Made by a program: the position numbers and the translations under genes. The notes beneath the pieces were generated by a model. The model had not been told where the DNA came from, did no database searches, and saw only the letters and a program-made list of their open reading frames with translations. 64,000 nt of DNA, taken from positions 2,656,001-2,720,000 of the forward strand of contig OZ253462.1 of the NCBI GenBank assembly GCA_965261395.1, written 5' to 3'. Source of the DNA: Candidatus Latescibacterota bacterium (GTDB lineage Bacteria; Latescibacterota; UBA2968; UBA8231). Of this stretch, positions 1 through 64,000 are shown piece by piece (the stretch's first letter is position 1; the number at the start of each line of letters is the position of its first letter).

Positions 1-3
1 CTT

Positions 4-834
4 TTGGAGCAGATTTACTTCCAAAGGCACCTCGATCTGAAAGGCATTACTTTGCAGGAGGATGAGATTCAGTTGAGTCTCTCAGGCCCAAAAGTGGGAA
101 ATGGTTTTGTCAACGTGGAAGAAATATATGAGCGCATCAGTAGCTCGTCGAAACTGATTCACCGTACCGTTGAGCGAAAGCGAAACCAGCCTTTCCGGGA
201 AAGAGGGCCTGTACAAAAAGTAATACGGGAAAATTACCAGACGCTGGTTTCTGTGCCTAGAAGCGGGAGTTTCGCAGTGACGCTTAAATTCAGTAGGCCA
301 CAACTGTCTTTTTCGGGAATGCTTGAGACGACTGCTATCATCGATGAGTTCATGGACTTACTTGCATTGATCAACAGCTCCCACATCATCGAAATACGGA
401 AGCGTATCCCTGAACCTGCTTATTTGCAGAACTTCTTTGGTCTGGTAAGAAGAATTGCGCCCGATGGCGAACGAATCAGTCAGGTGGGTTTTACCGCAAT
501 TCGTGAAGGAGTACAACGTTCTGTAGGGCTTACCATGCCGGCGGCGGAGCTTCCATCACTGCCACCAGAAATGTTGTCGCCGCAGGTCGAGTCACAGCAG
601 ACACCAAGCGAACCTATAGAAATACGCGGAATATTACTCCACGCGGATGCGATGCGCGAAGACAGCAATATCATACAAGTTATTGATGGAAATAAAAAAC
701 ACACCGTACAGGTGCCACAGGGCATGATGAATGACATCGTGCGTCCTATGTGGGATTCGCACGTAATAATACAGGGTATACTCACCGGCGAACGTATTAT
801 ACTGGAAGATATCAGGCCAGACGACTCGGCTTGA
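4..834 (+). CDS. Hypothetical protein, probably truncated at the window edge
   Basis: Long open frame from the window start to TGA 834. Visibly more AT-rich than neighbouring genes. No family motif recognised. Confidence 0.6.
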   Translation: MEQIYFQRHLDLKGITLQEDEIQLSLSGPKVGNGFVNVEEIYERISSSSKLIHRTVERKRNQPFRERGPVQKVIRENYQTLVSVPRSGSFAVTLKFSRPQLSFSGMLETTAIIDEFMDLLALINSSHIIEIRKRIPEPAYLQNFFGLVRRIAPDGERISQVGFTAIREGVQRSVGLTMPAAELPSLPPEMLSPQVESQQTPSEPIEIRGILLHADAMREDSNIIQVIDGNKKHTVQVPQGMMNDIVRPMWDSHVIIQGILTGERIILEDIRPDDSA

Positions 835-927
835 AACCGCTAGATTACCTCACATCCTCTACTACCCTCTCCTCCCAATCCCGCCGCAGAAATTGACGCG
901 ATCAGGTCCCTTGCCTTTTGTTGCAAG

Positions 928-1452
928 ATGCCCATTGATCTCCAACCCTCCACGCCCGTCGCATTAGTCTGCGCAGTATTGGCCGACTCCACAGAGACGC
1001 TCGCCGCGGCCCAAGAACGCCTCGCCGAATGCTTCGGTCCTCTGCGCACGGCCAGTGCGATCTATGATTTTGATTTCACCTCGTATTACGCAGCGGAAAT
1101 GGGCGCGGGATTGTGCAAACAGCTCGTGTGCTTTGCCGAGCGGATCGACCCCGCCGAGTTGGCGGCCGTTAAGGCACAGACCATGGCGCTGGAGCGGGCG
1201 ATGAGCCGAGGGCGGTGTCGCCGCGCCAACATCGACCCAGGGTTGCTCTCGATCGAGAGTTTGGTGTTGGCCACGACTAAATTCGCTGGCCACCGGGTGT
1301 GTATTGCCCCACAGCTCTACGCTGAGGTGACCCTGCTCTATCAGCGAGGACGCTACCGGCCTCTGGAGTGGACGTATCCCGATTACCAAGGCGATACAGT
1401 GCAGCGGTTCTTGCTCGATGTGCGGCCTTGGTTGCTGGCAGTGCGCGGCTGA
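928..1452 (+). CDS. DUF4416 family protein
   Basis: FDFTSYYAAEMG, RRANIDPG, LVLATTK and WTYPDY motifs typical of DUF4416. Confidence 0.8.
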   Translation: MPIDLQPSTPVALVCAVLADSTETLAAAQERLAECFGPLRTASAIYDFDFTSYYAAEMGAGLCKQLVCFAERIDPAELAAVKAQTMALERAMSRGRCRRANIDPGLLSIESLVLATTKFAGHRVCIAPQLYAEVTLLYQRGRYRPLEWTYPDYQGDTVQRFLLDVRPWLLAVRG

Positions 1453-1454
1453 GG

Positions 1455-2585
1455 TCAGCCCCGCTCGCCGAGCGGGACAAATGCGCGGTGCTCCGGCCCG
1501 GTGTAGATGTGGTTGGGGCGGATGAGCCGGTTGGCGTCGTGCTGCTCGATCACGTGCGCCGCCCAGCCGACCACGCGGCTGGCCACGAAGATGGGGGTGT
1601 AGAGCGGGATCGGGATGCCCATGATGTAGTAGGTGTACGCGCAGGGGAAATCGACGTTGGGGAAGATGCCTTTTTCGCGCATCATCGTCGCTTCGACCAC
1701 ATCGGCTAGGTCCGGCCACTTGGTGTCGCCGACGGCTGCGGCGACCTGACGGCCAACCTTCTTCATCGTCGGCACTCGCGAGTCGCCGCTTTTGTATTCC
1801 CTATGTCCAAAGCCCATGATCTTCTTCTTTTGCGCCAGCGAGTCGAGGACCCACTGCTCGGCCGCCGCGGGCGAATCTACCTCCAAGAGCATGTGCATGG
1901 CCGCCTCGTTGGCACCGCCGTGCAAGGGTCCGTGCAGGGCACCGATGGCCGCAGTCATGGCGGCGTACAGGTCGGCGAGCGTCGAGGCTACGACCCGTGC
2001 GGTAAACGTGGAGGCGTTGTACCCGTGCTCGGCGTAGAGGATCAGCGAAGTGTTCATGGCCTCTACTTCGTACGCGGGCGGCTTCTCTCCGCGCAGCATG
2101 AAGAGGAGATTGGCCGCGTGGTCCAAGTCTGCGTTGGGTTCTATGGGCGCGAGGTTTTGCGAGAAGCGATAGCCATAGGCGAGCGCGGTGGGAATTTTGG
2201 CCAGCAAGCGCACGGCCTTGCGCACATTGGCCTCGTGGCTGTTGTCGGGGGTCTCGGCGTCGAAAAACGCCAGTGCCGACACGGCCGTGCGCAGCAGATC
2301 CATGGGGTGGGCGTCCGCCGGCGCGGAGCGCAACAGCTCGACGACTGGGCCGGGTAGGTCGCGCTGCGAGCGCAGTTGCTGATTGAATTCCGCCAACTCG
2401 GCGACCGTCGGCAACTCGCCGTAAAGCAGCAGATAGGCGACCTCTTCGTAGGAGGCGTTTTCGGTCAGTTCGACTAGGTCGTAGCCGTACAGGATCAGGC
2501 GGTTGATATCGATATCGATGCGCGAAAGGGCGGACTCGCCGGCGATGACTCCTTCGAGGCCGGGGCTGTAGGATTTGTCGGTCAT
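1455..2585 (-). CDS. prpC: 2-methylcitrate synthase (citrate synthase family)
   Basis: GLEGV N-terminus; LYAEHGYNASTF, GPLHGGANE, MGFGHREY, DSRVPTMK and PNVDF motifs; adjacent to prpB. Confidence 0.85.
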   Translation of the reverse strand: MTDKSYSPGLEGVIAGESALSRIDIDINRLILYGYDLVELTENASYEEVAYLLLYGELPTVAELAEFNQQLRSQRDLPGPVVELLRSAPADAHPMDLLRTAVSALAFFDAETPDNSHEANVRKAVRLLAKIPTALAYGYRFSQNLAPIEPNADLDHAANLLFMLRGEKPPAYEVEAMNTSLILYAEHGYNASTFTARVVASTLADLYAAMTAAIGALHGPLHGGANEAAMHMLLEVDSPAAAEQWVLDSLAQKKKIMGFGHREYKSGDSRVPTMKKVGRQVAAAVGDTKWPDLADVVEATMMREKGIFPNVDFPCAYTYYIMGIPIPLYTPIFVASRVVGWAAHVIEQHDANRLIRPNHIYTGPEHRAFVPLGERG

Positions 2586-2651
2586 TCTGTATATCTCTCT
2601 ATGGGAAGTGTTGGTCGTGGATAGATTTGAGGCTGCATGTTAGCTGATAAT

Positions 2652-3563
2652 TCAGCGGTTTTTTCCGTTTGCTGGAAAGCGGGCGGCCAACGCTGCGTCT
2701 AGTTTGGTGTACTCGTCGTAGCCGAGTAGTTCGTAGAGTTCCGCTCGCGTCTGCATCTGTCCGAGGGCGTCCTTGAGGGTGCCCTTTTCCTTCAGTTCGA
2801 GGAACAGCCCTTCGACGGCCTTCATCATGGTGCGGAACGCGCTCAGCGGGAAAATCACGAGGCGGTATCCCATGGCGGCGAACTCCGCGACCGATAGGTA
2901 CGGCGATTTGCCGAATTCGGTCATGTTGGCGAGGAGTGGGCCTTTGACTTGCTCGGCGTAGCGGGCGAATTCCTCGGCACTCTGCATGGCTTCGGGAAAG
3001 ACTGCGTCCGCGCCGGCTGCCAAGTAGCGCTGGCCGCGCTCGACGCTCTGCGCAAAGCCCTCGACGGCGCGGGCGTCGCAGCGGGCGATGATCACAAAGT
3101 CTGGGTCTTGCCGCGCCGCGCAGGCCGCGGCGATTTTGCGCTCCATTTCCTCCACCCCGATCAGGGCCTTGCCGTCGAGGTGACCGCAGCGCTTGGGCAT
3201 GACTTGGTCCTCTAAGTGCAATCCGGCCAAGCCCTCGCGCTCGTACGCGCGCACCGTGCGCATCACCTGCCAGATCTCGCCAAACCCGGTGTCCGCATCG
3301 CAGATGCAGGGCACTTGCACCGCATTGGCAATGTAGCCCGCTTGGCGCGCCATTTCGTCCATGCCCAACAGGCCGACGTCCGGGTAGCCGGCCGTGCCGT
3401 TGGCTAGGCCAGCCCCAGAGATGTACACAGCCTCGAACCCGGTGCGCTCGGCCAGCATGGCCACGGGTGCGTTGAAGGCCCCGGGCAAGGTCAGGGTCTT
3501 CTCGGCCATCAGGCGACGCAAGGTGCGCGGCTTGGATTCGGCGGGTGCAGGCTTGAGTAGCAT
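2652..3563 (-). CDS. prpB: Methylisocitrate lyase
   Basis: DADTGFG, EDQVMPKRCGHL and LANMTEFGKSP motifs. Confidence 0.92.
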   Translation of the reverse strand: MLLKPAPAESKPRTLRRLMAEKTLTLPGAFNAPVAMLAERTGFEAVYISGAGLANGTAGYPDVGLLGMDEMARQAGYIANAVQVPCICDADTGFGEIWQVMRTVRAYEREGLAGLHLEDQVMPKRCGHLDGKALIGVEEMERKIAAACAARQDPDFVIIARCDARAVEGFAQSVERGQRYLAAGADAVFPEAMQSAEEFARYAEQVKGPLLANMTEFGKSPYLSVAEFAAMGYRLVIFPLSAFRTMMKAVEGLFLELKEKGTLKDALGQMQTRAELYELLGYDEYTKLDAALAARFPANGKNR

Positions 3564-3566
3564 AGC

Positions 3567-4847
3567 TCAGGCGAGGGGGATAGTGGCTTCGCGCTCCGGC
3601 CCTACGGAAATCAGCGAGACCGGCGCTCGGCTTAGTTCAGAGACCCGCTCCACGTAAGCCTGCGCCTTTGGCGGTAGGTCGTCGAAGCGGCGCGCGTGGG
3701 TAGTTGGCGCACACCAGCCCTCGACCTCCTCGTAGATTGGCTCGCATAGCTCTAGGACTTGCGGGTCGGCGGGAAACTCCTCCAGCACTTGGTCGCCGCA
3801 GCGGTAGCCAATACCCAGCTTGAGGTGGTCGCATTGGTCGAGTACGTCGAGCCGAGTCAGGGCGATGCTGGTCAGGCCGTTGATGCGCGCCGAGACCCGC
3901 AAGATGGCAGCGTCGAACCAGCCGCAGCGCCGTGGCCGGCCGGTGGTGGCTCCGAACTCGCGGCCCCAGCCGCGCAGGCGCTCGCCCTCTTCCCCCAATA
4001 ACTCGGTGGGGAAAGGCCCGTTGCCCACCCGCGTGGTGTACGCTTTGGTCACGCCGACGACCTCGGCGATCCGCGTCGGGCCGATGCCGGTACCCGTGCA
4101 GGCCCCGCCCGCGGTGGTGTTCGATGAGGTGACGTAGGGATAGGTGCCGTGGTCGATGTCGAGCAAGGTCCCCTGCGCCCCTTCGCAGAGGACCGTTTTG
4201 CCTTGATCGAGGGCTTGGTTGAGCAAGACCGAGGTGTCGGCGATGTATGGGGCAAGTTGCTCCCCGTAGCGGATGTACGCGTCGATGATGGGGCTGGCCT
4301 CCAGCGGCTCTTGGCCGAAGACCTTGGTCAAGATTTCGTTTTTGGCGCAGATGCTGGCCCGGAGCTTGTCGCGCAAACGCGCCGGGTCGCACAAATCCAT
4401 GACGCGCACCCCGTGGCTGCGCTCGACTTTGTCGCGGTAAGCCGGGCCGATGCCGCGGCCAGTCGTGCCGATGGCGACGCCGTTTTCGCTTTCCTCCCCG
4501 GCCTTTTCCAAGACCTTGTGATAGGGCATTACGACGTGGGCAACTTGGCTGACGAAGAAGCGGTCAGCTACTGAAAAGCCCTTGGTCTCCAACTCGGCGA
4601 TCTCGTCGAGCATGATGGCTGGATCAACGACCACCCCGTTGCCCACCACGCAGATTTTATCCTCGTGCATGATGCCCGAGGGAATGGTGTGGAAGATGAA
4701 CTCAGTGGCGTCGGTGACGACGGTGTGGCCGGCGTTGGCCCCTCCTTGATAGCGCACCACCACATCGGCGGCGGACGTGAGGTAATCGACGACCTTGGCC
4801 TTGCCTTCGTCGCCCCACTGCGCTCCTAATACTATTTTCGCGGGCAT
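3567..4847 (-). CDS. purA: Adenylosuccinate synthetase
   Basis: QWGDEGKAK, GGANAGHT, EGAQG and GATTGRPRRCGW motifs. Confidence 0.97.
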   Translation of the reverse strand: MPAKIVLGAQWGDEGKAKVVDYLTSAADVVVRYQGGANAGHTVVTDATEFIFHTIPSGIMHEDKICVVGNGVVVDPAIMLDEIAELETKGFSVADRFFVSQVAHVVMPYHKVLEKAGEESENGVAIGTTGRGIGPAYRDKVERSHGVRVMDLCDPARLRDKLRASICAKNEILTKVFGQEPLEASPIIDAYIRYGEQLAPYIADTSVLLNQALDQGKTVLCEGAQGTLLDIDHGTYPYVTSSNTTAGGACTGTGIGPTRIAEVVGVTKAYTTRVGNGPFPTELLGEEGERLRGWGREFGATTGRPRRCGWFDAAILRVSARINGLTSIALTRLDVLDQCDHLKLGIGYRCGDQVLEEFPADPQVLELCEPIYEEVEGWCAPTTHARRFDDLPPKAQAYVERVSELSRAPVSLISVGPEREATIPLA

Positions 4848-4862
4848 TGCGTACTCCCCTGC

Positions 4863-6443
4863 TTAAAGACTGACTTGTTTGGCCCAGGAGATGTACTCCC
4901 GAGAGAGAATATCGTCAACTACGTCGGTGGTGATCGGGTCATCGACGTTGAGGATGGTCAGGGCTTGGCCGCCCATTTGGCGACGTCCGCACGACATTTG
5001 GGCGATGTTGACCTCGTGGCTGCCCATAACCGTGCCGATTTGGCCGATGATGCCTGGGACATCGTCGTTGATGTAAAAGAGCATGTGCCCCTCGGGCACG
5101 GCATCGAAGCTGTACTCGTCGAGGCGCACGAGGCGTGGGTCGCTCTTGCCAAAGAGCGTGCCCGCGAGCAGGCGTTGCCCCTTGTTGGTGTGATACACCA
5201 CGGTGATGAGACTGGCGTAGTCCTCGTGCTCGCTGCTGAGCCGCTCATCGACTTGCACGCCGCGCTCCTGCGCGAAAAGCAGCGCATTGACCACATTGAC
5301 TGACGCATCCGAGACAGTCTCCATGATGCCCTTGAGTACGGCCGAGGTCAGCGGCGAGGTCGGGTAGGCGGTGACGTCGCCTTGGTATTCGATGGTGATG
5401 CGCTCTAGCTGTCCCGCGCCGAGTTGGGCTTGTAGGCGACCTAGTCGCTCGGCCAGCACGAGGTAGGGCTGTAGCTTGCCGTGGATCTCGGGATCAACCG
5501 AGGGGGCGTTGACCGCGTTGCGAATGACGCGGCCCATCAGCACGTCGCCGACCTGCTCGGCCACCTGCAAGGCGACATTGGCTTGGGCTTCCTTGGTGGA
5601 GGCGGCCAAGTGCGGCGTGCAGATCACGCGGTCGTCAACCAAGAGGCCCACGAGGGTCGGCGGCTCCTCCTCGAAGACGTCTAAGGCGGCACCGGCGACC
5701 TTGCCCGAAGTCAGGCCGCGCAGGAGGGCGTCCTCGTCAATGATGCCGCCGCGGGCGCAGTTGATTAGATAGACCCCGTCTTTGCACTGAGCGATCTCGG
5801 CGGCGGCAATCAGGTGCCGAGTCTGGTCGCTGAGATGGGTGTGGACGGTGATAAAATCCGCGGTAGCGTAGATCTCGTCGAGGGATGCGAGATGTGCGCC
5901 GTAAGAGAGGGCCATGTCTTGGCCGATATAGGGATCGTAACCGAGGACCTTCATGTGAAAGGCCGTTGCGCGCGCGGCCACCTCCCTCCCCACTCGGCCC
6001 AAGCCGACCACGGCAAGGGTCTTGCCAGCCAGCTCGACGCCGACGAATTGGCTCCGTTCCCACAGCCCCTTTTTAAGCGAGGCCGTCGCCTGCGGGATGT
6101 GCCGCGCAAGGGAGGCTATGAGTGCGAAGGTGTGCTCGGCGGTCGATAGGGAATTGCCGCCCGGGGTATTCATGACGATGACGCCGTGGCGGGTTGCCGC
6201 CTCTACGTCGATGTTGTCGAAGCCCGTGCCGGCGCGGCCAATGACCCGGAGGCGCGGCGCGGCGGCGAGCACCTCGGCCGTCACCTTGGTCGCGCTGCGC
6301 ACGACGAGTCCTTCGTAGTCACCGATGCAGTCTAGGAGCGCACTCGACGACAACCCGCTGCGCACGTCCACTGCGATCCCGTCATTGGCTTCGAGAATCT
6401 CGACGCAGCGGGGGTCCATCTTGTCGCTGATCAGTACTTTCAT
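4863..6443 (-). CDS. serA: D-3-phosphoglycerate dehydrogenase with ASB and ACT domains
   Basis: VRSATKV, GRAGTGFDNID, GLGRVG, NCARGG and TPHLAAST motifs; C-terminal ACT (NDDVPGIIG). Start set at MKVLISD (6443). Confidence 0.95.
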   Translation of the reverse strand: MKVLISDKMDPRCVEILEANDGIAVDVRSGLSSSALLDCIGDYEGLVVRSATKVTAEVLAAAPRLRVIGRAGTGFDNIDVEAATRHGVIVMNTPGGNSLSTAEHTFALIASLARHIPQATASLKKGLWERSQFVGVELAGKTLAVVGLGRVGREVAARATAFHMKVLGYDPYIGQDMALSYGAHLASLDEIYATADFITVHTHLSDQTRHLIAAAEIAQCKDGVYLINCARGGIIDEDALLRGLTSGKVAGAALDVFEEEPPTLVGLLVDDRVICTPHLAASTKEAQANVALQVAEQVGDVLMGRVIRNAVNAPSVDPEIHGKLQPYLVLAERLGRLQAQLGAGQLERITIEYQGDVTAYPTSPLTSAVLKGIMETVSDASVNVVNALLFAQERGVQVDERLSSEHEDYASLITVVYHTNKGQRLLAGTLFGKSDPRLVRLDEYSFDAVPEGHMLFYINDDVPGIIGQIGTVMGSHEVNIAQMSCGRRQMGGQALTILNVDDPITTDVVDDILSREYISWAKQVSL

Positions 6444-6451
6444 GGTCCTTT

Positions 6452-7048
6452 TTAGGTTGCGTTGCCGGCTAAAGCCTCGGCGATCCACCCTGTAATGTCG
6501 TCCTGCCCACGACCGTCAAGCGCCGAGAAGGGCACAAAGGAAAGGCCGGCGAGCGATCCTTGGTCATCGAGTTGGTCGAATAAGTGTTGCAACTTATTGC
6601 GCGACAGTTTGTCGGCCTTGGTAAAGACCAGCAAGAAGGGCTTATCGAGCGAGCGCAACTCGTTGATCATCTGCCAGTCTAAGTCGGTGGGGCCGCGCCG
6701 GGCATCGACGAGCTGCAACACCGCGCACAATACCTCGCGGTTGGTCATGTAGCTGCGGATGAGTCGGCCGAGCTGTAAGCGCAAGCCCACGCCGCCGCGC
6801 ACGTACCCGTAGCCAGGCAGATCGACCAAGTAAAACTGCTCGTTGGCCAGATAGTAGTTTAACTGCTGGGTCTTGCCAGGTACGGTGCTGGTGCGCGCCA
6901 GCCTCTTGCGCTGTACCAACCTGTTGATCAGGGAGGACTTGCCGACGTTGGAGCGGCCTACTAAGGCGATTTCGGGCAACCCGTCCTTGGGCAGATCAGC
7001 CGTGCGGACAGCACTAATTTTGAATTCGACAGAGGAAAAGCGCATCAC
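6452..7048 (-). CDS. engB: Ribosome biogenesis GTP-binding protein YihA/YsxC
   Basis: GRSNVGKSS, DLPGYGY and TKADK motifs; canonical position downstream of clpX. Confidence 0.95.
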   Translation of the reverse strand: MMRFSSVEFKISAVRTADLPKDGLPEIALVGRSNVGKSSLINRLVQRKRLARTSTVPGKTQQLNYYLANEQFYLVDLPGYGYVRGGVGLRLQLGRLIRSYMTNREVLCAVLQLVDARRGPTDLDWQMINELRSLDKPFLLVFTKADKLSRNKLQHLFDQLDDQGSLAGLSFVPFSALDGRGQDDITGWIAEALAGNAT

Positions 7049-7061
7049 CGGGGCTTGGAGA

Positions 7062-8309
7062 TTAGGCGCGTTTGCGCCGGATCTCTTCGTCTTCGCTGTT
7101 GGACCGTGCGATCCCGCTCTCGATCATTTCGCCCGTAACTTGCAGACGCGAGACTTCCTCCTGAGAGGGAATATCGAACATGATGTCCATCATAGCCTGC
7201 TCTAGGACAGAGCGCAGGCCGCGGGCCCCAGTGCCCTTGTGAACGGTCAGGGCCACTACCTTGCGCAGGGCTTCCTCGGTGAACTCGACCTCGACTCCGT
7301 CCATGGCGAAGAGCCGCTGCGACTGCTTGATGATGGCGTCGTGCGGCTCGGTGAGGATGCGGAACAAGTCGTCCTCGGTGAGCGAGTCCATAGTGGTGAT
7401 TACTGGTACGCGGCCGACAAATTCGGGGATCATGCCGTAGGCGAGCAGATCTTCGGGCTGGACCAGCGGCAATACGTCCGGAGTGTCGAGGCTGCTCTCG
7501 TCGCCGTCGGCCCCAAAGCCCATAGTGCGTTTGCCGACTCGTTGGCTGATGACCTTGTCCAGCCCCTCGAAGGCCCCGCCGCAGACGAAGAGGATGTTGC
7601 GGGTATCCATCTGGATCATCGACTGCTCAGGGTGCTTGCGGCCCCCCTTGGGTGGGATGTTGGCGGTGGTGCCCTCCAGAATTTTGAGCAGTGCTTGTTG
7701 CACGCCTTCGCCCGACACGTCGCGGCCGACCGAAGGCGTAGCACTCTTGCGGGCGATCTTGTCAACCTCGTCGAGATAGAGGATGCCCTTTTCGGCACGA
7801 GGCACGTCGTAATCGGCCGCTTGCAAAAGGCCCACGAGGATGTTTTCCACGTCCTCACCCACGTAGCCGGCCTCGGTGAGAATGGTGGCGTCGGCAATGG
7901 AGAAGGGGACCTGCAGGAATTTGGCGAGGGTTTTGGCCAGTTCGGTCTTGCCGGTGCCGGTGGGGCCGATGAGCATTACGTTGCTTTTTTCGAGTTCCAC
8001 CTCGTCTAGGTCAACTTTGGTGCGAATGCGCTTGTAGTGGTTGTACACGGCGACCGCGAGGATTTTCTTGGCCCGCTCTTGGGCGATCACGTATTCGTCG
8101 AGAAAATCCTTGATTTGGCCCGGCTTGGGCATCTCTGCGGTCTCCCAGGGGAGGGTCTTTTGCCGCTCTTCGGACAGTACGTCGTTGCACAGCTTGACGC
8201 ACTCGTTGCAGATGTGGACCTGGGGGCCGGTGATGATCTTGTCAACTTGGTTGTGGCTACGCCCGCAGAACGAGCAGCGCGGATCGCTTTGGGGAGGCCG
8301 ACGACGCAA
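7062..8309 (-). CDS. clpX: ATP-dependent Clp protease ATP-binding subunit
   Basis: Zn finger CSFC...[41 protein letters not shown]. Confidence 0.97.
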
Positions 8310-8318
8310 AATAGGCTC

Positions 8319-8927
8319 CTATACTGAGGAGGGGGCTACCTCGACGCGAGATGGAGCGATGATCTCGTCGATGATGCCGTATTCGACGGCTTCTGCGGCC
8401 GACATGAAGAAGTCTCGCTCGGTGTCGTGCTCAATGCGCTCTAGCGGCTGCCCGGTACACTCGACTAGCACCTCGTTGATCTGCTGGCGCATGGCGATGA
8501 TCTCGCGGGCGTGGATTTCCATGTCGGCCGCTTGACCGCCGATCCCGCCCATGGGCTGGTGCAGCAAGACGCGGGCGTTGGACAGGGCCTGGCGCTTGCC
8601 CTTGGTGCCGCCGGCCAAAAGCACGGCTCCCATGCTAGATGCTTGGCCGATGCAGATCGTGGCTATGTCGGAGGCCACGTATTGCATGGTGTCGTAGATG
8701 GCCATGCCCGCCGAGATCAGCCCGCCGGGGGTGTTGAGATAGAGCGCGATGTCCTTTTTGGGATCTTCAGAAGCGAGAAAGAGCATCTGGGCGATGATGA
8801 GATTGGCGATCGCGTCGTTGATCGGAGTGCCAGCAAAGATGATGCGGTCCTTGAGCAGCCGCGAGTAGATGTCGTAGGAGCGCTCACCTCGGCCCGTCTG
8901 TTCGATGACCATTGGAATCAGCGACAT
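8319..8927 (-). CDS. clpP: ATP-dependent Clp protease proteolytic subunit
   Basis: [21 protein letters not shown] and HQP catalytic motifs. Confidence 0.97.
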
Positions 8928-8930
8928 GAT

Positions 8931-10196
8931 TTATACCTTTTCCTCTTTAATTTCGGCTTTGGCGATGAGCAAATCAAAGACCTTTTGGTCTTCCAACTCC
9001 CGCCGCTCCCGCCGCAATCCCTCCGCGTTCTGCAAGTCGGAGGGTTGGACGCCGGCGCGGGTGGCGCGCTCGGCGGTGAATTGGGCAAACTCCGCGTCCG
9101 TCACTTCGATCCCGGCTTGTTGGCGCACGCTGTCGAGCAGTAGATAGCTCTTGAGCTGGCGCGTGGCTTGGGCGCGCTCTTCGTCGCTGTGGCTGTGATC
9201 GTGATCGTGGTCGTGGTCGTGATGGGCCTGCTCCCGCTCGAGCGAGTCGAGGTAGTTATCGACCATGCTCTCGGGCAGCTCGAATTCGTTTTTTAGGATG
9301 AGCTGGCTGATCAATTCGTTGTGCAGGCGCTGCTGGGCCATGTATTCCCAGCGCTCTTGGATCTGCCCGCTGAGGTGCTGGCGCAAGTCGTCGAGGGTCT
9401 GGAACTGTTCGCCGAGGTCCTTGGCGAACTCGTCGTCGAGCTCGGGCAGGGTGCGCTCGCGCACCTCGTGGGCTGCCACTGCGAAATGCGCGGTCTGGCC
9501 GGCAAGCTGTTCGTTGGGCAGGTCCTCGCGGTAGGCGAAGCGGACCTTGCGTTCTGCGCCGGCGCCCATGCCGACAAGGGCCTCTTCAAACTCGGGGCTG
9601 AGGGCGTTCTCGTCGCCGATGAGGATGTGGCGTTTCTCGTACTTATCGCCAATGATGGGTAGGCCGCTGTCGTCGAGTCGCTGTAAATCCGCGACGAGTA
9701 CGTCGCCCTTGGCCAATGGCCGCTCGACGACTCGCTCGGTGGCGTGGCGGCGGCGCAGTTCCTCTAGGTGTTCGCCGATTTCCTCGTCGGCCACCTCGTG
9801 AACCATGCGGGTAGCGGCGAGCTTTTCGTAGTGCTCGGCGTTGATTTCGGGCCAGATGTCGAGAGCCGCCGTAAACGTCAGATTTCCCCCCGGCTCGTGG
9901 TCGAGCTGGGAAATTTGGGGCGGTGCGGCTGGCCGCAGGCCCGCCTCGCGCGTGGCTTCTTCTAGGAGCGAGGGGAGGAGATCGCCGAGGACTTCGCCGC
10001 GGATGGAACTGCCGAAGCGTGACTCGACGATCCGGAGCGGCACTTTGCCCTTGCGGAAGCCCGGAATCTCCAGCCGCTTTTGGTATCGGCGCAGTGCCTT
10101 ATTGACGGCATCGTCGATGCGCGCGGCCTCTACTTCAACGGCTAGCTCGCGTGCCCACTGGCCCTTCTCTGTGACATGAGTCTTCACGAAACGCAA
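8931..10196 (-). CDS. tig: Trigger factor
   Basis: IPGFRKGKVP ribosome-binding signature, LPELDDEFAK, tig-clpP-clpX synteny. Confidence 0.95.
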   Translation of the reverse strand: MRFVKTHVTEKGQWARELAVEVEAARIDDAVNKALRRYQKRLEIPGFRKGKVPLRIVESRFGSSIRGEVLGDLLPSLLEEATREAGLRPAAPPQISQLDHEPGGNLTFTAALDIWPEINAEHYEKLAATRMVHEVADEEIGEHLEELRRRHATERVVERPLAKGDVLVADLQRLDDSGLPIIGDKYEKRHILIGDENALSPEFEEALVGMGAGAERKVRFAYREDLPNEQLAGQTAHFAVAAHEVRERTLPELDDEFAKDLGEQFQTLDDLRQHLSGQIQERWEYMAQQRLHNELISQLILKNEFELPESMVDNYLDSLEREQAHHDHDHDHDHSHSDEERAQATRQLKSYLLLDSVRQQAGIEVTDAEFAQFTAERATRAGVQPSDLQNAEGLRRERRELEDQKVFDLLIAKAEIKEEKV

Positions 10197-10250
10197 CCCT
10201 TACAAAGCTAGGCGCACCGCCGAATCGTGGACAGTGCGCTCGTCTATTTA

Positions 10251-10337
10251 TGGTGCGAAAGGGGGGACTCGAACCCCCAAGCCCTTTCGGGCACTAGATC
10301 CTAAATCTAGCGCGTCTGCCAGTTCCGCCACTTTCGC
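10251..10337 (-). tRNA. tRNA-Leu (anticodon TAG)
   Basis: Minus strand reads GCGAAAGTGGCGGAACTGGCAGACGCGCTAGATTTAGGATCTAGTGCCCGAAAGGGCTTGGGGGTTCGAGTCCCCCCTTTCGCACCA: 7-bp acceptor stem, anticodon arm CTAGA-TTTAGGA-TCTAG, long variable arm, GTTCGA T-loop, encoded CCA. Confidence 0.97.
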
Positions 10338-10429
10338 CAACGGGATACAGTATCGCAACGCGGAAGTTTGCGCCTAGGGAGAGTTATAGCCCAAGCGCGA
10401 AGGATAATATCAGGATTTATACTACCGGG

Positions 10430-11803
10430 TCAAGGGATTTGCCAAGCATCCATGCGGCTCTCAAGGTGGACGCGCAACTCGACTATGGGCACCCGCTCTT
10501 GGGCCATAGTGTCGCGAACGCGCACGGTGACGGTCTGATTCTCTAGGGTATCCGAATCGACCGTTAGGCAGAACGGCGTCCCCACCTCGTCCATGCGCCG
10601 GTAGCGGCGGCCAATCGCGCCGCCCTCGTCGTAAAAAACCCGCATGTAAGGCCGGAGGTCCTCGGCGATTTGCCGGGCAATGGCGGGCATGCCGTCGCGC
10701 TTGACGAGGGGCAATACCGCCGCTTTGATTGGCGCAATGCGGGGGTGAAAGCGCATTACCACCCTCGTCTCTTCCCTGACCTCTTCCTCGTGATATGCCT
10801 CGACTAAGCAGGCCATGCAAGTGCGGCTGGCCCCTATTGAGGTTTCTACTACGTAGGGCACGAACTTTGTGCGCTGCTGCTCGTCGAAGTACTTGAGCTG
10901 TTTGCCCGAGAATTTTTCGTGCTGCGATAGGTCGTAGTCGCCGCGATTGTGGATGCCCTCGATCTCGCCCGGGCCAAAGGGGAACTCGTATTGGATGTCG
11001 AAGGCGGCGCGGGCATAATGGGCCAGTTCGTCGCCTTGGTGTTCGTGCCAGCTCAACTTGCCCTCGGGTAGGCCGATATGCGCGAACCACTTCCAGCGCT
11101 CCTCGCGCCAGTAGTCGAACCACTCGTCTTGGGTTCCTGGCGCGACGAAGTACTGCATCTCCATCTGCTCAAATTCTCGAGTGCGGAAGAGGAAATTCTT
11201 GGTGTTGATCTCGTTGCGGAATGCCTTGCCTATCTGGGCGATGCCAAAGGGCAGCTTCTGGCGCGTCGCCGCTTGCACGTTGAGGTAGTTGACGAAGATG
11301 CCCTGCGCCGTCTCGGGGCGGAGAAAGACCCGTGCACTGTCGTCTTCGAGCGGGCCGACGAAGGTTTTGAACATCAGGTTGAATTGCCGCGGGTCGCTCA
11401 GTTCGTTGCCCTTGGGGCTTTTAATGTCGCGCTCGCGCAGCAGCACGCCCATTTCCTCGGCGCTCAGGCCCGCTACGTCGATGCCGTTTTCTTCGAGGAG
11501 CTGGTCGAGCCGGAAGCGCTCGTTGGTCTTGCGATCTTCGACCATGGGGTCGGTAAAGCTGTCGACGTGGCCCGATGCCTCCCACACTCGCTGATTCATG
11601 AGGATGCTGGCGTCGATGCCCTCCACGTCCTCTCGGTAGGTCATGGCCTTCCACCAGACCTCTTTGATGTTGCGCAACAGCTCGACGCCCAAAGGGCCGT
11701 AATCCCAGCAGCCATTGAGACCACCGTAGATTTCCGAGCTTTGGAAGATGAAGCCTTTGCGCTTACACAGGGATACTAGTTTCTCCATTGCGTCGTCGGA
11801 CAT
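10430..11803 (-). CDS. glyQS: Glycine--tRNA ligase, alpha2 homodimeric type
   Basis: EIYGG, DYGPLG, LRPETAQGIF, FRNEI...FRTREFEQME motifs and anticodon-binding domain. Start set at MSDDAMEK after GGAG. Confidence 0.95.
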   Translation of the reverse strand: MSDDAMEKLVSLCKRKGFIFQSSEIYGGLNGCWDYGPLGVELLRNIKEVWWKAMTYREDVEGIDASILMNQRVWEASGHVDSFTDPMVEDRKTNERFRLDQLLEENGIDVAGLSAEEMGVLLRERDIKSPKGNELSDPRQFNLMFKTFVGPLEDDSARVFLRPETAQGIFVNYLNVQAATRQKLPFGIAQIGKAFRNEINTKNFLFRTREFEQMEMQYFVAPGTQDEWFDYWREERWKWFAHIGLPEGKLSWHEHQGDELAHYARAAFDIQYEFPFGPGEIEGIHNRGDYDLSQHEKFSGKQLKYFDEQQRTKFVPYVVETSIGASRTCMACLVEAYHEEEVREETRVVMRFHPRIAPIKAAVLPLVKRDGMPAIARQIAEDLRPYMRVFYDEGGAIGRRYRRMDEVGTPFCLTVDSDTLENQTVTVRVRDTMAQERVPIVELRVHLESRMDAWQIP

Positions 11804-11819
11804 GAAAATCTCCAATAAG

Positions 11820-12599
11820 TTAGGCGGGCAAAGCGGCCTTGTTGAGGCCATCGAGAAAGTCGAGCGATTTAAGCCGGCTGTGCTCGCCCCCGTAGTACTC
11901 TAGAAAGCCGCGCAAAGCCATGCGGATCTCGCCGCGCTGGGCAGGGGCTTGGGGGAGGGCCTCTTTGCTGTAGGTCCTAAGACCCTGGAGGACAGCGAGA
12001 AAGCGCAAGCTACGCTGGGCTAAACGCACTCCGTTCCCAGGGCCGCAGGCGGCGCACAGGCTACCCCCTAGGGCTGCGCTGAACCACGACGAGGGGCCAA
12101 CTAGCTCGCGTTGGCAGGTAATGCACTGGCGTAGCTCCGGGCGATAGCCTAGGGCCGCGGCGGTGCGTAGCTGGAAGTACCAGAACAGCGATTCGACCTG
12201 TTCTGGCTCTACTTCAGCAAGGCCGTGCAATACCCCAGATAGGCACTGGTAGAGTCGGAGGTTGCCTGCGCCCTCGATCGTCAGGCGGTCAACTAGCTCG
12301 CAGGCGGCGCTACCAAAGGAAAGTCGCTCTAGGCTTTGCGATAGATCGGGCGCTGGTTTGAGGAGGGTGCATTCACTCAGGGTTTGCAGGTCGCGAGTTT
12401 CTTTGACGTAGCAGATGGCTTGGACTTCGGTCATCAGGCCGAGCGCGGCGCCGAACCGGCTCTTGGGCTTGCGGGCACCCTGGGCCATGGCCTTGAGCTT
12501 GCCGCACTCCTGAGCGTAGAACGTCACCAGGCTGCTGGTCTCGCCCATGCGCATGGTGCGCAGCACGATGGCACGCGTTTTGACGATAGTGCGCGGCAC
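11820..12599 (-). CDS. recO: DNA repair protein RecO
   Basis: N-terminal OB fold (AIVLR...GETS...GARKPKSRF) and CxxC...CxxC zinc finger. Confidence 0.9.
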   Translation of the reverse strand: MPRTIVKTRAIVLRTMRMGETSSLVTFYAQECGKLKAMAQGARKPKSRFGAALGLMTEVQAICYVKETRDLQTLSECTLLKPAPDLSQSLERLSFGSAACELVDRLTIEGAGNLRLYQCLSGVLHGLAEVEPEQVESLFWYFQLRTAAALGYRPELRQCITCQRELVGPSSWFSAALGGSLCAACGPGNGVRLAQRSLRFLAVLQGLRTYSKEALPQAPAQRGEIRMALRGFLEYYGGEHSRLKSLDFLDGLNKAALPA

Positions 12600-12602
12600 A
12601 GG

Positions 12603-12884
12603 TCAATCGCCCTCTTCCTCAGGCAGGGGGATGACTACCTCGCCCGGTTTGACCAAGCCGAGATCTTCGCGCGCGACCCTCTCGATGAAATCGATGTCGC
12701 TTTCGAGCAATTTTAGCACTTGGCGCAAGCTATCCGTTTCGGCTTCTAGTTGTTTCTTCTGCGCTTCAAGCTCCGTTAGGGTTTTCTCTTCCTGCCACAC
12801 TTTGTAGAACAGCCCATTGCCAAAGGCCACGTAAGCCACGAGAACGAGGAAGGCGATCAGCAAGATCTTGGTCGTTTTAGTCAC
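12603..12884 (-). CDS. ftsB: Septum formation initiator FtsB/DivIC family protein
   Basis: One TM helix, coiled coil, IERVAREDLGLVKPGE motif. Confidence 0.8.
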   Translation of the reverse strand: MTKTTKILLIAFLVLVAYVAFGNGLFYKVWQEEKTLTELEAQKKQLEAETDSLRQVLKLLESDIDFIERVAREDLGLVKPGEVVIPLPEEEGD

Positions 12885-12891
12885 GTCGATT

Positions 12892-14037
12892 TTAAAATAA
12901 GACGAGGTCGTCGCGATGGATGACTTCGCGGGCGGGGCGGCCTAGCTCGCTTGCGACTTCAGGCGAGTTCATGCCTAATATGCGGCGCAGTTCAGCGGAG
13001 GAGTAACGGCACAAGCCCCGCCCCAGCTTCTCGCCGCGCTCGCCGATCACCTGTACCACGTCGCCAGCGGCAAACTCGCCCTCGCAGGAGACGACCCCCA
13101 CCGGGAGCAGGCTCTTGTCCTGCTCGGTGATGGCGCGTTGGGCACCGCGGTCGATCACCGCGCTGCCACAGCACTGGCTGGCAAAGCCGATCCAGCGATG
13201 CCGGCTGTTGAGCTTGCGGCCGGTCGGCAGAAAAAGCGTCCCCTGCTCGCGGCCGGCGAGGATGTGACGCAATCGGTGTCTGCGCCCGTGCGCGATGACC
13301 GCCATTTCGCCGCAGGCCATCAAGAGCCGAGCGGCCTGTAGCTTAGTCGCCATGCCGCCGCTGCCGCGCCCGTCGAGCGAGCGGCCGATCATCCCCTCTA
13401 TAGCGAGGCTGTCTTGACTCACTTGGCTCACTAGCTTGCCTTCGGGGCCACGCGGGCCGAAGGCGTGGTAAAGCCCCTCGACATCCGAGAAAATGACCAG
13501 CATATCCGCCCGGATTAGGTTCGTCACATAAGCGGCGAGCATGTCATTTTCCCCGAGCTGGCGCCGGAGTTCGGCAACGGCGACGCTGTCGTTTTCGTTG
13601 ATTAGGGGCACGGCCCCGTAGGCAAAGAGATTGCGAAAGGTGTTTTCGAGATTTACGTAGCGATGACGGTCGCCGAGGATATCTTCGGCGGTTAAGAGTA
13701 CTTGGCCGATGGGCACACCTCGGCGGTGGAACTTGTCCTTGTAGATATCCATCAACAGGACTTGGCCGATGGCCGCGAGGGCTTGTAGTTGGGCGATGTT
13801 ATCTGGGCGTTTGTCCAACTCCATCCGCCCCATGCCCGCGGCTACCGCTCCCGAGGTGACGACCGCCACTTCCAGTCCCTGTGAGCGCAGTTCGACCACG
13901 TCTTCGACGAGCTGTGCAACGACCTCATCGTCGAGTTTGTGGCACTGAGTGGTCAGGGCGCTGCTGCCGATCTTGACCACCAGCCGCTGCACCTCGCTCA
14001 TCAGTGCCTGTCTCGGTACTTCGCTTGCCTCGGTCAC
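12892..14037 (-). CDS. proB: Glutamate 5-kinase with PUA domain
   Basis: VVKIGSS, SGAVAAG, INENDSV, GGMATKL, C-terminal PUA (SLLPVGV...IHRDDL). Confidence 0.95.
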
Positions 14038-14807
14038 TGGCGCACCATTACTCCGCGCTCGCGCAGAAAGCTCTTGACTTCGGGAATTGAATAATGCTGA
14101 AAGTGGAAGATGGAGGCCGCCAGCGCGGCACTGGCCTCGCCCGTGGTCAGCACCTCGTAGATGTGGTCGAGGTTACCGGCACCGCCCGAGGCGACGATGG
14201 GTACATCCACGCAGCGCGCCACCGCTTGGTTTAGCTCGAGGTCGTACCCAGCGCGGGTCCCGTCGGCGTCGATGCTGTTGAGCACCAACTCGCCTGCCCC
14301 GCGATCGACGAGGGCTTCCACCCACTCTAGGGCGTCGATGCCGGTGGCCTTGCGCCCGCCGTTGATGTACAGCTCCCACGACGGTGGCTCGCCGGGCGCA
14401 GTCGGACGCCTAAGCGCGTCGATGGCTGCTACGATGCACTGCGAGCCAAAGCTCTCGGCGCTTTGGTTGATGATTTCCGGCGAATATACATGGGCCGAGT
14501 TGATCGAGACCTTGTCGGCACCGGTCTTGAGAATGTGGCGCACGTCCGCGAAGGTGCGAATCCCGCCGCCGACCATCAGGGGAATGAAGACCCGTTCGGA
14601 GACTTGGCGCACGAGGTCCATGACGATGGCGCGGCCATCGGCTGAAGCAGTGATGTCGTAGAAGACGAGTTCGTCTGCGCCTTCGGCGTCGTAGCGCGCG
14701 GCTAGCTCGACAGGGTCGCCGGCGTCGCGGTCGGCCGAAAAGCGCACTCCGCGCACGTTGCGACCATTTTTGACATCTAGACAGGGAATGATTCGCTTGG
14801 CGAGCAT
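14034..14807 (-). CDS. hisF: Imidazole glycerol phosphate synthase cyclase subunit
   Basis: [39 protein letters not shown]. Confidence 0.97.
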
Positions 14808-14813
14808 ATCTCT

Positions 14814-15416
14814 TCAGTGCAGGCGCGCGAAGTTGTCGAGGAGGCGCAAGCCGTGGGCTTGGCTCTTTTCCGGATGAAATTGCACGCCAAAGACGCGGCC
14901 GCTCCCAGCGACTGAGGTGTAGTCAATCCCGTAGTCGGTCGTGGCAACGCAATCGCCGGTGTTGTCGTTTACTACGTAGTAAGAATGCACAAAGTAGAAA
15001 AAACTCCCTTCGGGTACGCCCTCTAAAAGCGAGACCTTGCGCTTGATGGCGATTTGGTTCCAGCCGATGTGTGGCACTCGCTCGGTAGGAGGGAAACGCA
15101 CGCATTTGCCCGGCAGAATTCCGAGGCCGCGATGCCTGCCCATTTCCTCACTTTCCTCGAACATGAGTTGTAGTCCCACGCAGATGCCCAAGAAGGGCTT
15201 GTCGGCCGCGAGCCCCTCGGCGATGGCCGCGTCCCAACCGGCGACTTGCAAGTTGTGCATGGCGTCGCCAAAGGCCGCGTCCCCAGGCAAAACGAGATGC
15301 GTGGCCGCGCTTAGGCGTTCGGGGGCTTCGACGATCTCGGCCGCATAGCCGAGGAATTCGAAGGCCTTCTGCACGCTGCGCAAATTGCCCATGCCGTAGT
15401 CGATGACCGCGATCAC
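14814..15416 (-). CDS. hisH: Imidazole glycerol phosphate synthase glutaminase subunit
   Basis: IDYGMGNLRSV, GICVG, PHIGWN, QFHPEKS. Confidence 0.97.
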   Translation of the reverse strand: MIAVIDYGMGNLRSVQKAFEFLGYAAEIVEAPERLSAATHLVLPGDAAFGDAMHNLQVAGWDAAIAEGLAADKPFLGICVGLQLMFEESEEMGRHRGLGILPGKCVRFPPTERVPHIGWNQIAIKRKVSLLEGVPEGSFFYFVHSYYVVNDNTGDCVATTDYGIDYTSVAGSGRVFGVQFHPEKSQAHGLRLLDNFARLH

Positions 15417-16222
15417 GACTGCCCCAATTCGGCGGAGCGCTCGGCTGCGGCCAGCACGGCGCTGATCAAGGCGTCGCGCAGCCCTTTTTCTTCTAGCTTG
15501 TGTAGCCCTGCGGCCGTAGTTCCGCCCGGCGAAGTAACTTGATCCCTGAGCACGGCCGGATGCTCGCCGCTTTCGAGTACGAGGCGCGCGGCACCGAGCA
15601 GGGTTTGCGCGGCGAGCTTTAATGCGGTTTCACGCGGCAAGCCGGCGCGTACGCCGCCATCGGCGAGAGCCTCGACGACGGTGTAAGCCCAAGCCGGGCC
15701 GCTACCGGAAAGCCCCGTAACGGCGTCCATGAGACTTTCGGGGACCTCGACTGTTGCGCCGACCAAGTCGAAGAGAGACCGCACCAGCGCCACCTGCTCC
15801 GCGCTGGCAGCGCGACCGGCGCAGAGAGCGCAAGCCGCACCCCGGACCCTCACTAGTGTCTGCGGCATGACGCGCACCACGGACATTTGCGCGGGTAGCA
15901 GCTCTTCAAGCCGAGCGGTCGATACACCGGCCATAAGTGAAACGACTACCTGCTGGGTACTGAAGTGCGCGGCTAGCCCCTTCAATACCGGAGCGGCTAC
16001 TTGCGGCTTGAGCACCAACACTACCAAATCCTGGCCGCGGACCGCATCTGCAGCGTCGGTGCCGGTGTGAATGCCCAACGCCGACAAGCCTTCGAGTGCT
16101 TCCGGACGGATGTCGGTCGCGGTTATCTGACCCGAAGGAAGCAGGCCAACCAAACCTTCAATCAGCGCCCCCCCCATGTTGCCGGTGCCCACAAATCCCA
16201 ATTTGCTCTTTTCGATCATCAA
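15413..16222 (-). CDS. proC: Pyrroline-5-carboxylate reductase
   Basis: GTGNMG, TGLSGSGPA, VTSPGGTT. Confidence 0.95.
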   Translation of the reverse strand: MMIEKSKLGFVGTGNMGGALIEGLVGLLPSGQITATDIRPEALEGLSALGIHTGTDAADAVRGQDLVVLVLKPQVAAPVLKGLAAHFSTQQVVVSLMAGVSTARLEELLPAQMSVVRVMPQTLVRVRGAACALCAGRAASAEQVALVRSLFDLVGATVEVPESLMDAVTGLSGSGPAWAYTVVEALADGGVRAGLPRETALKLAAQTLLGAARLVLESGEHPAVLRDQVTSPGGTTAAGLHKLEEKGLRDALISAVLAAAERSAELGQS

Positions 16223-16341
16223 TTTTTAGACCCGATAAAATACGACAAATTCCAAGCACAAAATTAAAATGGCCGTTTTAGCAAATTATGTCAAACGCCT
16301 CTAATGAGAGCGTTCCCCCTATGAAAAAGCTAGATTTTTGC

Positions 16342-16369
16342 TTGACTTATACGGCCCTAGTAATATATT
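16342..16369 (+). promoter_or_regulatory. Putative sigma70 promoter for the H1-like/SWIB gene
   Basis: TTGACT-16 nt-TATATT in an AT-rich intergenic region. Confidence 0.5.
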
Positions 16370-16510
16370 GGAAAATAATGTTGTAGCTTCACAAAACGGG
16401 TAACATCGGCCCTAAACTTCACGAGGCGGAAAAGGCCGATAAGCCGCATTCTCAAATTCTCAGACCCCTTTCGCGGGTTTTATCCCTAATTAACCAAAGG
16501 AGAATTTCGC

Positions 16511-17062
16511 ATGGCTAAGAAGAAAGCTGCCGCTAAGAAGGCCGCCGCGAAGAAGGCCGCTCCTAAGAAGGCCGCCGCGAAGAAGGCCGCTCCTAAGAAG
16601 GCCGCTCCTAAGAAGGCCGCTCCTAAGAAGGCCGCTCCTAAGAAGGCCGCTCCTAAGAAGGCCGCTCCTAAGAAGGCCGCTCCTAAGAAGGCCGCTCCTA
16701 AGAAGGCCGCTCCTAAGAAGGCCGCTCCTAAGAAGGCCGCCGCGAAGAAAAAACCCGCCGTGAAGAAGACTGCTGCAAAGAAAAAGCCCGCCGCGAAGAA
16801 AAAGGCGAAACGCAAGCCCAATCCCGCCTTTATGAGGCCCTTGCAGCCCGACGCCGCCCTAGGGGCCATAGTCGGTAACAAGCCATTGCCGCGCACTCAG
16901 ATTACCAAGAAAATCTGGGCGTACATCAAGAAGAATGGCCTGCAAGACGAGCAAAACAAGCGCATGATCAATGCCGACGACAAGCTCCAAGCCATCTTCG
17001 GTGGTGAAAAGCAAGTGAGCATGTTTGAGCTGACCAAACTGGTTAGTGAGCATGTGGAATAG
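16511..17062 (+). CDS. Histone H1-like Lys/Ala/Pro repeat protein with C-terminal SWIB/MDM2 domain
   Basis: AAGGAG RBS; KKAAP repeats; SWIB signature PNPAFM...PRTQITKKIWAYIKKNGLQD...INADDKL...VSMFEL. Confidence 0.9.
   Translation: MAKKKAAAKKAAAKKAAPKKAAAKKAAPKKAAPKKAAPKKAAPKKAAPKKAAPKKAAPKKAAPKKAAPKKAAPKKAAAKKKPAVKKTAAKKKPAAKKKAKRKPNPAFMRPLQPDAALGAIVGNKPLPRTQITKKIWAYIKKNGLQDEQNKRMINADDKLQAIFGGEKQVSMFELTKLVSEHVE
16535..16744 (+). repeat. 15-bp coding tandem repeat AAGAAGGCCGC(TCCT/CGCG), 14 units
   Basis: Ten consecutive identical AAGAAGGCCGCTCCT units at 16580-16729, plus four flanking units. Confidence 0.95.
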
Positions 17063-17099
17063 CTACTCCTAAGCAAGACGTTGTAGCCCAGTACCATTG

Positions 17100-17135
17100 G
17101 AGAGGGATTCCCGGCGGGGGGTCCCTCTCTTTGTT
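17100..17135 (+). terminator. Intrinsic terminator after the SWIB gene
   Basis: GAGAGGGA...TCCCTCTC hairpin followed by TTTGTT. Confidence 0.7.
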
Positions 17136-17148
17136 ATATTACCCTTCT

Positions 17149-18198
17149 ATGTCCCCTTACTTTGAGCTGATCCTAGCCGTCAGCATCGTCCTCGTCGTAT
17201 CCTGTGTTTGTTCGCTCTTGGAAGCCGCGCTCTACTCGCTGCCCGCTAGTCAGATCGAAATGCTAGCTGGCCAAGGACGTACTTCGGGCAAGATCCTCAA
17301 GAGCTTGTACGCGGATATCCAGCGCCCTATCTCGGCCATCCTCACGCTGAACACCTTGGCTAACACCGGCGGAGCCGCCATTGCGGGTGCCGCTTTTGTC
17401 GGCGTGTTTCCGCAGACGCCGGAGACGTACTTTACCATCGCTATCTCGCTGGGAGTATTGATCTTTTCGGAGATTATCCCCAAGACGGTGGGGGTGGTGT
17501 ACGCCCGGTCTCTGGCTCGGTTGATCGCCCATCCGATCCAATGGCTGGTGTGGCTGTTCGCACCCTTTATCTGGCTCAACAAATTCATCGTTCGGCTGAT
17601 CACAGCCGGGGTACCAGCCGTGCCGGTGGTGGTGCCAGAAGAGATTGAGATTATCGCGCGGATGAGCCGCCGCTCTGGCACCATATCGTCCAACCAAGAG
17701 CGCGTCATCCAAAACATCCTCAAGCTCGACGAGTTGCGGGCGCGCGATATTATGACCCCGCGCACAGTGGTCCACTGCCTCGACCGCGATTTGAGCTTGG
17801 CCGAGGCTCGCCAGCAGTCCGCTGGCTGGTCTCACAGCCGGGTGCCACTCTACCAGGGAGAGCGGGAAAACATCGTTGGCTTAGTGCTGCGGCGCGATGC
17901 GTTCAGCGCCTTGGCCGATGGCCGCGATCAAGCCAAGCTCTTTGAGGTGGGCCGTTCCATCCATTCGGTGCCCGAGTCGGCGCGGGCTAGCCGCCTGCTC
18001 GAAGAATTCATCCAGCGGCGCGAGCACCTTTTTGCCGTCGTCGATGAATACGGTGGCTTCGCCGGCATCGTTACTTTGGAGGACGTGATTGAAGAAATCG
18101 TCGGCCAAGAAATCGTCGGCGAATTCGATCCGGCCGTCGATATGCAGGAGCACGCGCGACAGGAACGCCAAGACCTGACCGACTCGGCACCGGAATGA
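17149..18198 (+). CDS. CNNM/CorC (DUF21-CBS) hemolysin-family membrane protein
   Basis: CSLLEAAL, ILTLNT, SEIIPKT, IMTPR, HSRVP and VVDEYGG...TLEDVIEEIVG motifs. Confidence 0.9.
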   Translation: MSPYFELILAVSIVLVVSCVCSLLEAALYSLPASQIEMLAGQGRTSGKILKSLYADIQRPISAILTLNTLANTGGAAIAGAAFVGVFPQTPETYFTIAISLGVLIFSEIIPKTVGVVYARSLARLIAHPIQWLVWLFAPFIWLNKFIVRLITAGVPAVPVVVPEEIEIIARMSRRSGTISSNQERVIQNILKLDELRARDIMTPRTVVHCLDRDLSLAEARQQSAGWSHSRVPLYQGERENIVGLVLRRDAFSALADGRDQAKLFEVGRSIHSVPESARASRLLEEFIQRREHLFAVVDEYGGFAGIVTLEDVIEEIVGQEIVGEFDPAVDMQEHARQERQDLTDSAPE

Positions 18199-18277
18199 GG
18201 CCGCCTGTTCACCGCGTCTTTTTTTAACTAAGTTTTTACTCGCTGTTAAACCCTCTCAAAAGGAGTATCTACGGACG

Positions 18278-19360
18278 ATGAAAGCGCTTGTTGCGCTCGC
18301 GGACGGCACCGTCTTTGAGGGCCGTGCCCTTGGCCACGGGGGTGAGTGCCTCGGCGAAATGGTCTTTAATACCAGCATGACCGGCTATCAGGAAATTCTC
18401 ACAGACCCCTCCTATGCCGGCCAGATCGTCACCATGACGTACCCACTTATAGGCAACTACGGGGTCACGCCCGAAGACGACGAATCGGCAAGGCCCCAAG
18501 TCCGCGGCTTCCTGATGAAAGAGTGCTGCCGCCTACCGAGTAGCTGGCGTGCGCGCCAGAGCTTACCCGCGTACCTCGAAGAGCACGGCGTTCTCGGCAT
18601 CGAGGGCATCGACACCCGCGAGTTGACCCGCAGAGTGCGCATCAAAGGCGTGATGGACGCCGCCATTTCCACCACAGATCTCGACCCGGACAGCTTAGTC
18701 GAAAAGGCTCGCGCTTGGTCCGGGCTCACCGGTGTGGACATGGTCGCCGCCGTTAGTTGCTCTGCGCCCTATGTCGAAAGCCCCGAAGCCCCGCGCTTCC
18801 ACGTCGTTGCGCTAGACTACGGAATCAAGCGCAATATCGTCCGCTGCTTGGTCGCCGCGGGATGCAAGGTGACGGTCGTGCCGGCTAAAACTACAGCCGA
18901 CGAGGTTGTGGCCTTAGAGCCGGACGGCGTCTTTCTCTCCAACGGACCGGGCGACCCTCGGCCCCTCGACTACGCGATCGCGACCTGTAAGGGCCTCATT
19001 GGCAAAAAGCCGATCTTCGGCATTTGCTTGGGCCACGAGATTCTCGGCTTGGCTTTTGGCGCGGAAATTTACCGCCTCAAATTCGGGCACCGTGGGGCCA
19101 ATCAGCCGATCAAGGAACGCGCTAGCGACCGGATCCTGATCACCTCTGAAAACCACGGCTGGGGCATTGCGGCCGACTCGTTGCCCGATTGCCTCGAAAT
19201 CACTCGCCTTAACCTCAACGACAATTGCGTCGAGGGCCTGCACCACCGCGAACTGCCCATTTTTTCCATTCAGTGCCACCCGGAGGCTTCGCCAGGTCCG
19301 CACGACAGCTTCCACCTCTTTAGCTATTTCGCTGAGTTGATGGAAAAGCACTCCTCGTAA
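18278..19360 (+). CDS. carA: Carbamoyl-phosphate synthase small subunit
   Basis: FNTSMTGYQE, TDPSY, SNGPGDP, GICLGH, HPEASPGPHD. Confidence 0.97.
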   Translation: MKALVALADGTVFEGRALGHGGECLGEMVFNTSMTGYQEILTDPSYAGQIVTMTYPLIGNYGVTPEDDESARPQVRGFLMKECCRLPSSWRARQSLPAYLEEHGVLGIEGIDTRELTRRVRIKGVMDAAISTTDLDPDSLVEKARAWSGLTGVDMVAAVSCSAPYVESPEAPRFHVVALDYGIKRNIVRCLVAAGCKVTVVPAKTTADEVVALEPDGVFLSNGPGDPRPLDYAIATCKGLIGKKPIFGICLGHEILGLAFGAEIYRLKFGHRGANQPIKERASDRILITSENHGWGIAADSLPDCLEITRLNLNDNCVEGLHHRELPIFSIQCHPEASPGPHDSFHLFSYFAELMEKHSS

Positions 19361-19420
19361 GGCCCTTTGCGGCGGCACTACCCGTTCACTCAACCAAACC
19401 CCAAGCCAAGGAAGCCCTCC

Positions 19421-20467
19421 ATGCCCGTAGTCCAACACGACGTCCTCAACGATCTCTGCTATCGCATTTTTGCCGCTACTGGTATCCCCGCAGATGACGC
19501 CCGTATTGTCGCCGACCACGTCGTCGAAAGCCACCTCCACGGCCACGATTCCCACGGCACTTGGCTAGTTCCCGGCTACGCCCGCGGTATGCAAAATAAC
19601 TACGTCCGCTGGGAAGAGACCCAAGTCGTGCGCGACACCCCCGTGCTCAGGGTCGTCAACGGCAAGGGAGCCAACGGCATCGTCGCCGTCAATCGCGCCC
19701 TCGACATTGCCGTTGACAAAGCCCAAAACTCCACCTTCGGTTTTGTCGGCCTCAACCACATCAGCCATATCTGCCGCCTCGGCGACTATCCGCCGCGGAT
19801 CGCCGAAAAGGGCATGATCGGTATGGTTTGGCTCAATGGCGGTGGCCTCTTCCTCGCGCCCTTCGGCTCGGCCGACCGCCGCCTGCGTCCTGAGCCCATC
19901 GCCTTTTCCGCCCCGCGCCAAAACGGTCCGCCTTTCATGCTCGATATGACCATGACCGTCGTGGCCGGTGGCAAAATCGTGCAGAAGAGCATTCGCCAGG
20001 AGCCAATGCCCGAGGGTTGGGTTATAGATCAGGAAGGCCAGCCCGTCACCGACGCCCAGCGCTATTTAGACGACTCCGAAGGCACCGGTGTCTTGCCGTT
20101 GGGCGGCCTGCAGTTTGGCCACAAAGGCAGCGGACTGGCGATGATGGTGGAAATGTTGGTGGGACCGCTCTCGCACGCGGGCTGCACCAAAGAAGGCGGC
20201 AACGGCGGTAACGGGATCATGGTCCTGGCGATCAATATCGAAGACTTTATCGACTTGGACTCGTACGAGCGCGAGGTCGAAGAGATGGCCAAGTGGGTGT
20301 GCTCAGCTCGCCCCTTGCCCGGGTTTGAGAAAGTCTATGCGCCCGGCGAGCTCGAACAGCAGACTAGAGCGCGACTGCTGGTCGAAGGCATTGATTTGCC
20401 CCAACCCACTTGGGATGAAATCGGCGAGGTGGCGGCGGAGTTGGGCGTGGAGATGCCCGCGCTATGA
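19421..20467 (+). CDS. Ldh_2 family (malate/L-lactate/sulfolactate-type) oxidoreductase
   Basis: GHDSHG, SHICRLG, LPLGG...GHKGSGL and PGE motifs; substrate not assignable. Confidence 0.85.
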   Translation: MPVVQHDVLNDLCYRIFAATGIPADDARIVADHVVESHLHGHDSHGTWLVPGYARGMQNNYVRWEETQVVRDTPVLRVVNGKGANGIVAVNRALDIAVDKAQNSTFGFVGLNHISHICRLGDYPPRIAEKGMIGMVWLNGGGLFLAPFGSADRRLRPEPIAFSAPRQNGPPFMLDMTMTVVAGGKIVQKSIRQEPMPEGWVIDQEGQPVTDAQRYLDDSEGTGVLPLGGLQFGHKGSGLAMMVEMLVGPLSHAGCTKEGGNGGNGIMVLAINIEDFIDLDSYEREVEEMAKWVCSARPLPGFEKVYAPGELEQQTRARLLVEGIDLPQPTWDEIGEVAAELGVEMPAL

Positions 20468-20483
20468 GCTTTAGAAGTTGAGA

Positions 20484-21734
20484 TTAGAAAAGTTTGAAAT
20501 TGTCCGCATCCATGCAGCGCGCTTGGTGCATGAGCACGGCGTTCATCAGCTCGATGGCCAGCCGCGACTCTAGGGTTGCGCCGGCGCGCACTCCCACGCA
20601 GGGATCGTGGCGACCCTTGGCGAGTTGGAACTCGATTTCTTCGAGGTCCTTGCGCACGGAATTTTGGGGTTGGGCGATGGTGGCCGTGGGCTTGAAACTC
20701 AAGCGGCATACCAGCGGCATACCCGTCGTCACGCCGCCGAGCAGGCCGCCGTGGCTGTTGCGCTGGTACCCGTCTTTGCGGATGGGGTCGTTGTGTTCGC
20801 TGCCTCGGCGCGCAGACGCAGCGCGGCCCGTGCCTATTTCGCATGCTTGCACTGCGTGCAGGCCGCCGAGGCTACCCATCAGGCGCAACTTCAGGCTTTG
20901 GTACAGCGGTTCGCCGATGAGTGGGGGCACGTTGACCGCCACTACTTCGAGTGCCGCGCCGACGGAGTCCTGCTCCTTGCGGGTCTTGGTAATCAGCTCG
21001 GCTGCTTGGTGAGCGAAATCCGCATCCACCGCGCGGAGCGGCCCACGCTCCAGCTCGCCCTCGAGCGCGGCGCACGTTGAGGGAGACAGGGGCTGCCCAT
21101 CGGCCTCGGCGACTAGTTCGGCGACTCGTGCCGCTAGGGAGATGCCTGTCTCCAGCGGCCCGACTTGGCAGATCGAAGAGAAAATGGCCGTGCCGAAGTG
21201 TTCGGCCAGATAGAGGCGGGCAATGGTGCCACCGATGACATCGGAGATGGTCGAGCGATAGCTAGAACGCCCGCCGCCACGCACATCGACAAAGCCCCGC
21301 GATTTGTAGTGTTTGACTAGGTCCGTATGTCCGGGCCGGACGTGGCCCTGCGGCCCGGCGAACTGCTTGTAATCGCCCGAGCGCTTGGCGGCCGAGAGCA
21401 CGGCTGCGGCGATCGGCTCACCCGTAGTGAACCCAGCTTCATAGGTGCCCACTGGCGTCTCGTCCTCGCCTAGATGAAAATGCAGCGCTGGACCGGATAG
21501 GAGCTGGTCGTGATCTTCTGAGTAGAGGCCGGACAGCAGAGCGACTTGGTCATCTTCCCGCCGGGGGGTGCCCAGCTTGTTGCCGCCGGGGCGGCGGCGG
21601 TCGAGATAGTGCTGGATCTGGGCGCGCTCCACCCATAGACCGGGGGGACAGCCGAAGACCGTGGTGACAATTGCCGGCCCGTGCGATTCTCCTGCTCCGG
21701 CAACGCCAAAAAGCGGTCCGCCGAGTACTTCCAT
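20484..21734 (-). CDS. aroC: Chorismate synthase
   Basis: GESHG, RRRPG, RPGHTD, GGGRSSYR, GGVTTG, FKPTAT, GRHDPC. Confidence 0.92.
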   Translation of the reverse strand: MEVLGGPLFGVAGAGESHGPAIVTTVFGCPPGLWVERAQIQHYLDRRRPGGNKLGTPRREDDQVALLSGLYSEDHDQLLSGPALHFHLGEDETPVGTYEAGFTTGEPIAAAVLSAAKRSGDYKQFAGPQGHVRPGHTDLVKHYKSRGFVDVRGGGRSSYRSTISDVIGGTIARLYLAEHFGTAIFSSICQVGPLETGISLAARVAELVAEADGQPLSPSTCAALEGELERGPLRAVDADFAHQAAELITKTRKEQDSVGAALEVVAVNVPPLIGEPLYQSLKLRLMGSLGGLHAVQACEIGTGRAASARRGSEHNDPIRKDGYQRNSHGGLLGGVTTGMPLVCRLSFKPTATIAQPQNSVRKDLEEIEFQLAKGRHDPCVGVRAGATLESRLAIELMNAVLMHQARCMDADNFKLF

Positions 21735-21878
21735 GCCAAAGGCTCCTTTACCAAAGAGTGTAAAAATCTACTGCTTTGCCCCTTGGTCGGCAATCGGTGC
21801 GCTGCAGGTTGTGGGCTAGACGTAAGAGGCGAAAAAGCGATTTTTTTCTTATTTTTCAGCAACGCAGAGAGGAGATCA

Positions 21879-23342
21879 ATGGCAACTAACGAGTTGGAGC
21901 GCGGCGTTCCGAACAGCCGATATAAGAAGCTCGAAGCCGAACTGCGCACGGAACTGATCGCTGCTCAAGAGCAGTTGCGGCAAGCTCGCTTTCCAACTCT
22001 CATCGTCTTGGGTGGTTTCGCTGGCGCTGGTACGAGCGAGGCGAGCAATGCGCTCAGGCAGTGGATGGACTCGCACGGCATCGCGGTCTGTGCCTTTGAG
22101 CCGCCGTCCGCAGAGGAGCGCGAGCGCCCGGAGTACTGGCGCTATTGGCTCTCCCTGCCGCCGAAAGGAACAATCGGCATCTACTTGAACGGCTGGTACG
22201 ACCGCCCGCTGCGCGACCTAGCTCATGGTCGCAGCGATGAGGCGGCCTTTGACCGCGACAGCGACCACATCGAGGCCTTTGAAAACGCGCTCGTCGTCGA
22301 TGGTGCGCTGCTGATCAAGTTGTGGATTCACTTGGACAAAGAGGCGCGGCAGCAACGCATTGCAGACTCGGAGCAGAACCCGCTGACCCGCTGGCGGGTG
22401 AACGCGGATGCAAGAGAGGGCTTGAAGTACTACGACGAGTTCAAACGAGCTGCCGACCGCTTGCTGCAAAAGACCAACATCCGCGACGCTCATTGGCAGG
22501 TTGTCGAAGGCAGCGACCCTCACTCCATGTTGGTGGTGGGCCGCGCTGTGCGCGACGCCATCAGCCAGCGCCTAGCCCAAAAGAGCCGCCCCAAGCTCGT
22601 TAGCGCGGACTGGCCGCCCGCACCCAATGTGCTGACCCAGTTGGACATGGAAAAGCGGGTGCCCAAGAAGGAGTACCAGCCCCTGCTAGAGCGCTACCAA
22701 GGACGGCTCTATCGCTTGGCTCAGCAGGCTCGCCGCAAAGGCGTCTCTACCGTCTTGGTTTTTGAAGGGGCCGATGCAGCGGGGAAGGGCGGGGTCATCC
22801 AGCGCCTGACGGACGCCCTCGACGCCAGTATCTATCAGATCATTCAAGTCACCGCTCCCACGGACGAAGAACACGCCCAACACTACCTCTGGCGCTTTTG
22901 GCGTCACCTGCCGCGCGCAGGTCGGGTGGTGATTTTCGACCGCAGTTGGTATGGCCGGGTGTTAGTCGAGCGCGTCGAGGGCTTTGCCGACGAAGCGGCT
23001 TGGCAGCGGGCGTACGGCGAAATCAACGATTTTGAGAAGCAGCTAATAGACCACGGCATGGTAGTGGCCAAATACTGGATTCACATAGACAAGGATGAGC
23101 AGCTCCGGCGCTTCAAATCGCGGCAGGCGACCCCACACAAGCGCTGGAAGATCACCGACGAAGACTGGCGCAATCGAGAGAAATGGGACGAGTACGAGGC
23201 CGCTGTCGACGACATGGTAGCTCGCACCCACACCCCCGCCGCTCCTTGGACCTTGGTGGAGGGCAACGACAAACGCTTCGCCCGCCTCAAGGTCATCGAG
23301 ACGCTTTGCCAGCAGCTAGAGCAGGCGCTCGCTAGCGGTTAG
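21879..23342 (+). CDS. pap: Polyphosphate:AMP phosphotransferase (two-domain PPK2)
   Basis: Two PPK2 domains; the second has FEGADAAGKGG, FDRSWYGRVLVERVEG and WKITDEDWRNR. Start set at the ATG after GAGGAG. Confidence 0.88.
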   Translation: MATNELERGVPNSRYKKLEAELRTELIAAQEQLRQARFPTLIVLGGFAGAGTSEASNALRQWMDSHGIAVCAFEPPSAEERERPEYWRYWLSLPPKGTIGIYLNGWYDRPLRDLAHGRSDEAAFDRDSDHIEAFENALVVDGALLIKLWIHLDKEARQQRIADSEQNPLTRWRVNADAREGLKYYDEFKRAADRLLQKTNIRDAHWQVVEGSDPHSMLVVGRAVRDAISQRLAQKSRPKLVSADWPPAPNVLTQLDMEKRVPKKEYQPLLERYQGRLYRLAQQARRKGVSTVLVFEGADAAGKGGVIQRLTDALDASIYQIIQVTAPTDEEHAQHYLWRFWRHLPRAGRVVIFDRSWYGRVLVERVEGFADEAAWQRAYGEINDFEKQLIDHGMVVAKYWIHIDKDEQLRRFKSRQATPHKRWKITDEDWRNREKWDEYEAAVDDMVARTHTPAAPWTLVEGNDKRFARLKVIETLCQQLEQALASG

Positions 23343-23343
23343 T

Positions 23344-25698
23344 TTACTTCTCCTGCATCCGCACCGGCGACGCCGCTAGCCCATCGGTCTTTATCACCTC
23401 GCCGCTTTTATCAACCTGACCAAATTCCAGCACGCCCGTCGGACACGACTGCACACACGCGCTACAGCGCACGCATTCCGGGTCGGCCATGGGCAGCCCC
23501 TTGTTGGCGAAGTTCATAACGTCGATGCCTTGGTGGCACACCGAGGTGCAGACATTACAGGAGATGCACTTTTTCTTGTCGGCGAGGATGCGGAAGCGGC
23601 TGAAGCGCGCGTAGATGTGCATCAGGGCCGCCAGCGGGCAGGCGAAGCGGCACCACACCCGGCCGCTGAACCAGAAATAGGCACCGTAGCCCACTACGCC
23701 CGCCAGCATCAGGTCAATGGCCCATTTGTAGTTGATCTGGATGCCTAAGACCTGCCAGCCGTAGAGCATGCCCTCGTACAGCCCGCGCACCCATTGACCC
23801 AAGCTCGTGTCCGGCCACACCCAGCTCGCGATCCTCCCTAGGAGCATCACCACGCACAGGAAGAGGATCACTTGGCCGATGATGTTCATCTTGTTCCAGA
23901 AGGCCCCGTGCGGCATCTTGTGCCGCTGCGTGTCGCCCAAGGTCTCGGCGAGTGCACCGCAGGAACAGATCCAGCCGCAATAGGCTCCCTTGCCCCAGAA
24001 GTAGATGAGCAGCGGGATCGCCACAAACGTCTGTACCGCGCCGATGACTAGCCACCACCACAGCGGCTCGCCGCTGAAGACGTTCCACACAAAGAGCGGC
24101 CAAGCCAGCACCAGCCCAAAAGCTCGCCAGTACTCGCGCCCGTGGTCGTAATTGACCACCGGGAAGAGTCCGTCGGCCACCGTCTTGGCCCAACCCGAAT
24201 CGAAAAACCCGTTGTGCCCCAAATAGGGGAGGACGATGTACGGCAGGAGAAAGAGCGGGACAATCTGCACCGCCCCTAGCGAAAAGGTCTGCCACTTGAC
24301 GTAAGGGGTGCGCCGCTGCGCGATGCGCCGATAGCCGAAGACGACGATCAAGAGCGTATAGAGTACGCTGTACCAGAAACCGGGCTTGCCGAGGTTGAAG
24401 GTCAGAATGCCCAAGAGCGTTGACAGGTCCGCCGCCTGAGCCGAGAGGCCGTGCATCCATTCGGGCAAGTTGAAGGGGAAGAGTTGTCCGTCCTTGAAGA
24501 CCTTGGTCAGCGCGCCGCCGGCCTTCCAGTTATAGACGAAAAAGCAAAAGGCCATGAAGAGTCCAAAGCCCCACCACTGCTTGCTCTTCATTTCGCCGCT
24601 TATTTCGACGCCTGAACGGCGAAAAAAATCGAGCGGTGCCTCGCGGCCGATCATCGCGAACACCGCGTCGTTGGGCAGGCTCTGTTCCTCGCCCTCGGCG
24701 TCTTTGAGCGCGACCTCGTCTTCCGCGATGCTCAGCACTTGGCTGGCCATCAGTAGGCGGATCGAGCCGGCTTTGCGGCCCTCCTCCATGAAGTGGCCGC
24801 TGCTGGTTGTCACCCGCTCCGAGGATGGCGTATCCACGGCCACATCGGCCATCGGATCGGCTGCCAACTTTTCTAACTTCTCGACGTTGTCTGGCTTGGG
24901 CCGCGAGAATTCGGGCTTGCGATACGAGATGGTCACTCGCCCGCCGCACTGGGCAATGGCGATGGCTGTCTCCAAGGCGCTGTCGCCGCCGCCGACCACC
25001 AACACGTCCTTGTCGCAGAAGTCAACCGGATCGTGCAGGCGGTTGAACACTTTGTCCGTATCCTCGCCCGGCACCCCCAGCTTGCGAAAGTTACCCGAGC
25101 GCCCGATGCCGACGATCACGCGGCGGGCCTTGATATTCTCTTGGCCCGGGATCTCCAATTCAAAGAGGTCTCCCTGCCTTTTTACCTGCTCGACGCGTGC
25201 CCTAGTCGGCTCAATGCCTTGGGTGAGCGTTTGTTCATTCAGCTCCTCGATCAGCGGTTCCTTAACCTCGGCGGTAAAGCGGATCTGCCCGGCTGGCTCC
25301 ATCTCGGTGGGATAGGTGTAAATGGGCTTTCCTTTGGGAAAATTGACCAGCGTAGAAAACGGCTCGGTCGCCTCCAAAAGCACAAACGACAACCCGGCCT
25401 CCCGCGCCTCCAAGGCCGCGGACATGCCGGAAACGCCCGCGCCGACAATCGCCAAGTCCAAGACATCCTCCCGCCCCTTGCTGCGCTGGAATGCCTCGTC
25501 GGCCGCGATGTGCTGCACGGCCCGCGCGCCCGTATCGGCCGAGAACTTCAACAGCGGGATCCCGGTCAAGTCGCCGACGATGTACAGCCCGGGGACATTG
25601 CTCTGCCCGTGCTCATCCACCCGCGGCAACTTCTCCACCACGCCGGCCGGCCACCGCAGGTGTAACCAGTGCAGATAGCGACTGAGAAAATTGCTCAT
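23344..25698 (-). CDS. FAD/NAD(P)H oxidoreductase (TrxR/YpdA-like) fused to a NapH/MauN-type membrane 4Fe-4S protein
   Basis: GAGVSG and GGGDSA dinucleotide folds; several TM helices; CGWICSCG, CRFACP, CISCNVCTSVC and CVRCSACVQSCP. Confidence 0.8.
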   Translation of the reverse strand: MSNFLSRYLHWLHLRWPAGVVEKLPRVDEHGQSNVPGLYIVGDLTGIPLLKFSADTGARAVQHIAADEAFQRSKGREDVLDLAIVGAGVSGMSAALEAREAGLSFVLLEATEPFSTLVNFPKGKPIYTYPTEMEPAGQIRFTAEVKEPLIEELNEQTLTQGIEPTRARVEQVKRQGDLFELEIPGQENIKARRVIVGIGRSGNFRKLGVPGEDTDKVFNRLHDPVDFCDKDVLVVGGGDSALETAIAIAQCGGRVTISYRKPEFSRPKPDNVEKLEKLAADPMADVAVDTPSSERVTTSSGHFMEEGRKAGSIRLLMASQVLSIAEDEVALKDAEGEEQSLPNDAVFAMIGREAPLDFFRRSGVEISGEMKSKQWWGFGLFMAFCFFVYNWKAGGALTKVFKDGQLFPFNLPEWMHGLSAQAADLSTLLGILTFNLGKPGFWYSVLYTLLIVVFGYRRIAQRRTPYVKWQTFSLGAVQIVPLFLLPYIVLPYLGHNGFFDSGWAKTVADGLFPVVNYDHGREYWRAFGLVLAWPLFVWNVFSGEPLWWWLVIGAVQTFVAIPLLIYFWGKGAYCGWICSCGALAETLGDTQRHKMPHGAFWNKMNIIGQVILFLCVVMLLGRIASWVWPDTSLGQWVRGLYEGMLYGWQVLGIQINYKWAIDLMLAGVVGYGAYFWFSGRVWCRFACPLAALMHIYARFSRFRILADKKKCISCNVCTSVCHQGIDVMNFANKGLPMADPECVRCSACVQSCPTGVLEFGQVDKSGEVIKTDGLAASPVRMQEK

Positions 25699-25730
25699 GT
25701 CATCTCTCCCTAAGTTTGGTTGTGCTCTGG

Positions 25731-27176
25731 TCAGCGCACCAAGACCATACCCCGAGTTTGGACAAAACCGGCCGCTGGTGCTTCCAACCGGTATAAGTAC
25801 GCGCCACTGGCCACTTGCTGCCCGGCGTCGTCGCGCCCGTCCCAGGGCTGCAAGTATAGCCCGGCCGCTTGGTGCTCGTCCACCAGCAAGCGCACCCGCT
25901 GCCCAGCCGCGTTGAACACGCCGAGCCGCACCAGCCCGGCCGCTGGCAACTCGTACTGGATCAGCGTCTGAGCGTTGAACGGGTTGGGAAAATTTTGCCG
26001 CAGGGCAAAGTCCGCAGGCACGGCGTCAAAGGCTTCGACGGCCGTTGCGGCTTGCTCGATGTCCTCTGGGCTGAGAATTCCCTCGCCCGGCTGCCAGACC
26101 TCAGTATCGGGCCAATAGGCGGTCCAGGCAAACCACATGGCGTTATAGGCGGGAACTTGCGCTAACCGCTGCCCCGCGAGCGGCCCCGCGACAGCTTCTC
26201 CGAGCATGTTCCAGCGCGAACCCGTTTCCGCATCCATGAATTCCACCGGCAGCGGCCCCTCGGACTCTACTCCGTAAAAGCTCAATGGTGTGCCGTCGAG
26301 CTGGCTGAAATAGGCCAAGGCCGTGCGCGACGCGGCGTCGAATAGGATGACTACGGGATCGTCGCCGACGAGATCGTTGATCACCTCCCCGTCGGGCATC
26401 AGCGCGAAGGGGTAGGCTTTGGTCTGGTCGCCACGGCACAAGCCCAACACTAGATCCTTGGTTTCAAAGCGGTGGTCGAATGCGCCGCTGTTGGTCGTGG
26501 GTGAGAAAATCAGGTACTCATGGCTGGTGCGATAATCGCCGTAGGGATAGAAGGTATATTGATCTTCATTGTAAGCTGGTCGCGAGTTATAACGCGCCCA
26601 GCCCGTGGTGGCTTGTACCACGGTGGTGCTTGGGTACATCCGCTGCCACAGCGCCCAAGTCGTCTCCACCACGGGCATTAGCTCTAGGCGATCGCCGGCC
26701 CGATCGCCGTTGATGGCCGTGTAAATCATCTGCGGGTAGAGCGTTTCGCCGTCGCGCCGATCGTACATGACCAAGTTGCTGTTGATCAGCAGACCGGAGA
26801 CCCCGAACTCGATTTGCGAGCCGTCGCCATCCGTGGCGTTGAAGACTTGGCCGGTACCGGTAAGCGGGCACAAAGACACTACGACCGACTGATCGCCGAT
26901 GCGGTCGTTGATGATCTCGTTCCACCAGCCAATGTTGTGCGGATAGGCCCGTGGTTCGCCGTTGATGACGATCCCCATGACCACGTCGTCTTCCGCTAGG
27001 TAGCCAATTTCGTCCGGTGCCACGAAAGTGGGATTGGTCAGGGCCGGAATGCCGTCTTTGGGCACCCCACCAGAGACGAGGTGGCTAGTGAGAAAGCCCG
27101 GCTCGTCGTAGCGGCCAGCCTCAGCCGGATAGATCGCCACCAGCAGCAGCAAAGCAGACAGATAGCCATGTCGCAT
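25731..27176 (-). CDS. Secreted DUF3179 protein with FlgD-Ig/T9SS-type C-terminal domain
   Basis: Signal peptide; GGVPKDGIPAL, RAYP, CPLT, FGVSGLL-NSNLVMYDR, WFAW; C-terminal QNFPNPFN...WDGRDDAG..VASGAYLYRL. Confidence 0.85.
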   Translation of the reverse strand: MRHGYLSALLLLVAIYPAEAGRYDEPGFLTSHLVSGGVPKDGIPALTNPTFVAPDEIGYLAEDDVVMGIVINGEPRAYPHNIGWWNEIINDRIGDQSVVVSLCPLTGTGQVFNATDGDGSQIEFGVSGLLINSNLVMYDRRDGETLYPQMIYTAINGDRAGDRLELMPVVETTWALWQRMYPSTTVVQATTGWARYNSRPAYNEDQYTFYPYGDYRTSHEYLIFSPTTNSGAFDHRFETKDLVLGLCRGDQTKAYPFALMPDGEVINDLVGDDPVVILFDAASRTALAYFSQLDGTPLSFYGVESEGPLPVEFMDAETGSRWNMLGEAVAGPLAGQRLAQVPAYNAMWFAWTAYWPDTEVWQPGEGILSPEDIEQAATAVEAFDAVPADFALRQNFPNPFNAQTLIQYELPAAGLVRLGVFNAAGQRVRLLVDEHQAAGLYLQPWDGRDDAGQQVASGAYLYRLEAPAAGFVQTRGMVLVR

Positions 27177-27199
27177 CAGATGCTCCTTTCGCTCAGCTT

Positions 27200-29227
27200 C
27201 TACGAGCCAGCGCGTTGGCGTTCGCGCGGTTTTCTTCCATACCGCTCCCGCAAGACCCGTCGCATCACCTTGTTCGACGCGGTCCGCGGCAGCAATTCCA
27301 CTACTACCACTTCGTGAATCTTGAAGAGCGGGTTGAGTTCCCGGCGGATCACCTGCTGCATCGCTTCTTGCAAGCGGTCGCCGGCATCCTCTAGCACAGC
27401 GAAGACCACCAGCAGGCTCGGCCCGCCGCCCGGCGGCGACGCTGCAATCGCCGCGGTCTCGACCACGCCCGGCATCGCATTCAAGACGCGTTCGATCTCC
27501 GCTGAACTTACCTTAATTCCGCCTAGGTTCATCGCGTCGTCAGCGCGGCCGTGGACCCGATAGATGCCCGGAGCCAGCCGCTCGACTTGGTCGCCGTGGC
27601 GGCGCAGTGGCGTCCCGTCCCGCTTGGGCACGCCCGCATAATACACTTCGCGGTGGTCGCGGTTGAGCACCCGAGTTGACATTCCAATGGCGGGCGGCAC
27701 CAGAAAAACCTCGCCGCTTGTGCACTCCTGCCCGTCTTCGTCTAAAATTGCCAAGTCCGTCCCCAGCGTCGCCGAATTAAAGGTTGCGGGTACGACCGGT
27801 TCGACTAGCGTGCTGAGCAAGTAGCCGCCTGCCAATTCGGTGCCGCCACAGTATTCGAGTATCGGTCGATACCCCGCCAGCGCCATCAGATAGTGCATGT
27901 CCTCGGGATTGGAGCACTCCCCGGTGGTACTGAAAGCTCGAATCGCCGAAAAGTCGATTCCCTCCATGCAGCCCGTGCTGCGCCAAGTCCGCACCATGCT
28001 CGGAATGACGCCGAGCATGGTAATACCAGCCGCCTGCACAAACTCCCCAAAGTCTCGCTCCGTCGCCTTCCCATAGTAGAGCGCCATGGTCGCCCGGTTC
28101 AAAAAGGCGGCGTAAATAAGCCACGGCCCCATCATCCAGCCCAAATTGGTCGGCCAAGCCACCACATCGCCCGGGTGGACATCCTGGTGATAATGCGCAT
28201 CTGCGCCGCACTTGATCGGATTGACATGGGTCCAGGGCAGGGCCTTGGGGTCGCCGGTAGTCCCCGATGAAAACAGGACATTAGTTGTCTCTTCGGGGTT
28301 GCAGGCCACGGCCGCAAGTGCAGCGTCGGCCTGCAAGAATTCGTCCCAGCTCAGATCCCCCGGGCGCAGCGTCTCCGTCAACCCCTCCACACGTCCCGGC
28401 AATACAATCGCCAACGGAGCCTCTGCGGCGACCAAGCGCGAGTACAGCGGCAACTCGCGCCCACCACGCAAAATCACGTCTTGGGTAAAAACGGCCTTGG
28501 CCTCGCCAATCCGCAGCCGGGCGGCGATCTGGGGGGCGGCGAAGCTATCGGCGATGGCCACCACCGCGCAACCGGCCTTGATGATCCCTAGATAGATCGC
28601 CACCGACTCGGCCGTCATCGGCATGGCCACGGCAATCTGGTCGCCGGGACCAAATCCCAACGCACACAACCCGCCGGCAACCCGGTCGCACAGGGCTTCT
28701 AAAGCGCCAAAACTCATCCGCTCAAGTCGGCCTCCCTCGCGCTGGAAGACAATGGCCGTCTGATCGGCAGGGGACTGAAAGCAACTCTCGGCGATGTTCA
28801 TCTCGGCCCCGACAAACCACTTGGGTGCTTCGATTCCTTGGGAGAGATCGAGCAGCCGCGTGTATGGCTTGCGGAAGCGGATTCCCAAGCGAGCGACCGT
28901 CCGCTCCCAAAACGCCTCTCGTTCTGCAATCGACCACGCAAAAAGCGCGGTGTGCGAATCCAGACCGAGTTCGCGCCGCAGCGCCGTTATATGCGCGTGC
29001 TCAATGTCTGCTAACTCGGGAAAAAACACCGGGCCACCCGCGTTGCCGTAAATTTCCCGATAGAGCAATTGGTGCAGTGCGAAGGGATGATCCGGCCTCA
29101 GAATGCAGCGGGCCGCCTCCCGCCAGCGCGCTTCCGGCGTGCCAGAGAGGGCTTCGACTTGGGCGAGGAGCTTGGCAGCCTCTGGCTCGCCTACCTCGCA
29201 GCCGATAATGTCTGCGCGTTGGATCAT
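27200..29227 (-). CDS. AMP-dependent acyl-CoA synthetase (acetate-CoA ligase-like)
   Basis: [21 protein letters not shown] and LPRTASNK motifs. Start at 29227 overlaps the upstream stop (ATGA). Confidence 0.88.
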
Positions 29228-31545
29228 GGTGCTACGATCACTCGCACGCTCCAGCTCAATTCCGTCGGCGGAAGGCAACGGGTCTCGTCACAGGCCTGAT
29301 ACTGGACCAAGAACCGCACATCACCTACCGTCCCCGCCGCACTTTTAGGCAGCGACAAATCCGCCCACAGCGCGACCTGATCCTCGTACACTGAGAGCGT
29401 CTCTGCTAGGGCCGGGAAGGCCTGTGATCGGCCGGTGGGATAGCGCACGCGGGCAAAGTCCAGCGGCCAGTCCGCATTGAGCGTCAGCGAGGTGGGAATG
29501 AGCAAGTCGCCCGAGGCCGGGTTGGCGTTGATGTGCCAGCCCGGGCGGATGTCCAGATGCACGGCCACGGCAAAAGCCTCGCCCGCCACAGGCTGTTGCG
29601 CGGGCAGTTCGACCCGCATGGAGACCAGCGAATCCGCTTGGGCGTTCTCTAATGCGGTTGCGAACAGCGACGCTTGCAGATGGCGCTCGACCGCAGCCGC
29701 CAAATGCACTGAGGCCGAGGGCTGCGCCCACATGGCCCCGCCAAAAGCGGATAGGATTTGCGCCGCCCGGCTGAGATAGTGCGCTTGGCCCGTCAGCTCG
29801 GCCAAGTCCAGCAGCGCGTGGGCGGCCACCGCGTTGCCCGAAGGCAGGGCCGAGTCTTGGGCGAATTTGCTCCGCACGATGAGCGCGTTTTCGGCTTCAG
29901 TAAAGAAAAATCCCCCGACCTCTACGTCCCAAAACCGCGCCACCATCTCGGCGCTCAGCTCGCGCGCGGCCTGCAACCACCGCGCTTCGCCGGTCGCCCG
30001 GTACAATGCCGTCAACCCGCGCGCCAAAAACGCATAGTCGTTTAGGTACGCCGCCTGCTGCGAAACCCCCAGCCGATGGACCCTCCACAACCCCCCTTCC
30101 TCGCGCCGCAGGTGCTTCAAAGAGAAATCGGCCGCTCGCTCGGCCGTCCGGCGATATGCGGGATTGCCCAAGACTGCGAAACCCCGCGCGTACGCCTCGA
30201 TCATCATCCCGTTCCAAGCGGTTAGTACCTTGTCGTCGAGGAGGGGATAGGGCCGCTCGGCTCGCGCCGCCAAGACGCGCTGCCGCACGGGTGCCATTTG
30301 CGTTCGCAACTCGGCATCGGCAAACGATGTCTCCACATAGAGGACGCTCCCCTCACCCTCCGGCATGGGGGCCAACCCATAGACGCCCCAAAACAATTCC
30401 GCCTCGCGCCCCAACACGTTCTCCAAGTCCCCCGCAGTCCACAGGTAGTACTTGCCCTCTTCGGCTTCGGTCTCAGCGTCCAAGGCCGAGTAAAAAGCCC
30501 CCTCCGGCCCGGTCATCTCCCGCGCAACAAAGCGAAAAATATCCTCTGCCACCCACCGCCAGCGGTCGTCTCCCGTCAGTTCGTACGCACGCAAGTATAG
30601 CTGCGACAAATGAGCTTGGTTGTAGAGCATCTTCTCGAAGTGCGGCACTTGCCACTCGGCATCCGTGGCGTAGCGGTGAAAGCCACCGCCGATTTGGTCG
30701 TAGATGCCGCCGGCTGCCATTTGCTCCAGCGAGTGCAAAACGATGCGCTGTACTTGGGGATCGGCAAAGCGCTCGGCCGTGGCCATCAGCATCTCCAAGC
30801 GCAGGCTCGGGGGAAATTTGGGTGCCCCCCCGAAGCCGCCGTTAATCGCGTCGTAGCGCCCCTGAATAGCGGCTAGCACCCGCGCTACTAGCAAAGAATC
30901 TGGAGGCACGGCTGCCATCTGCTGCCCGGATTCCAAGTCGCGGATGGCCGCGGTCAAGCGGGCCGCAATTTGCAGCACCTGCTCGCGCTGGTCTTGCCAG
31001 CGCTGGCGCATGAAGTCCAAGACTTGGGGAAAGGAAGGCCGCCCAGGCAAAGGCTCGGGCGGAAAGTACGTGCCGGCGAAAAATGGCTCTTGGCTTGGCG
31101 TCAGAAAAACCGAATTGGGCCAGCCGCCGTGCCGAATCGTTAGCTGGGTCGCCAGCATGTAAATGCGGTCGATGTCGGGCCGCTCCTCCCGATCGACCTT
31201 GATGTTGATAAAACTGGCATTCATCTGCGCCGCGATTTCGGGGTCGGAGAAGACCAGCCGCTCCATTACGTGGCACCAATAGCAGGTCGAGTAGCCGACC
31301 GACAGAAAGATCGGCTTGTCCTCGGCCTTGGCCCGCGCTAGTGCCTCCTCTCCCCAGGGGTACCACTCGACCGGATTGTGCGCGTGCAGCAATAAATACG
31401 GACTCGTCTCCCCCACCAGATGATTGCTGTACTTCCACGATCCATCCGCGTTTTTCAGCGCATCCCCTCCGGCAACTCCCGCGCCAAGGGCCACTGCAAA
31501 GACGCCGAGCCAAAAGCACCGGGATATGGACAAAAGACGCGCCAA
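29224..31545 (-). CDS. DUF255/YyaL thioredoxin-domain protein with (alpha/alpha)6 barrel and C-terminal DsbD-N-like domain
   Basis: Signal peptide; [45 protein letters not shown]; C-terminal GWHINAN...[12 protein letters not shown]. Confidence 0.88.
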
Positions 31546-31554
31546 GTAACCCCC

Positions 31555-32592
31555 CTACCCGATCATTTCCCGGGTCGCCTCCACCACGTAATTCACGTCT
31601 TCTCGCTCCACGTGCCGGTTCGCCACCAGCCGCGCCCCGTGCGGCGGCCGCGGATTGCACAACACCCCCCGCGCCTTCCACTTGGCCACTAGATCGGCAG
31701 CCGACCACCCCAAGGCCGCAAAATCCACCTTGAGGATGTTGGTCGGTCGCGGCGGAAAAGTCACCTCGATGCCCTCGATTGCTCCCAACCCCGCGGCCAG
31801 TTCCCGCGCCACCGCGTGATCCTCGGCCAGCCGATCGGTCATCTGCTCTAGGGCCACGATTCCGGCCGCGGCGACGATTCCGGCTTGGCGCATCGCGCCG
31901 CCGAGCCGCTTGCGCATCCGATAGGCCCGATCGACAAAGTCCCTGCTGCCGCACAGCAGCGAGCCAACCGGCGCGCTCAGTCCCTTGGAGACGCAGAACA
32001 TCACGGAGTCAACGTGCTGAGTGTATTCTGGAACCGTCGTTCCGGCGGCGATGGCGGCGTTAAAAATGCGCGCGCCGTCCACGTGTAGTTTTAGCCCGTG
32101 TTCGCGGCACGCAGCACTCACCGCGGCCACCTCGGCGACCGACCAAGCGTGGCCAGCGTGATTGTTGTGGGTGTTTTCGATGCAGACGACCTTGAGCGGG
32201 GCGAAGTGCGGGTTGTCGGCGCGGACTGTCTCGCGTACTTGGTCGGCGGTGATGACGCCGTGCTCGCCAGCAGCGATGCGCGCGGACAACCCGGCGAGCG
32301 AGGCGTAGGTGCCGGCCTCCCAGTAATACATGTGAGCCTGCTCCTCAAAGAGCACTTCGTCTCCCCAGTTGGTGTGGGTCATCAAGGCGCAGGCATTGCC
32401 CATCGTACCCGAAGGCACGTAGAGCGCGGCTTCCATGCCTACCTTTTCGGCCGCTAATTCTTGCAGGCGGTTGACCGATGGGTCTTCGCCGTACACATCG
32501 TCGCCCAACGGCGCGCAGGCCATGGCCTCCTGCATGGCCTTAGTCGGCAGGGTAATCGTGTCGCTACGCAGATCTATTGTCTTGTCACTCAT
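31555..32592 (-). CDS. ltaE: Low-specificity L-threonine aldolase
   Basis: [39 protein letters not shown]. Confidence 0.9.
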
Positions 32593-32680
32593 AATAGGTA
32601 AGCTCCTCGATTGACGCTGTAATTTGCTCGCCCTATTTTAGGCGGTCGCAAAATCTACAAATCACAAGGAGTTGCGTCCA

Positions 32681-34315
32681 ATGGCCTTTTCTTCCAAAGG
32701 AATCACCCACCGCAGCACCGCCACGGGCCGCCGTGGCATGATCGCCTCGGCGCATCCGCTCGCTTCTCTCGCTGGTATGCGCATCCTGATGGAGGGCGGC
32801 AATGCCGTTGACGCGGCCATTGCCACGGCCGCGGCGCTCAACGTGGTCGAGCCGTATATGTCAGGCATTGGCGGCGTCGGCTATCTGCACATCTACAGCG
32901 CCCGCGAAAAAGAGCACAAGATCGTCGACTACGTCGGCCTCACTCCACGGGCGGCCACTCTGAGCCTGTACGACAGCGAGGACAAACAGGGCCTCGGCCC
33001 TCTCTCGCCGCTAGTGCCTGGTGCTTGCGGCGGCTGGCTCGCCGCGCTGGAACGCTACGGCTCGATGGAAGCCGCCCGCGTCTTCGCTCCAGCCATTGAG
33101 TACGCCGAGCAGGGCTACGCCCTCACGGTCAAGAACGCCTATTTCTATGCGGGCGCGGCTGCGAGCCTGCGCCGCTTCAAGACCGGTGGCGACACCTATC
33201 TACTCGACGGCGCGGCTCCCGAGCCCGGGGAGGTGGTAGTGCAAAAGGCCCTTGCCGAAACCTTCCGCCAAGTCGCTGCCGGGGGCGCGGATACCTTTTA
33301 CAGGGGCGCGATTGCCGACCGCATCGTTCGCTATATGGAGGAGACCGGCGGCCTGATTACAAAACAAGACCTCGCCGACTTTGCCCCGGCATTCGCCGAC
33401 CCAATCTCCATCAACTATCGCGGCTGTGAGGTCTTTGCGCCGCCGCCGCCCTGCCAAGCCGTCCAGTACTTGGAGACGCTGGCCATCATGGAGGGCTTTG
33501 ACGTGGCCGGCCTCGGCCACAACACCGCCCCGACCTTGCACCGCTTTATCGAGACTACCAAGCTGGCCATGGCCGATCGCATTGCCTACGCGGCCATCGA
33601 CGACCCACCGACCGCGGGCCTGCTGTCGAAAGAGTATGCTGCTGAGCGGCGCGCGCTCATCGGCGACAAAGCCCAGTTTACCGCGGGCGAGCACCTCGTG
33701 CCCGGCGGTCCGGTCGGGGAGGTCAAAGCGGGTGATCCGCGCGCGTGGATGAACGAATGCACGACCCATTTCGACACCATCGACGCCGATGGCAACGCCG
33801 TCGCCTGCACCCAGAGCTTGGGTGCCGGCTTTGGCTCGTGCATGGTGGTGCCGGAGACCGGCATTGCCCTCAACAACTTCATGCGCTGGTTCGACCGCGA
33901 GCCTAGCAGTCCCAATGTCATTGGCCCGGCCAAGAAAAACGAGATGTGCGTCTCGCCGGCCCAGATTTGGGACGCCGATGGCCTGCGTCTGCTCATCGGT
34001 ACCCCAGGGAGCTATGGCATCCTCCAGACGACTCCGCAGATGATTATGAACATTCTCGATCACCAGATGAATGTCCAAGCCGCCATTGAGGCCCCCCGCG
34101 TCAAGACCGGGAGCCCCGGCTTTGTCGTCGATGCTGAAAACCGCATTGACCACGAGGTCTTCGCCGAGCTGGAGCGCCGCGGCCACCAGTTCAATTTTCT
34201 CGGCGACTGGTCGGCTGGCGTCGGCGGCGGCCAGGGCATCATGGTCGATGCCGACACGGGTTCCTTTATGGGCGGGGCCGATCCACGCCGCGACGGCTAT
34301 GCCCTCGGCTGGTGA
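32681..34315 (+). CDS. ggt: Gamma-glutamyltransferase family protein
   Basis: GGNAVDAA, SGIGG, catalytic TTH, GTPG and DPRRDG; no signal peptide. Confidence 0.88.
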   Translation: MAFSSKGITHRSTATGRRGMIASAHPLASLAGMRILMEGGNAVDAAIATAAALNVVEPYMSGIGGVGYLHIYSAREKEHKIVDYVGLTPRAATLSLYDSEDKQGLGPLSPLVPGACGGWLAALERYGSMEAARVFAPAIEYAEQGYALTVKNAYFYAGAAASLRRFKTGGDTYLLDGAAPEPGEVVVQKALAETFRQVAAGGADTFYRGAIADRIVRYMEETGGLITKQDLADFAPAFADPISINYRGCEVFAPPPPCQAVQYLETLAIMEGFDVAGLGHNTAPTLHRFIETTKLAMADRIAYAAIDDPPTAGLLSKEYAAERRALIGDKAQFTAGEHLVPGGPVGEVKAGDPRAWMNECTTHFDTIDADGNAVACTQSLGAGFGSCMVVPETGIALNNFMRWFDREPSSPNVIGPAKKNEMCVSPAQIWDADGLRLLIGTPGSYGILQTTPQMIMNILDHQMNVQAAIEAPRVKTGSPGFVVDAENRIDHEVFAELERRGHQFNFLGDWSAGVGGGQGIMVDADTGSFMGGADPRRDGYALGW

Positions 34316-35464
34316 GTGGTGAGCACAGACGACAACTGCACCAGCACCCCCCACGTCGAATTCTCCGGCGTCAGCAAAAGCTACGATGGCCGCAACTGGG
34401 TCGTGCGCGACCTCGACCTCTCCGTACACAAAGGCGAATTCCTCACCATGCTCGGGCCGTCAGGTTCCGGTAAGACGACCTGCTTGATGATGCTCGCTGG
34501 GTTTGAGACGCCCGCTTCTGGTACCATCCACATCAACGGCGTGCCGGTCGGCGATTTACCCCCCCACAAGCGCGAAATCGGCGTGGTGTTTCAAAACTAC
34601 GCGCTCTTTCCGCACATGACGGTCGGCGGCAACTTGGCGTTTCCGCTGGAAGTGCGCGGCATCGACCCAAGCGAGCGGCAGGAGCGGGTGGCCCGCACTC
34701 TGCGCCTCGTGCGCCTAGAAGGCCTGGAGGATCGTCGCTCAGGGCAGCTATCCGGTGGTCAGCAACAGCGCGTTGCGATCGCCCGCGCCTTGGTCTTCGA
34801 CCCAGAACTCGTGTTGATGGACGAGCCGCTCGGCGCGCTCGACCGACGCCTGCGCGAGGAAATGCAATACGAAATCCGCCGCATTCAGCGCACCTTGGGC
34901 ATAACCGTCGTCTATGTCACGCACGATCAGCAGGAGGCCATGGTCATGTCGGATCGGGTCGCCGTCTTTCGCGGCGGAGTGATCGAGCAGATCGCGTCTC
35001 CAGAAGTGCTTTACGAAGAGCCGGAACGCGCTTTTGTGGCCCATTTTATCGGCGAGAACAACCGCCTACACGGCGTGGTGCGCACGGTCGGCGACGGCGT
35101 GTGCGAAGTGGAGGTCGGCGATGCGCTCATCAAGGCCGTGAGCTTGGGGCAATGCCCACCGGGGGCTGCCGCGACGGTCGTCATTCGCCCGGAGCGAGTG
35201 GAGCTCTCGCCGAGTGCGGGCCTACACGCGTACTCCAACGAGTTTGAGGCCGATATCGAGGATATAGCATTTCTCGGCGATCACCTGCGGCTGCGCCTAA
35301 AGCTGTGCGGGCACTCGGGCTTCATCGTCAAGATCCCCAACGTCGTGGGCCAGGGAGCGGTGTTGGAGGGAGATCGGGTCCGCGTCGGCTGGACCGCGCT
35401 GGACTGCCGCGCGCTGCAACCCGATGCTGCTGACGATGGAGAGGACCCATCGGCAAGTGGCTGA
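34316..35464 (+). CDS. Polyamine-type ABC transporter ATP-binding protein (PotA-like)
   Basis: GPSGSGKTT, FQNYALFPHM, LSGGQQQR, DEPLGALD, C-terminal TOBE. Confidence 0.9.
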   Translation: MVSTDDNCTSTPHVEFSGVSKSYDGRNWVVRDLDLSVHKGEFLTMLGPSGSGKTTCLMMLAGFETPASGTIHINGVPVGDLPPHKREIGVVFQNYALFPHMTVGGNLAFPLEVRGIDPSERQERVARTLRLVRLEGLEDRRSGQLSGGQQQRVAIARALVFDPELVLMDEPLGALDRRLREEMQYEIRRIQRTLGITVVYVTHDQQEAMVMSDRVAVFRGGVIEQIASPEVLYEEPERAFVAHFIGENNRLHGVVRTVGDGVCEVEVGDALIKAVSLGQCPPGAAATVVIRPERVELSPSAGLHAYSNEFEADIEDIAFLGDHLRLRLKLCGHSGFIVKIPNVVGQGAVLEGDRVRVGWTALDCRALQPDAADDGEDPSASG

Positions 35465-36689
35465 CCAAGTAACAGCACAGACGGGTTTAGACGCGTCCAA
35501 GCAGCAGGCGCGACAGCGGCGGCGAGCGGTCGGGCTGGCCCTGCCGCTGATCGCCTTTGTCTTGGCGACCTTTGTCGCGCCACTCGGCACGTTGCTCGTG
35601 CGCAGCGTGTACGACCCTCTAGTTGCGGATGCGTTGCCGGAAACGCTCGCCCTATTGCGCGAATGGGATGGGACCAGCGCCTTGGAGGAGCTTGTGTACG
35701 CAACGGCCGCACGCGAGATGCTGCGGGCGCGGGAAGAGCGCACCCTCGGCCAAATCGCCACGCGCGTCAACCGCATCAAGAGCGGCTTGCGCAGCGTCGT
35801 CACGCGCAGTGCGCGCAAGTTGCGCAATGCCAGCGGCGACTCTTGGCGCGAGACCATGATCGGCATCAACGCCGCGTGGGGCGAGCCGGATATGTGGCTG
35901 GCGATGCGCAGCGCTGGGGAGCGGTTCACGTCTCGCCACTATATCAATGCGCTCGACCTCGTGCGCCAACCCGATGGCCGCATTGCCCGGCAGTCGGAGG
36001 AACGCCGCATCTATCTGCCGCTTTTGTGGCGCACGCTGGCCATTAGCTTTGGCATTGCCGCGCTGTGCTTGGTCATTGGCTACCCGATTGCCCACCTGAT
36101 CGCCCACGCGCCGCCGCACCGTGCCAACCTGCTGTTGTTGCTGGTGTTGGTGCCGTTTTGGACCTCCCTGCTAGTGCGGACGACGGCTTGGATCGTGCTG
36201 CTCCAGACCCAAGGCGTAATCAACAGCTTGCTAGTGGCGATCGGACTGGTCGCGGACGACGGCCGCATCGCCATGATATACAACATGACCGGCACGTTTG
36301 TGGCGATGACCCACGTGCTGCTGCCCTTCATGGTGCTGCCGCTGTACTCGGTGATGCGTTCGATTCCGCCTTCGCACCTACGGGCCGCGGCTTCTCTCGG
36401 CGCGACCCCCTTGCAGGCGTTCTGGCGCGTCTATTGGCCGCAGACCTTGCCCGGCGTCGGCGCTGGATTGCTGATGGTATTCATCCTCGCCATTGGCTAC
36501 TACATCACGCCGGCGCTGGTCGGCGGGAGCAAGGGTCAGCTCATCTCCAACATGATCGCCTATCACATGCAGACCTCGCTCAACTGGGGACTCGCCGCTG
36601 CGCTCGCCGTCATCCTGCTCGTGGGCGTCATCGCGCTGTACGTGCTCTACGACCGCGTGGTGGGCATCGACCGCATGAGGCTGAGCTGA
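35457..36689 (+). CDS. Polyamine-type ABC transporter permease (PotB-like)
   Basis: PFWTSLLVRT, LPFMVLPLY, EAA-like loop AAASLGA. The GTG start is uncertain (ORF opens at 35424). Confidence 0.88.
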   Translation: MADQVTAQTGLDASKQQARQRRRAVGLALPLIAFVLATFVAPLGTLLVRSVYDPLVADALPETLALLREWDGTSALEELVYATAAREMLRAREERTLGQIATRVNRIKSGLRSVVTRSARKLRNASGDSWRETMIGINAAWGEPDMWLAMRSAGERFTSRHYINALDLVRQPDGRIARQSEERRIYLPLLWRTLAISFGIAALCLVIGYPIAHLIAHAPPHRANLLLLLVLVPFWTSLLVRTTAWIVLLQTQGVINSLLVAIGLVADDGRIAMIYNMTGTFVAMTHVLLPFMVLPLYSVMRSIPPSHLRAAASLGATPLQAFWRVYWPQTLPGVGAGLLMVFILAIGYYITPALVGGSKGQLISNMIAYHMQTSLNWGLAAALAVILLVGVIALYVLYDRVVGIDRMRLS

Positions 36690-37504
36690 TGTTTGGGCGG
36701 TGGGCCTATCTCGCGTTCTGCACGGCGGCGTTTGTCTTCTTAGTCGCGCCCATCTTAGTGATCGTGCCACTCAGCTTCAACGCGGAGCCGTATTTCACGT
36801 TTACCGAGGGCATGCTGAGCCTCGATCCAGAGGCGTATTCACTGCGTTGGTACCGCAGCATTATCGAAGACGACGTATGGACTCGTGCCTTAATCAACAG
36901 CTTGGTCATCGGCGTCTCGGCGACTCTACTCGCGACCTCGCTCGGCACCTTGGCGGCCCTCGGGCTGGCGAATTCGGCTATGCCCGCTCGGAGGGCGGTG
37001 ATGGGGCTATTGATTTCGCCGCTGATCACGCCGGTTATCATCGCCGCGGTCGGGATGTTCTTCTTTTACTCCAGCCTCGGCTTGGCCCAGACCCACCTCG
37101 GCATAATCCTCGCCCATGCCGTGCTCGGGGTGCCGTTTGTGGTGATTACCGTAACCGCCACGTTGTCGGGCTTCGACCGGAACTTGATGCGGGCCGCCGC
37201 CAGCCTCGGCGCAGGTCCGCTGCGCAGCTTCTGGCGCGTGCAGTTGCCGCTCATCGCACCCGGGGTTGCGTCTGGCGGGTTGTTCGCCTTTGCCGCTTCC
37301 TTCGACGAGGTCGTGGTAGTGTTGTTCATGGGCGGCTTGGAGCAGCGGACCATTCCGCGGCAGATGTGGTCGGGCATCCGCGAGCAAATCAGCCCCACCA
37401 TCCTAGCGGTGGCGACCTTTCTCATCGCGTTTGCCGTCTTGGTTCTGTTTACAGTAGAATGGTTGCGCCGTCGCGGAAGTGGAACCGACTCTCCCGCAGG
37501 ATGA
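36689..37504 (+). CDS. Polyamine-type ABC transporter permease (PotC-like)
   Basis: ATG overlaps the upstream TGA; SLRWY, AAASLGA, SFDEVVV. Confidence 0.88.
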   Translation: MFGRWAYLAFCTAAFVFLVAPILVIVPLSFNAEPYFTFTEGMLSLDPEAYSLRWYRSIIEDDVWTRALINSLVIGVSATLLATSLGTLAALGLANSAMPARRAVMGLLISPLITPVIIAAVGMFFFYSSLGLAQTHLGIILAHAVLGVPFVVITVTATLSGFDRNLMRAAASLGAGPLRSFWRVQLPLIAPGVASGGLFAFAASFDEVVVVLFMGGLEQRTIPRQMWSGIREQISPTILAVATFLIAFAVLVLFTVEWLRRRGSGTDSPAG

Positions 37505-37650
37505 ACGCGATAGCCTAGCGACTAAGCCCGAGCCAAAAAGACCTTGAGGTACCCCTAAATTATCCGTATTACTTTGGGACGATGCATTAAATCCCAAAAT
37601 ATCCGGAAACATCGAAAAAATCCATAAACACCGAACCTGAAAGGAAAGGT

Positions 37651-38304
37651 ATGCTGAGATTCACCGAAGAAATTATGCTTCTTTTGCTCGACGATGAAAA
37701 CGGGAGCTTCGCCCGAGTGCCCGACCGGTTGGTGCGGTACGCCTTGGGCGGCGGAGTCCTGATGGAACTGGCACTGGAAAACCGCATCGACACCGACTTG
37801 GACAAGCTGACCCTCGTCGATAGTACACCCTTGCAAGATAGCCTGATCGACCCAATGCTAAGCGACATTGCCGCGGCGACTGAGACGCACGATACCCGTT
37901 ACTGGCTGGAGCGCGCTACCGCCCGCGCCGACGCGATCCGCGAGGACGCGCTCCGCCGGCTGGTGCAGAAGGGCATTCTCGCGAGTGAGGAGGGGCGCTT
38001 CCTGTGGGTATTTCGCTCACGGCGCTATCCGGCCATCGATGACAAGGCCGAGCTAGAGGTCAAGCTGCGCATCATGGAGGTGCTGTTCAGCGATAAGATC
38101 CCCGACCCCCGCGACGTGGTCATTATCTGCTTGGCGGATGCCTGCGGAATCTTCGAGCAGCTCTTGGCCAGCCGCGAGCTGGCTCGTGCGGCCGGGCGCA
38201 TTGAACAGGTGCGCAAGCTGGACTTGATTGGCCAAGAAGTGACCAAGGCCATCTGGGACATTGAAGCGTCGCTCGCCCTCGCCGTGCAGCCGCACATGTA
38301 CTAA
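37651..38304 (+). CDS. GPP34 (GOLPH3/Vps74-like) family protein
   Basis: LRFTEEIMLLLLDDE.G, LMELALENRI, L..KGIL and RRYP motifs match bacterial GPP34. Confidence 0.8.
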   Translation: MLRFTEEIMLLLLDDENGSFARVPDRLVRYALGGGVLMELALENRIDTDLDKLTLVDSTPLQDSLIDPMLSDIAAATETHDTRYWLERATARADAIREDALRRLVQKGILASEEGRFLWVFRSRRYPAIDDKAELEVKLRIMEVLFSDKIPDPRDVVIICLADACGIFEQLLASRELARAAGRIEQVRKLDLIGQEVTKAIWDIEASLALAVQPHMY

Positions 38305-38335
38305 CCGCGTGTAAAATGGGTCGTCGTGGCCCAAT

Positions 38336-38384
38336 AAAAAAAGGCGCGAGAAGCACAAACAATGTGTGCCTCTCGCGCCTTTTT
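38336..38384. terminator. Bidirectional intrinsic terminator
   Basis: A-tract, GGCGCGAGA.GCAC...GTGC.TCTCGCGCC stem, T-tract; lies between convergent genes. Confidence 0.85.
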
Positions 38385-38411
38385 CGTGCCCTATCGGCGT
38401 TCCGAGATAAG

Positions 38412-39818
38412 TTAATCCCGGTAGGAAATCCCAAAGAGAATCATCATCTCGTCTGTTGACAAGAAACCGAAGTTGATCTCTTGATCGGTCGTGTTGTCGT
38501 AGGTTGCCTCTAACCTGAAGCCCTCTCCTGGCTCTAGGACGAGAGGGGAGTCGAATCTCAGGATCGGCGGGTGGTCCCAGTCGTAGGCGGCGTAGATGAG
38601 CTCGCCGTCGTGCGCTCCCCCGATCATTTCGACCCGAAATTCTACCATGAGCTGATGCGCGTGCGAGAGTAGCTGCACAATGTGGGTCCGCTTGGAGAAG
38701 GTAAAATCCTTCTCTAGGGTCGTCACCTCCCCGGCCGGCAGGGAGATATCAAGATTGTTCAAAGAAAAAAAACGCGCCTCGTGCTCGACTTCAGATGGGT
38801 CGGCAAAGTGCAAGTTGGTATAGACCTCGCCGGTAGCGGGCTGACTGGTGCGATTGACATAGTGCGAGTTGAGGTCGAGCAAAGTGTTCTTGGGCAGCCG
38901 TATCGCCACTCCGGGCGGCAGGGAGACATCGATGAAAGGCCATTGGCTGCCGGCGATTGGCAGGTGGTAAAATTGCGTGAGTATGGTTGCAAGGACGTAC
39001 TGGCCGGCGCTGTTGTGCAACTCGCGATATTCGTAGGGTTCCGGCATGCGCTCGGGAGGTATGTCGTCTTGGAATGTGTAGAGTAGGAAGTGGTGCGAGC
39101 CGGACTTCATAGAGATCTGGACGCGCTCTAGGAATATATCGTCTTCGTTGTTCAGCGGATGCACGACAAAGATCTCGCGCTCGGAGTTGGGTTGTATCTC
39201 GAAAGGCGGCAAGTGCAGTTGGACGCCGTTTTCCGGCTCGGCCAGCGGCTTGAACTCCGGCTCCTCGTAGCGCGACTTGTCCTTCAAGATGTCTGGGTCG
39301 GCCACGTGGCCTGTCTCCGGTGCGCCCGCCTCGATCCAAGCGCGGATAAAAGCCAACTCGCCGTTGGTCAGCGGATTACCTCCAAAGGGCATTATCTCCC
39401 CGTAGTAGGGATGGTCGCCGTAGAAGTGCTGCTGGTCGGGAGCGTTGATCTTCTCCCACAAATAGCTCTTGAGGAGGCCGGGCATGCCCTGCCCGAGGTC
39501 GCTGACCCGCATCATCCCGTCGGCCGCGGCGGCCGCGTTCGTCGGAGCAGCACTTACGAGCTGTTCGTAGGCCACGTCCGGGGTGAGCACGAGGCCCGAC
39601 TGGCGCCCAAACGAGGTCCCGGCCGTGTGGCAGCTAACGCATTGGCCGGCGAAAATTTCCGTTTGGATAATATCCCAAGTCGAATCGGACTCATGCACGG
39701 CCGTTTGCACCGGCCCCGGGCCGTCGGCACTACAGCCGACAAAGATCGAGCCTATGAGCAAGCAGCGGCGAATTGCGCGGCCTGCGCGCTTGGGATATGC
39801 GGGTGGTAGCATAATCAC
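38412..39818 (-). CDS. Lipoprotein: c-type cytochrome domain plus copper type II (PHM-like) monooxygenase domain
   Basis: Lipobox-like FVGC; CVSCH; IMP; IRAWIEAGAP; SHHF, NSHY, SHAH and DEMM copper-ligand pattern. Confidence 0.75.
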   Translation of the reverse strand: MIMLPPAYPKRAGRAIRRCLLIGSIFVGCSADGPGPVQTAVHESDSTWDIIQTEIFAGQCVSCHTAGTSFGRQSGLVLTPDVAYEQLVSAAPTNAAAAADGMMRVSDLGQGMPGLLKSYLWEKINAPDQQHFYGDHPYYGEIMPFGGNPLTNGELAFIRAWIEAGAPETGHVADPDILKDKSRYEEPEFKPLAEPENGVQLHLPPFEIQPNSEREIFVVHPLNNEDDIFLERVQISMKSGSHHFLLYTFQDDIPPERMPEPYEYRELHNSAGQYVLATILTQFYHLPIAGSQWPFIDVSLPPGVAIRLPKNTLLDLNSHYVNRTSQPATGEVYTNLHFADPSEVEHEARFFSLNNLDISLPAGEVTTLEKDFTFSKRTHIVQLLSHAHQLMVEFRVEMIGGAHDGELIYAAYDWDHPPILRFDSPLVLEPGEGFRLEATYDNTTDQEINFGFLSTDEMMILFGISYRD

Positions 39819-39830
39819 CTACGGGAGCGG

Positions 39831-40673
39831 TCAAGTGCCGGCTTGGTCGAGCAGACCGGCCAAGTTCTGGCCCAAAATCAAACGCTTGTGCTCATCTGGG
39901 ACGAATGTGCAGTGCGTGCGAAATGCTTCGAGCGCGTGCTGGTAGGTCATGTTGGTTCGCACTACCGGGTAGTCCGAGCCCCAGCACAGCCGCTGGGGGC
40001 CAAAGTGCCCGTAGAGCTGGCGCACGATGTGGTGCGTGTCTGAGTAGGGATAATCCCACGAGACGTGCGAAGCGTAGTGAAAGCCCGAGAGCTTGATGTA
40101 GATGTTGGGCACCTCGGCCGAGCGCAGAATCTCCTGCAGGTTGTGGTGCGGCGCTTCCTCGCGCGCATTGGCCCCGGCCATGTGGTGACAGAGGAAAGAC
40201 ACCGACGGGAAGCGCTGCGCCAGTTCGCGCAGCGCTGGCTGCCACTGCGGCCCCAAGGCCAAGCTGGCGATCAGGTTCAGATCGGCTGTGGCGCTGAAAA
40301 ACGCGAGCCCCTCCTCGGAAGCAAACCACTCGGTGTCGCTTTTTACATAGTGAGTATAGCCCTTGAGCTGGTACTTTGCCGCGGCCGCTTTGAGCCGCTC
40401 GGCCGCGCCTGGGGTGTGGTATTCTGCCGACCACGAGCAATCCACATCAGCGAATTGCACCAAGCGATCTGGATAGGTGAGGATTTGTTCGGCGACGTAG
40501 TCGTTGTTGTGGGGATTGTGTTCGATGCGGGCGCAGACCAGCACGGCTTTATCGACGCCGTGGCGATCCATTTCCCACAGCAGTTGCTCGACCCGGCCGC
40601 GGCTGTTGTGATCGGGCACGGGCGGCTCGTAGGGCCAGTATTCCCAAGCGTGGGTATGCGAATCAATTATCAT
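39831..40673 (-). CDS. Amidohydrolase_2 family protein
   Basis: IIDSHTH, CHHMA, IKLSG, WGSDYP. Confidence 0.88.
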   Translation of the reverse strand: MIIDSHTHAWEYWPYEPPVPDHNSRGRVEQLLWEMDRHGVDKAVLVCARIEHNPHNNDYVAEQILTYPDRLVQFADVDCSWSAEYHTPGAAERLKAAAAKYQLKGYTHYVKSDTEWFASEEGLAFFSATADLNLIASLALGPQWQPALRELAQRFPSVSFLCHHMAGANAREEAPHHNLQEILRSAEVPNIYIKLSGFHYASHVSWDYPYSDTHHIVRQLYGHFGPQRLCWGSDYPVVRTNMTYQHALEAFRTHCTFVPDEHKRLILGQNLAGLLDQAGT

Positions 40674-40883
40674 AAGAAGCTCAAGGGGGTGTCATTGTTA
40701 AGGGTCAGTGGCGTATGGCAAAAGATACTTAAAAAAAGGACACTCTGCCAAATTAGGTAATGAACGTTGCACAAGGCGTGGCCGGGCGAATTTGCACCGT
40801 CTCGTACCACCCAAAAGAACCGTGTTTGTTCTGCTTTTTTGATTCTTGTTTTCGATCGTTGCGGTTGGTTCTGACGGAACCAT

Positions 40884-40915
40884 AAAAAACGCGGAGCAGA
40901 CAAGCTACTCCGCGT
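40884..40915 (-). terminator. Intrinsic terminator of the Spy/CpxP gene
   Basis: Minus strand ACGCGGAGTAG-CTTGT-CTGCTCCGCGT followed by T-tract. Confidence 0.8.
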
Positions 40916-40940
40916 CGTAAAGGAAAATGAGAATCGATGC

Positions 40941-41519
40941 TTACCGCTTGCCGCGCCAGCGCCTGCCGCCGCCGTAAAACGCCTCGTCCTTCATCTCTTC
41001 GAGCTTTTCGCGCTGCCCGTCGGTCAAGACGTTTTCCAAAGCCGTGCGGTGCTTTTGGCGCGATTCGCGCATCTCTGTGCGCTGCTCCTTGCGCAATTCC
41101 ACGAGCTGTTCCTTTTGCTCGTCGGTCAGATCCAGCCTTGAGAATGCGCCCTTACCTCCGCGCCGCATGTCGTGATCCTTACCTCCCCAGCCGCGCTGGC
41201 CGAAAAATTTGCCGCGCTTGCTGCGCATTTCTTTCATGGCCTCCTGCTGCTCGTCGGTCAAAATGTTCATTACGGCTTCGCGCTGTTCCTTGCCCATGGC
41301 GGCCATGGTCTCGCGCTGCCCGCGCATGGCTTCCATGTGCTTCTCGCGCAATTCCACGAGCTGCTCCTGCTGCTCGTCGGTCAGGTCGAGCTGTTCCAGC
41401 ATCCTCATCGCGGGCTGCCGGTGTTCCCGCATCTTTCCCCCGCGCTCGGCTATGGCCACGGTGGCCAGCGCGCCGAGTGCCAGCGCGACACCGGCTGAGA
41501 TGATCCATTTCTTTTTCAT
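40941..41519 (-). CDS. Spy/CpxP family periplasmic chaperone (LTxxQ repeats)
   Basis: Signal peptide; four LTDEQ/LTDGQ motifs in a duplicated unit. Confidence 0.85.
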   Translation of the reverse strand: MKKKWIISAGVALALGALATVAIAERGGKMREHRQPAMRMLEQLDLTDEQQEQLVELREKHMEAMRGQRETMAAMGKEQREAVMNILTDEQQEAMKEMRSKRGKFFGQRGWGGKDHDMRRGGKGAFSRLDLTDEQKEQLVELRKEQRTEMRESRQKHRTALENVLTDGQREKLEEMKDEAFYGGGRRWRGKR

Positions 41520-41608
41520 TTTACGTTCTCCGCATTGGATGGTTAGTTGGGTTCACCGCCCCTTGTCGGCGGCTCGTGAGAAACGGCCATTTCTCTTCTC
41601 TACGCCCA

Positions 41609-41638
41609 TTAGACCACCGCTTGATTCTATTCATTCCC
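41609..41638 (-). promoter_or_regulatory. ECF-type promoter GGGAATG-N17-GTCTAA for the Spy/CpxP gene
   Basis: Same -35/-10 boxes and spacing as the copy upstream of the ECF gene. Confidence 0.75.
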
Positions 41639-41646
41639 ACGTGGTT

Positions 41647-42045
41647 TTACTTTTTCTGTCGCTGCCGCTTGTGCCGTTCACGCCAAGGTCCCATCAGCTC
41701 CCCGAAGCGCCGCTGCCGCCGATCTAGCCGCAGCAGTTGCTCCTCAGACAACAAGGGGGCCAGCTCGGCCCGCGACGAATCTAGCTGCTCCTTTAATGCC
41801 TCTCGGTGCTTGGCATTGAGTTCGCGGAGCGCTGCGGCGTATCGGCGCAGCACGGCCCGCACGGCTTGGCGCTGCTCTTCGTCCTGCGGCGCAATCAACC
41901 GCTCGGTGCTGCGGACGAAGTGGCGGGGATGCGGAATGGGCCGCAGCCGGTCGCGAACAAACCACCCGGAGAGCAGGGTGCCGATTAGGACACCGATGAG
42001 CAGGGTGCAAAAGAGAATGAGCGCGCCTTTAGTTTTCCCTCGCAT
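41647..42045 (-). CDS. Membrane-anchored helical periplasmic protein (heavy-metal-sensor/Spy-like)
   Basis: N-terminal TM, LSEEQ motif, third gene of the ECF operon. Confidence 0.65.
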   Translation of the reverse strand: MRGKTKGALILFCTLLIGVLIGTLLSGWFVRDRLRPIPHPRHFVRSTERLIAPQDEEQRQAVRAVLRRYAAALRELNAKHREALKEQLDSSRAELAPLLSEEQLLRLDRRQRRFGELMGPWRERHKRQRQKK

Positions 42046-42046
42046 G

Positions 42047-42457
42047 TCACATGTCCATTACGTACGCCGCTTCGGGCGTGGCAGGCACGGCGGCGAAAAT
42101 CGCGGCGAGGAACGAGGCATCGTCGCCGACTAGTTCGCGTTCGTTCCAGTTGCTCAGTGCCAAAAAGGCGACTAGCACTAAAGCGATTGGGGCGAGGGGG
42201 CGGAAGAGCCACACGAGGGCGTCGGTTAGGCTTTCCTCGTGCTGGCTTTTGATGCGCTGCGCTGCGCGGGCGGCAAAGAACGGCCGGAACGAGTCGGCGC
42301 GGCTCTCCTGCAAAAGGTCGCTGACTTTTTGCAGGTGCTCCCATTCGGCGCGGCGCGCGTCGTCAGTAGCTAGGGCGCGCTCGAATGCCTCGCGCTCGCG
42401 CGCGGTCAATTCGCCGGTCAGCGCCCTTAGCATTTCGTTGCGATAGCTGTCAGTCAT
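42047..42457 (-). CDS. Putative anti-sigma factor
   Basis: Overlaps the ECF gene end; GELTAREREAFE...W anti-sigma-like N-terminus; single TM helix. Confidence 0.75.
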   Translation of the reverse strand: MTDSYRNEMLRALTGELTAREREAFERALATDDARRAEWEHLQKVSDLLQESRADSFRPFFAARAAQRIKSQHEESLTDALVWLFRPLAPIALVLVAFLALSNWNERELVGDDASFLAAIFAAVPATPEAAYVMDM

Positions 42458-43025
42458 ACAAGTCCTCGTCTTTGAGGATGGTCTCTAGTTGTTTCATGCC
42501 GCGCGAAAGTCGAGAGAGCACCGTGCCCTCGGCGATCTCCAGCAGCGCAGCCGTCTCCTTGGTCGAATAGCCCTCGATCATCCGCAGCACCACCACCGCT
42601 CGGAAGGCCGGCTTGAGCTGGTCGAGGGCCGCTTGCACGGCTTGCTCGCGCCCGCGTGCGGCCTGTTCGTCGCGGCCATCGACGCTCGGTTCGGGCGGAG
42701 CCTGTTCGTCGTCGCGGCTCCAGAAGCGCCAGCGCTGCCGCTTGCGGCGCTCTAGCGCATTGAGCGAAAGGTTGATGGCAATGCGGGTCAAATAGGTGCC
42801 CAGCGCCGCGTCGCCGCGAAACTTGTCCAGCGATTGGTAGAAGCGGACAAAGGTCTCCTGCCCCACGTCGTCGGCCTCGTCGCCCGGCCCCAACATGCCC
42901 ACGACTGTGGCGGCCACTTGCGGCTCATAGCACTCGATTAGGGCGCGCAAGGCCGCTTCATCGCCCGTGCGCGCTTGGTCAATTAGGGCGCGGTCTGTGC
43001 CCACTTGCTCCGACATCTCCGACAT
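42450..43025 (-). CDS. ECF RNA polymerase sigma factor
   Basis: Region 2 (ADDVGQETF, YLTRIAIN) and region 4 (EGYSTKETA...GTVLSRLSRG). Start moved to ATG 43025 because the upstream ATG lies inside the -35 box. Confidence 0.92.
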   Translation of the reverse strand: MSEMSEQVGTDRALIDQARTGDEAALRALIECYEPQVAATVVGMLGPGDEADDVGQETFVRFYQSLDKFRGDAALGTYLTRIAINLSLNALERRKRQRWRFWSRDDEQAPPEPSVDGRDEQAARGREQAVQAALDQLKPAFRAVVVLRMIEGYSTKETAALLEIAEGTVLSRLSRGMKQLETILKDEDLYD

Positions 43026-43029
43026 ATTG

Positions 43030-43059
43030 TTAGACAATGTAGGGGCCAAAGGCATTCCC
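43030..43059 (-). promoter_or_regulatory. Putative autoregulatory ECF promoter GGGAATG-N17-GTCTAA
   Basis: Motif ends 4 nt before the ECF ATG and is repeated upstream of the Spy gene. Confidence 0.75.
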
Positions 43060-43125
43060 TAGCCAATAAAAATGCGAAAAGTCGGCAGCCTTGCCGTCCG
43101 TGCCCAATATCCGTTTTCTTTTTTT

Positions 43126-43674
43126 ATGATCTTAGCTATTCTCGCATCCCTGTTGCTGGTGGGTTGCCGCCCCGACCCCCCCAAAGCCCTCGACTTGGCC
43201 GGCAACCCGGTCGATCCGTTTGTCAGCCGCGCTCCCGTTGCGGTTTTGCTCTTTGTCCAGACTGATTGCCCCATTTCCAACCGCTACGCCCCAACCATCG
43301 CGCGTCTCCACGCCCGCTTCCAGCCGCAAGGCGTTGCGTTCTACTTGGTGTATCCCGACCGCCGCGAGGATGAGGACGCCATTCGCCGCCACGGCCAAGA
43401 ATACGGCTTGCCGGGCCAAGCCCTGCGGGACGTGCAGCACGTCCTCGTCAAAAGAGTCGGCGCGACTGTAACCCCAGAAGCCGTGGTTTTAGGTGAGCGC
43501 GGCAACATCGTCTACCGGGGCCGCATTGACGACCGCTACGAAGCCATAGATCAAGTGCGCCCACAGCCGACCCGCAGCGACCTCGCAAACGCCATAGAGT
43601 CCGCCCTCGCCGGCCGCCCCCCGGACCCGAGCGCCACCGAGGCGATTGGCTGCTTTATCACCGACCTGCAATGA
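43126..43674 (+). CDS. Redoxin/AhpC-TSA-fold lipoprotein
   Basis: Lipobox LVGC; TDCPIS, ATVTPE, YRGRIDD and AIGC motifs. Confidence 0.8.
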   Translation: MILAILASLLLVGCRPDPPKALDLAGNPVDPFVSRAPVAVLLFVQTDCPISNRYAPTIARLHARFQPQGVAFYLVYPDRREDEDAIRRHGQEYGLPGQALRDVQHVLVKRVGATVTPEAVVLGERGNIVYRGRIDDRYEAIDQVRPQPTRSDLANAIESALAGRPPDPSATEAIGCFITDLQ

Positions 43675-45341
43675 ATCGCTATTGGGTGCCTTTGGTCGCG
43701 GCCTGCTTTGGATGCAGCGGAGGCGGAGAAGTCCCGGCCTTCAACCGCGACATTGCCCCAATCGTCTTTCAGCACTGCGCCCCCTGCCACCGGCCCGCAG
43801 GCCCAGCCCCTTTTGACTTGCTCAGCTATGAGGATGTGAGCGCGCGCGCCGAGCAGATCGCCTTTGTCACGGAGACCCGCTACATGCCGCCGTGGAAGCC
43901 CAAGCGCGGCTATGGTCGCTTTGTCGGCGAGCGCGGCTTGAGCGCCGAGCAGATCGCCACGATCCGCCGCTGGATTGACCAAGGCGAGCAGGAGGGTAGT
44001 CCTGCCGACCGACCTCCACTGCCCCAATGGGAGGGCGAGTGGGAGCTAGGACAGCCCGACTTAATCGCCTCCATGACATCGGCCTACACCCTGCGGGCCG
44101 ACGGCCCAGATGTCTTCCGCAACTTCGCCATCCCGCTGCCCGTTGACTCGACTCGCTACGTCAAGGCCCTAGAGTTCAAACCGGGCAACGCGCGCATCGT
44201 CCACCACGCCACCATGATGATCGACCGCAGCGGCGCGGCGCGGCGGCGGGACGGGCGCGACGGTGCCCCGGGCTTTGACGGTATGAGCTTTGGCGAGGCC
44301 GAGGACGCCGACGGGCACTTTCTCGGCTGGACCCAGGGCAAGACCCCATACCCCGGCAGCGACAGCTTGGCTTGGCGGCTCAATCCGGGCACGGACCTGC
44401 TGCTACAGTTGCACCTGTTGCCGACCGGCAAAGAGGAGTCCATCGAGGCCCGCGTCGGCCTGTTCTTTGCCGATGCGCCGCCCAAGAGACGCCCGGCCAT
44501 GCTGCGCTTGGGCCGCAAGGACCTAGATATACCAGCCGGCGCAAGCGACTATTGGATCCGCGATACGTACCTGCTGCCCGTGGACGTCGAGGTCCTGACC
44601 ATTTACCCGCACGCCCATTACCTCGGCCGAGAAATCCAAGCGTACGCCGAGTTGCCCAACGGCGAGCGGGAGTGGCTTATCTGGATTGAGGACTGGGACT
44701 TTAGCTGGCAGGACGACTACCGATTTTCCGCGCCGGTCTTCTTGCCGGCTGGCTCGACGCTGGTCATGGAATACGCGTATGACAACTCCGCGCAAAACCC
44801 CCGCCAACCTCACGACCCGCCCGTGCGGGTGCGCTACGGGCTGCACTCGACCGACGAGATGGGCGACCTGACGCTGCAGATTTTGCCGCGCCGCCCCGAG
44901 GACCTGAAGCGACTCCGCCTCGACTTCTACCGCAAGTGGCTAGGGCAGGAAATCGACGGCTACAAGAAGCTACTCGAAGCCGAGTCCCAAGACTGGGACA
45001 CCCACCACACCTTGGCCATGTTCTACATGCGCTCGGGCCAGCGTCCGTTGGCGCTGGAGCATTTCGAGTGGGCGCTGGAATACAACCCAGACTACCCGGA
45101 AGCTCACGTGAATTTTGGGATTGCGCTGGCTCAAGGCCGCCATTGGGAGCGGGCCGTCGCCCACTTTGAACGAGCCTTGCAGCGCAACCCCGATTTTGCC
45201 GAGGCCCACTTCAACTTGGGATTAGTGTTGGAGATGCTGGGCCGCGCCGCCGAGGCCAAGCCCCACTTCGACGCCGTCATTCGCCAGCAGCCAGATATGG
45301 CCGCGGCCATCCAGCAGCGCTTGGCGAAGCTGCGCCGCTAG
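43671..45341 (+). CDS. Lipoprotein: cytochrome c plus PHM-like copper monooxygenase plus TPR
   Basis: CFGC; CAPCH; YMPPW; VHHA, QLH, PHAHY, WDFSWQ and DEM; C-terminal TPRs (PEAHVNFG, AEAHFNLG). Confidence 0.8.
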   Translation: MNRYWVPLVAACFGCSGGGEVPAFNRDIAPIVFQHCAPCHRPAGPAPFDLLSYEDVSARAEQIAFVTETRYMPPWKPKRGYGRFVGERGLSAEQIATIRRWIDQGEQEGSPADRPPLPQWEGEWELGQPDLIASMTSAYTLRADGPDVFRNFAIPLPVDSTRYVKALEFKPGNARIVHHATMMIDRSGAARRRDGRDGAPGFDGMSFGEAEDADGHFLGWTQGKTPYPGSDSLAWRLNPGTDLLLQLHLLPTGKEESIEARVGLFFADAPPKRRPAMLRLGRKDLDIPAGASDYWIRDTYLLPVDVEVLTIYPHAHYLGREIQAYAELPNGEREWLIWIEDWDFSWQDDYRFSAPVFLPAGSTLVMEYAYDNSAQNPRQPHDPPVRVRYGLHSTDEMGDLTLQILPRRPEDLKRLRLDFYRKWLGQEIDGYKKLLEAESQDWDTHHTLAMFYMRSGQRPLALEHFEWALEYNPDYPEAHVNFGIALAQGRHWERAVAHFERALQRNPDFAEAHFNLGLVLEMLGRAAEAKPHFDAVIRQQPDMAAAIQQRLAKLRR

Positions 45342-46201
45342 CCCCCGTTTTTTCCCAACGTCGTCGCTAGCCCCAAGACGAGCTGCCGTCCAGCCGGAAA
45401 ATTGCGCCCATTGAGCGAGAAGCGCACCGCCGCCTCGACCGTCGTGCGCCGGCCGACAGCGTAGAGCAGAGCTGGTGTCAAGTAGGTGATGCGCTTGATC
45501 TCAGCCTCAATACCGCCGAAGACGACCGCCGGATTGCTGCGCAGCACCTCGCATTTGCCCAGCAGCATGAGCTGGCGCACGAGCTGATAGCCCATCTCTG
45601 CGTTGAGGAACCACTCGTCGCCTGGGTCGCGGTCGATCTGCTCGTTGCGGGTGCGGACGCGATAGCCGAGATCGATGTTGCCGTACAAGGGCAGCGGCCA
45701 AAAGGAGCGTCCCACCTGCCCGACAACGTCGAAATCCCACTGCCCTTCACCCACCGGGATCAGCCCGTCTTCGTTTTTGAACTCTCCGGTCGGCACCTTG
45801 ACGCCGGCTTTGAACGCGAGGACCAAAGGCTTGGCCAAAAGGCGCAACTTGGCCAAGGCGCGGATGTCGCTCAGGCCGGTATCTGTGCGGGGTTCGGCAA
45901 ACGCGGCGTTGGCAAAGGATTGATCGAAATAGGGAACCTGCAAGCCGAGATCGAGGCGGTCGGTGACGCCGTACAGGCCCTCGACAAAGACGGCGCGCGA
46001 TTCGTATCGCCCGTCAAAGTCGTAGCGAGCGCGGGTGCCAGGCGCGCCAAAGCGCCCCTTGCCGACATACCACTCTTGGGTGCGCTGCTGGAAATACGTG
46101 AGCTTGCCCCAGAATTGGCCTCTCTGCAAAGTCCAGGCCCCGGCACCCACATCGGCTGCTGCACCTAGGAGTGCCAAACCGACCAACAGGTATTGGATCA
46201 T
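45338..46201 (-). CDS. Putative outer-membrane beta-barrel (MetA-pathway/transporter-like)
   Basis: Signal peptide; amphipathic strands; YGVTDRL, GLSD, KVPTG and GEGQWD motifs. Confidence 0.6.
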   Translation of the reverse strand: MIQYLLVGLALLGAAADVGAGAWTLQRGQFWGKLTYFQQRTQEWYVGKGRFGAPGTRARYDFDGRYESRAVFVEGLYGVTDRLDLGLQVPYFDQSFANAAFAEPRTDTGLSDIRALAKLRLLAKPLVLAFKAGVKVPTGEFKNEDGLIPVGEGQWDFDVVGQVGRSFWPLPLYGNIDLGYRVRTRNEQIDRDPGDEWFLNAEMGYQLVRQLMLLGKCEVLRSNPAVVFGGIEAEIKRITYLTPALLYAVGRRTTVEAAVRFSLNGRNFPAGRQLVLGLATTLGKNGG

Positions 46202-46263
46202 AGCCGCATTCCTTTCGCGTGTTAGGTTCGCGGTTTCCCCGTAGAATAAGTACTTTTAAGGCT

Positions 46264-47547
46264 GTGCATATACTGACTTTAGGAATCAATCACCACACCG
46301 CGCCGGTGGAAATCCGCGAGCGGCTGGCCTTCCCCGAAAGCGATCAGCCCGCGGCCCTAGCCCGGCTCGTCGGCGACTACGGGCTGCACGAGGCGGCCAT
46401 TCTCTCCACCTGCAACCGCTCCGAGCTGTACTTGGCTGCCGATGGCGACAGCGGGCTGGTCCAGGTGCGCCGCTTTCTCGCCGAATGCCAAGGCGTAGAT
46501 GTCGCGGCGCTTGAACCCCACTTCTATCAGCTCAACGACTCAGACGCTGCCATTCACCTTTTTCGCGTCGCCAGCGGCATTGACTCCCTCGTCGTCGGCG
46601 AGTCTCAGATACTCGGGCAAGTGCGGCGCGCGCTGGAAGTGGCCCAGCAAAACGGCTCGGCGCGCCTGTTGCTCAACGAGCTTTTCCAACGCTCGCTGCG
46701 CGTAGGCAAGCGCGCGCGCGCCGAGACGGATATTGGCCGCGGCCGGCTGTCGATTAGTACGGCTGCGGTCGAGCTGGCGGGCCAAGTCTTTGAAAACCTG
46801 ACGGGCTGCTGCGCGCTCTTGGTCGGCGCTGGCGAGATGGGCGCGCTCACGGCCCAGTACTTGGTTGACTCCGGCGTCGAGCGGCTGTTGGTCAGCAGCC
46901 GCACATTTGCCCGCGCCGAGTCGCTGGCCAGCCGCTTGGGCGGCGAGGCCGTGCCCTTTGCGGAACTAGCCACTCAACTCGCCACCGTTGACATCGTCAT
47001 CTCGGCGACCGCGGCTGCGGACTACGTCATCCGGCCCACCGACTTGCACCGGGCTATGGAGCAACGCCGAGGACGCCCGCTGTTCCTCATCGACATTGCC
47101 GTGCCGCGCGACATCGACCCGGCCGCGCGCGACATCGACAACGTCTTCCTGTTCGACGTGGACGATCTCGAACAAGTCGTTGCTGCCAATCGCCAGGAGC
47201 GCGAGGGGGAGATACGCTGCGTGCAAGCCATTATCGACCACGAGCTAAAGGAGTTTTTGCACTGGTTTAACGCCTTGGGCACCGGCCCGCTAATCCGCGC
47301 TTTGCGCCAGCGTGCCGCTCACCTCCAAGAGCAGGAACTCGCGCGCTGGGCTGCCCAACTCGGCCCGCTCGCCGCGGATGATCGCCAGCTCGTCGAGGGC
47401 ATCTTGCGCGGTTACGCCAACAAGCTCTTGCACGATCCGCTCGTGCAGATCCGCGAGTTCGCCAACGACGACGAGGGCTATGTCCGCCTCGATACGGTGC
47501 GCCGCCTCTTCCGGCTCGACGACAAGGCCGAGGAAGAGGGATCGTGA
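46264..47547 (+). CDS. hemA: Glutamyl-tRNA reductase
   Basis: GINHHTAPVEIRE, STCNRSE, GESQILGQ, GAGEMG, DIAVPRD. Start set at GTG 46264. Confidence 0.96.
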   Translation: MHILTLGINHHTAPVEIRERLAFPESDQPAALARLVGDYGLHEAAILSTCNRSELYLAADGDSGLVQVRRFLAECQGVDVAALEPHFYQLNDSDAAIHLFRVASGIDSLVVGESQILGQVRRALEVAQQNGSARLLLNELFQRSLRVGKRARAETDIGRGRLSISTAAVELAGQVFENLTGCCALLVGAGEMGALTAQYLVDSGVERLLVSSRTFARAESLASRLGGEAVPFAELATQLATVDIVISATAAADYVIRPTDLHRAMEQRRGRPLFLIDIAVPRDIDPAARDIDNVFLFDVDDLEQVVAANRQEREGEIRCVQAIIDHELKEFLHWFNALGTGPLIRALRQRAAHLQEQELARWAAQLGPLAADDRQLVEGILRGYANKLLHDPLVQIREFANDDEGYVRLDTVRRLFRLDDKAEEEGS

Positions 47548-48356
47548 CGACATTCTGCATTGTCTCTCTCGTCGCCGCCTTGGCGTGTTACTTGGCTGCC
47601 GCGTTGCTGTTTCAAGGGCACTTCCTCTGGCACCAGAGCGGTTGGGACGCGTTGGGACGCAAGAGCCTGAAGTTGGGTCTGGTCGTACACGCGATCAGCA
47701 TAGTGCTGCACTTCGCGTTTTCCGGCCAAGCCCTCTTCGCCAACATGGTGGTGATCATCACTTCGCTGGTCATGGCCTTGGTAGTCGCGGGCCTGCTCGG
47801 CGAGCGCTATGCGCGCATTCGCCACCTCGGCCTGCTGACCGCGCCTTTGGCCTTTCTCGGCCTGCTCTATCCGCTGCTGTTGCCCATCCGCTTTGCGGAG
47901 GCCGAGTCGATTCTCGTGGAATATCCCTTCCTCGGCATCCACGTGGTGCTGACCTTGCTTGGGCACGTAGGCTTCGCGCTGGCGTTCTGCTCAGCGGTCG
48001 GCTATCTCGTCCAACACCAGGCCCTAAAAAAGGGGCGGCTCAATAGCTACCTGCCTGCGCTCGACACGGCTGCCGCGGCGACCTTTCGCTTTGCCGGGGG
48101 GGGCTTTTCACTCTTTACCTTGGGCTTGGGCATGGGCGTGATTTGGCTCTTTGGCGCACCGGGCGAATACCTCGCGGGTGGGGATACCAAAATCTGGCTG
48201 GCCCTGCCGACATGGTTCGTCTTTGGTATCTATCTCTATCTGCGCGGCATTGGCCGCCGGCACGGTCGTCGCCTCAAGTGGCTGGTAATTGCGGGGTTTG
48301 TGCTGGGGCTGATCAACCTGCTGTGGGTGCGCCACGATTTCGTCAATTTTGTCTAG
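47544..48356 (+). CDS. Cytochrome c assembly CcsA/HemX-family membrane protein
   Basis: About eight TM helices, conserved His (IHV), DTK motif, C-terminal His; coupled to hemA. Confidence 0.75.
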   Translation: MTTFCIVSLVAALACYLAAALLFQGHFLWHQSGWDALGRKSLKLGLVVHAISIVLHFAFSGQALFANMVVIITSLVMALVVAGLLGERYARIRHLGLLTAPLAFLGLLYPLLLPIRFAEAESILVEYPFLGIHVVLTLLGHVGFALAFCSAVGYLVQHQALKKGRLNSYLPALDTAAAATFRFAGGGFSLFTLGLGMGVIWLFGAPGEYLAGGDTKIWLALPTWFVFGIYLYLRGIGRRHGRRLKWLVIAGFVLGLINLLWVRHDFVNFV

Positions 48357-48387
48357 TGCGCTGCCCCCTCATTAATCGCGCTTCATC

Positions 48388-48417
48388 CGTAGGGGCGGTC
48401 CGCAAGCCGCCCCTACG
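48388..48417. repeat. GTAG-type REP-like palindrome
   Basis: CGTAGGGGCGG-TCCGCAAG-CCGCCCCTACG, perfect 11-bp inverted repeat, intergenic. Confidence 0.65.
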
Positions 48418-48616
48418 CCGCCCCCTTCCGCACCAATCCCTCCTTACCGTCCACAAGCTGTAGCGCAATCGCAACACGGCTGTTTCTTCCATACTACACC
48501 GCGTCGCCTAGCAAAGAGCCGTCGTCCAGAGTGCAAGATGATTTGAGCGATTGGTCTGCATTTTGCATAAGCCATTTAGCCGATTATCTTTGACCCCATA
48601 CCAAAGGATGCCCACC

Positions 48617-48952
48617 ATGTCCACCCCACAACCCTCTCCCGAGCTCACCACTCGCGATGTTTTGCAGCAGATCGACCATCGCCTGAGTCTCATCGAGACG
48701 GATGTGCGCGAAAACAATACCAAAATTGAGGCTAAGATCGACGCTCTTGGGGCCAAAACCGAGGCCAAGATCGTCGATCTTGACCGCAAATTTGAAGACA
48801 AGATCGACGCGCTTGACCACAAAGTCGAAGGCAAGATTGAAGTCGAAATACGCGAACTACGCCGCGAGCTTAACGGCAAATTTAACTTGGTTTTCGGTTT
48901 GGTCATCACCACTTGGCTGTCGATGATGGGTACGCTTCTCTTCAAATTGTAG
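48617..48952 (+). CDS. Coiled-coil KID-repeat protein with C-terminal TM anchor (Bdr/DUF1640-like)
   Basis: 11-aa repeats KIEAKIDALGA/KTEAKIVDLDR/KFEDKIDALDH; hydrophobic C-terminus; AAGGA RBS. Confidence 0.7.
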   Translation: MSTPQPSPELTTRDVLQQIDHRLSLIETDVRENNTKIEAKIDALGAKTEAKIVDLDRKFEDKIDALDHKVEGKIEVEIRELRRELNGKFNLVFGLVITTWLSMMGTLLFKL

Positions 48953-49172
48953 ATACGGTCACGCTCCCTTCTGTACCAACCCCGCTCTATCGCTCCACAA
49001 GCGCAAAATCCGCGCCGGTTCGCGCAACAAATGCATGTGGAATGACCCCACTCGACGCGCTCGCTGGTTGATCGCCATGTGAACTCGACGCGTAGCCGCG
49101 AGGGATTTGTATCGCCGTCGTTCTGCCGTATCTTCTGTCGCCTACATAAATAAGGAGTCATAAATACCCGAT

Positions 49173-50420
49173 ATGCCCCTCGACCAGATGCTCACCCCGG
49201 AAGAAGCCCGCGCCATCGTCCTTGAGCACGTGCAAGTCCTCGGCCCCGAGCGCGTCTCCCTGCTCGACGCTACGGGCCGCGTACTCGCCCAAGACGTGTT
49301 GGCACGCCGCGACAATCCGCCCTGCGACAACTCGGCCATGGACGGCTATGCCGTGCGCCATGCGGACGTAGCCGCAGCGCGGGACGATGCACCCGTAGCC
49401 TTGGAGATCATCGAAGACATACCGGCCGGCAAGGTGCCGCAAAAAGCGGTCGGACCCGGTCAAGCCAGCCGCATTATGACGGGCGCGGCCGTACCCGTCG
49501 GAGCCGATACCATTGCCCCGGTAGAAGACACCCGCTCCGCTGGGCAGGGGGTCGAGATCCTCGCCATTGAAGAGTGCGGCGCACACATTCGCCGGCGCGG
49601 CGAGGACATGCGCTGCGGCGAGCCGATCATCAAGGCCGGTACCGAGTGCGGTCCCGGCGAACTAGCCGTGCTCGCCGCCGTGCAGCAGAGCTTCGTCTCG
49701 GTCTATCGCCGGCCGCGCGTGGCCATCCTCTCTACCGGCGACGAGCTAGTCGAGGTCGAGGAGACGCCCGGAGAAGGCCAGATCGTCAACAGCAATACGT
49801 GCGCTCTCGCCGCCTTCTGCCACGCCCACGGAGCCGAACCAGTGATGCTGCCCACAGTCCCGGACGACGAGGCCGTGATCCGCTCCACCATTGAGGCCGC
49901 AATCCGTGCTGACTTCGCCGTCTCCTCAGGCGGCGTCTCAGTCGGCGAATACGACTTTGTCAGAAAGGTCCTCGACGACTTGGGGGCCGAGACGATCTTC
50001 TGGCGCGTGGCCATGAAACCAGGCAAGCCGCTGGTCTTCTGCACGGTCGGCGGCGTGCCGTACTTTGGCCTACCCGGCAACCCGGTATCGAGCATGATGT
50101 CCTTTCTCCAGTTCGTGCGCCCGGCCATCCGCAAGGCCGCAGGCTATCCGCAAGCGGCGTGGTTTTTGCCCGAGGCGCACGCCCGGGTGGAAAGCCCCTG
50201 CGACAACGACGGCGACCGCCGCCAGTACATGCGCGCCACCTTGCGCTACCAAAATGGTCAGTTCTGGGTGCGTCCCGCCCGCCGCCAAGGCTCGCACATC
50301 ATCAGCTCTATGCTCAACGCCAACAGCTTTGTCGTCCTCGAACCACACCAGCGCGCCGAAATCGGCGACCAAGTCATGGTGCAGGTCGTTGGAGAGTTAG
50401 TGATGAGTGGTGAGGGATAG
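49173..50420 (+). CDS. moeA: Molybdopterin molybdenumtransferase
   Basis: NSAMDGYA, IMTGA, STGDEL, SGGVSVG, MKPGKP, GLPGNPVS. Confidence 0.96.
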   Translation: MPLDQMLTPEEARAIVLEHVQVLGPERVSLLDATGRVLAQDVLARRDNPPCDNSAMDGYAVRHADVAAARDDAPVALEIIEDIPAGKVPQKAVGPGQASRIMTGAAVPVGADTIAPVEDTRSAGQGVEILAIEECGAHIRRRGEDMRCGEPIIKAGTECGPGELAVLAAVQQSFVSVYRRPRVAILSTGDELVEVEETPGEGQIVNSNTCALAAFCHAHGAEPVMLPTVPDDEAVIRSTIEAAIRADFAVSSGGVSVGEYDFVRKVLDDLGAETIFWRVAMKPGKPLVFCTVGGVPYFGLPGNPVSSMMSFLQFVRPAIRKAAGYPQAAWFLPEAHARVESPCDNDGDRRQYMRATLRYQNGQFWVRPARRQGSHIISSMLNANSFVVLEPHQRAEIGDQVMVQVVGELVMSGEG

Positions 50421-50476
50421 CGGCAAAAAATCGCGACCTCTAGCGCCACCCGGTCGCTTCACCCTTAGGATCCGTT

Positions 50477-51541
50477 ATGGCCTCCAAAATACTCGACAAT
50501 CGCGCCCTAAAACCACTGCAACCGGCGACCGCGCTGTGGAAACAGTACGACCCGGCGGCAGCGCCCCGCGCCTTTAAGGCCGAAAATCCAGCCCAAGCGC
50601 GACGCTGGCAAAAGACGACGCGACGCGCCCTCGCCAAGCATCTAGGCCTAGCGACCGGCGACGAGACGAATTTGGCAGCGCGCAAAGTAGAAGAAATCGA
50701 CAAAGGCGATTATACGCGGCAAAAAATAATCCTCCGCACCGGCCCCCACGCGCAGATGCCGGTGTACATCTTGCTGCCCAAAGGTGCCACCGGCCCCCTG
50801 CCCACGGTCGTAGCTTTCCACGGGCACGGGTACGGCGTCAAGGACATCGTCGGTTTGTGGGAGGATGGCGGCGAGCGCGACGAGCCCGACGGGTACCACA
50901 AGGACTTCGGCGTGGCCCTGTGCCGCGCTGGTTTTGCCGTGGCCGCCCCAGAAATTTCAGGCTTTGGCGAGCGCCAGACCGATTTCTCCTATCTGGAACG
51001 CGGCCAAGGAGCGCCTTCGACCTGTACCCATACGGCCATGCTCGCCTTCCACTTGGGCACCTCGGTGGTAGGAATCCGCGTGCGCGATGGTCTGCGCTTG
51101 GTCGATTACTTGGAGACCCGCCCCGAATTCGACACCAGTCGCCTCGGCGCGATGGGCATTTCGGGCGGCGGCATGCACACCTTCTTCTCCACCTGTATTG
51201 ACGAGCGCATCCGCGCCTGCGTGATCAGCGGCTACTACTCGACCTTCCAGCACAGCATCCTCGCCATGTCGCACTGCCCTTGCAACTATGTGCCGGGCTT
51301 GGCTGAATTCGGCGAAATGTACGATCTAGTCGGCCTCATCGCCCCGCGCCCATTGCTGGTGGAAGCTGGCACCCATGACCCCATCTTTCCGGTTGCCGCG
51401 GTGCGCTCTAGTCTGACCAAGGCGCGCCGGGTGTATGATGTTTTCTCAGCCCGCCAACGGGTGGGAGCCGACATTTTTTCGGGCCGACATCAAATCAGCG
51501 GTGCCCGCGCCTACGACTTTCTCCGCGAGGCTCTCGTCTGA
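50477..51541 (+). CDS. Alpha/beta hydrolase (dienelactone hydrolase/acetylxylan esterase-like)
   Basis: HGHG, nucleophile elbow GISGGG, D (HDPIF) and H (GRHQ). Confidence 0.8.
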   Translation: MASKILDNRALKPLQPATALWKQYDPAAAPRAFKAENPAQARRWQKTTRRALAKHLGLATGDETNLAARKVEEIDKGDYTRQKIILRTGPHAQMPVYILLPKGATGPLPTVVAFHGHGYGVKDIVGLWEDGGERDEPDGYHKDFGVALCRAGFAVAAPEISGFGERQTDFSYLERGQGAPSTCTHTAMLAFHLGTSVVGIRVRDGLRLVDYLETRPEFDTSRLGAMGISGGGMHTFFSTCIDERIRACVISGYYSTFQHSILAMSHCPCNYVPGLAEFGEMYDLVGLIAPRPLLVEAGTHDPIFPVAAVRSSLTKARRVYDVFSARQRVGADIFSGRHQISGARAYDFLREALV

Positions 51542-51578
51542 AGGCCGTGCAAGCAAATTCTAACCCCAAGGATCCCTC

Positions 51579-52586
51579 ATGAATCGCCCCCCCGCAGAAT
51601 CCAAACGCGTACCTGTCGCCATGCTGCGCTCCTTTACCGCTGACTGTCTCAAGGCCGCCGGGCTGCGCGCCGACCACGCCGATCAGCTAGCCGAGCTGTT
51701 GTCCAACTCCGACCTGCGCGGCGTGCGCTCGCACGGCACCCGCGCCATGGTTGGCTATTGCGGCAGCCTCCGCGACGGCACCGTCAACCCCAACCCCGAC
51801 CTGAGCGTGCTCCAAGATACCGAGACCACGGTCCTTATCGATGGCGACGGCGGCTTGGGCTACGCGCCGATGATGCTGGCCACCGAAAAGGCCATTGAGA
51901 AGGCCAAGCAATACAAGGTCGCTCTCGGCGCGGCCTGCCACCACGGGCACTATGGCTCGGCCGGGCACTACGTGCGCCGCGCCATGCAGGAGGGCTGTTG
52001 CGCCTTTTCGGTTCAGGGGAGCCATCCCAATTACTTCGGCGAAGGGGGCGGCAACAAGGGTCAGCAGTCCGCCTACTGGGGCAACCCGCCACTCAGCTTT
52101 GGCTTCCCGTCAGCAGAAGAGCCGCCGCTGGTCCTCGACGCGGCGACCTGCATCTTGGCCGACTATCATCGCGGCCCGGAATACGACGCTTTACAGGAGT
52201 TAATTCCGCCGGCTTTCTTCAAGTCGATGGGCTACACCGGCTCGGCGCTGACGCTGGGCGGAGCCTTCGTCGGCCAAAACAGCGACCGAGCCCGAGCCGT
52301 TGCCCAGCGGTGGTCCCGCGCTGGCAGTGGCGGCCTGATCATCGTCATGGACATCGGCGCGTTCGCCCCGCCCGACGCCTTCCGCGCTGGCGTTGACAAT
52401 CTCGTGCGCGGCGTCCGCGAGACTATGGAACCTGTGCGCGGGTACGACGAGGCGACCCTGCCGGGCACCATTGAGTACCGCAAGAGCGAGGAATACGCCC
52501 GCGAAGGGGTGCCGATGGCCTTGGACGAGTTGGAAAGGCTAGCGGCGTGCGGGCGCGAGTTGGGGGTTGAGGCGGAGTGGGAGTGA
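51579..52586 (+). CDS. Ldh_2 family oxidoreductase
   Basis: DLRGVRSHG, DGDGGLG, HYG, GNPP and LPG motifs. Confidence 0.82.
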   Translation: MNRPPAESKRVPVAMLRSFTADCLKAAGLRADHADQLAELLSNSDLRGVRSHGTRAMVGYCGSLRDGTVNPNPDLSVLQDTETTVLIDGDGGLGYAPMMLATEKAIEKAKQYKVALGAACHHGHYGSAGHYVRRAMQEGCCAFSVQGSHPNYFGEGGGNKGQQSAYWGNPPLSFGFPSAEEPPLVLDAATCILADYHRGPEYDALQELIPPAFFKSMGYTGSALTLGGAFVGQNSDRARAVAQRWSRAGSGGLIIVMDIGAFAPPDAFRAGVDNLVRGVRETMEPVRGYDEATLPGTIEYRKSEEYAREGVPMALDELERLAACGRELGVEAEWE

Positions 52587-52656
52587 TGTGAGGGGGCATA
52601 AGTAAGCCTTGCGGCTGCTATTTCCGTTAATATGGGTTTGGCCGCTGTAGTGCGAG

Positions 52657-53916
52657 CTAGTCGGCTCCCGACAGCAAATGCGGAATCGCCACGTGGCGCA
52701 GCCGCCCGTCCGTGCTGGGGATGCTCGACGCATCGTTTGAGGCCACCAAGCCCAACAGCAGCGGCTTATCCAGCAAGTCCTCTAGGCCGCGAAGATGGCG
52801 AAAATCGGCCGCGCTGACCCTCGCTGTCTGTTTGACTTCCACGGCGATAAACCCATCCTCGCGTTCAATCAACAAGTCCACCTCGCGCCGGTCCGCGGTG
52901 CGCAGATGGTATAGCTCAACCGGTAGTTGGGCGTTGCGGCACTGCTTGTAGATTTCCGCCACCACCGCACTTTCCAGTTCCGCGCCGTCAATATCCCCGC
53001 GCTTCCGCAAAATGCTCCGCCGGATCCCCGGATCGACAAAATGTAGCTTGCTTTGCTTGCTCAGGCGTTTTTCCGAGCTGCGATACCAAGCCGGCAACAG
53101 AATAATCTGATAGCTCAGTTCCAAGTAGCGCATAAACTGCCGCGCTGTCGCCGGAGACACATCGCTCAGCCGCGCTAGATCCGAGAAATTGACCACCTGA
53201 CCCGAACGCAGAGCCGCCGCTTGCTGGGCGCGGACAAAAGGCTCCAGCCGCCGCAACTGCGCCAGATCGCCTAAGTCGCGCTGGAGGTACATCACTTGGT
53301 AGTCCTGCAACCACGCGAACCGATCCTCGTCGTCCCACTCCCTAAGCCGCGGCATACCGCCCCAGTGGAGGAAGTACTCCCAGCGCGTTTTGGCCAGCGC
53401 GTAGGCTGCGGTAATGCGATAGGTCGCCGGACATAGCTGGTCGAGGGCGCGGACCGGATCGTCGGCAGCGAGTACCTCGACCAATCGGCTCGCACCGGTT
53501 GATGCCAGCAATTCCGGCAGGGTAAACGGGAAAAGCGCTCGCAGCGCAGCGCGTCCAGCGAGCGATTCTCGCACTTTTTCGAGCAGCAGAATTTGGCTCG
53601 ACCCCAGCAGGATATAACGCACCTGCGAATCGCGGTCATAACACGCTTTTAGGGTCTCGATGACCGCCGGTAGCTTCTGCGCTTCATCGACGATGGCACG
53701 GGGGTAGCGGGCAATCCATTCTTCCGGCCCTAGCTGCTCGTAGGCCGCTCGTTCCACAGGCGAATCCAGATTAATCACCGGATAGTCGGGAAACGCCATG
53801 CTGGCAAGGGTGGATTTCCCCACTTGGCGCGCTCCCGTAAGCACGAAGAGACGTCCGCGCTCGCGCCAATGAACATCTTGTACATCTTGTTGGATTTGGC
53901 GTATAATTTGAATCAT
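52657..53916 (-). CDS. AAA_14 ATPase with DUF4143 (wHTH and PD-(D/E)XK-like) C-terminus
   Basis: Walker A GARQVGKS, Walker B IVDEAQ, LGSS, ESLAGR, GGMP, DPG, EVDLL...AVEVK. Start set at ATG 53916. Confidence 0.88.
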   Translation of the reverse strand: MIQIIRQIQQDVQDVHWRERGRLFVLTGARQVGKSTLASMAFPDYPVINLDSPVERAAYEQLGPEEWIARYPRAIVDEAQKLPAVIETLKACYDRDSQVRYILLGSSQILLLEKVRESLAGRAALRALFPFTLPELLASTGASRLVEVLAADDPVRALDQLCPATYRITAAYALAKTRWEYFLHWGGMPRLREWDDEDRFAWLQDYQVMYLQRDLGDLAQLRRLEPFVRAQQAAALRSGQVVNFSDLARLSDVSPATARQFMRYLELSYQIILLPAWYRSSEKRLSKQSKLHFVDPGIRRSILRKRGDIDGAELESAVVAEIYKQCRNAQLPVELYHLRTADRREVDLLIEREDGFIAVEVKQTARVSAADFRHLRGLEDLLDKPLLLGLVASNDASSIPSTDGRLRHVAIPHLLSGAD

Positions 53917-53935
53917 TAATTCAAAATTTACGCCA
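53897..53935. promoter_or_regulatory. Palindromic operator-like site overlapping the ATPase start codon
   Basis: TGGCGTATAATTTGAA-TCATTAA-TTCAAAATTTACGCCA. Confidence 0.65.
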
Positions 53936-53976
53936 TTTTTAGAAAAAAACAACGACGAGCTGGTCGCATCGCCCGC

Positions 53977-55038
53977 TTACTCGATCCGCACTTCCCGCCC
54001 CTGCTCCGCCGACTCGTACAGTCCGTCGAGCATCTTCTGTACCATCAGCCCGTGCTCTCCGGGCGACAGGGTTTCCACGCCGTAGAGTACGTGATCGACG
54101 AAGTTGCGCATCTTTTGGCCGAAGGCGTCGGCCGCCGGGCCGCTGGGCATCCAGTCGGGCCGGGAGTTGACCATGTAATCGTTGGCGTCGTGGAAAAGCC
54201 CCGGCGGGTCCCAATTGGCACCGCCTTTCTCGCCCATCAGCGTGAAGTTCCACTCGTTCTTCTCGATATGGGCGGCGAAGCTAGCCTCAATACTGAGCAT
54301 CGCGCCATTGGCAAAACGGATATGCCCTACCGCTAAGTCCTCAATCGTATAGGTCTTGTAGTCCCAATTGGGCCACTGCGAGATCACGTTTGACGGCTTG
54401 TCACCGAGGTAGGTATAGGTGCTGCCACTGGCTGCCACCGGTTTGGGCGCGCCCATTGCATAGTGCGTGGTCTCCAGCATGTGGACACCGATATCGATCA
54501 GCGGCCCACCGCCTTGTAGGTCCTTGCGGCCAAAGACTCCCCAGTTGGGGATCCCCCGTCGCCGTAGGGCATGCACCCGGGCGTACAGGACCGTGCCCAG
54601 TTCGCCGTTGTCAACGATCTTCTTGATAAACTGCGTCTTCGGCTCATAGCGGTTCTGGAATCCAATGATCAGCTTTTTGCCGTTTTTCTCCGCGGCGTCG
54701 AGCATCTCTTGGCCCTCGCGTGCGTTCATGGCCAAAGGCTTCTCAACGAGGGCGTGGGCACCCGCGTCGAGCGCGGCGATGGTGCAGGGGGCGTGCAGGC
54801 CGTTGGGCGTGCAGATGCTCACGGCGTCGGGTGCGACCTGCCGGAGCATCTCCTCGTAGTCGGCGTACGCTGCGGGGATTTCGTATTCCTCGCAGCATTC
54901 TTGCGCTCTTTCGAGCGCCACATCCGCTACGGCCACCATCTCCACATCGTCCATGTTTTGGTAATAGCGCATGTGCGCCTTGGCGATGCCGCCCGCGCCG
55001 ATTAGGGCGACGCGCAGCCTGTCTTGCTTCTTAGTCAT
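53977..55038 (-). CDS. Gfo/Idh/MocA family oxidoreductase
   Basis: GAGGIA, ICTPNGLH, VEKP, GGGPLIDIGVH. Confidence 0.9.
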   Translation of the reverse strand: MTKKQDRLRVALIGAGGIAKAHMRYYQNMDDVEMVAVADVALERAQECCEEYEIPAAYADYEEMLRQVAPDAVSICTPNGLHAPCTIAALDAGAHALVEKPLAMNAREGQEMLDAAEKNGKKLIIGFQNRYEPKTQFIKKIVDNGELGTVLYARVHALRRRGIPNWGVFGRKDLQGGGPLIDIGVHMLETTHYAMGAPKPVAASGSTYTYLGDKPSNVISQWPNWDYKTYTIEDLAVGHIRFANGAMLSIEASFAAHIEKNEWNFTLMGEKGGANWDPPGLFHDANDYMVNSRPDWMPSGPAADAFGQKMRNFVDHVLYGVETLSPGEHGLMVQKMLDGLYESAEQGREVRIE

Positions 55039-55079
55039 TGATCTCCGCCCTCCGTTCGTTTGAAATTGTGGCAAGGCAC

Positions 55080-55106
55080 AAAAAAACCGGCCCGCAGACC
55101 GGTTTT
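55080..55106 (-). terminator. Intrinsic terminator
   Basis: Minus strand ACCGGTC-TGCG-GGCCGGT followed by T-tract. Confidence 0.7.
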
Positions 55107-55125
55107 CTCTCCTACAGATACCATC

Positions 55126-56028
55126 CTAGTCCGCTTGGAACTGCTCGATAAGCTGGCGCACGTCTGGGTGCCCGTCAACGCCGCGACCGGGGTGGATGAT
55201 CAGCCGATAGCGGAAGATGGCCTTGTCGCCGCTGGAGATGGTTAGGCTCTCGTCGATGTTCGCGTCGCCCTTGAAATCGTGCACCCCAAAGGGATTGGCG
55301 GTAAACAGCCCGTAGCCGCGCACGTGCCAGTAGGTCGGGTGGCGGGGGTTGTCGCGGTGATCGACGACGGTATGCCCCCACTCCTCGCCCTCGGCTACCG
55401 GCCCTGAATAATCCACCCAAGCCGCCTGCTGGCCCCAAGTAGCCTCCGCGCCTTGGCCGTTTTCAAAAATTTGTCCCGCGGAGTTTTCGATCCGTCCCGC
55501 GTCTTTGGCGTCCATGGAGGTCGGCACCCGGATCGAAAACAGCCCGCCTTCTTTGGTGTCGCCGAAGGTCACGTCGCCGTAGCGGGCACGAAACTCGCTG
55601 CGTTGGTCCACGATCCGCAACGCACCTTCAGCGCGGATGGAGATGGTGCGCCGCTCCTCCAACAGCTTCTCGCCCTCCGGCCCAAACCAATCGACGATTC
55701 CGTCGATTTGCGCTGCGCCATCGGCTGCGCCGACTACCGGCTCGCCCCGTTGCAGCATGGCCCCGTGGCCGGTGCCCTCGTCCCAGAGGTTGTGGCCGTT
55801 GACGAGGCCGTGGGCCGTGTAGACGCCGCGATGGTGGTAGTGGTCCTGCGTCTCGCCCGCGACATCTTCCATTGGATAGGCGCGGGTGAGTCCGGTGCCA
55901 CTGGGCGTCAGCACTGGGTAAAAGTAAGGGCGGCACACGTAGTGACCGTAGCGGTACTCGGTAAAAAGTTGGCCGTCGATGGCGACGACGGCCTTGCAGT
56001 CTGCGGGAATCAGCTCGATATCGATCAT
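55126..56028 (-). CDS. DUF6807/PmoA-family beta-sandwich protein
   Basis: PYFYPV, DHYHHRG, FGDTKEGG, WVDYSG, WHVRGYGLFTANPFG. Confidence 0.75.
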   Translation of the reverse strand: MIDIELIPADCKAVVAIDGQLFTEYRYGHYVCRPYFYPVLTPSGTGLTRAYPMEDVAGETQDHYHHRGVYTAHGLVNGHNLWDEGTGHGAMLQRGEPVVGAADGAAQIDGIVDWFGPEGEKLLEERRTISIRAEGALRIVDQRSEFRARYGDVTFGDTKEGGLFSIRVPTSMDAKDAGRIENSAGQIFENGQGAEATWGQQAAWVDYSGPVAEGEEWGHTVVDHRDNPRHPTYWHVRGYGLFTANPFGVHDFKGDANIDESLTISSGDKAIFRYRLIIHPGRGVDGHPDVRQLIEQFQAD

Positions 56029-56042
56029 TTACTTCCTTTCCG

Positions 56043-57383
56043 TTATGCAGCTCGGCCACAGCAGCGCTTGTACTTCTTGCCGCTGCCGCAGGAGCACGGG
56101 TCGTTGCGGCCAGGGGCCTTTTGGTGCAGGGCCGCCTTGACCGCGTCCCTTTTTCTGGTCCACTCCATCACGCCGGTGGCCGGTCGGCTGTGTCGCAACT
56201 CGTTGGCCATAAAGCGCATGTAGGGATCGACGTGCCCGAAGTACATCTTGTACCCTTTGCACAGATAGTTGAGGCCGTCCTCGCCGCGCGGGGTTTTGGT
56301 AAAGCGGTGCTTGGGGCAGCCGCCGTTGCAGGCGAAGCGGTAATCGCATTCGATGCAGTACTGGGGCAGCGTGTCCTTTTTGTCCTGCCCGAACTTGGTC
56401 TGCTGCGGGCTGGCGACCATGTCGCGGATGCTCTCCTCGTGGACATTGCCCAAGCGATAATCCGAGTAGACGAAGTGATCGCAGGAGTACAGGTCGCCGT
56501 TGTGCTCGATAATCAGTGCCTTGCCGCAGGTCTCGGCGAAGATGCACAGGCTCGCATCTTGGCCCAGCCACGAGCCGAGAGTCACGTCAAAGAGCTGCAC
56601 GAAGACTTGACCGACGTCGTTGCGCACCCACTCGTCAAAGATCGCGCAGAGGAACTTGCCGTACTGTCCCGCCCCCACCGACCACTTGGAAACCGGTGCT
56701 CGGCCCTCGTATTCGGGATCGACTAACTCCAGCCCGTCCTCGTCCGGCTCGTGCGCGATGCGCTCGACGATGGGAATAAACTGCATAAACCCCGAGCCTT
56801 CTTCGCGCAGGAAGCGGTAGATTTCGAGCGGATTATCGGCGTTGTGGTTTTGCAGCACGGTCAGGGTGTTGAATTCCACCGCGTGCTTTTTGAGCATTTG
56901 CAAACCAGCGTACACCCGGTCGTAGGTCGGCTTCTGGCCCTTGTCAACTCGGTAGTGATCGTGGTATTGGCGCGGCCCGTCGATCGACAGCCCGATTAGG
57001 AATTTGTTTTCGGCGAGGAACTCGCCCCACTCGTCGTCGAGGAGGATGCCGTTGGTTTGGAAGGCGTTGGTGATGGCCTTGCCGTTGGCGTACTGCTGCT
57101 GTAGCTCGACTGCGCGGCGGAAAAAGTCCACGCCCATCAGCGTCGGCTCGCCACCCTGCCAGGCAAAGTCCACCTGCGGCACGTCTTGGGCCTCGATGTA
57201 CTGCTGGACGTAGCGTTCGAGCGTCTCGTCGGACATGCGCCAATTTTTGCGCGCGTCCGGGTAGAGCTTTTCCTTCTCCAGATAGAAGCAGTACTTGCAG
57301 TCGATATTGCAGACCGAGCCCGAGGGCTTGGCCATCACGTGGCAAGACGCCGGAGCAGGGTTGAGTGTGGTCGCAGTTTCCAT
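56043..57383 (-). CDS. Anaerobic sulfatase maturase (radical SAM/SPASM) with SEC-C tail
   Basis: KPSGSVCNIDCKYCFY, WQGGEP, YSCDH, SPASM CxxC...C.GGCPK; C-terminal GRNDPCSCGSGKKYKRCC. Confidence 0.9.
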   Translation of the reverse strand: METATTLNPAPASCHVMAKPSGSVCNIDCKYCFYLEKEKLYPDARKNWRMSDETLERYVQQYIEAQDVPQVDFAWQGGEPTLMGVDFFRRAVELQQQYANGKAITNAFQTNGILLDDEWGEFLAENKFLIGLSIDGPRQYHDHYRVDKGQKPTYDRVYAGLQMLKKHAVEFNTLTVLQNHNADNPLEIYRFLREEGSGFMQFIPIVERIAHEPDEDGLELVDPEYEGRAPVSKWSVGAGQYGKFLCAIFDEWVRNDVGQVFVQLFDVTLGSWLGQDASLCIFAETCGKALIIEHNGDLYSCDHFVYSDYRLGNVHEESIRDMVASPQQTKFGQDKKDTLPQYCIECDYRFACNGGCPKHRFTKTPRGEDGLNYLCKGYKMYFGHVDPYMRFMANELRHSRPATGVMEWTRKRDAVKAALHQKAPGRNDPCSCGSGKKYKRCCGRAA

Positions 57384-57452
57384 CAGGGTCTATCTTGAAG
57401 TGGTGAGTATGATAGGGTTTGCCCTGCGGCAATGCAAATATAGGAAAATCTA

Positions 57453-58136
57453 ATGAGTACCATTTTCGTCGGCGACGTCCACGGCTGCGCCGCTGAGTTT
57501 GAAGCCTTCCTTGCAAAGATAAGTTACGACCAAGCCAAAGATCGCCTGTTGCTGACCGGCGATGCCTTTTCTCGCGGCCCCGACCCGCTGGCGGTGTGGC
57601 AGTTGATCCGCGAAACCGAGGCCGAAATGGTCTTGGGTAACCACGACGCCCGCCTCTTGAAGCAGCTAACGGCTCTAGCGAAGGGCCGCAAGCCCAAAGT
57701 GAAGTACCCCGACCAGGACTATACCCTCGCCCAGCTTAAGCCTGTCCAAGACGAAATGCTCGCTTGGCTCCGGCAGTGCCCGCTCTACATCGCGGAAGAC
57801 GCGTTTCTCTTAGTCCACGCCGGCATCCACCCGAAAAAGGGCTTACAAGGCACCCGTCGCAAAGAATTCCTCAAGATCCGCACGTGGCCGCCCACCGACG
57901 ATCTGGCTAGCCCGCGCTGGCACGATTTTTACAAGCCGACGCATCCCCTGCTCGTCTTTGGCCACGACGCGCCCGGCGGCTTGGTGGTCAAAAAACGCGC
58001 TGGCCGCCCCTATCTCATTGGTCTCGACTCGGGCTGCATTTATGGCGGCCAGCTCAGTGGCTATGTGCTCAAAGAAGCGCGGCTGGTGCAAGTGGAGAGC
58101 CAGCAAGCAGCGGATGTGTGGAAGCGGCTGGCTTAG
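57453..58136 (+). CDS. Metallophosphoesterase (ApaH/PrpA-like)
   Basis: GDVHG, GD...RGP, GNHD, HAG, FGH, DSGC. Confidence 0.88.
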   Translation: MSTIFVGDVHGCAAEFEAFLAKISYDQAKDRLLLTGDAFSRGPDPLAVWQLIRETEAEMVLGNHDARLLKQLTALAKGRKPKVKYPDQDYTLAQLKPVQDEMLAWLRQCPLYIAEDAFLLVHAGIHPKKGLQGTRRKEFLKIRTWPPTDDLASPRWHDFYKPTHPLLVFGHDAPGGLVVKKRAGRPYLIGLDSGCIYGGQLSGYVLKEARLVQVESQQAADVWKRLA

Positions 58137-59287
58137 GCGAGGTCGCCGCTCCAGAGCATTTGGACGAAGGTGGCTACGGGCAGGATGTCGATACCGTCGT
58201 CCGTGCGCCGAGCGCGGGGTTCGAGGCAGGCTACCACTCGTCGGCTGACGCCCGGATGATCCTTTACTAGGCTACGCAGCCCTTTCAAGTGGTTGCTGAC
58301 GATGTGATTACTCGCCTTGGCCTCGACCGCTAGCTGCATGTCGCCTAGGATAAAATCAACCTCGGTCCCACCGGCTAGACGCCAATAGCTCAGTTCGCCA
58401 TCGAACATTTGATAGTCGGCAAACGCGGTCAATTCGTGGAATACCCAGTTCTCAAATGCCTTGCCGTATAGTTCCGAGCCTATCAGCAGTTGGCCCCGGC
58501 GGGCGAGTCGATTGACTACTCCGACATCCGCAAAGTAAAACTTAGGCGCGGCAACCACTCTCCGCTTGGGACGCCTGCGGAAGGCGGGCAACCAGCGCCC
58601 GAGCAGCGCGTCTTCGAGAATCTCGTAGTAGCCCCTCGCCGTGTGACTGGTGACGCCGCACTCCCGCGCGATATTGGAGAAGTTGACCATTTCGGTATCG
58701 CCTAGAGCGGCTGAGTTCAAAAATCCGGCAAACGCAGGCAAATTGCGGACTAGCCCTTCGGCCGCGACTTCCTCCTTGAGATAGTCGGCGACATAGGCGT
58801 CGAGCAACCGTGCGGGACGGGCGTTGTCGTACATTCGGGGCAGGTAGCCGTGGTTGAGGAGGCGGGTGAGATCAAAGTCTGCGCTGAGTTCCCGCGCCGT
58901 CAGCCCGTGCAGTTGGTAGCGCACGGCCCGTCCGCCGAGCAGGTTGGCCCCTCCGCGCCGCACCTTGCGGGCACTGGAGCCGCAAAGGGCGAAACTCAAC
59001 CCTCGGTTTTCGATCAGCCAATGCACCTCGTCGAGCAGCGCAGGTACCTTCTGAATCTCATCAATGACGATCTGGCGATTGGGATCGAACTCTGTCGCCT
59101 CGATTTCTTGACGCAGAAACTCCGGGTTGGCGACGTAGCGCCGGAACTCGTCTGCCTTTAGGAGATCAAGCCACAGGCCGTCGGCGTACTGGTGTTTTAG
59201 CAGGGTGCTTTTGCCCGCCTGTCGCGGTCCCCAGAGGAAAAATGTCTCGGTACCGGACGCGGGTAGGTCCAGAACTCGTTCGTACAT
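58133..59287 (-). CDS. AAA_14 ATPase with DUF4143 C-terminus
   Basis: GPRQAGKS, IDEIQ, GSSARK, NLLGGRA, KFYFAD.G, FEN, EVDF...AVEAK. Confidence 0.9.
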   Translation of the reverse strand: MYERVLDLPASGTETFFLWGPRQAGKSTLLKHQYADGLWLDLLKADEFRRYVANPEFLRQEIEATEFDPNRQIVIDEIQKVPALLDEVHWLIENRGLSFALCGSSARKVRRGGANLLGGRAVRYQLHGLTARELSADFDLTRLLNHGYLPRMYDNARPARLLDAYVADYLKEEVAAEGLVRNLPAFAGFLNSAALGDTEMVNFSNIARECGVTSHTARGYYEILEDALLGRWLPAFRRRPKRRVVAAPKFYFADVGVVNRLARRGQLLIGSELYGKAFENWVFHELTAFADYQMFDGELSYWRLAGGTEVDFILGDMQLAVEAKASNHIVSNHLKGLRSLVKDHPGVSRRVVACLEPRARRTDDGIDILPVATFVQMLWSGDLA

Positions 59288-59303
59288 GGACCTAAAATTA
59301 GCG

Positions 59304-59365
59304 TGTAAATTTGAAATAGCTATTCAAAATTACATGATAATTTGAAGTAGTGGTTCAAAATTACA
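59304..59365. promoter_or_regulatory. Two tandem 31-bp palindromic operator-like sites upstream of the ATPase
   Basis: TGTAAATTTGAA-ATAGCTA-TTCAAAATTACA immediately followed by TGATAATTTGAA-GTAGTGG-TTCAAAATTACA. Confidence 0.7.
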
Positions 59366-59615
59366 GCATGGTCAGAAAATCCGATGTCTTTGGTGATCTG
59401 CTCGGTCCGAATAGAATCCGGGAGGCAATCACAGGAAAACGGTTCCCTCCATGTACTTCACCGCCTTCCCCTGACCTCCACCCGCCTGCCCTGAGCGCGG
59501 TGGACGGCTTGTGCGTGCATTTCCGTCCCGGCGCCGGGACAGTGCGTCCCAGCGGTAGCCCGGGCGAGCAGTACGATTGGTTCCGCTAGTAGTGCGGCGG
59601 TTGAGTAGCAATAAA

Positions 59616-61292
59616 CTAAACGGCATTGCTCCTTATCGCCTCGAGTAGGTCTTGCACCTGGCGGCGCTCTTTCCCCACCACTTCCAGCGTCTCCACCAAC
59701 CATTGGGTCCACTGTCGCCAAAATGGACTCCCCTGTGGTCCCGCCAACTGGTGGCGCTGGCCCGGGTCCAAGGCGAGTCCTTGGCGCAGGTGCCCATCCG
59801 TCCGTTCCAGTCGTTCCGACTGGTGCGCGATGCGGGCCAAGTGGAGGTGCATTTCCGCGGCGAACTCGCCATCTGGGGCCTTTTCGAGGGCGCGGTCGAA
59901 AGCCCGCTCCGCCTCGTCCCAGCGGCCGGCCTGCACATAGCCCATACCAACCGCGGCGTAAACGCGCGGGGGATAGGGATACGCCCGGTGGCCCTCGTAT
60001 AGTTCGAGTCCTTGGTCGAGCCGGCCAGCGCCGCTGTAGAAGTAGATGAGATTGCCGGCTTCGTTGACCTTTTGGCTGAGCCGCCACGCTGCTTCCAGGT
60101 GCTGGACGGCCGCCTCGATATCGTCCGCCCGGTACGCCAGATGGGTGGCCAGTTGGCGATGGGCCGAATAAGCCCAAAAGGTGGTCTGGTCGCGGTGCAG
60201 GACACTCTGATACACCGGCATGGCTTCGCCGTGGCGATTTAGCCGCGACAGGCACAGGCCGTAATCGTACCGCACGGCCTGGTTTTCAGGCATCTGTTGC
60301 AAAGCGGCTTCCAGCAGGGCCAGCGCCTGGGCGAAATCCCGGGCTCCCCGCAGCAACCGCGCTTTGCAGTACAGGGCCTCCCCATCGGCTCGATCGGTCG
60401 CCAAGCGACGGTCGGCCAAGTCGAGCAGTTTCCGCCTTAGCTCTTCACCCTGTGCCTCAAAACCGGGTTGGCGGTAGGCCAGTTCCAGTTCGGCGAGTAC
60501 TTCGAGGGACTTGGGCGCGGCTTGGGCGGCCCGTTCCAAAGCACCCACTTGGTCCGAGCCGGGCCAGCCAAAGGGGTCGTACGTGCGGCCCCATTCGAGT
60601 AGGGCGGTTAGATGTTCGGGCTCCAAGTCCAATATCTCGTTGAAATGGGCTTGGGCCGTTTCGTAGCGCATGTGGAGTCGGTCGTCCCGACCGCTTTTGA
60701 GCAGGTGGGCGACTACATGCGCGGCAAAGTCGTCGGGTAGGGCGCTGCGTTGTTGCTTGGCCATGACTAGGGCCTCCCTTCGCAAGTGCCGACGGGCTCG
60801 ATACAGCCGCTGCTTGACGCTGGCCGGGGTCGCGCCCAGATCACGTGCCACGGCCTCTAGTGGCAGCCCATCGACATAGTGGAGCAGAAAGGCGGTGGCA
60901 CTGGCTAGGGGCAATTGGTCCAGCAGGCTGGCAACGGGGCCGGGCACACCGCTCCCCAGTGTGCGGTCGTCCTCTACGGCGTCTCCGTAGCGAGCATGCG
61001 CCTCGACTCGACGCCGGTGGGCGCGCAGCATATTGAGACTGCGACGCCGCACCGCCGTGCGCAACCAATGGCCAACTTTGACCGGCTCGCGCAGTTGATC
61101 GAAGCGCTTTAAGGCCCCAATCAGGGCCTCCTGCACCGCGTCGAGGGCCTCGTCGTGCGAGCCCAAGTACCCCAGCGCATCCCGGTACAATAGGTGCTGA
61201 TAGCGCCGGACGAGCGCCTCAAAGGCGGCCAAGTCCCCTGCGGCTGCGGCTTGGGCCAGCGAGCCATCGCCGATTTCTGCGGTATCTTTCAT
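59616..61292 (-). CDS. ECF sigma factor with long C-terminal TPR extension
   Basis: GDLAAFEALVRRY, DAVQEA, WLR and VKQRLYRAR in the first ~175 aa; TPR-like helices after. Confidence 0.82.
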   Translation of the reverse strand: MKDTAEIGDGSLAQAAAAGDLAAFEALVRRYQHLLYRDALGYLGSHDEALDAVQEALIGALKRFDQLREPVKVGHWLRTAVRRRSLNMLRAHRRRVEAHARYGDAVEDDRTLGSGVPGPVASLLDQLPLASATAFLLHYVDGLPLEAVARDLGATPASVKQRLYRARRHLRREALVMAKQQRSALPDDFAAHVVAHLLKSGRDDRLHMRYETAQAHFNEILDLEPEHLTALLEWGRTYDPFGWPGSDQVGALERAAQAAPKSLEVLAELELAYRQPGFEAQGEELRRKLLDLADRRLATDRADGEALYCKARLLRGARDFAQALALLEAALQQMPENQAVRYDYGLCLSRLNRHGEAMPVYQSVLHRDQTTFWAYSAHRQLATHLAYRADDIEAAVQHLEAAWRLSQKVNEAGNLIYFYSGAGRLDQGLELYEGHRAYPYPPRVYAAVGMGYVQAGRWDEAERAFDRALEKAPDGEFAAEMHLHLARIAHQSERLERTDGHLRQGLALDPGQRHQLAGPQGSPFWRQWTQWLVETLEVVGKERRQVQDLLEAIRSNAV

Positions 61293-61406
61293 GGTTCGCT
61301 GTAGTAGACCCCTCGACGTTGGTTATGGTAACGCTCTACCTAGCTTTTTAAACTTGGTAAACCCTAAATTAGGTCGCCTTCTGAAAGCCGGAGGTCTGCT
61401 CTGACA

Positions 61407-61435
61407 TTGCTCTTGACCTGTTTGTGGTCTATATT
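61407..61435 (+). promoter_or_regulatory. Sigma70 promoter/operator of the TA operon
   Basis: TTGCTC-17 nt-TATATT with GACC-N7-GGTC palindrome in the spacer; AAGGAGGT RBS follows. Confidence 0.55.
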
Positions 61436-61456
61436 TGGTCCGAAAAGGAGGTGCCC

Positions 61457-61732
61457 ATGAAACTGTCCAGCCAGATCAAGCCGATTAGCTACCTCAAGGC
61501 TCACGCTGCTGAGATCGTGCGCACACTTGGGGACCAACAAGAGCCCTTGATCATCACCCAGAATGGCGAAGCCAAGGTGGTCATGCAGGATATCGACAGC
61601 TACGAGCAGATGCAGGAAACGGTTGCATTGCTCAAGATCCTCGCGCTGGGTAGCCGCCAGATCGAAGCAGGTCAGGTGCAACCGGCCGTCGATGTCGTCG
61701 CACAGCTTCGGGAGCGGCGACGGGATCGCTGA
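61457..61732 (+). CDS. Phd/YefM family antitoxin
   Basis: IKPISYLKAHAAEIV...PLIITQNGEAKVV; strong RBS. Confidence 0.92.
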   Translation: MKLSSQIKPISYLKAHAAEIVRTLGDQQEPLIITQNGEAKVVMQDIDSYEQMQETVALLKILALGSRQIEAGQVQPAVDVVAQLRERRRDR

Positions 61733-61740
61733 CGGCTTTC

Positions 61741-62058
61741 TTGGTTCAGTTGACCGATGACGCGACGCGCGACTTGGAGGAAATCTGCGATTACATCGAT
61801 CGGCATGATGAACCGGGTCGAGCGGATTATGTGCTGGAGCAGATTGAAAAGGCCTTCAGCCGCCTATCCGAGTATCCCGAGCGTGGGAACTATCCGACGG
61901 AATTGCTGGACATTGGGATTCGGGAATATCGGGAGATCTTCTTCAGGCCCTACCGCATCATCTATCGGGTGATGGAAAATAACGTCTATGTGCTCTTGAT
62001 CGCCGATGAGCGGCGCGACATGCAGACGTTGCTACAGCGGCGCTTGCTGCGGGCATAA
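61741..62058 (+). CDS. RelE/ParE family toxin
   Basis: LTDDATRDLEEI, YPERG, YRE, PYRIIYRV, D.RRDM. The expected start at 61732 reads ACG. Confidence 0.88.
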   Translation: MVQLTDDATRDLEEICDYIDRHDEPGRADYVLEQIEKAFSRLSEYPERGNYPTELLDIGIREYREIFFRPYRIIYRVMENNVYVLLIADERRDMQTLLQRRLLRA

Positions 62059-62088
62059 GACCCATTCTCTCCGGCAGAATCGCTTACC

Positions 62089-62382
62089 TCAAACAGGTTG
62101 AGGCTCGTAGCGCTCGACTTCGATTTCATCCTGGCGTGCTTGCGCCTGCGCGATATCGTAGGCCGCTTGTAGTCGTATCCAAGTCTCCGTCGTAGAGCCG
62201 AAGGCTTTCGCGAGGCGGATCGCCATGTCGGCCGACATGCGGGCGCGACAATTCACCAGATTCGAGAGGGCTTGGCGACTGACGCCGAGGCTCCTCGCGC
62301 CTTCGGTGACGTTGAGGCCGAGCGGCTCCAGACAGGACACGCGCACGGCCTTGCCAGGATGCGGCGGGTTCTTCATGGGCAT
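62089..62382 (-). CDS. higA: HigA family addiction-module antitoxin (HTH)
   Basis: MKNPPHPG, GVSRQALSNLVN, MAIRLAKAFG, W.RLQ..YD. Confidence 0.9.
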   Translation of the reverse strand: MPMKNPPHPGKAVRVSCLEPLGLNVTEGARSLGVSRQALSNLVNCRARMSADMAIRLAKAFGSTTETWIRLQAAYDIAQAQARQDEIEVERYEPQPV

Positions 62383-62553
62383 GTCGGTTCTCCCTTTGTC
62401 AAGAACGAGAATCTACGATCAAAAGCCTATCTTGCGCGAGTGGGTTGGCTTGGCTTCCACTCGGCACTCAGCAATTCGGCGAGTACCTTCGAGTCTTTTA
62501 GGTGCCGAGATTTCGGCTTTTCGTCGGACTAAGGCAAAATCGCCTGGAGTTGA

Positions 62554-63912
62554 CTACTTAGGCACATTAGGCACAAGCGGCTCATAGGTCGCGCTCTCGG
62601 CGTTCCATTTTAGGGTGACCGAGCAACGAGGGCCGTTGCGCTGCTTGTCGATGATGATCTCGGCAAGGCTTTCGAGGCTCTCGCCGTCCGGCGACGTGAG
62701 CCCATACATGTCTGGGCGGTAAATGAACATCACCATGTCGGCAGCTTGCTCGACCCCCTCCGGCAAATCCGATAGCTGCGGTCTCGGATCCGTACGGCTT
62801 TCCACTGCACACGATAGCTGCACCAGCACCAGCACCGGTATGTCCAATTCCTTAGCTAGGTTCTTTAGCCTACGCAACATATGCGATATTTCCTGCTCGC
62901 GGCTCGCAGTCTTGGTCTGTCCACTCATCAATTGTAAATAGTCCACCACGACCATGCCGATACCGTGTTCCCGGTGCAGCCGCCTCGCCTTGGCCCGGGC
63001 TTCGAGCTCCGAGATGGCAGGGGTGTCGTCGATGAAGATAGGTGCTTGTGCCAAGCGGTCGATATTGCGCGTCAGGTGCATCCAGTCGTCGTCGCTTAGT
63101 TGGCCCGTGCATAGCTTGTGCAGGTCGACTTGCGTCTCGGCACTGAGCAGACGCCGGGCGAGCTGCATCCTGGACATTTTTGGGCTGAAGATCACCACCC
63201 CGACCCCGGCATCTACGGCCGCGTTGCGCGCCAAGGTTAGCGCCAGCGCCGTCTTGCCGACGCTCGGCTGTGCCGCCAGCACGATCAGGTCGCCCTTTTG
63301 AAGGCCGGAGGTCTGCGCGTTGAGATCGGCAAACCCGGTCTCGACCGCAGAGACCGTGACGCCCCTGTTGTGGATGCGCTCAATCTGTAAGAGCGTGTTG
63401 CCCATCACCGTCTCTAGGGGTTCCACCCCGTCGCCAATCTGGTTTTCGATAATAGTAAAAAGCCGCTGCTCGGCACGGTTGATTAGCTCTAGTACGTCCC
63501 CGCTGCCTTTGTAGGATTGTTCTATGATGTCGCTGGCGGTCTCGATGAGCAGGCGGCTGAGTGCCTTTTCTAAGACGATTCGCGCGTGGACGTCGATGTT
63601 GGCAGGGGTGGCGACCTTGGCGACTAGCTCGGCCAGATAGACGGCTCCACCGACGTCATTGAGTTGGTCGCGGTCCTTGAGTTCTTCGGCCAAGGTGAAC
63701 TGATCGACGGCCACGCCGCGTTCGTAGAGGCTGAGCATGACCTCGAAGATCCGGGTGTGCGAAGCGTCGTAAAAGCAGATTGGATCGAGGATTTCGACGG
63801 CATGGCCGATGGCGCGTTGTTCGAGCATCATCGCTCCTAACACAGCCTGCTCCATCTCGATGGCCTGCGGCGGCGTGCGCTCTGGGTGCTGAGTATCAAC
63901 AGTTGCGATCAT
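62554..63912 (-). CDS. dnaB: DnaB-like replicative helicase with degenerate catalytic motifs
   Basis: PPQA.E.EQAVLG N-domain, PSVGKT, IDDTP, VDYLQL and KQRNGP present; FSLEM, SQLSR and DLRESG are altered. Confidence 0.8.
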   Translation of the reverse strand: MIATVDTQHPERTPPQAIEMEQAVLGAMMLEQRAIGHAVEILDPICFYDASHTRIFEVMLSLYERGVAVDQFTLAEELKDRDQLNDVGGAVYLAELVAKVATPANIDVHARIVLEKALSRLLIETASDIIEQSYKGSGDVLELINRAEQRLFTIIENQIGDGVEPLETVMGNTLLQIERIHNRGVTVSAVETGFADLNAQTSGLQKGDLIVLAAQPSVGKTALALTLARNAAVDAGVGVVIFSPKMSRMQLARRLLSAETQVDLHKLCTGQLSDDDWMHLTRNIDRLAQAPIFIDDTPAISELEARAKARRLHREHGIGMVVVDYLQLMSGQTKTASREQEISHMLRRLKNLAKELDIPVLVLVQLSCAVESRTDPRPQLSDLPEGVEQAADMVMFIYRPDMYGLTSPDGESLESLAEIIIDKQRNGPRCSVTLKWNAESATYEPLVPNVPK

Positions 63913-64000
63913 AGGTTATTTTTTAGAGCGCCCCCCACACGCTGCCGATTGTAACCTGAAAGTTCGAGGCATCGAATTCGCCGTGCTTATCGATCCAGTG

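Follow-up and report, generated by a model that had tools for sequence, protein, structure and literature searches.

PDC-S01, which corresponds to COG1373 and to the Pfam domains AAA_14 (PF13173) and DUF4143 (PF13635), is a phage-defence candidate in PADLOC and the fourth most common system across prokaryotes (PMC12988326). One representative, placed under a vector promoter, failed to protect against T7, T5 or T4 (10.1101/2024.09.26.614923), and PDC-S01 is not named in the main text of Payne et al., as far as that text was available (10.1101/2024.01.29.577857). It is a very common, barely tested candidate anti-phage family, for which no substrate was found in the accessible parts of the literature searched. 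Among other defence-linked proteins, AbiEi and Rv2827c of type IV toxin-antitoxin operons repress their own promoters, acting on inverted repeats that come in one or two sets (PMC7319586). Restriction-modification genes can be inserted with long target duplication, that is, as nuclease genes without a recombinase between long flanking direct repeats (PMC2853133).

The window analysed here (64,000 nucleotides from a Candidatus Latescibacterota genome) carries two PDC-S01 genes, each with a palindromic site at its start (Table 1). Both domains scored above the Pfam cut-offs in both genes, bearing out the AAA_14/DUF4143 assignment of an earlier note on this DNA, which had rightly called the proteins only distantly alike (27% identity over 375 columns). 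The PADLOC PDC-S01 models matched the two proteins with E-values of 1.2e-79 and 8.1e-51, and the domain order in both is AAA_14, predicted winged helix and DUF4143 nuclease fold. The two genes are present or absent independently among 29 relatives, as suits a system defined by a single gene. NCBIfam and PDB sequence searches found nothing, and the gene-2 query found no relative in viral contigs; gene 1 has one metagenome relative, and its plasmid matches are all below 60% identity. In the RNA runs covered, four of the 22 listed, short contigs lie over parts of both genes, which as contigs cannot show transcription, its level or its start.

Walker, arginine-finger and nuclease residues are conserved: in the nuclease domain E279 and K324 are invariant, and E309, D311 and E322 are present in at least 90% of the 82 alignment rows. 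Structure comparison of the model placed the C-terminal domain near McrC (Z 10.0, rmsd 3.8, 123 aligned) and Can2 (Z 9.7, rmsd 2.9, 109 aligned); Foldseek alone returned nothing for this domain at E ≤ 0.001. As modelled, the domain is a PD-(D/E)XK nuclease fold with the catalytic acidic residues and lysine kept, a putative nuclease whose most likely role would be action against invading DNA.

Table 1 Features of the two PDC-S01 genes and their start sites
Feature	Position	Strand	Description
Gene 1	52657..53916	-	AAA_14/DUF4143 ATPase-nuclease (PDC-S01; Pfam, PADLOC), 419 aa
Gene 1 start	ATG 53914-53916 (likely)	-	Inferred from the N-terminus common to relatives
Site 1	53898..53934		37-bp palindrome; outer arms GGCGTA/TACGCC, AT-rich inner arms, 7-nt centre with ATG
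Terminator-like hairpin	53952..53967	-	After the upstream oxidoreductase gene, setting it apart from gene 1; by consensus scan only
Gene 2	58133..59287	-	AAA_14/DUF4143 ATPase-nuclease (PDC-S01), 384 aa; His215 begins the predicted recognition helix
Site 2	59290..59365		Five alternating half-sites, 31-bp period: 59290-303, 59304-317, 59321-334, 59335-348, 59352-365
Weaker core of site 2	59290..59317		Position used by orthologues; TAATTT -10-like hexamer 7 nt before ATG; pair score 20.9
Best core copy of site 2	59321..59348		Conserved 28-bp palindrome; C..G at two positions tracking residue 215

From sequence comparison we consider it probable that the genes are two separate solo cassettes, each having a start palindrome of its own, which the encoded protein would bind through its predicted winged helix, thereby repressing its own gene. 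Site 1 is likely the operator of gene 1, and site 2 likely the operator array of gene 2. At site 2, we infer that two or more protomers would sit on the alternating half-sites over an extended -10, leaderless promoter. Such repression may hold down the amount of intact nuclease once a cassette has moved into a new host.

The earlier note had drawn attention to TTTGAA-N7-TTCAAA, which does occur three times in the window, exactly at 53907-53925, 59310-59328 and 59341-59359. With up to one mismatch allowed there are 3 matches against 0.08 expected, a count reached by none of 100 shuffles, and the whole 6.55-Mb genome holds only four exact matches, the fourth inside an unrelated ORF. The first copy spans the likely ATG of gene 1, as described. 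The other two had been presented as exact tandem 31-bp units: their 31-bp period is exact, but their bases agree at only 25 of 31 positions (copy 1 shares 19 and 21 of 31 bases with them), and they are separated from the ATG of gene 2 by 16 nt instead of the 17 stated. The register of both sites had also been misdrawn, since site 1 is a longer palindrome and the conserved core of site 2 is centred between the two units. As a family motif the earlier register was rejected, only 21 of the 80 gene-2 orthologues having it at one mismatch or fewer.

The element kept by gene-2 orthologues of many phyla is a 28-bp palindrome centred on TCATGA, which in the window forms the junction between the two tandem units. 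When upstream regions of these orthologues were compared, its consensus, drawn from the same loci as were scored, was matched at 20 or more positions in 73 of 79 regions versus none of 1617 other windows. Symmetry averaged 11.1 of 14 pairs, compared with 2.1-5.8 at shifted centres, and the two arms change together (22/3/2/30). The core lies over an extended -10-like box: TGnTAnnnT is found at -16..-8 in 52 of 70 orthologue loci, where a Shine-Dalgarno-like word occurs in 0 of 70. Inverted repeats would thus cover the gene's own promoter, a consensus match that is weaker in the window, where the copy at 59290-59317 has no TG like that of most orthologues. A simple promoter scan of that copy gave no sense-strand promoter, and a consensus scan of the window gave only outward-facing promoter-like sites. 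Half-sites of the array, which abut or sit 3 bp apart, scored 7.3, 13.6, 11.0, 22.3 and 9.8 in order on the half-site matrix, and the number of units differs among relatives. The core at 59321-59348 has a pair score of 33.2, the genome maximum, the next unrelated site reaching 15.5.

An AT-rich spaced palindrome over a promoter-like region might also belong to a global regulator of the host. We find this reading hardly credible: there is one copy per genome (in 7 of 10 genomes the gene-2 site was found a single time, at its gene), the same site recurs in hosts of many phyla, and different paralogues in one host have different sites. The earlier note had named copies of the motif before unrelated genes as a sign of such a regulator; none were seen, and a host regulon site was rejected.

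A link between protein and site comes from gene 2. Residue 215 ranks first of 384 columns for tracking a base pair of the core arms, and in the model of protein 2 it starts the helix given as 214-226. Proline stands at this position in 33 of 33 T..A sites and in 1 of 31 C..G sites. The discovery set, in which His goes with C..G and Pro with T..A, provided alone 5 independent pairs (p 0.06-0.125); in held-out loci His accompanied C..G in 8 of 8 cases and Pro accompanied T..A in 12 of 15. The combined test, run on a FastTree tree after 18 of the 52 held-out loci had been dropped because they had no recognisable core, comprised 9 independent pairs, 6.8 changing the same way and 0 the opposite way (median p 0.016). 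This covariation, which concerns gene 2 only, suggests that site specificity there is likely set by the encoded protein. Since one site varies together with a single residue in the predicted DNA-reading helix of its protein, it is likely that each protein binds at, and represses, the gene that encodes it, with no shared operator. The family-specific DNA site proposed in the earlier note is supported in this form, its most likely reader being the gene's own predicted winged helix.

The palindromes might instead act as RNA hairpins, either as a terminator or as a stem hiding the start codon, with no need for a protein. Folding of both regions is better than that of shuffled sequences (z -2.75 to -6.3), and site 1 lies across the ATG, with a T run behind it on the + strand. 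However, any palindrome folds, a hairpin would not track a helix residue, and positions 52000-60000 gave no Rfam match at E up to 1. The core of the orthologues overlaps the -10-like box and stops about 3 nt short of the ATG, and would therefore be absent from a leaderless message. We regard the hairpin reading as very unlikely.

Gene 1 presents a different site. Its GGCGTA...TACGCC outer arms were found in all 19 scored loci of gene-1 relatives (L112-L131; L128 not scored), and site 1 is the single top genomic site on the gene-1 matrix, whose training set includes it. More broadly, a palindrome scoring at least 10 is found at the gene start in 8 of the 11 full-length paralogues, against 12 of 400 control gene starts, and each sequence is different; the remaining 3 of 11 score below 10. 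The earlier note had suggested a joint operator for the two genes, with cross-repression between them, as a candidate for a system not yet described. Of the 11 paralogues only genes 1 and 2, which lie 5.4 kb apart, have the exact 12-base inner motif, and the half-sites of site 1 score weakly (7.8 and 8.3) on the gene-2 matrix. The site-1 pair score on that matrix, however, is 12.8, below the best unrelated genomic site (15.0), while site 2 gives 32.1 and 24.6; on the gene-1 matrix site 2 scores 4.4 versus 41.1. A different site is conserved in each subfamily, the matrices do not cross-score, intact relatives show drift in the inner arms of site 1, and the genes occur independently. A joint operator is distinctly unlikely on these grounds, and we read the common TTTGAA-N7-TTCAAA as an AT-rich inner arm that both sites have.

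Among the 29 relatives, five have both genes (one on a contig fragment), two have gene 1 only and six have an intact gene 2 only. In seven genomes gene 2 has been lost and its array kept; in four, gene and array have been lost together. Six of the seven array-keeping genomes show no variation at 32 arm positions, compared with 26 of 69 neutral fourfold sites next door, and self-repression alone does not explain arms that stay unchanged after the gene is gone. Orphan arrays that have stayed intact may indicate a second role, in gene turnover. In relative G144 an AbiE pair lies between 71-bp direct repeats holding one unit, and in G146 a 6-kb cargo lies between 85-bp repeats holding the whole array; such repeats bracket cargo in only these 2 of 29 relatives. 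Homology among relatives often stops at the outer edge of the array, and filled and deleted alleles appear in the same sequencing runs. On the core-gene tree the allele states are scattered, and the tree cannot order gains and losses.

These alleles might mean that the array serves in addition, or even chiefly, as a recombination or landing site acting in cis, beside which the bound protein would nick or cut, promoting loss, regain and cargo capture. The kept arrays and their invariant arms, the two bracketed cargoes, the homology breaks and the mixed alleles all fit such a site. Against it, a half-site near the gene-2 stop was found in 0 of 70 loci, and neither direct nor inverted flanking repeats exceeded the control level there. 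Cassettes of other subfamilies are cleanly absent from this genome, leaving no orphan site; in four genomes the array was lost along with the gene, and damage is seen in 3 of 9 site-1 alleles that have no gene. The arms could also be kept intact through exchange with filled alleles or through conversion between tandem units. Overall, we think this reading unlikely. We give a similarly small chance to a fuller version, in which the array would be docking site and operator, under selection after gene loss, and the ATPase-nuclease, bound through a helix that one residue can switch, would cut beside it, driving loss, return and capture of defence cargo with no need for a recombinase. In that case PDC-S01 would be an element of site-programmed gene turnover, not a phage-defence enzyme. 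No transposon-type end was found, and no target-site duplication was evident at the inspected empty sites; transposon ends with target duplication were rejected as an explanation. Array-only alleles were likewise rejected as pre-insertion sites, since the last codons of the gene, coding for a motif conserved in the family, are still present in them.

Self-binding solo cassettes would have practical consequences. A defined DNA site with a predicted one-residue specificity switch offers a direct biochemical handle on PDC-S01 for assays of binding, ATP dependence, cleavage on a known sequence and the native promoter. A genome can hold 10-29 matches to the family, and private sites would explain how so many coexist in one genome without cross-talk; they would also provide a large number of repressor-operator pairs that are potentially orthogonal.

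In fold, residues 1-263 of protein 2 resemble archaeal AAA+/winged-helix ATPases (Z 15.1, rmsd 3.1, 241 aligned). The closest solved structures are SSO1545 (2FNA; Z 14.8) and PAB2304 (2QEN; Z 15.1), which differ from it in sequence (16-18% identity). The available literature found to name SSO1545 gives no DNA site for it, and that on the PDC-S01/COG1373/DUF4143 family and SSO1545 contains no description of the present sites.

Orc1/Cdc6 proteins also have an AAA+ plus winged-helix fold. At their origins, boxes flank an AT-rich unwinding element. The array might be an ORB-like site at which an initiator of the Orc1/Cdc6 type is loaded for local replication or amplification: DNA-bound Aeropyrum ORC1 is the top match in Foldseek, and haloarchaeal orc/cdc6 paralogues are each tied to their own adjacent boxes (PMC3528665). 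However, the TM-score is only 0.29, and SSO1545-type ATPases are closer in fold than Orc1/Cdc6 2QBY (Z 9.2, rmsd 6.9, 231 aligned). The half-sites abut and are packed onto the start of the gene with no unwinding element between them, and the protein ends in an extra nuclease domain. We judge the initiator reading highly improbable.

The G144 and G146 cargoes resemble restriction-modification insertions, with the difference that here the repeat is the gene's own site, around cargo in two relatives, and the gene itself has no flanking duplication. Both proteins match PDC-S01 as described, a single gene with an ATPase fused to a PD-(D/E)XK domain (PMC12988326); the upstream site, the likely self-regulation and the residue-base code are additions to the published descriptions found, in the parts accessible. 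In AbiEi / Rv2827c a separate antitoxin regulates the toxin, whereas here the predicted reader, the ATPase and the nuclease fold would be one chain.

Three exact copies of TTTGAA-N7-TTCAAA, which the earlier note had read as one 31-bp operator common to two DUF4143 genes (gene 1 and gene 2), were confirmed in the window at 53907, 59310 and 59341 (0.08 expected by chance). The genome scan that it had proposed gave four exact matches in 6.55 Mb, three at the two genes and the fourth within an unrelated ORF. The two proteins are distantly alike, as claimed (27% identity), and the closest orthologues of the gene 2 protein (92-96% identity) come from records named Candidatus Latescibacterota. The repeats at gene 2 are indeed in tandem but not exact (25 of 31 bases alike), and they end 16 nt, not 17 nt, before the ATG. 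Gene 2 and a convergent metallophosphoesterase gene have overlapping stop codons (window 58133-58136), and deletions are therefore bounded on that side.

Coordinates of the two genes and of the gene 2 site in the window
Feature	Position	Description
Gene 1	52657-53916	AAA_14 + DUF4143; PADLOC PDC-S01 match
Gene 2	58133-59287	AAA_14 + DUF4143; PADLOC PDC-S01 match
Site 2	59290-59365	Five half-sites
Best 28-bp core	59321-59348	Junction of the two units of the earlier note; top site of the genome on the gene 2 matrix

As a family site the proposed motif did not hold, being kept with at most one mismatch by only 21 of 80 gene 2 orthologues from many phyla. These orthologues share instead a 28-bp palindrome centred on TCATGA, which ends about 3 nt before the ATG and whose symmetry peaks at a single centre (11.1 of 14 pairs). 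Its consensus was matched at 20 or more positions in 73 of the 79 loci with enough flank and in 0 of 1617 other windows; since the consensus was derived from the same loci, the control weighs more than the rate. Weaker half-sites lie upstream of this core and across the start codon, and account for the 31-bp period. Occurrence before unrelated genes, which the earlier note had held would count against its proposal, was examined with the core pattern: the pattern was present once, at the gene, in seven of ten genomes and was absent from three. Of 70 orthologue loci, 52 have an extended -10 pattern inside the core, compared with 25 for the mirror strand, and none shows a Shine-Dalgarno-like word at the start, suggesting that the core overlies a leaderless promoter. 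The window copy lacks the TG of the extended -10, and a simple scan detected only outward-facing promoter-like matches there.

Site 1, the palindrome over the start of gene 1, is of another type. Relatives of gene 1 (48-94% identity) keep the outer arms GGCGTA...TACGCC and vary in the inner arms, and several carry tandem units. Within site 1, therefore, the 12 bases common to both sites are conserved less than the outer arms. On a matrix of nine gene 1 sites, site 1, itself a training member, scored 41.1 and site 2 at best 4.4; on the gene 2 matrix, site 1 scored 12.8, under the best unrelated genomic site. The single operator thus resolves into a different conserved site for each gene, with perhaps weak cross-binding in this genome.

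The two arms of the gene 2 core covary, a base pair being either C..G or T..A. Of the 80 loci, 73 were kept and 64 scored, and among 384 protein columns residue 215 tracked the base pair best: Pro215 accompanied all 33 T..A sites and one of the 31 C..G sites, and His215 26 of the latter. The switch was seen repeatedly, in separate clades; the discovery set by itself contained no more than 5 independent pairs (p 0.06-0.125). Held-out sampling of three phyla (matches in 16, 28 and 15 of 301 genomes each) yielded 63 loci, 52 of them new and full length, with a recognisable core in 34. Column 215 again ranked top: His215 occurred with C..G in 8 of 8 loci, Pro215 with T..A in 12 of 15 (the other three being half matches), and other residues (n = 11) with mixed bases. 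On a combined FastTree tree, 9 independent pairs were available, 6.8 in the same direction and 0 in the opposite one (median p 0.016). Gene 2 of the window has His215 with a C..G site. Judged from these sequences, the gene 2 protein appears to read its own site. In its predicted structure (pLDDT 93.8), residue 215 begins helix 214-226, following helix 203-210, and we read helix 214-226 as the putative recognition helix of a predicted winged helix. Residues 1-263 matched the archaeal ATPases 2QEN and 2FNA, and the top Foldseek row was ORC1 on DNA (TM 0.29). The C-terminal domain matched McrC and Can2, weakly in a separate search. The residues of the Walker motifs, the arginine finger and the nuclease are conserved.

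The sites, their specificity and the covariation are features of the sequences; binding, repression and oligomeric state are predicted. Quite probably, each protein binds its own site via its predicted winged helix, at least two protomers occupying the alternating half-sites, and blocks the promoter of its own gene. Such a self-block would keep the intact nuclease scarce.

The genome contains 13 DUF4143 matches, 11 of them full length, and the start regions of the latter carry differing palindromes. A palindrome score of at least 10 was reached by 8 of these 11, versus 12 of 400 control ORF starts chosen by a rough ORF rule and 4 of 182 AT-rich controls. Of the three paralogues below 10, one has three short repeated boxes in place of a palindrome. 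A gene remnant of another DUF4143 subfamily, internally deleted, lies outside the window (2279894-2280194 of contig G000:C1) and retains upstream direct repeats, the first codons and the last 209 nt. DUF4143 matches numbered 10-29 in each of 14 other congeners searched and were absent from congeners G014-G017, of which the G017 assembly is only 58% complete.

The region was compared in 29 of 30 congeners, and the proposed comparison of empty and filled alleles found both states at each site. Site 1 held the gene in 7, the palindrome only in 8, a half-site with other DNA in 1 and nothing in 8, and was deleted in 1 and not syntenic in 4. Site 2 held an intact gene in 11, a broken one in 2, the array only in 7 and neither in 4, and was not covered in 1 and not syntenic in 4. 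Gene 1 and gene 2 are residents independent of each other, and the allele states are scattered over the core tree. In each of two sequencing runs, site 2 appears both filled and deleted, in forms that may stem from distinct strains or species. The 70 gene 2 orthologue loci showed no terminal repeat, 3' half-site or target duplication, and cassettes of other DUF4143 subfamilies were mostly cleanly absent from this genome. Both spots also accommodate further cargo, among it an AbiE pair. At site 1, locus L136 (G004) has an insert of 542 nt that contains a CTAACCA tandem repeat and one half of the palindrome, and L141:8031-12611 (G006) has a 1526-aa ORF inserted beside gene 1, with no Pfam match. 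In the window, a gene whose product joins an ECF-type sigma factor to TPR repeats (59616-61292) lies immediately past the array, followed by a Phd/ParE toxin-antitoxin pair with a lone HTH_3 gene (61424-62382) and an adjoining DnaB-like helicase gene (62554-63912). Remnants of the HTH_3 gene flank the array in several relatives. A small ORF at 48551-48952 has coiled-coil-like repeat units and a hydrophobic C-terminus.

Because the last codons of the gene are still present in the array-only alleles, these are remnants of deletion. No paralogue above 44% identity was found in the five array-only genomes examined. In six two-unit alleles, some of them kin and not independent, 0 of 32 arm positions vary (the one-unit G010 left out), whereas variation was seen at 26 of 69 fourfold sites in the neighbouring gene, at 5 of 13 bases of the flanks and at 4 of 14 in the spacers. 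At site 1, 0 of 12 outer-arm positions vary in six alleles (three damaged ones left out) versus 30 of 65. Cargo beyond gene 2 is bracketed by direct repeats built from the array in two congeners: an AbiEi/AbiEii pair between 71-bp repeats (L133, G144) and 6 kb between 85-bp repeats, with a copy of the gene 2 3' end before the second repeat (L149, G146). The latter locus also has 719-aa and 569-aa ORFs, again with no Pfam match. The intact arms and the bracketed cargo may have arisen by exchange with filled alleles or by conversion between units; a bolder reading gives the orphan arrays a docking role.

The PDC-S01 family is already catalogued (PMC12988326, PMC13356809), DUF4143 is listed with its function given as unknown (PMC3424549), and one representative gave no protection against three phages (10.1101/2024.09.26.614923). 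No description of these gene-start sites was found in the literature searched, which consisted mostly of listed matches outside subscription journals. The family is known, and the sites appear new within that literature. The system resembles AbiEi autoregulation in its mode of working (PMC7319586) and Orc1 with its boxes in its build (PMC3528665), but it is of neither the AbiEi nor the Orc1 type.
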